Part shown: positions 1 through 20,000 of the stretch, piece after piece
Numbering within the stretch: position 1 is the stretch's first letter
Layout of the letters: every line of letters begins with the position of its first letter
Source of the DNA: Promethearchaeota archaeon
GTDB lineage: Archaea > Asgardarchaeota > Odinarchaeia > Odinarchaeales > JBHLKK01
Direction: 5' to 3'
Length of the DNA: 20,000 nucleotides
NCBI GenBank assembly: GCA_048939465.1
Contig: JBHLPL010000023.1
Coordinates: 1-20,000, forward strand
Translations under genes and position numbers: made by a program
The notes under the pieces: generated by a model
Told to the model about the DNA's origin: nothing
Database searches by the model: none
Seen by the model: only the letters and a program-made list of their open reading frames with translations

Positions 1-1
1 A

Positions 2-1963
2 CTAATGGAATGACTCCTTTATATAATTTAGAAGGCCACCAGCTAGTAAGATGCTCTTGGACCGTGAACTGAGGTCGACTCTAGCAGAGAATTCTATTCC
101 TTTGGTACTATTCTTGACAACTAGTCTCGTTTCCCTCTTTTCTAGTGTCTTTCTAATCTTTTTCATCTCTATTTTATCGCCTTGCTCGACAGAATCATAA
201 ACCTTTTCATCTTCAAACTCTAGAGGCAGAATTCCAAAATTAACCAGATTGGCTTTGTGTATTCTGGCGAATGATTTAGCCATCACTGCTCTAACTCCTA
301 GATACATAGGAGCCAAAGCTGCGTGCTCTCTACTGGAACCCTGCCCATAATTCTCTCCCGCTACGATAAAACCGCCGCCTTTCTCCTTGGCTCGAGAAAC
401 GAAAGAGGAATCAACCTGCTCGAATACGTACTCGCTGATAGCCGGGACATTGCTTCTTAGAGGAAGTATCTTGACTCCGGCAGGCATTATGTGATCTGTT
501 GTTATATTGTCCCCTAGGCGTAATAGCACCTCAAAATGCAGCTCATCTTCAAGTGGGCCTCTTAAGGGCAGTTGCTTGATGTTTGGCCCCCTTATTATTT
601 CGATCTTCTCTGGTTCAGAAGATGGTGGAAGTATCATTCCATCATCAATTTTGATTTTGCTGGGCATTCTGATTTCGGGATAGTCTCCCAGCTTACGTGG
701 GTCCCTCAAGACTCCAAAGATGGCTGTTGCGGCTGCTGTTTCCGGGCTTACGAGGTACAGTTGAGCGTCTCTGGTACCACTACGCCCCTCAAAATTCCTG
801 TTGAATGTTCTCACAGAAATACTGCCAGAAGGCGGAGCTTGCCCCATGCCAATGCACGGACCGCACGCACTCTCCAGTATTCGGGCACCTGATGAGATCA
901 AATCTGCCAGTGCACCGTTCCTTGCTATTTCCTCAAGAACCTGGCGTGAACCGGGAGAGACAATCAGACTGAGGTTAGGATGGACTTTTTTCCCCTTTAA
1001 TATGGCAGCCACTACCATGAGATCCTTCAGGGAAGAGTTGGTACAACTTCCAATGGCCACTTGTTGGACCTCCAATCCTTCTATCTCACTAACCTTGGAT
1101 ACGTTTCCTGGACTGTGGGGCGTTGCTACCAAAGGCTCTATTTGTGCTAGATCAATCTCAATGGTTTCTTCATATTGCGCATTGTCATCAGGTTTTAATT
1201 CTTTCCATTCATCCGATCTTTCCTGCATTGCGAAGAACTTCTTTGTTGTCTCGTCTGAAGGGAATATTGAGGTCGTCGCTCCCGTCTCGGCACCCATGTT
1301 TGCGATTGTAGCCCTCTCATAGACATCCAAATCTTCGACTCCATGTCCGAAGTATTCCAAAACCTTGCCTACTCCTCCCTTTACACCAATGATCCTAAGA
1401 ACTTCCAGAATAATATCCTTTGCAGCAACCCAACGCTGTCTTTTTCCAATGAGATTGATGCCTACAACACCTGGAACCTCCAGATAAAAAGGAGCACCCC
1501 CCATTGCAGCAGCTACATCCAATCCGCCAGCACCGATAGCAAGCATTCCTACTCCGCCTGCCGTAGGTGTGTGAGAATCTGATCCCAGCAATGTTCGTCC
1601 AGGTCGAGAGAATCGCTCGAGGTTCACTTGATGACAAATACCATTTCCCGGTCTTGAGAAATAAATCCCATACTTTGCTGCAACGCTCTGAAGGTACATA
1701 TGGTCGTCTGCATTCATGAAATTCGTTTGAAGTGTATTATGATCCACGTAGCTTACTGACAATTCGGTCTTTACTCTCGGTATTCCAAGTGCCTCAAACT
1801 GAAGATATGCCATCGTCCCTGTGGCATCCTGAGTCAAAGTTCGGTCTATTCTTACAGCAATCTCGGTACCTTCTTTGAGGCCCCCTTCAACCAGATGTTC
1901 CTTCAATATTTTATGCGTTATCGTTCCTTTCATTTCAACCCCTCTTGGCTTTGGCTTCAGCAT
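2..1963 (-). CDS. Aconitate hydratase (aconitase/IPM isomerase superfamily), full length; translation more likely starts at the internal Met giving MKGTITHKILKEHLVEG (~1930)
   Basis: 653-aa ORF with ESACGPCIGMGQAPPSGSISVRTFNRNFEGRSG (Fe-S ligand region), DSHTPTAGGVGMLAIGAGGLD, IGSCTNSSLKD and a C-terminal swivel domain GENYGQGSSREHAALAP; stop codon at 2-4. Confidence 0.95.
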   Translation of the reverse strand: MLKPKPRGVEMKGTITHKILKEHLVEGGLKEGTEIAVRIDRTLTQDATGTMAYLQFEALGIPRVKTELSVSYVDHNTLQTNFMNADDHMYLQSVAAKYGIYFSRPGNGICHQVNLERFSRPGRTLLGSDSHTPTAGGVGMLAIGAGGLDVAAAMGGAPFYLEVPGVVGINLIGKRQRWVAAKDIILEVLRIIGVKGGVGKVLEYFGHGVEDLDVYERATIANMGAETGATTSIFPSDETTKKFFAMQERSDEWKELKPDDNAQYEETIEIDLAQIEPLVATPHSPGNVSKVSEIEGLEVQQVAIGSCTNSSLKDLMVVAAILKGKKVHPNLSLIVSPGSRQVLEEIARNGALADLISSGARILESACGPCIGMGQAPPSGSISVRTFNRNFEGRSGTRDAQLYLVSPETAAATAIFGVLRDPRKLGDYPEIRMPSKIKIDDGMILPPSSEPEKIEIIRGPNIKQLPLRGPLEDELHFEVLLRLGDNITTDHIMPAGVKILPLRSNVPAISEYVFEQVDSSFVSRAKEKGGGFIVAGENYGQGSSREHAALAPMYLGVRAVMAKSFARIHKANLVNFGILPLEFEDEKVYDSVEQGDKIEMKKIRKTLEKRETRLVVKNSTKGIEFSARVDLSSRSKSILLAGGLLNYIKESFH

Positions 1964-2027
1964 CCTTTCCGAAGGATCCCGACTTTGTACATATTGATTA
2001 GAAAAGGATTTGGTGGGGTCGGTGGGA

Positions 2028-2053
2028 TTTTCCCCAAGCTGATTTTCCTTGGC
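2028..2053 (-). other. T-loop intron (position 59/60) of tRNA-Trp
   Basis: Bulge-helix-bulge reading: h GTGGG/CCCAC, central helix TTCA/GGAA (3 of 4 pairs, one A.G), bulges AA|G and AA|T, h' CCAAG/CTTGG. Confidence 0.85.
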
Positions 2054-2066
2054 TTTGAACCCACAA

Positions 2067-2096
2067 TTCGTCTTAGCAGACGATCCGGCTGTTAAT
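2067..2096 (-). other. Variable-loop intron (position 46/47) of tRNA-Trp
   Basis: Central helix CGTT/GACG, bulges GG|A and AA|T, h' TTAACAG/CTGCTAA (6 of 7 pairs); removal leaves variable loop TGGTT. Confidence 0.72.
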
Positions 2097-2105
2097 CCAA
2101 CGGGT

Positions 2106-2171
2106 TTCTTCGGAGTGGACCGCTCCAGAGGCTCTTCATCCGTTTGTCAGCAGATCTATTGCCTGGGACAT
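2106..2171 (-). other. Anticodon-loop intron (position 37/38) of tRNA-Trp
   Basis: Separates CTCCAG from ACCCGT. Central helix CTCC/GAAG has one mismatch and outer bulges are AG|A and AA|A. h' is not convincingly paired, so the exact splice sites are less certain. Confidence 0.75.
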
Positions 2172-2231
2172 CTGGAGCCCGTCGTCCTACCTGATTAGAC
2201 CACGACCCCTTCAAGAACCTGTAAAATCTTG

Positions 2232-2241
2232 AAATATAAAA
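2232..2241 (-). promoter_or_regulatory. TATA-box for tRNA-Trp
   Basis: Minus-strand TTTTATATTT centred ~28 nt before tRNA nt 1. Confidence 0.6.
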
Positions 2242-2345
2242 TTGTATCGGTGGGTATGAACCTAAGATCGTTTCAGCGATCTAAAAGACTGCCCTTCGCT
2301 CAGAGGATTAACATGCGGACAGAGGAAATTGTATTTTAAAAGGAT

Positions 2346-2495
2346 GTGTGACACCGTTCCGTGTTCTAATGGGTACGGGTGTTTCCTCTCGCCTATGGCC
2401 GCCAGCGAACCAGCAGCATCTTGCTTTCCCACGGGCTCGCGCACCGTAGTACAGGTAAGATCGCTCGAGAGCTTAACTTTCACGCGATGTCACAC
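2346..2495 (-). rRNA. Circularly permuted 5S rRNA gene (3' half then TTCG then 5' half)
   Basis: Minus strand reads GTGTGACATCG-CGTGAAAGTTAAGCTCTCGAGCGATCTTACCTGTACTACGGTGCGCGAGCCCGTGGGAAAGCAAGATGCTGCTGG-TTCG-CTGGCGGCCATAGGCGAGAGGAAACACCCGTACCCATTAGAACACGGAA-CGGTGTCACAC. Archaeal 5S signature blocks are present but swapped in order. Helix I GCTGCTGG/CTGGCGGC (8 bp with G.U), helix II CGAGAG/CTCTCG, helix III CCGT/ACGG and helix V ATCTT/AAGAT all pair. Confidence 0.9.
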
Positions 2496-2519
2496 AAGGA
2501 GTTTAAGAATTCTAAACAC

Positions 2520-2527
2520 TATATAAA
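2520..2527 (-). promoter_or_regulatory. TATA-box for the permuted 5S rRNA gene
   Basis: Minus-strand TTTATATA, centre ~28 nt upstream of the start of the terminal stem (2495). Confidence 0.7.
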
Positions 2528-2554
2528 AATATTGCAAATCTTGCATTGATTCCT

Positions 2555-3049
2555 TCAGCTAATTAGACGCCCTTCAGAATCGATCTCGCCTTTCCTTATC
2601 CTCGAGGAGGAGATTGGCATCTTATCCTCTGCAAGAGCCAAAGGGATCAGAACAATTTTGATCGGGGGTATTTTCCTTTGAATTCTAATCTGATTGATCT
2701 CTTCTGCGCGGGCGTAGGTTTCTTTGGTGACCACTATTGCTTCAATTTCTTGACTAGATATTGCGGGTCCGTAAGGATCCTTTAGAGGGATTATCTTAAC
2801 CCTATCGGCGACTCCCTTTTCCTCCAAAAATCTTTCTATTTTAGCTTTTCTCATTTCGAATGGCAAGATTCTTTCTCTTTCAGGTTTTCCTTTCAGCATC
2901 TCTTCAGTTGTTACCCCCAGAATCACACTCTTACCTAATTTAAGCGCCTTCAAGAGCGCGAATTTATGTCCTGCATGAAAATGATCAAATGTCCCTGCAA
3001 AGCCTACGCAGCTGAATTTGCCCTTACTGCAATCTCCCACGAAGATCAC
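2555..3049 (-). CDS. coaD: Phosphopantetheine adenylyltransferase (archaeal type)
   Basis: VGFAGTFDHFHAGHKFALLKALKLGKSVILGVTTEEMLKGK nucleotidyltransferase (HxGH) motif; VVTKETYARAEEINQIRIQRKIPPIKIVLI. Confidence 0.9.
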   Translation of the reverse strand: MIFVGDCSKGKFSCVGFAGTFDHFHAGHKFALLKALKLGKSVILGVTTEEMLKGKPERERILPFEMRKAKIERFLEEKGVADRVKIIPLKDPYGPAISSQEIEAIVVTKETYARAEEINQIRIQRKIPPIKIVLIPLALAEDKMPISSSRIRKGEIDSEGRLIS

Positions 3050-3227
3050 TGCCTTTAATGCATCGTCCTAATTTCAACCTGTTAGAGTATTCTACTGGAT
3101 ATTTAAGAATGAAGTCTAGAATATCAATGTGGTTTTTTCGGACTTTGACTATTTCTCAGAATCCTCCAAAAAGACCTTGGATCCACTGCTAAGCAGCATA
3201 CCAAACGAAAATTGAGGATGGGGAAAG

Positions 3228-3605
3228 TTAGGCTTTCTCTTTCCTAAGGGGAACTGTATATATCGTCTTGATGAAGGTCTTACCTTGGCACTCTTTGCAG
3301 TCTCCGACTTCCTTGAATATGTAATCTCCTCTCTCAAAATCTCTAATTTCAGTGAAATCACATGTTCGACATTTGATTATTGAGAGTGTTTGATGTTCGG
3401 CTCTTGAAGGATAGGCTGCCCTGCCTCCAACATTTAGGAATGACATAACAAATGACATTAGTATTAATCCTAGCATTATCATCAGAAAGTCTCCGCCTGA
3501 TGTAATTCCTAGATAGATTAGGTAGCCTCCAGCTGCTAGCATGACAATAGATATTGCTATAATGATTATCCTCGATGTTCTGGACCCTTTATGCTCTTCA
3601 GACAC
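3228..3605 (-). CDS. Small protein with two predicted transmembrane helices and a C-terminal CxxC...CxxC zinc-ribbon-like domain, unknown function
   Basis: 125 aa: IIIIAISIVMLAAGGYLIYLGI and FLMIMLGLILMSFVMSFL, followed by CRTCDFTEIRDFERGDYIFKEVGDCKECQGK. Confidence 0.75.
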   Translation of the reverse strand: MSEEHKGSRTSRIIIIAISIVMLAAGGYLIYLGITSGGDFLMIMLGLILMSFVMSFLNVGGRAAYPSRAEHQTLSIIKCRTCDFTEIRDFERGDYIFKEVGDCKECQGKTFIKTIYTVPLRKEKA

Positions 3606-3606
3606 T

Positions 3607-4830
3607 TTAGAATCCCACTCCTATTGTATTTCCTATTCCTGCAACAATCACAAGATCATTTGGCTTTGTTCTTTCTCGTATAATCCTCTTAACTCGCTCT
3701 ACAGCTTTTTCAGCAGCCTCTGCAATCTCCTTTTTCAAGGGCGAAACTGCTTCCTCAATAGCCTCCTTGATTATGAGCGCATCTAGCGGTATTTTATGCA
3801 GAACGCCTGCATCTTCCATCTTGAATTTCTCAACGCCAAAACCGCCTATTGCGGCCCCCACGCCTTCTGCAAGTTCTCCGCTTTTGTCTCCTTCAAGTTT
3901 CAGTGCTGCGTCTATTGTTATTATTCTGGCTATATTGCCTTTCTGTTGTTCGACGATAAGCTTGATTGCTTCACCGGGCTTTCCGACATTCCCACCAGGA
4001 CCCTTTGCCTTAATCAGAAATAGCGTTCTCTGTTCAAAATCCATCTTGTATGCTACTGTATTTTTGGCAATGTCAGAAATCTCTTCCAAACCAGCTAGTT
4101 TTCTGTTTTCATCTGCTATGCTGGCTACAACCAGTGCACCTATTCCGTCTCCGATTGGCTTGCCCACAGAGAATGCCTTAAGTGCGTTGAAGTACGCGTT
4201 CGCAATTCGCATAATCTCCGGAAGCTGCATTTGGATCTGCATAATCAGAAGTAAGCTTTTCTGCTTCTTTCCGAGCAGCAGATAGTGACGAACAACTCGA
4301 AAGATGTAGTTTACAGCTATAGCGGCTTCTACTAGGTTTTCCAAGTTTGCGGATTCAGGTTCACTTGCCTCAGGTGCTATCCTTAGAACTAGATCCTCAA
4401 ATTGATTCTTTCTGACATTTAATAGGTGCTCAAGCCTCCCTAAAACTCCAGCAGGGTCTTTGTCAACAGGATCAATCTGGAAGAACTCCATAAACTCTGT
4501 TACTCTGGATGTCGGATCTTTGGGTGACTTACCTACTTCCTTTACTGTATTCACAGTTATCTCTTTGCCGCTCAACATCATGATCTCCAGTTTTCGTAGT
4601 GCAGCTTCAATTTGCTTTATCCATCCCCACATCTGGATCCGTTGTCCAAACATCATCTGCACGAAGATCAGACCTATAAATAGAACATATAATATCGTAG
4701 ATAACAGGTCACTTCCAAACTGCATTGATTCCGACCTCAAATATACTAACACGATAGAGGGAAAAATCCCCCTTTTTAAACCTTCCTCCATCTGATAGCA
4801 TAAATCTCTTTTAATAAACCTTTCGGGCAT
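3607..4830 (-). CDS. DUF1512-like conserved archaeal membrane-associated protein
   Basis: 407 aa; N-terminal TM followed by RIQMWGWIKQIEAALRKLEIMMLSGKEITVNTV...; C-terminal NDLVIVAGIGNTIGVGF. Family assignment is from memory. Confidence 0.7.
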   Translation of the reverse strand: MPERFIKRDLCYQMEEGLKRGIFPSIVLVYLRSESMQFGSDLLSTILYVLFIGLIFVQMMFGQRIQMWGWIKQIEAALRKLEIMMLSGKEITVNTVKEVGKSPKDPTSRVTEFMEFFQIDPVDKDPAGVLGRLEHLLNVRKNQFEDLVLRIAPEASEPESANLENLVEAAIAVNYIFRVVRHYLLLGKKQKSLLLIMQIQMQLPEIMRIANAYFNALKAFSVGKPIGDGIGALVVASIADENRKLAGLEEISDIAKNTVAYKMDFEQRTLFLIKAKGPGGNVGKPGEAIKLIVEQQKGNIARIITIDAALKLEGDKSGELAEGVGAAIGGFGVEKFKMEDAGVLHKIPLDALIIKEAIEEAVSPLKKEIAEAAEKAVERVKRIIRERTKPNDLVIVAGIGNTIGVGF

Positions 4831-4946
4831 TGCCCGTTAATCGCTGTATTTTGCCCTCGGAGAATGGAACACAGGATCGTATTCGGTACATTCTCGAGAA
4901 AAATACCAGCAAAGATACATTTTTATCTTCTTACTCATATTTCCAC

Positions 4947-5190
4947 TTGGCAATGAAGGAATAAGTGCCTTCCATCGAGGACTGACCCGAGATCTCGCAA
5001 TGAGGGTTGGAGCAAAAGGACGGTAACACCAGAGCTAGGAGCCGTAACATAATCGCACTGACAGGACTCTTACAAGGCAGATGGCTTACTGTCACTGGAT
5101 GAGTAAGGGCAAACCCACGTGCGGTACATCGGCTCCATGTCAGGGTAAGGCCCCACTATGAGAGAACTCGGCTGAGAAGGGCATAATGCC
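4947..5190 (+). ncRNA. Structured non-coding RNA, candidate archaeal RNase P RNA
   Basis: No ORF. Nested long-range pairings in RNase P-like order: GGCA(4949-4952)/TGCC(5187-5190) as P1, CCTTC(4968-4972)/GAAGG(5176-5180) as P2, CCGAG(4987-4991)/CTCGG(5167-5171) as P4 within AGAGAACTCGGCTGA (compare CR-V ACAGAACCCGGCUUA). GGAGCCG(5038-5044)/CGGCTCC(5130-5136) and CGCAC(5054-5058)/GTGCG(5119-5123) surround a specificity-like domain containing GTGCGGTA (compare CR-III). CR-I and CR-IV are not canonical. Confidence 0.5.
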
Positions 5191-5269
5191 CCGTCTAGGA
5201 GGCTGAGCGTTAGTTTGTGGGGTACACCTGACCCACTCTCTTCTTATCTCTAATATTATTCTGTTCGAG

Positions 5270-6133
5270 TTGGGATGTAACTTGGGAGGATTCTACAAAG
5301 AGCTGAGGGCTAGCCTAGAATGGAGACTCCCTGAAAGGCTATTGAACCTACTTCCACGAGGTTTTCAGAGAATCGGCGATATCATTATCATGAATATCCA
5401 CAAAGAACTCCTACCATTCAAGGAGCTGATCGGACGCAGTCTATTGAGTATCATTCCAAAATGCAGAAGCGTGTGTGTTAAGATTGGAGGAATTTCAGGA
5501 AGATATCGCACTCCTGAGTTGGAGGTTGTAGCGGGAGACAAGAATACTGAAACTACACACAGAGAACACGACTGCCTTTTCAGACTAGATGTCAAAAGAA
5601 TCATGTTTGCTAAAGGTAACGTCAATGAACGAAGGAGACTGGCTGATCTGGTGAGGGACGATGAAGTGATTGTTGATATGTTCGCTGGAATTGGGTACTT
5701 CTCTATAGTGATTGCCAGACACGCAAATCCCAGAATTATCCATTCAATAGAAATAAATCCTGTTTCATACAAGTATTTGTGTGAGAATATCCTTTTGAAC
5801 AGGGTCAATGAAAAGGTGCATCCAATCCTGGGTGACTGTTCTACTGAAGCTCCGAAATTGGGGATTACTGCAGACAGAATAATCATGGGATACTTACCAA
5901 GTCCAAAAGATCATCTTCCAGCTGCGATGAAGATTACGAATCCCAATGGTACAATCATTCACTATGAAGGATTAATACATAAAACAGATCCGCCTACTCT
6001 CCTATTAGAGGAAGTAGAAGAAGCTGCCGCGAGTTACGGCAAGATGCCCGCCCTAAGTAATTGGAAATTGATTAAGACCTTTGCGCCGAATGTTCATCAC
6101 ATCGTCTTAGACGTTTTGATAAAGGAAGGATGA
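5270..6133 (+). CDS. taw2: Class I SAM-dependent transferase, Trm5/Taw2 family; Taw2-like (wybutosine pathway aminocarboxypropyltransferase) favoured
   Basis: VDMFAGIGYFSIVIARHANPRIIHSIEINPVSYKYLCENILLNRV; uses MGYLPSP at the position where Trm5 carries an NPP-type motif. Confidence 0.75.
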   Translation: MGCNLGGFYKELRASLEWRLPERLLNLLPRGFQRIGDIIIMNIHKELLPFKELIGRSLLSIIPKCRSVCVKIGGISGRYRTPELEVVAGDKNTETTHREHDCLFRLDVKRIMFAKGNVNERRRLADLVRDDEVIVDMFAGIGYFSIVIARHANPRIIHSIEINPVSYKYLCENILLNRVNEKVHPILGDCSTEAPKLGITADRIIMGYLPSPKDHLPAAMKITNPNGTIIHYEGLIHKTDPPTLLLEEVEEAAASYGKMPALSNWKLIKTFAPNVHHIVLDVLIKEG

Positions 6134-6136
6134 TCT

Positions 6137-7357
6137 TTGTTCCTGCTTTCTAAATATCCACACCTGAAAATCGACAAAATGGGAGAACTCAAGATAGGTG
6201 ACCACGCTTTTGGAAGAATAGTCTCAGATCACCAGACACCTGTTTTCGTTTTCGTTGGTGATCGAATTGGTCAGGCCTGCAAGACATTTCTGGGCGCTTT
6301 CAAGAATCATCCTCGAGTACTGGCTTGTTATTCCTATAAGACAAACTACATGCCTGATCTATGCAGAATAATCGCATCGCACGGTATGGGGGCAGAAGTT
6401 GTCTCCGACGTTGAGCTTGAGCTAGCTCTAAGATGTAATGTTTCTCCTGATCAGATAATTCTAAATGGTCCTTACAAGTCTGATAAACTCCTTAAGAAAG
6501 CTATATCTTACGGAGTCAAACTGATTAATATAGACTCATTAAATGAAATTCCGAGAATAAACAGGATCGCCGAGAAGAAAAACGTTAAACAAAACATCGG
6601 AATTACCCTTCGACAGGATGACAAGGCAAAAATCGGCGTTTCGAATTCTGAAAGGACCTTGAGTCTTATGCAAAAAACAATACCAGAAGCCAGGAACATA
6701 ATTCTATCTTGTGTACATTCCCATATGGGAACCCAAATTATCAAGGGAGAGAATTATGAGTCCAATTTTGAAATTGTATTGAGCTTCGTGGAAAGGCTGG
6801 AACAGAAGCTGGACGCCGACATAACTTCGTTAGATCTAGGGGGCGGCTTCCCCGAAATGGCAGTTATCGGAGATCAACTTGAAGGTATAGCCAAGAACAT
6901 AATACGAACAGTCTTGCGCCGAAACAAAGAATATGAATTAATCTTCGAACCTGGCCGATTTATTGTTGGTGATGCGGGTATTCTCCTCTCAAGGATTCAT
7001 TCGATAAAAGATGGTGCTGTCAGATGGGCTCTCCTTGATGCTGGAACGAATGTCCTCTCGAAGATGTCGAAGTCAAACTATCGGTTTTTGATTGCAGATA
7101 AGTTCAGGCAAAGCTACACAATCCCTACGAATATTGGAGGACCCCTCCCCACTAACATCGATGTAATCGCCAAGAACTACCCTCTTCCTGAGGCCATAGC
7201 CGAAGGAGATGTGGTTGCAGTTCTGAATTGTGGAGCCTACACTATCTCTCTGTCTTCTCAATTCTGTCAGCTTAGACCCCCCGTCCTGCTGATTGATGAT
7301 TTCGGAATTAGGGTCATAAAGAAGAAGGAGAATCTAGATGAGGACATTCTGAAATAA
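6137..7357 (+). CDS. Fold-type III (group IV) PLP-dependent decarboxylase, diaminopimelate/ornithine decarboxylase-like; TTG start
   Basis: YSYKTNYM (PLP lysine region), CVHSHMGTQI, DLGGGFPE, EPGRFIVGDAG, VLNCGAYTISLSSQF. Confidence 0.82.
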   Translation: MFLLSKYPHLKIDKMGELKIGDHAFGRIVSDHQTPVFVFVGDRIGQACKTFLGAFKNHPRVLACYSYKTNYMPDLCRIIASHGMGAEVVSDVELELALRCNVSPDQIILNGPYKSDKLLKKAISYGVKLINIDSLNEIPRINRIAEKKNVKQNIGITLRQDDKAKIGVSNSERTLSLMQKTIPEARNIILSCVHSHMGTQIIKGENYESNFEIVLSFVERLEQKLDADITSLDLGGGFPEMAVIGDQLEGIAKNIIRTVLRRNKEYELIFEPGRFIVGDAGILLSRIHSIKDGAVRWALLDAGTNVLSKMSKSNYRFLIADKFRQSYTIPTNIGGPLPTNIDVIAKNYPLPEAIAEGDVVAVLNCGAYTISLSSQFCQLRPPVLLIDDFGIRVIKKKENLDEDILK

Positions 7358-8455
7358 CTAGCGCGTGACCTTCGATTCCTTAAATACTTCCAGATACTCT
7401 GCGTGTTTGTCAAAATACTTGCGGCATGGCTCAAGCATTATGGTCAGTTCCTTACCTACTGCGTTCTTTAGGTCTAGTGGGTGTAATCCACCTTTTTTGT
7501 AGAGTTTCTCTAATTCCTCAAAAGTCCAGACCGCTAGGTCTCCGCCGTGTTTTGAAGAACGCCTTATGGTAAATTCCTTTTCGCTGCCTCTGAAAATGAC
7601 ATATTTCAGTATTTCAAGAATCGGATTATCCTCAACCTGTTTTTCAGGGCAAAAAGCCATCTTCATCTTTCTATTAATGCTGCTTGGGCTATCGTGTACG
7701 AATATGCTTGTTTCAGGAATGCTTTTGCTCATTTTTGAGGCAATCTGCTGGTCAATAGAATTATTCTCATCATACCCTCCCATTTTGGTCGGCCCTTGAA
7801 GACCCATAATTAGATGATGATGAAGACTAACGGGTTTGTACCACCTTTTCTTCCCTACCTCCCTGGCCAGTATGTTTGCTTTTCTTTGGTCGATTCCAAG
7901 CTGACAGATATCTATCTTCATATGAAATATATCGGCGACCTGCATGGCTGGATAAATATACTGGGCTGCGCTTTTTAGTTCCCCATTAAGACGTCCCATA
8001 ACTGTTAGGCAGCGAGTCATTCGTTTAACAGTGGTGTCTTTTAATACTAGTATGACTTTCTTCCAGTATTCGGTGTCCTTGACAAGATCACTGGCCCAGA
8101 TTATTTCGATTTTGGATGTATCCAGACCCAAGGATTCCCAGACTTTGATGATGTAACGCCCAACAGCTCTGATCTTCTCTAAATCTCCACCCATCTTTTC
8201 ATTTATCCACGCATGCCAGTCCGCCAGAAGTATCTTGAACTTGACTCCCGCCTCGACCAAATCACCTATTTTTTGGGCTCTCATCAAGCCTGTGGCAATA
8301 TTGGCGTATCCTGATGGTTCAAAGCCATCATATGCAACAGGACATTCATTCGTTTCAAGCAATTCCCTGAGTTCCTTAGCTGTAATTATCTCCTCAATCG
8401 GTATTCTGGTAATCAACTCAATTCGTTTCTCGAGATCCAAATGGTACCACCTCAT
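7358..8455 (-). CDS. tyrS: Tyrosyl-tRNA synthetase (archaeal/eukaryotic type)
   Basis: YDGFEPSGYANIATGLMRAQKI, LLADWHAWINEKMGG, YIYPAMQVADIF, KMSKSIP. Confidence 0.95.
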   Translation of the reverse strand: MRWYHLDLEKRIELITRIPIEEIITAKELRELLETNECPVAYDGFEPSGYANIATGLMRAQKIGDLVEAGVKFKILLADWHAWINEKMGGDLEKIRAVGRYIIKVWESLGLDTSKIEIIWASDLVKDTEYWKKVILVLKDTTVKRMTRCLTVMGRLNGELKSAAQYIYPAMQVADIFHMKIDICQLGIDQRKANILAREVGKKRWYKPVSLHHHLIMGLQGPTKMGGYDENNSIDQQIASKMSKSIPETSIFVHDSPSSINRKMKMAFCPEKQVEDNPILEILKYVIFRGSEKEFTIRRSSKHGGDLAVWTFEELEKLYKKGGLHPLDLKNAVGKELTIMLEPCRKYFDKHAEYLEVFKESKVTR

Positions 8456-8595
8456 TGATTCGTCGGCAAATACGCTTCAGCGGATATTTCATCACTGATT
8501 ATTGAAAGGAAATGCAACATCGATTTTAAATTTTGCTCCAAAGTCTTTTAACTAACGTCTAACCATCTAAGTCAGCAGATTAGTCATTTGTAACA

Positions 8596-8740
8596 TTAAA
8601 AATATCTTGGAGACTGTGCAATCTACCGCTAAAGGGCTTGGATGTAAACTTATCACCCCTCGCAGAAGGAGCTAATGACTGTGCTTGTCCGCAGTCCCCT
8701 TCCTCTCCACCATTCAGGACGAAGTTTCATCGAAGTGGTT
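8596..8740 (+). ncRNA. Candidate small structured RNA or structured 5' leader upstream of the Toprim gene
   Basis: TATA-like TTAAAAATA (8596-8604) ~25-30 nt before 8630; hairpin GACTGTG(8677-8683)-CTTGTC-CGCAGTC(8690-8696) inside GAAGG(8665-8669)/CCTTC(8698-8702); AGGG(8633-8636)/CCCT nearby. No coding potential. Confidence 0.3.
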
Positions 8741-8743
8741 TAG

Positions 8744-9169
8744 ATGAAAAAGCCTGCTAATAAAACATCAGAGATGGTTGAACGTCTCGAAGAGGTTCTG
8801 CTGGAGATTGACAATTTGTCCAAAAGTTTCCCCATCGTGGTTGAAGGCAAAAAAGATGAACAGGCATTAAGGAAATTGGGCATAAATGGCACCATTATTC
8901 GTCTTTCTGGAAGGAGGCTATTTGAGGTGGCTGATACGATGGTTAGTTTCAAAAAAGTCGTGATTCTCACAGATTTCGATAATAGAGGAGAGAGAATAGC
9001 ACATCAGCTATCAAGACACCTGGAGGAAAGAGGAATCCACCCAATTATGAACTGTCGAATTAGGATATTGAACGTCACCGAGGGAAGAATCCGACAGATT
9101 GAAGGATTAAACCGTTTTGTTCGCAATCTAAGAAGAAAAAGCCATTCTTCGAATAGTAATTCATCTTAA
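8744..9169 (+). CDS. Small Toprim-domain protein (UPF0292-like)
   Basis: PIVVEGKKDEQALRKLG, VVILTDFDNRGERIAHQLSRHLEERG. Confidence 0.85.
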   Translation: MKKPANKTSEMVERLEEVLLEIDNLSKSFPIVVEGKKDEQALRKLGINGTIIRLSGRRLFEVADTMVSFKKVVILTDFDNRGERIAHQLSRHLEERGIHPIMNCRIRILNVTEGRIRQIEGLNRFVRNLRRKSHSSNSNSS

Positions 9170-9286
9170 TTCAAGTTATAATAAGTCTTTTAAAGAAAAG
9201 TTTTTTTAAGTGGCATGAACTGATTTCTATAGCATCGAACTTACCATTTCATGCTTTGTAAGAAGTCTGAGTTGGTTACAATTAAT

Positions 9287-9294
9287 AGGAGGTA
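9287..9294 (+). promoter_or_regulatory. Shine-Dalgarno site for dnaG
   Basis: ATAGGAGGTAAATAC immediately upstream of the TTG start at 9301. Confidence 0.75.
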
Positions 9295-9300
9295 AATACT

Positions 9301-10533
9301 TTGACTGATCGAGATGATTTCGCAACAACAAAGTACATAATACATATATCAATTGATGTTGATGGTGTAGTTGAAAGGCCGGATGTTGTTGGAGCAATAT
9401 TCGGGCAGACTGAAGGCCTTCTTGGTGGAGAACTTGACCTGAGGGAACTTCAAAAGACTGGAAGAATTGGAAGAATAGGGGTAAACCTTGATACAAAAGG
9501 AGGAAAAGTCGCTGGAAACATAATCATTCCGTCGAGCCTTGATCGTGCGGAAACTGCGATACTGGCAGCCGCCATCGAGGTTATTGATCGAGTAGGTCCA
9601 TGCACAGCAAGGTTAAAACTAACTAAGATTGAGGACATTAGAGAATCTAAAAGAGAGAAGATAATTAACAGAGCAGTAGGCATCTTGAGAGAATGGAATG
9701 AAAAAGTAGCTCCGGAAAGTCAGGAGATTACAGACGCTGTTCTGAATGCCGCTCAAGTCGGAGCAATAGCCAAATACGGTCCCGAGGGGTTACCTGCAGG
9801 CCCATCAATAGACGAATCTGATTCAATAATCATCTTGGAGGGACGTGCAGATGTGCTCAACTTGCTCCGCCACGGTTTCAAGAACTTGATTGCAGTTGAG
9901 GGCACAAACATTCCGAACTCGATAATAGAATTGAGCAGAAGAAAAACAACAACTGCTTTTATGGATGGCGATCGGGGCGGTGAGCTGATACTAAAGGAAT
10001 TGCTTGAAGTGGCAGAAATTGACTATGTTTCGCGGGCCCCGCCTGAGAAGGATGTAGAAGATCTGAGCAGAAAAGAGATAATAAAGTGCTTAAGGAACAA
10101 GGTACCTGTGGAGCAATACGCTCACTTGGAGAAGCCAAAGCGAGAAAAGCCTAAGATAGAAAAGATGAAGCCAAGAAAGGAGAAGAGGTACGTTCTTGTG
10201 GAAAAACCGGAGAACGCCCGTGCCAAGGTACCTAAGACCACTGTACCGAAGGAATTCAGCAAACATGTGGGAGATGTCCGGGAGAAGCTGGAAGCAATTA
10301 TACTTGATAAGAATGCCAAAGTACTAAAAAGAACAAGTGTTGGTGAGCTTGCAGAAATCCTTTCGACGACAGACAATGCGGACGCAGTGGTTTTTGACGG
10401 CATAATTACTCAAAGACTCATTGACATCGCATTTGAAAAGGGGGTAAGGAGCCTAGTAGGTGCTCGAATAGGCAAAATCCAGAAGAAACCAGTAAAAGTA
10501 TCTGTATCCACGTTTGCGGAGATTAACGGCTAA
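9301..10533 (+). CDS. dnaG: Archaeal DnaG-type primase/exosome-associated Toprim protein; TTG start
   Basis: TKYIIHISIDVDGVVERPDVVGAIFGQTEGLLG, IIILEGRADVLNLLRHGFKNLIAVEGT, FMDGDRGGELILKELL. Confidence 0.95.
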   Translation: MTDRDDFATTKYIIHISIDVDGVVERPDVVGAIFGQTEGLLGGELDLRELQKTGRIGRIGVNLDTKGGKVAGNIIIPSSLDRAETAILAAAIEVIDRVGPCTARLKLTKIEDIRESKREKIINRAVGILREWNEKVAPESQEITDAVLNAAQVGAIAKYGPEGLPAGPSIDESDSIIILEGRADVLNLLRHGFKNLIAVEGTNIPNSIIELSRRKTTTAFMDGDRGGELILKELLEVAEIDYVSRAPPEKDVEDLSRKEIIKCLRNKVPVEQYAHLEKPKREKPKIEKMKPRKEKRYVLVEKPENARAKVPKTTVPKEFSKHVGDVREKLEAIILDKNAKVLKRTSVGELAEILSTTDNADAVVFDGIITQRLIDIAFEKGVRSLVGARIGKIQKKPVKVSVSTFAEING

Positions 10534-10917
10534 TTCCCGCCTTAAAAGACTCAATAGCGGTCATCGGCATTGAAAGACGAGTTCAAGTCATGGAAATCTG
10601 AAGACGCAAACCAGAATTGATATAACGACCCGAGCCAAGAAAGAATGTACGAGAATACACTTCGATATCACGATGGAAGAGCTGTCTGACAACACAGGCC
10701 GAAAGCAATCTTGAGTGACTATTATCCGATATTTAATGAAAGGCTATCGTACTCATCTAGCCTGAAAGCAAGATTCTAACTGGAAGCAAAGGGAAAAGCT
10801 CAAGTCTTGGAACTCGGTGAAATCTCTTTCATATCCCCTGAGGGATTGCCAGAAGAAAGAGATGATTTGACGATTCGCTTAACTAGTTAATCTTATTAAT
10901 ATGCTTGTCATCTATAG

Positions 10918-11574
10918 GTGGCGGAGGCCAAGAGAGTGCCGGAAATAATCGCTGGAACCAAAGCAACAAGAATGGAACTACTGGCGCTGAAGAAGCGCAT
11001 AGAGCTGGCGAAGAAAGGGCACGATCTTTTGAAAGAGAAAAGAGATGCGGTAATCATGGAGTTCTTTGATATCGTTGAAAGTGCCCGCAAAGTAAGAGAT
11101 AATACACTGAATCTTTTGAGAGAAGCTTTTACGGCACTTACTGAGGCAAAGATGCTCATGGGACCGTTGCAGCTGGATGAACTTGCCCTGACGACTCCCG
11201 CAAATGTTGAGCTGGAAATCGAAAGTCGTAACATTATGGGCGTTTCAATACCTATTTTGCAAACCAAGGAAACAAGGACCTCCAAAAGGCTTTTCAGTCT
11301 CCTAGGTACATCCGCCAAGCTGGATGATGCAGTAGAGAAGTTTAAGGCGGCCTTGACACACATTATTAAATTGGCCGAAGTTGAGGCTAGCCTAAAGAGA
11401 ATGGCTGAGGAGATAGAAAGGACTAAACGCCGTGTCAACGCACTGAAGGCCATAGTCATCCCAAGGATTGAGAATACGATACGCTATATTTCACTGCACC
11501 TAGAAGAAAGAGAAAGGGAAGATTTTTCAAGGCTCAAATTCATAAAACGGAAGCTAGAGAAGTCGAAAACTTGA
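10918..11574 (+). CDS. atpD: A/V-type ATP synthase subunit D; GTG start
   Basis: IIAGTKATRMELLALKKRIELAKKGHDLLKEKRDAVIMEFF; C-terminal RRVNALKAIVIPRIENTIRYISLHLEEREREDFSRLKFIKRKLEK. Confidence 0.95.
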   Translation: MAEAKRVPEIIAGTKATRMELLALKKRIELAKKGHDLLKEKRDAVIMEFFDIVESARKVRDNTLNLLREAFTALTEAKMLMGPLQLDELALTTPANVELEIESRNIMGVSIPILQTKETRTSKRLFSLLGTSAKLDDAVEKFKAALTHIIKLAEVEASLKRMAEEIERTKRRVNALKAIVIPRIENTIRYISLHLEEREREDFSRLKFIKRKLEKSKT

Positions 11575-11582
11575 TCCGATTT

Positions 11583-11975
11583 CTATCCTTTGGTCGATTT
11601 AAGAGAGAGAATAGCTTGCGCCAGGTCACCACCCGCCGCTGCTAATGCCGCTTTGGCCTCTTCAACGCCGGCTCCGGTCTGCTGTGCCACCAGCCGAATG
11701 TCCTCCTCAGGAATCTCAACATGCTTAGTCTCTTCGGCCGACTCTTCTTCTGCCTTTCCAGAGTATGGTCGCTCACTAACACTTCCGCTTATCTGAAAGA
11801 TCTTATGTCCCTTCGTGTCTGTAATGAAGACCTGAGGGTTGGATATCAGAATCTCCTTATTTGGCAATCTAATAATCACCTCTTCTGCAGTATCAAGGGT
11901 TTCTAGCCTTAGGCCCATTTTTCGCATAGCCTTTTCCATATCCCGAGGTCGCATCTTTCTCCTAATTCTACTCAT
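11583..11975 (-). CDS. nac: Archaeal nascent polypeptide-associated complex protein (NAC domain plus C-terminal UBA)
   Basis: IRRKMRPRDMEKAMRKMG, GHKIFQISG, IRLVAQQTGAGVEEAKAALAAAGGDLAQAILSL. Confidence 0.92.
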   Translation of the reverse strand: MSRIRRKMRPRDMEKAMRKMGLRLETLDTAEEVIIRLPNKEILISNPQVFITDTKGHKIFQISGSVSERPYSGKAEEESAEETKHVEIPEEDIRLVAQQTGAGVEEAKAALAAAGGDLAQAILSLKSTKG

Positions 11976-12453
11976 CCTCCTTTATGCCCCTTCTAACTTT
12001 AACAGCAACTCCTCGCTTAAATACAATCATCTCTTCACCATTAAGAAGAGCTTTACCAACAGCTAAAATCCTATCGGTTCCGTCCACCACGATGACTTCC
12101 GCAGCGGGTCTAATATCGGGGTCGGCCTCAACCACATGCTTTGCAAATACATTTCTTCCTTCTGAAATAAATTCCGTCACTTCATTAGAAATTACCACTC
12201 TGAATCTGGGTCTTGGTATCTGCTTCATGATTCGTTTCGCACCGGCCAGAGTAAGGGCTAAATACCCGTCCTTTGGACGAAGTGTTGCTATGAGTTCATT
12301 GTTGACATATATATGCCTTATTCGCCCTGTCGTCGGTGATCTTGTGACTGTCAAATCTTCCGGAAAAAGGATATGCCCGATTTTTGGACCAAATTGATAG
12401 TTTGCAACTCCCCGTAATACTCTGAGGGCGAATGAATCGCACTTCTCATGCAT
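11968..12453 (-). CDS. PUA domain-containing RNA-binding protein
   Basis: C-terminal PDIRPAAEVIVVDGTDRILAVGKALLNGEEMIVFKRGVAVKVRRGI (PUA signature). Confidence 0.85.
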   Translation of the reverse strand: MHEKCDSFALRVLRGVANYQFGPKIGHILFPEDLTVTRSPTTGRIRHIYVNNELIATLRPKDGYLALTLAGAKRIMKQIPRPRFRVVISNEVTEFISEGRNVFAKHVVEADPDIRPAAEVIVVDGTDRILAVGKALLNGEEMIVFKRGVAVKVRRGIKEDE

Positions 12454-12478
12454 AATTGCTCACAAATAGATATTCTTC

Positions 12479-13669
12479 TTAGCCGTATATCTCGTGGTGT
12501 TCTTTTTGATCCTCGGCTCCCCCGAGGATTTTCTCTACGGCTTTTTCGAAGTCATCTTGGTTCACTTCGCTTTTCAGCTGGCGAATGGCAAACATACCTG
12601 CTTCCGTACACATTGCCTTAATGTCGGCTCCAGTTGATCCTTCTGTCATGCTAACCAGCTTTTCAAAATCAACGTTGGATAGACTCATCTTCTTAGTATG
12701 GATTTCAAAAATCTCTTTTCTTGCTTCTTTAATGGGTACGGGGAATTCGATTATGCGGTCGAATCTTCCGGGGCGGAGTAATGCCGGATCAAGTATATCG
12801 GGTCTGTTTGTCGCAGCAATTATTCGTACGTCTCCTCTGGAATCAAACCCATCCAGCACACTCAGTAACTGCATGAGCGTCCTTTGAACTTCCCTATCAC
12901 CGCTTGTTGCTATATCAAGCCTTCTGCTGCCTATTGCATCTAATTCATCAATAAACACAATTGCCGGAGATTTCTCTCGCGCCATATTGAAGACTTCTCG
13001 GACTAGCCTTGCCCCTTCACCAATAAACTTCTGAACTAATTCTGAGCCAATGATCCTTATGAACGCAGTCTTGGTCTCATGGGCGACCGCTCTGGCAACA
13101 AGGGTCTTCCCTGTCCCAGGAAGACCGCAAAGCAAAACACCCTTGGGGGCTTCTATCCCAATCTTATCAAAAAGCTCTGGGTGAAGGAGTGGAAGTTCAA
13201 CCGCCTCACGGACCTCCCTGATTTGATCTTCTAGGCCACCAATATCTCCATAGGCTACCTCTGGCGCTTCCTCTACTTCCATACCTTTGACTAATGGATC
13301 CCTTGTGGGCGGAAGAATCTCTACAAGCGAAAAAGTCCTCTGATTTAAAGCTACGCGGACTCCCGGAGCCAGCTTATCCTTAGGAACACTTGAAGTAACG
13401 TGAACTATGAACTGAGGACCAGCAGAGCTTTTGACCGCCGCCCGACCATCACTTAGCACGTCAACTACTGTTGCGGCAATTAAAGGGGGTTGCCTCATTC
13501 GGTCCAGTTCAACCTTTATCGAGTGTACTTCACGTTCCAGCCGAACTCTTTCAGCATCTAGAAGCTGTTTCTCCGTTTCAAGAGATCGGACCTTCCTTTC
13601 GAGATGCCTTGTATATGTGACAAGGTACGTCTCTTCATAGTCCTTCTTTGATTCTGTGGAGTCCGTCAA
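12479..13669 (-). CDS. pan: Proteasome-activating nucleotidase (AAA ATPase)
   Basis: N-terminal coiled coil; [26 protein letters not shown]; Walker A GLPGTGKT; [14 protein letters not shown]; C-terminal HbYX-like IYG. Confidence 0.95.
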
Positions 13670-13877
13670 GAGCCATCCTCCAGGGTTTTTATTAATGGAA
13701 TGTGAAACATCAATATTAAGCTTTACTGTGGTCTCTTTTTTTCGTCACTATCATAAGTATGAGGGATCAAATTATTAATTATTGCGCCTATATGGTTCTT
13801 AATCAAAGGCCTAGTAGGGATTAAAAACAAAAACAAAGAAATAGAGTATCGTAGCCCAATATTGAGAGGGAGAATCT

Positions 13878-14390
13878 TTGCAATGTGAGATATGTGGCCA
13901 AACCATACAGGCGCCCAAATATGTGCTGGTTGAAGGAGCTAGGCTTATTGTATGTGCCAATTGCGCACGATTTGGTAGTCCGATAAAGCCTCCTTTTCTT
14001 GGTCCCAAGCAAAAGAAGATAAAGACCGTGAAATCAAAAACTCTTGCTAGAAGGAAATCTGTCAAAAGACCTGCAAAAGAACAGACAGGATTTGAACTGG
14101 TTGGAGATTTTGCAGTCCGAGTTAAAACTGCAAGAGAGAAACTCGGTTGGAAACAGGAAGACCTCGGCAGGATGATCAAAGAGAAGGTCTCTACAATAAG
14201 CAAGATAGAAACAGGGAAATTCAGACCCACAGAAAAGATTCTTAGAAAACTAGAAAAAGCTCTGGAAATAGCTCTGCATGAATCCCCCCCAATAATGACC
14301 GAGGACGCGAGCATAAAAACACACAGATCGCATGAACTCACGTTGGGAGATGTGATTATTGTCAAAGAGCGAAAAAAGAAATCAACATGA
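13878..14390 (+). CDS. MBF1-like transcription factor (zinc ribbon plus Cro/C1 HTH); TTG start
   Basis: CEICGQTIQAPKYVLVEGARLIVCANCARFG; VRTAREKLGWKQEDLGRMIKEKVSTISKIETGKFRPTEKILRKLEKALEI. Confidence 0.92.
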   Translation: MQCEICGQTIQAPKYVLVEGARLIVCANCARFGSPIKPPFLGPKQKKIKTVKSKTLARRKSVKRPAKEQTGFELVGDFAVRVKTAREKLGWKQEDLGRMIKEKVSTISKIETGKFRPTEKILRKLEKALEIALHESPPIMTEDASIKTHRSHELTLGDVIIVKERKKKST

Positions 14391-14416
14391 ATTCTCCTAA
14401 TCGGCAGAAGGAGTTC

Positions 14417-14986
14417 TCAGGAAGTTCTTAAGACTCTCTTTCCCCTTCTTGTTGGGATTACTCTGATTTTGGCATTCTTGAAAACCTTATCCAGTTCCCT
14501 CCCCTCAAAAAAGTGGTCGAGAATGCATGCTAGACTGGCGATCTCAGAATGAGGTTGGTTGGTCACCGATATGTTCCAGTCTGCGATGTGGTATACGTCA
14601 TAAGGAACCTTTGACGACCCGACAACAATAATCAGGCTATCCTCACAATTCCGAATTTCGTCAATCTTTTCTCTGAGTGGCATTCCGTACATGGTCAGAT
14701 GTATAATCTTGCCTTTCCACTCTTTGAGGATTCTCTTCCAGTTTCTCTCATATTCAACCTTGAATTCTCCTCCCCAATCCTCCACAACTTGCCTAACAGA
14801 ATTGATTAGGTTCTCATCTTTGTCTCCACTTAAGATTCCAAAATCGGCACCAAATGCTCTGGCGACCAGAAAGACGTGAGATGTTGTTCGTTTGTCACGG
14901 TACATCCTATGACCTAGCCTCATGACCCCTATTTCCATAATATCCCCTCTTATTGTATATTTTTCGCTGAAAAACCTAAAAAACAT
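14417..14986 (-). CDS. trm56: tRNA (cytidine(56)-2'-O)-methyltransferase, aTrm56
   Basis: IGVMRLGHRMYRDKRTTSHVFLVARAFGADFGILSG; IVVGSSKVPYDVYHIADWNISVTNQPHSEIASLACILD. Confidence 0.93.
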   Translation of the reverse strand: MFFRFFSEKYTIRGDIMEIGVMRLGHRMYRDKRTTSHVFLVARAFGADFGILSGDKDENLINSVRQVVEDWGGEFKVEYERNWKRILKEWKGKIIHLTMYGMPLREKIDEIRNCEDSLIIVVGSSKVPYDVYHIADWNISVTNQPHSEIASLACILDHFFEGRELDKVFKNAKIRVIPTRRGKRVLRTS

Positions 14987-15021
14987 TCCTTAAAGGCGGA
15001 AACATTTTTTAATAAATTTAC

Positions 15022-15040
15022 ATATATATATATCAAACAC
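15022..15040 (+). promoter_or_regulatory. AT-rich promoter region (TATATATATAT) upstream of tfe
   Basis: TTTACATATATATATATC in the divergent trm56/tfe intergenic region. Confidence 0.45.
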
Positions 15041-15089
15041 CATCGGTGGAAGCATACGTTTACCAATGTAGTGCGGGGAGGATTAGCAG

Positions 15090-15632
15090 TTGTCAGACAA
15101 AACGCAAGACGAGACGCTTAACCTGATAATCGGAGAGCTCGAAAACAAGCTGGACAATAAAACCGCAGAAATGCTCGACAACAATACAAGCACTGACATC
15201 CTCAATATCCTTAATCGTGCACAGGAAGTAACCGACGAGGAGCTTGCTGAGAAATCTGGAATGCGACTCAATGTCGTAAGAAAGATATTGTATAAACTGT
15301 ATGATAATCGACTGGCATCATATAGGCGAGTCCGTGACAAGAATACCGGATGGTTTATCTATTTTTGGAAACTGAATCCTGAACGAATATTCACGCTCGT
15401 AAGAAAAAAGAAAACACTTGTTTTGAAGCACCTGAAAGAACGCCTTGCTTATGAAAAAGAAAACACATTCTATCAGTGCAAAGAGGATAACAATTCCCGC
15501 TTTACTTTTGATGAGGCCATGGAGATCACATTTCGTTGTCCCAAATGCGGTAACCCCTTGAAACATCAGAAGAACACAAGAATGATTAGAGTTCTGCAGA
15601 ATCAGATCAAGAAGCTTGAAAGAGATTTGTAA
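15090..15632 (+). CDS. tfe: Transcription initiation factor E, alpha subunit (TFE-alpha)
   Basis: N-terminal winged helix EVTDEELAEKSGMRLNVVRKILYKLYDNRLASYRRVRDKNTGWFIYFWKLN; zinc ribbon CPKCGNPL. Confidence 0.92.
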   Translation: MSDKTQDETLNLIIGELENKLDNKTAEMLDNNTSTDILNILNRAQEVTDEELAEKSGMRLNVVRKILYKLYDNRLASYRRVRDKNTGWFIYFWKLNPERIFTLVRKKKTLVLKHLKERLAYEKENTFYQCKEDNNSRFTFDEAMEITFRCPKCGNPLKHQKNTRMIRVLQNQIKKLERDL

Positions 15633-15668
15633 GGCATCGTCCTCTCTGAGGCTATTTTTTAGGATAGA

Positions 15669-16208
15669 TTAAGATTCACCCATCAATTTCTTGATGAATC
15701 TTTCGATCTTTTTTGCATATCTTAAAGACTTGACGATCTCAGGCGTCTTACCATACTTCTGTATCCAATAAGCAAATCTTTCCTCCAGCGTTACATATAC
15801 GCTTCCTTTTGTCAATTTATCCGCATAACAGCATATCTTTTCCTCGACAGTCTTGGGGCGAAAATCTCCAAGCGGAAATCCTAAGTTCTTGCCTTCCCTT
15901 CGAGAGATACCGCCTAATACATGAGTCTCCACAATACGTGCGACCTCTTCACAGATTCCTAGTTCCCTCAGGATCTGGCCGCCTGCTACCCCGTGAAGTA
16001 TGCCGTTAGTCCTTATCCTGCCAATGTCATGGAGTAGTGCGCCTGCCTCAAGAATTGATAGATTAACTCTATGTCCATTACTCTCAATCATTCTGGCCAT
16101 CTTTAAGCTCTTTTCGCAAACAGCGATAGAATGCTTAATAATACTCTTCGAAACATTCAATTGTCGCAGAATGCGCAGAGCTTCTGTTCTGGATGGTGGG
16201 GATTTCAT
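15669..16208 (-). CDS. HD-domain phosphohydrolase family protein
   Basis: KHSIAVCEKSLKMARMI...GALLHDIGRIRTNGILHGVAGGQIL, ICCYADKL. Confidence 0.88.
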   Translation of the reverse strand: MKSPPSRTEALRILRQLNVSKSIIKHSIAVCEKSLKMARMIESNGHRVNLSILEAGALLHDIGRIRTNGILHGVAGGQILRELGICEEVARIVETHVLGGISRREGKNLGFPLGDFRPKTVEEKICCYADKLTKGSVYVTLEERFAYWIQKYGKTPEIVKSLRYAKKIERFIKKLMGES

Positions 16209-16306
16209 AAAAGAACAACATGGGGATTTTGTTTATAAAGGTTGAATCCTTTGGCTCTATTCTCGCAGCAGACTTGTGGCCTCACTGGATTAACCCTCTT
16301 AGGCTC

Positions 16307-17623
16307 TCACTTTTTCTTCTCTATCTTCCCTCCAACGACTGATTCTTCACCTCTAAGTCGTCTTACCACAATAACTGCAACAACCCCGACAATTGCAGCG
16401 ACACATACGCCTACTGCCACGAGGTGAATTGGGAATGTCCCCCCTCCCTCTGGAATTCCCTGCGGCGGGAAAGGTGATGTCGTAACATAACATATCTCCC
16501 CCCATAACGGTCCGTGTAATCTCATGTAGACTACGTGCAGATAACCAGAAGCATCCACAGTCAATGAGGGATATATTTCATGCCTGTCATCTTCGGTTAT
16601 CTCCACGGCGGTTCCAAAGGATCCGGTCGCATTGCTGACATGATAAATCTCGAAATCACCACCATCAAGCTTCGGATAAACGATATGTATATCATCTGCA
16701 GGTCCTACTGCTATGGAGGGGGAGTACACCTCTCCGTAATCTATGACCACTGGCGTGTCAAAAGAGCCTTCACTGTTGTTCACATATAAGATATCAAAGG
16801 ACGTGGGTGTACTCAGATTTCTTCCCTGAAATACCATATGTGCTATGCCGTTTGAGTCAACACAAATAGATGCTTTGGAATTCTCTTCATCTGGACTCTC
16901 TACTAGAGTCGAATTGGGGAAATAAGCATCATTGCTATTTGTGTAAAGAATATCAACCTTATTCATGCTAATGTTCCCATAATAGACTATGTGGACATAT
17001 TCAGACCCATCCACCGTCAGTGAGGGGAATGTCTCGTTTATGTAGCTATTGTTTGATATTTGTATGGGTGCTCCGAAGGATCCTCCGCTATTGTTTACAT
17101 AAAGAACTCTGGTATGGCCACCGGTAGCACTCTCGTATGCTATGTGGATATGACCGGAGGAATCAGCACCGATCGATGGAGAAAAATCCCTAACGTTATT
17201 GGCTGTTATGTTTATCGGCGTTGAAAAAGATCCTCCGATGTTGTTTGTATAGAAGATCTCATAATCATTTTCAGGACTCTCATCAGTCCCACAATATGCT
17301 ATATGAATATTGTTCGCCGTGTCTGCCACGATAACCGGAAATATGCCTGATGGGCCTACTTCTATGTTTTCTAGACTGCCAGAATCATTGTAAATATAGA
17401 AAACTCCCACTGCTAAATCAAAACAGACTATATGTACATTTCCTAACGAATCTACAGTAATTGACCTATCAGAAATTGCCAAACTGCTGGTATTTCCGCT
17501 GATTACTTTAATCTGTTCACTCCATTGAGCGGGTTGCTGAACAGATTCAGAAACACCAATTATTGAGAAGAATAGAATGAATAACAATCCAAGAACTAAT
17601 TTCCTTTTCCGGTTAAGCACCAT
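16307..17623 (-). CDS. Secreted, membrane-anchored repeat protein (beta-propeller-like repeats)
   Basis: Signal peptide LVLGLLFILFFSIIGVSESV; repeated PSxxVDSxGxxHIVYxxN units; C-terminal TM helix VAVGVCVAAIVGVVAVIVV followed by a basic tail. Confidence 0.85.
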   Translation of the reverse strand: MVLNRKRKLVLGLLFILFFSIIGVSESVQQPAQWSEQIKVISGNTSSLAISDRSITVDSLGNVHIVCFDLAVGVFYIYNDSGSLENIEVGPSGIFPVIVADTANNIHIAYCGTDESPENDYEIFYTNNIGGSFSTPINITANNVRDFSPSIGADSSGHIHIAYESATGGHTRVLYVNNSGGSFGAPIQISNNSYINETFPSLTVDGSEYVHIVYYGNISMNKVDILYTNSNDAYFPNSTLVESPDEENSKASICVDSNGIAHMVFQGRNLSTPTSFDILYVNNSEGSFDTPVVIDYGEVYSPSIAVGPADDIHIVYPKLDGGDFEIYHVSNATGSFGTAVEITEDDRHEIYPSLTVDASGYLHVVYMRLHGPLWGEICYVTTSPFPPQGIPEGGGTFPIHLVAVGVCVAAIVGVVAVIVVRRLRGEESVVGGKIEKKK

Positions 17624-17749
17624 TCATGCTCTCCTCTCAATTGATCAAATCCACTTATCCGGAGATTCCAGTTTATGGGGATTCACCTATCAATACTCCA
17701 GTAATCAGTAAGAGGTAGATCATTCAACAAGCACGGAGCTTCGTCTCCA

Positions 17750-19195
17750 CTAGCTCTTCTTAGCCTCGGAAGCTTCCCGTCTCTCGGCTTTATCTATAAT
17801 GGCCTTGATATCTTTAACTATATCGCTATCGACGGGTTCGGGCTTGTGCTCCCTTAATATATTGGTGGCCTTCTCCCGAGCTCTTGTCAACAGGTCCTTA
17901 GAACCTTTCTTGGTCCAAGCAGCTACTGTATTTCTATCCATCAATGTGGGCAGCCAAAACTCTGTGTTAACAAACTTAAGTGTATGTTTGTGGCTGAGGA
18001 AATGACCTCCCGGCCCCACGTCTCTGACCACATCTGTCGCTAGTGTTTCATCATTGACTTCCATTCCCCTGGCGATTCTGTCGCACATGGCAGCAATTTC
18101 ATCATTGATCACAAGCATCTCAAGACTTCCAGTCATTGCAGATTCGATATATCCACAATCATGGACCAAGTTTGTGCCGCTTAATGTAGCCATTAACCCG
18201 CTCATGGTTGCCTCGGATATAGCTTGCCCGTCGACAACCTTGGAGTCCGTGACTCCACCAGTTCCAAAGAACGGGAGTTTATAAAACCGTGCGAGCTGTG
18301 CTCCTGCAGCATTTATGATTGCGAATTCTGGGGATCCGTATGATGCAATGGCTGTTCGCGGGTCAAAAATCATCGAAATATTCCCCCAGATATAGGGTGT
18401 TCCCTTTCTAACAAGTTCAGAAATCACCAACCCTGCCAGTATCTCGGCGTTTGATGCTGCCAGAGTTCCAGCCAAGGTAATGGGACCTGTAGATCCTGCA
18501 ACCATCAATGAACCATAAATTACTGGCAGTCCAGCTTTTGCGCATTCCACAACATTCTCGATGTAGATTTTGTCATGTTTCAAGGGAGCTGTCGGCTCAG
18601 AATACAGTGTTAGAAGAGGTTTCCTTCTGAGCTCTTCTTCTCCACCCATTATCAAAGAAGCTATTTTTATGGCATCTCTTGTGCTCTCAGGGCTGTAGGT
18701 GATTCCAACCATTGGTTTTTCAGAATTGAGTAATGTTTCGGAGATCTCATGAAGATCTTGGGCTCTTCCCTGATAGTCTAACGCACAACAGAACTGCTCA
18801 ACAAATTTCATATTTGGCAATCCATCTGCTAGCCTAGCTGCCTTTCCAATATAATCTTTCATAGCTGGTTTCCTGTCTCCTGCGATATCCATGAACTTCA
18901 CAGTAGTGGAACCCATTCCAAAGAAGACCCTGCCGTTTTCAAGCTTTATGTCATGCTTCGGCTCCCTTCCACATAACACAATCCGTTCCGGAGCTTTCTG
19001 TAATGCTTCTTTTACGAGGTATGAAGGTATTTTAACGATGTGATCTTTCTCGTCAACAATTGCTCCTGCATCCTTAAAGATTTTAATAGCTAAGTTGCTC
19101 CCAACAAACATACCAACTCGTTCCAATATCTCAAGAGTTGCTAGATGTATCTGGTATAGCTCGTCATCGTTGAGGATAGTTAATCTTGCTCGCAT
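17750..19195 (-). CDS. Trimethylamine methyltransferase (MttB) superfamily protein, non-pyrrolysine type
   Basis: 481-aa uninterrupted ORF: GRVFFGMGSTTVKFMDIAGDRKPA, CALDYQGRAQDLHEI, GPITLAGTLAASNAEILAGLV, GHFLSHKHTLKFVNTEFWLPTLMDR. Confidence 0.88.
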   Translation of the reverse strand: MRARLTILNDDELYQIHLATLEILERVGMFVGSNLAIKIFKDAGAIVDEKDHIVKIPSYLVKEALQKAPERIVLCGREPKHDIKLENGRVFFGMGSTTVKFMDIAGDRKPAMKDYIGKAARLADGLPNMKFVEQFCCALDYQGRAQDLHEISETLLNSEKPMVGITYSPESTRDAIKIASLIMGGEEELRRKPLLTLYSEPTAPLKHDKIYIENVVECAKAGLPVIYGSLMVAGSTGPITLAGTLAASNAEILAGLVISELVRKGTPYIWGNISMIFDPRTAIASYGSPEFAIINAAGAQLARFYKLPFFGTGGVTDSKVVDGQAISEATMSGLMATLSGTNLVHDCGYIESAMTGSLEMLVINDEIAAMCDRIARGMEVNDETLATDVVRDVGPGGHFLSHKHTLKFVNTEFWLPTLMDRNTVAAWTKKGSKDLLTRAREKATNILREHKPEPVDSDIVKDIKAIIDKAERREASEAKKS

Positions 19196-19277
19196 ATTAC
19201 CACCTTCTTCTACTCTCTCCCTGCAGATGTATTTGATGATTCTGTGGGCGGGAAGCAGCTCCTTCAGTCACTCTGCC

Positions 19278-20000
19278 TCAATCTACTTCGTCTGGAAATA
19301 CTTCCTTGAGTCTCCATATGCCGAAGTCCGAAATCGTCTTTTCGGTTTCCACAGGATTATACCATTGTTTCTTAGTGCCAACTTTTGCTCGCATTTTCCA
19401 TCTGAATCCTTTTGGCTCATTTTCTACGAAATGTAATAACTTTGATCCTTTCGCAATAATATCCTCTCTCTCAGGCCCGGAAAGGTTCAGCAGGAACTCA
19501 AGCGGTTCCTGTTTGGACGCCCACTCCTCGGCGTTTTCAAGCAAATCTATGATTCTTTTAAGATTTGTTGTGGCTGTATAATAGAAGCCCCAGTCTTTGG
19601 CAAACAGCTTAGCAACATAATTGCCGTTCACTGTTTCCTTTTCTGATTCACCTATGTCATGGGCTCGTAACAGAAGCAAAACATCTTTGATATCTTTTAG
19701 ACCGAAGGCCTCCCACATCTGGAGTTTTTCCAACAGCAGATCAGCAACAGTTATCGTCGGAGAATCCAGTTCTAATCTTTTACGAAAGTTGATTGGGTGA
19801 TTTGCGACCCTTAGTTCATCAAAAAACACATCAGTGAACCACCACAGCTTGTGGTGGAAGTAGATGTCCCTCTTGGAGATTGCCGAAGATAGTGTCGTTT
19901 TCCTCTTCATATAGTTAAAATTCTCCTTAAAGAAATCCTTCAATTTCTTACGGTATTTGCCATAGGACATAAAGTCCAAGTCGCTGAACTCTTGTTCCTC
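19278..20000 (-). CDS. Nucleotidyltransferase, AbiEii/AbiGii toxin-like family; 5' end lies outside the window
   Basis: The frame continues upstream of the listed TTG as EEQEFSDLDFMSYGKYRKKL, giving the typical (S)DLDF nucleotidyltransferase motif; RKRLELDSPTITVADLLLEKLQMWEAFGLKDIKDVLLLLRAH. Confidence 0.8.
   Translation of the reverse strand, partial: EEQEFSDLDFMSYGKYRKKLKDFFKENFNYMKRKTTLSSAISKRDIYFHHKLWWFTDVFFDELRVANHPINFRKRLELDSPTITVADLLLEKLQMWEAFGLKDIKDVLLLLRAHDIGESEKETVNGNYVAKLFAKDWGFYYTATTNLKRIIDLLENAEEWASKQEPLEFLLNLSGPEREDIIAKGSKLLHFVENEPKGFRWKMRAKVGTKKQWYNPVETEKTISDFGIWRLKEVFPDEVD

Follow-up and report, generated by a model that had tools for sequence, protein, structure and literature searches.

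The tRNA-Trp gene and its surroundings

The window (the whole 20,000-nt stretch of DNA that we analysed) contains a tRNA-Trp(CCA) gene of 199 nt on the minus strand, running from position 2209 down to 2011, downstream of a circularly permuted 5S rRNA gene. The stretch is archaeal: it encodes PAN, aTrm56, NAC, a TGT-C2/PUA protein, DUF1512, a Taw2/Trm5-like enzyme and TyrRS. Its closest genome match was a 'Promethearchaeota' (Asgard) MAG, and its proteins carry that name in NCBI; Hodarchaeota and Odinarchaeia are the labels of the next TyrRS relatives. Judged from sequence, the host is an Asgard (Promethearchaeota) archaeon. The features of the two genes, in the direction of reading, are as follows.

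2520..2529, minus strand: TATA-like box of the permuted 5S rRNA gene, conserved; start expected ~3 nt before the outer helix of its bulge-helix-bulge (BHB)
2346..2495, minus strand: circularly permuted 5S rRNA gene, upstream of tRNA-Trp; predicted excised RNA from 2478 to 2358 (121 nt)
2232..2241, minus strand: TATA-like promoter box TTTTATATTT, centre ~27 nt upstream of the mature tRNA 5' end
2172..2209, minus strand: exon 1, 38 nt, tRNA positions 1-37 with one additional D-loop base; acceptor 5' strand, D-arm, anticodon stem 5' strand and C32 U33 C34 C35 A36 G37
2106..2171, minus strand: intron 1, 66 nt, canonical site 37/38, hBH type
2110..2150, minus strand: conserved block of intron 1, conserved out to the more distant relative L098
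2097..2105, minus strand: exon 2, 9 nt, positions 38-46; A38, CCCGU (anticodon stem 3' strand), U44 G45 G46
2067..2096, minus strand: intron 2, 30 nt, variable loop 46/47, HBh' type
2054..2066, minus strand: exon 3, 13 nt, positions 47-59; U47 U48, GUGGG (T-stem 5' strand), U54 U55 C56 A57 A58 A59
2028..2053, minus strand: intron 3, 26 nt, T-loop 59/60, hBHBh' type
2011..2027, minus strand: exon 4, 17 nt; U60, CCCAC (T-stem 3' strand), CGACCCC (acceptor 3' strand), A73 (discriminator) and encoded CCA (2013-2011)
2000..2010, minus strand: T-rich stretch AAUCCUUUUCU, immediately 3' of CCA

With 66 nt excised at 37/38, 30 nt at 46/47 and 26 nt at 59/60, a 77-nt RNA remains that ARAGORN called as tRNA-Trp(cca), a perfect cloverleaf with all four arms intact. 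The spliced tRNA carries U8, A14, G18 G19, U33, G53 U54 U55 C56 A58 C61 and the A15-U48 pair. Its G1-C72, G2-C71 and A73 make up an acceptor end of the archaeal/eukaryotic Trp type. An earlier note on this DNA had proposed a tRNA-Trp(CCA) at 2011-2209 with an encoded CCA and complete arms; the spliced product bears this out and adds the strand, which the note did not state. The distance of the TATA box suggests that the transcript leader is very short or absent. The T-rich stretch after CCA, replaced in relatives by TTGTTTTTT or TTGCTTCTT, is probably an archaeal terminator.

Unspliced, the gene drew no ARAGORN call, with or without anticodon-loop introns, and no Rfam match at gathering score, either in the raw window or in the related loci. 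Such silence is to be expected where introns are non-canonical and does not speak against the gene. Sub-threshold Rfam matches to permuted tmRNA and SNORD44 in the window were dismissed as noise. Being invisible to ARAGORN and to Rfam's curated thresholds, such loci make their genomes seem devoid of tRNA-Trp (and of 5S rRNA).

Genes for a Taw2/Trm5-like methyltransferase (5270-6133), TyrRS (7358-8455), the TGT-C2/PUA protein (11968-12453) and aTrm56 (14417-14986) lie less than 13 kb from the tRNA-Trp/5S pair, as their counterparts do at loci L096 and L098. The linkage of these tRNA-related genes to DUF1512 and PPAT persists among the Asgard lineages labelled Hodarchaeota and Odinarchaeia. The class I synthetase at 7358-8455 was considered as a TrpRS and rejected, since it is a TyrRS and so has no link to tRNA-Trp. 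Positions 4909-5231 (plus strand), in the 440 nt that separate the DUF1512 and Taw2/Trm5-like genes, gave a weak Rfam match to HgcG/Pab40 (H/ACA; 25.8 bits, E 0.001, gathering score 77) and may encode an unannotated H/ACA sRNA. A sub-threshold PYLIS_3 match (30.6 vs 38 bits) at 18154-18255 (minus strand) falls inside an MttB-family ORF (17750-19195). As this ORF is open over 481 codons, it probably encodes a non-Pyl MttB homologue, and similarity at the level of coding sequence probably accounts for the match.

Splice motifs, conservation and the choice of junctions

Splice sites were assessed with a script that scored all possible pairs of cut sites for true BHB geometry, namely a central helix of 4 bp that is followed 3' on both strands by a bulge of 3 nt, the cut falling after the second bulge base. 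The mirror image, in which the bulge precedes the central helix on its 5' side, was dropped unscored as invalid geometry. True BHB geometry was found at all three introns, with central helices of 3/4, 4/4 and 3/4 for introns 1, 2 and 3 respectively. Intron 3 alone has the strict hBHBh' form; intron 1 is without h' and intron 2 without h. The corresponding hBH and HBh' forms are recognised categories of relaxed BHB (PMC4090602).

At intron 1 the outer helix is the anticodon stem (h 6, h' 0), the central helix pairs CUCC (C32-C35) with GAAG, leaving a C34.A mismatch, and the 3' bulge is AA^A38 (caret, cut site). Intron 2 pairs C41 G42 U43 U44 (CGUU) with intron GACG, between bulges GG^A and AA^U. 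The local hairpin CGUCU-GCUA-AGACG was tried as its inner helix and rejected, being incompatible with a BHB at any usable site; the long-range helix UUAACAG/CUGUUAA fits. This inner helix, UUAACAGNC/GNCUGYURA, has 3 bp in the window and 9 bp in L003 and L085, and one-sided changes in it preserve or improve pairing (A.C to A-U, U-A to U.G). Covariation in intron helices among close relatives consists of one-sided changes only. The T-loop intron had been described in the earlier note as having a near-perfect BHB, and we found the same: the T-stem provides a 5-bp outer helix, CCAAG/CUUGG a 5-bp inner helix, and UUCA/GGAA a central helix with an A57.G mismatch, between bulges AA^G and AA^U. In relatives the stem of intron 3 is preserved and its loop is variable.

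Folded in silico, the splicing-competent structures reached -57.5 and -58.5 kcal/mol, 13-14 kcal/mol above the minimum free energy (MFE) fold at -71.8 kcal/mol. The MFE fold lies lower because in it the anticodon loop pairs with UCUGGAGC of intron 1. Intron 1 needs the anticodon stem and intron 2 borrows positions 41-44 of this very stem, so that the two motifs are mutually exclusive. The precursor would have to refold between the cuts of introns 1 and 2.

Conservation was examined in three close lineages, represented by the window with L001/2, by L083/84, and by L003 with L085-89. All three share the gene order PPAT, permuted 5S, tRNA-Trp, aconitase, and all three tRNA-Trp introns are present in each. 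Across the alignment only 1/77 exon columns varied, as against 5/66 (8%) in intron 1, 7/30 (23%) in intron 2, 9/26 (35%) in intron 3, 43/95 (45%) in the upstream spacer and 25/47 (53%) in the downstream flank. Exon 2 is invariant in these relatives, and exon 1, identical in L098, differs among them by a single D-loop T/C. The 40 nt upstream of the tRNA, TATA box included, had 2/40 variable columns compared with 45% in the spacer beyond. Near-invariant exons between variable introns and flanks indicate that selection follows the proposed exon boundaries; by this alignment, the exons under purifying selection are precisely those predicted, a match beyond chance. Synteny of the gene holds in at least four lineages. 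At the more distant PPAT-anchored loci L091-L094 synteny was lost. An aconitase-anchored genome scan returned mostly bacteria, with L003 the only informative locus, and a scan of JGI metagenomes with the 5' exon pattern gave 0 matches.

The more distant relative L098 provides a further comparison. Its TyrRS is 65% identical to that of the window, and synteny extends to it: a permuted 5S is followed by a tRNA-Trp gene of 169 nt (19414-19582, plus strand) with an identical 5' exon. This gene has introns of 67 nt at 37/38 and 25 nt at 43/44, and none in the T-loop. Intron 1 has the same ends as in the window and G37 is kept, while the 43/44 intron is unrelated in sequence to the window's and has a 3/4 central helix, a 7-bp inner helix and a GUAA cap. 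The spliced L098 tRNA is 72/77 identical to ours, was likewise called tRNA-Trp by ARAGORN, and has two compensatory pairs in the T-stem (G49-C65 to A-U, U50-A64 to A-U). Contiguous UGGUU in its variable loop and UUCAAAU in its T-loop match exactly the exon 2/3 and exon 3/4 junctions of the window and confirm, by homology, the junctions of introns 2 and 3. The comparison also reveals intron gain or loss; the variable-region introns, 3 nt apart (46/47 in the window, 43/44 in L098), reflect either sliding or independent insertion.

The data bear on two other accounts of the locus. It is highly improbable that we are looking at a pseudogene in decay or a tRNA-like arrangement that arose by chance, as the lack of any call by standard tools on the unspliced locus might suggest: the exons have stayed nearly invariant between flanks diverged by 45-53%, the promoter is conserved, the T-stem of L098 has changed in a compensatory manner, synteny is kept across lineages, and related complete genomes depend on equally interrupted tRNA-Trp genes (PMC11291895). 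A real gene in which at least one junction differs from that given in the earlier note has a little more to be said for it. Intron 2 might lie at 45/46 or 47/48, intron 1 might be offset so as to give A37, and intron 3 might lie at 57/58 or 58/59; ARAGORN indeed set intron 1 two bases earlier (loop CUCCAAA), and the A-run at the third site means that 57/58, 58/59 and 59/60 yield an identical product. However, a cut after the second bulge base selects 37/38, 46/47 and 59/60, the uninterrupted L098 sequences fix the mature product at sites 2 and 3, and G37 is retained in L098 between identical intron ends. We consider shifted junctions unlikely, and geometry, conservation and the L098 junctions all agree with the intron lengths and sites that the earlier note had proposed.

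Our preferred reading, to which we assign a probability of roughly 0.9, is that 2209 to 2011 is a functional Asgard tRNA-Trp(CCA) gene with three protein-spliced BHB-type introns. A precursor of ~200 nt containing all three introns would be transcribed from the gene's own TATA promoter. EndA would then cut at six sites, each within a 3-nt bulge beside a 4-bp helix, and an RtcB-type ligase would join the four exons into the 77-nt tRNA, in which CCA is already encoded. Introns 1 and 2 could not be presented at once, so that refolding would intervene between their cuts; intron 3 would be removed independently of both. No tRNA_int_endo domain was found within the 20,000-nt window. The earlier note's expectation of a heteromeric, broad-specificity EndA agrees with a report that the Asgard enzyme is (alpha-beta)2 with an L1 loop, a report in which undetected disrupted tRNA genes were suspected (Kaneta et al. 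2018, PMC5829648).

The permuted 5S rRNA gene upstream

Upstream of tRNA-Trp, Rfam recognised the 3' half of a 5S rRNA first and the 5' half second, at 20.0 and 23.2 bits, both sub-threshold; at gathering score the permuted gene was missed. Its order is helix III 3' side, helices II/V/IV, helix I 3' strand, a tetraloop, helix I 5' strand, loop A, helix II and helix III 5' side. A UUCG loop thus connects the normal ends of 5S (helix I), and the opening of the gene lies in helix III. Together, leader and trailer make up a textbook BHB, with an 11-bp outer helix (10-12 bp across loci), a CGUG/CACG central helix and bulges AA^A and GA^A. Cutting and ligation at this BHB are predicted to give a circle of 121 nt (129 nt in L095) with the junction CACGGA^AGUUAAGC. 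Each of the two genes, tRNA-Trp and permuted 5S, has one conserved TATA-like box.

A normal, unpermuted 5S rRNA in the related archaeon L092 (791-911, plus strand; Rfam 82 bits) lies directly upstream of DUF1512, at a locus whose PPAT is 48% identical. Rotated to the normal order, the window 5S is collinear with it, with 84/121 positions identical, junction included. In L095 a permuted 5S sits where L092 has the normal one, upstream of DUF1512. The normal gene of L092 serves as a control and gives a hint to where the permutation arose. The earlier note had placed a permuted 5S directly upstream of tRNA-Trp, and the order of the Rfam halves, the BHB and the rotated alignment all support it. Permuted 5S genes were located elsewhere as follows.

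L003, 3725-3874: permuted 5S rRNA
L083, 789-938: permuted 5S rRNA
L085, 10546-10695: permuted 5S rRNA
L098, 19182-19332: permuted 5S rRNA
L096, 20368-20518, minus strand: permuted 5S rRNA
L095, 1741-1900, minus strand: permuted 5S rRNA

The permutation thus occurs in four divergent Asgard lineages: the window clade, L098, L096 (labelled Odinarchaeia) and L095 (Baldrarchaeia). Outer-helix sequences differ between lineages, yet stay complementary, and an alignment of the window clade with L095 has compensatory changes in 17/50 consensus pairs. L095 also encodes an SRP RNA (10790-11108, plus strand; Rfam 183 bits) followed directly by a GC-rich intron-containing tRNA (11126-11250, plus strand), which ARAGORN miscalls as a tRNA-Ala with a 390-nt intron engulfing the SRP RNA.

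We lean towards the view that tRNA-Trp and the permuted 5S form a conserved two-gene module, in which both RNAs would depend on the intron-splicing machinery and in which the 5S BHB, once cut and ligated, would restore the universal ...CACGGA^AGUUAAGC... sequence. If this is true, these Asgard archaea produce their 5S rRNA via EndA and a ligase, as a circular or re-opened molecule. Our literature search on permuted 5S rRNA returned organelle cases only and no description of this Asgard gene, and according to a 2026 paper 16S and 23S undergo circularisation 'but not 5S'. The permuted 5S is more remarkable than tRNA-Trp, and is the part of the locus that deserves attention.

Intron 1 and its counterparts in other archaea

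The conserved block of intron 1 consists of CUGA-N5-GGAUGA, which resembles a K-loop C'/D' motif, then 6 nt, UCUGGAGC, and CCGA 4 bases from the 3' splice site. The 8 nt of UCUGGAGC are antisense to G31-G37 plus the first intron base. The C'/D' motif CUGA-CAAAC-GGAUGA is kept in all relatives, its loop base being variable, and in L098. Window and L098 have in common CUGA-N5/6-GGAUGA, a 6-nt gap, UCUGGAGCG and C(C/U)GAAGAA, and differ over the remainder of the intron; the D-like box 4 nt from the 3' splice site is CCGA in the window and CUGA in L098. In the three close lineages the 3' 37 nt of the intron are invariant even though the spacers differ by 45%. The best box C candidate is AGAUGU, which spans the 5' splice junction. 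From C' to the D-like box the spacer measures 22 nt in the window and 18 nt in L098, not 12. No guide-target duplex complying with the N+5 rule was found in intron 1, the base opposite C34 not being the fifth upstream of box D, and Rfam C/D families gave no match even at E<=10.

A box C/D guide intron has reportedly been described in euryarchaeal pre-tRNA-Trp (Clouet d'Orval 2001; Singh 2004; aligned in PMC2584109, Add. file 4). Like it, intron 1 occupies the canonical site of the same tRNA and has CUGA and xGAUGA-type boxes, an antisense to the anticodon loop (CCUCUGGAG) and a CCGA box near its 3' end. Unlike it, intron 1 has a spacer of 18-22 nt (L098 included) instead of 12, fails the N+5 rule, and is without a clear box C, an antisense to position 39 or a terminal stem. 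In haloarchaea the tRNA-Trp intron has been proven to act as a box C/D guide that directs Cm34 and Um39 (PMC2584109, Add. file 4).

Besides being spliced, intron 1 could be a functional RNA related to the euryarchaeal guide, a role that would be compatible with the spliced tRNA-Trp explanation. Such an RNA would bind L7Ae at the C'/D' K-loop and pair with the anticodon loop, and might, for example, direct or assist Cm34 formation or chaperone folding. We regard this proposal, in all its parts, as doubtful. The block elements are conserved from the window to L098 and the 3' end is invariant in the close lineages; the haloarchaeal guide UGACGA-CCCUCUGGAGUU-CCGA is clearly similar, sharing the antisense core and the CCGA variant (PMC2584109); and the C34.A mismatch of the splice motif would be explained if the GA of GAAG doubled as the GA of box D. 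On the other hand, the spacer is too long, box C is poor and straddles the splice junction, no Rfam C/D family matches, and any antisense to the universal CUCCAGA loop looks alike, so that the resemblance may be convergent. Intron 1 as a self-guiding box C/D RNA was rejected because it fails the N+5 rule. The canonical tRNA-Trp intron may, by its conserved motifs, be a remodelled element of box C/D type.

As to the number of introns, the earlier note was right that archaeal tRNAs with several introns are known. In Thermoproteales, three introns per tRNA have long been recorded and are the stated maximum (PMC4033280). An example is Pyrobaculum islandicum tRNA-Pro(UGG), with introns at 25/26, 37/38 and 56/57 (Sugahara 2007/2008, reviewed in PMC4090602 and PMC4033280). 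As in the window, these genes have up to three introns of BHB, hBH or HBh' type, at non-canonical sites that include 45/46 and 59/60, and their multi-intron tRNAs require an (alpha-beta)2 EndA that carries a specificity loop. Thermoproteales belong to the TACK phylum, and 46/47 is absent from the sites named in the accessible part of the review.

The same note's view that three introns are uncommon in tRNA-Trp does not hold for Asgard archaea. In the complete genomes of Atabeyarchaeia and Freyarchaeia, introns occur in 92-95% of tRNA genes, over half of the genes hold more than one, and non-canonical introns are frequent (Valentin-Alvarado et al. 2024, PMC11291895). The only tRNA-Trp(CCA) listed for Atabeya-2 has 4 introns (231 nt) and that for Freya 3 introns (213 nt; PMC11291895, Suppl. 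Data 4), and many other tRNAs in these genomes also hold 3-4 introns. For Atabeya-1, the accessible part of the same table gives a tRNA-Trp(CCA) of 206 nt with 3 introns, at gene positions 39-107 (69 nt), 116-146 (31 nt) and within the last 60 nt. As far as that part goes, these 60 nt resolve as 13 + about 30 + 17, the layout of the window gene. In Atabeya-2 and Freya, as in the window, a 3' exon of 17 nt comes after a T-loop intron; unlike the window gene, Atabeya-2 has an additional D-loop intron and Freya is without a variable-loop intron. Compared by table coordinates, not by sequence, the window introns appear to occupy the same sites as the published Asgard ones, in a different lineage and with slightly different lengths (66, 30 and 26 nt).

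A three-intron Asgard tRNA-Trp is thus already known in kind, and the window gene is correct but ordinary. As a tRNA finding it adds little, because heavily interrupted tRNA genes are on record for Thermoproteales and, from 2024 on, for Asgard archaea. What is informative is the comparative series, with a T-loop intron present or absent and a variable-region intron at 46/47 or 43/44, which bears on the turnover of tRNA introns in the archaeal group closest to eukaryotes.

Follow-up and report, generated by a model that had tools for sequence, protein, structure and literature searches.

A circularly permuted 5S rRNA gene of an Asgard archaeon with flanks that form a predicted splicing motif, and the probable circular form of its RNA

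Can a 5S rRNA gene whose back half is encoded before its front half still give a complete 5S rRNA, and in what form would that RNA exist? This question is raised by a locus on the minus strand of a 20,000-nt stretch of Asgard archaeal DNA (the window; contig JBHLPL010000023.1, assembly GCA_048939465.1, Promethearchaeota archaeon). A sequence-only reading of positions 2346-2495 had proposed a circularly permuted 5S rRNA gene, in which the natural 3' and 5' ends are joined by a tetraloop and the mature RNA would have free ends in the helix III arm. The permuted order proposed there was confirmed by the present analysis. The interpretation was only partly supported, because the flanking sequences, which had been overlooked, form the cut-and-join signal of the tRNA-splicing enzymes. 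The RNA is therefore most likely restored as a closed circle, although this product is inferred from sequence, structure and covariation alone. No 5S gene of this form was found described for any archaeon in literature searches for archaeal permuted or circular 5S, which covered open-access papers and bioRxiv only.

Order of the 5S segments and their conservation

The 5S-derived sequence is confined to 2358-2405 and 2410-2478. The outer 12-18 nt on each side (2345-2357 and 2479-2496) are not 5S, which corrects the earlier interval, and represent a leader and a trailer that pair with each other. Read on the minus strand, the locus is composed of the following elements.

2527..2520 (-), TATA-like box TTTATATA, followed by 23 nt of spacer
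2496..2485 (-), leader strand of the outer helix, UGUGUGACAUCG, pairing with 2356..2345
2484..2481 (-), CGUG, leader strand of the central 4-bp helix
2480..2478 (-), 5' bulge AAA, with the predicted cut between 2479 and 2478
2478..2410 (-), 3' part of 5S, consisting of AGUUAAGC, the helix II 3' strand, helices V and IV with loops E and D, and the helix I 3' strand, ending in GCUGCUGG
2409..2406 (-), UUCG cap joining the natural 3' end to the natural 5' end of helix I
2405..2358 (-), 5' part of 5S, beginning with CUGGCGGCCAUAGG and consisting of the helix I 5' strand, loop A (CAUA), the helix II 5' strand, helix III and loop C, ending in CACGGA
2363..2360 (-), CACG within the 5' part, partner of CGUG in the precursor
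2359..2357 (-), 3' bulge GAA, with the predicted cut between 2358 and 2357
2356..2345 (-), trailer strand of the outer helix, CGGUGUCACACA, followed by UCC
2341..2338 (-), T run (TTTT), a likely archaeal terminator

All the 5S blocks named earlier are present in the stated order (3' half, TTCG, 5' half). Helix I is capped by UUCG, and helices II, IV and V and the inner stem of helix III are intact. The Rfam 5S model (RF00001) gave no hit in the window at its gathering score of 38 bits. In permissive mode, it gave two adjacent half hits. The first, at 2406..2314 (23.2 bits), is well aligned over about the first 50 model positions, and the second, at 2499..2408 (20 bits), is well aligned over roughly the last 55 positions and lies upstream of the first. 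The same permissive search gave a weak SNORD44-like match at 2552-2610 (15 bits, E 2.5), which was rejected as chance because it lies inside a coding region.

Re-ordering had been proposed in advance as the test of permutation, and it was carried out with two covariance models built from the same 32 canonical archaeal 5S sequences, collected by a genome-wide pattern scan. Neither model contains any sequence from this family. In the natural order (model R2), the window gave two half hits of 36.8 and 25.8 bits. When each training sequence was cut at GGA|AGUUAAGC and the two pieces were swapped (model R1), the window gave a single full-length hit at 2478..2358(-) with 104.9 bits (E 3.6e-24), in which the 3' part occupies model positions 1 to about 68 and the 5' part about 75-121. 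True canonical genes behaved in the opposite way, with 126-134 bits for R2, of which they are training sequences, and 29-39 bits as halves for R1. After re-ordering, the sequence is collinear with and 81% identical (95/117) to L042, a canonical archaeal 5S.

The arrangement is not a misassembly. An independent Logan assembly (L001) is identical over the whole element, and at least five NCBI MAGs plus several Logan, JGI and ENA contigs carry the same arrangement. The neighboring aconitase is 100% identical to a protein of an NCBI MAG named Promethearchaeota archaeon, the phylum of the Asgard archaea, and 84-86% identical to proteins of MAGs named Hodarchaeota or Promethearchaeota. In the 86% clade, five NCBI assemblies and several Logan contigs show the same gene order, which is cytidylyltransferase-like gene, permuted 5S, tRNA, and aconitase. 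The permuted 5S and its flanks are conserved there, whereas the spacer downstream of them, up to the tRNA promoter, diverges strongly.

A metagenome pattern scan added three more distant versions, which are L126 (the same as L091 and L192), L145 (also found in L204-L208), and L176. The pattern was loose, and most of the at least 120 loci returned were ordinary bacterial or archaeal 5S genes with a chance GGGAA upstream, so the family is under-sampled. None of these 120 hits showed a contig containing the ligated junction. Proteins next to L145 carry the names Asgardarchaeia or Odinarchaeota archaeon, and RpoB next to L126 is 78% identical to proteins with the same names. All of these versions scored 94-108 bits with R1. 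The lowest score belongs to a variant of the L145 type in the NCBI MAG contig L206 (3667-3790 (-), GCA_054384775.1), which has two mismatches in helix II and an outer helix of only about 8 bp (94.4 bits against 102.6). It may be a real variant or low-coverage assembly noise.

In the L126 lineage, the permuted 5S (5576-5700 (-)) lies about 670 nt from a full-length archaeal 23S rRNA gene (6373-9456 (+)) on the opposite strand, and rpoB lies on the other side. No conventional 5S follows the 23S within the 160 nt left on the contig. A search for further permuted copies by synteny with rpoB found none in four related lineages. L136, a contig suspected of showing a canonical 5S in the L145 lineage, proved to be unrelated by blastn and tblastn.

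The flanks and the predicted splicing motif

A bulge-helix-bulge motif, the substrate of the archaeal tRNA-splicing endonuclease, is composed of two 3-nt bulges on opposite strands separated by a 4-bp helix (PMC3978253). The leader and trailer of the permuted 5S gene pair into this geometry. The outer helix is 12 bp in the window and is directly followed on the leader by CGUG, which pairs with CACG inside the 5S. One bulge (AAA) lies 3' of CGUG and the other (GAA) lies 3' of CACG, as in tRNA introns.

Five distinct versions were aligned, which are the window, L004, L126, L145, and L176. Overall, 95.6% of cells were paired, against 32-46% when partners were slid by 1-3 columns, and 0 of 500 shuffles reached the observed covariation score. 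In the outer helix (10-13 bp), 10 of 13 aligned pairs changed on both sides (for example A-U/G-C, G-C/A-U, and U-A/C-G) and 93.8% of cells were paired. The central helix and the bulge lengths were invariant, whereas sequence immediately outside the helix was unalignable. The 5' bulge is AAA in four lineages and AUA in L176, and the 3' bulge is GAA in all of them. Helices I, II, IV and V were 87.5-100% paired, with compensatory changes in helices II, IV and V. In helix I, the pairs next to the cap covary (3 of 9 pairs changed on both sides), with 100% of cells paired. Only five distinct sequences support this covariation, and two of them are close relatives.

The inner helix of the motif is weak. 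It consists of only two pairs (U-A and U-G) after a G-A mismatch in the window, and of three (G-C, U-A, and U-G) in L126, L145 and L176, where the strict hBHBh' form has flanking helices of at least 2 bp on both sides. The third pair results from an A-to-C change at window base 2364 (alignment column 153), where these three lineages have GACCACG and the window and canonical 5S genes have GAACACG. This change looks like an adaptation of the loop C sequence to the processing signal. The minimum-energy folds (ViennaRNA) of the L004 and L126 precursors reproduce the motif exactly. In contrast, the fold of the window's own precursor keeps the outer helix but chooses an alternative to the central 4 bp.

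In the canonical motif, each bulge is cut between its second and third nucleotides (N1N2|N3). This rule was checked on the neighboring gene at 2209..2011 (-), 150 nt downstream, which both ARAGORN and Rfam miss. ARAGORN and Rfam at its gathering score both found nothing in the window, which reflects the tRNA introns and the permutation of the 5S, not absence of genes. When three introns were removed at the predicted bulge positions, ARAGORN recovered a 77-nt tRNA-Trp(CCA). The introns lie after position 37, in the variable region, and in the T loop at 59/60, and the motifs of the T-loop and anticodon-loop introns have the same layout (outer helix, 4 nt, bulge). The first intron (66 nt) carries C/D-box-like motifs. 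The tRNA gene has its own TATA-like box and is conserved in the sister clade.

When the same rule is applied to the 5S, the predicted excised RNA runs from A2478 to A2358 (121 nt). Joining its ends gives CACGGA+AGUUAAGC without gain or loss, with the predicted junction reading ...GAACACGGA|AGUUAAGCUCUCG. This matches the CGGAAGUUAAGC consensus that is present, with minor variation, in the canonical archaeal 5S genes collected here. Folded as circles, the 121-125-nt products form the canonical 5S helices, that is, capped helix I, helices II, IV/V and III, and a short pairing across the junction. CACG overlaps the 3' strand of helix III (ACGG, 2362..2359), and the two pairings are mutually exclusive. 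Processing therefore implies a switch from the precursor fold to the 5S fold.

The center of the TATA-like box lies about 27 nt upstream of the first base of the outer helix, so transcription probably starts at about 2496-2497. The box is conserved in the sister clade while the rest of the spacer diverges, and A/T-rich boxes sit at the same distance in L126, L145 and L176. T runs follow the helix in these three lineages as well. The promoter and terminator roles are inferred.

The expected product and competing explanations

Together with these data, the locus is best explained as a functional, permuted 5S rRNA gene expressed as a short transcript of its own (about 2496 to 2338, minus strand). 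In this view, the 18-nt leader and the trailer would pair with each other and with CACG, the tRNA-splicing endonuclease (EndA) would cut in both bulges, leaving a 2',3'-cyclic phosphate and a 5'-OH, and the RNA ligase RtcB would join A2358 to A2478. The product would be a 121-nt covalently closed RNA with the sequence and fold of a complete 5S rRNA and with helix I closed by the UUCG cap, and the circle is most likely the mature form that enters the ribosome. The analysis itself establishes the permuted order, the 5S identity, the geometry of the motif with its conservation and covariation, and the exact restoration of the canonical junction, while cleavage by EndA, ligation by RtcB, use of the circle in ribosomes, and absence of another 5S gene are inferred. 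The whole chain is held with reasonable confidence.

EndA and RtcB are not encoded in the window, which encodes aconitase, a cytidylyltransferase-like protein, DUF1512, TYW2, a TyrRS/TrpRS-family synthetase, Toprim proteins, NAC, a proteasomal ATPase, aTrm56, TFIIE-alpha, an MttB homologue and others. Two adjacent ORFs at 8744-9169 (+) and 9301-10533 (+) both carry Toprim domains (141 aa and 410 aa) and may be a split or duplicated DnaG-type primase. A 175-aa tRNA-splicing endonuclease gene (PF02778 + PF01974) sits 2 kb upstream of rpoB in a related MAG named Asgardarchaeia (L212, 1283-1810 (-), GCA_054384735.1), so the enzyme is encoded in that group. In the one species-representative genome of this clade, a 24-nt 5S core pattern that hits canonical 5S genes across many archaeal phyla matched only the permuted copy, but this was a single exact-match pattern and does not exclude a conventional 5S elsewhere. 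The type Hodarchaeum MAG is reported to have a detectable 5S, so the trait does not cover everything labelled Hodarchaeota.

A further possibility, considered slightly more likely than not, is that a whole clade of Asgard archaea, whose MAGs are labelled Promethearchaeota, Hodarchaeota, Asgardarchaeia or Odinarchaeota, has no conventional 5S gene and carries a circular 5S rRNA, made by the splicing endonuclease and RtcB, in its ribosomes. This would be the first natural circular 5S, and the first permuted ribosomal RNA gene whose break is repaired by ligation.

Among the alternatives, the circle may be only an intermediate that is reopened at the helix I cap to give a conventional linear 5S. 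Permuted tRNAs of red and green algae mature in this way, by opening of the circular intermediate at the acceptor stem (PMC3978253), and archaeal circular pre-16S and pre-23S rRNAs are classically re-linearised (PMC12918454). However, tRNAs are reopened by RNase P and tRNase Z, which recognise the tRNA body, and no equivalent is known for 5S. The cap is only 3-4 nt (UUCG in the window, L004, L126 and L176, and UUU in L145) and forms a stable loop directly on a covarying helix I, which leaves no room for an end-processing signal and is the opposite of a spacer meant to be removed. In addition, the Thermoproteus SRP RNA stays circular (PMC4731332). This alternative is unlikely.

Slightly less likely still is the sequence-only reading, in which the mature 5S is a linear permuted molecule with free ends in the loop B/helix III region and the flanks are trimmed or cut but never ligated. 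The gene order alone allows it, and brown-algal mitochondrial 5S rRNAs are permuted in the final product (PMC4267664). In contrast, the flanks form a conserved and covarying splicing motif, and RNAs excised at such motifs are ligated in the known archaeal cases, including tRNA exons, pre-rRNAs and SRP RNA (PMC3978253, PMC4731332). In Thermoproteus, the unligated SRP RNA binds its proteins poorly. The inference of free ends was therefore not supported as written.

It is highly unlikely that the stem is a generic processing stem for another nuclease with a coincidental resemblance to the motif. 5S maturation in other archaea uses other, partly unidentified endonucleases (PMC10515664), and the inner helix is weak, but the 3-4-3 geometry, the invariant central helix, and cut positions that restore the canonical junction exactly are kept in five lineages while the outer helix sequence changes freely. 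A non-functional relic of a rearrangement or an assembly artefact, with a normal 5S gene doing the work elsewhere, is very improbable, although a canonical copy is not excluded without whole-genome scans, and is largely refuted by the identical or near-identical sequences in independent assemblies, the compensatory changes that maintain all helices between lineages with otherwise unalignable spacers, the conserved promoter and terminator signals, and scores of 100-108 bits against a model that never saw the sequence.

Relation to known permuted and circular RNAs

The use of a splicing-type motif to repair a permuted gene is known for tRNAs, where the circle is an intermediate, and for one SRP RNA, where the circle is the product. 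Its use for a ribosomal RNA whose gene is itself permuted is undescribed as far as the searched literature and Rfam 15 show. The closest precedent is the SRP RNA of Thermoproteus tenax and T. uzoniensis (Plagens et al. 2015, PMC4731332), a universal structured non-coding RNA whose gene has the 3' part before the 5' part, escaped annotation, and has its own TATA box and a short leader. It is circularised at such a motif, and the mature circle binds its proteins better. It differs in the RNA (about 309 nt, against 121 nt for 5S) and in the phylum (Thermoproteota against Asgard), and it is supported by RNA-seq, northern and in vitro cleavage evidence, while the present case rests on sequence, structure and covariation only.

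Circularly permuted tRNA genes of Cyanidioschyzon merolae and other algae and of Thermofilum pendens (PMC3978253) also have the 3' half upstream of the 5' half, with a bulge-helix-bulge motif formed by leader and trailer, and the splicing machinery produces a circle in which the native order is restored. Here, the linker is a 3-4-nt hairpin cap with no known opening enzyme. Archaeal 16S and 23S pre-rRNAs are released at a motif formed by their flanks and circularised by the tRNA-splicing enzymes, and some circles stay in the ribosome, as reported for circular 23S rRNA (PMC12918454; for the permuted 23S of Pyrococcus, PMC7758197). Those genes are collinear, so circularisation joins the natural ends, whereas here the gene itself is permuted and circularisation would repair an internal break. 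A 2026 survey of archaeal rRNA circularisation explicitly excludes 5S from such processing (PMC12918454).

The only permuted 5S paper found concerns the mitochondria of brown algae (Valach et al. 2014, PMC4267664; Rfam mtPerm-5S). In that organellar RNA, helix I is likewise closed into a hairpin, but the ends sit at the three-way junction between domains alpha and gamma, no splicing motif or ligation is involved, and the final product is itself permuted. The break in the present gene lies between helix III and loop B, not at loop A, and Rfam reported no mtPerm-5S match. In E. coli, an engineered permuted 5S whose native ends are joined by a tetraloop supports active ribosomes, and the native ends point away from 23S rRNA (Huang et al. 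2020, PMC7283268). That construct is artificial and not a free circle, with the new ends in loop C or D fused into 23S rRNA.

5S rRNA is regarded as the one archaeal rRNA that does not pass through the splicing-type circularisation pathway. This locus predicts an exception in which the pathway is obligatory, because without ligation the molecule is broken inside. It would add a second universal ribonucleoprotein RNA that exists as a circle, after the SRP RNA of Thermoproteus, in the lineage closest to eukaryotes. It also gives a natural test of whether free 5S ends matter for ribosome assembly, a question so far addressed only by engineering in E. coli. Rfam-based annotation misses this gene, and genomes of the clade will therefore be scored as lacking 5S, which affects the high-quality MAG status that requires 5S, 16S and 23S. 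A permuted covariance model finds the gene at about 100 bits.

A plausible but speculative origin is a tandem duplication of an intron-bearing 5S gene followed by loss of the outer halves, as the present motif is exactly what an intron at GGA|AGUU would have. In the metagenomic contig L127 (about 1929-2007 (-)), a 5S-like gene carries an insertion of about 20 nt inside loop C/helix III (CCCAUuccgaaaguugccgcgaaccggaaacacggaag), which could be an expansion or an intron.
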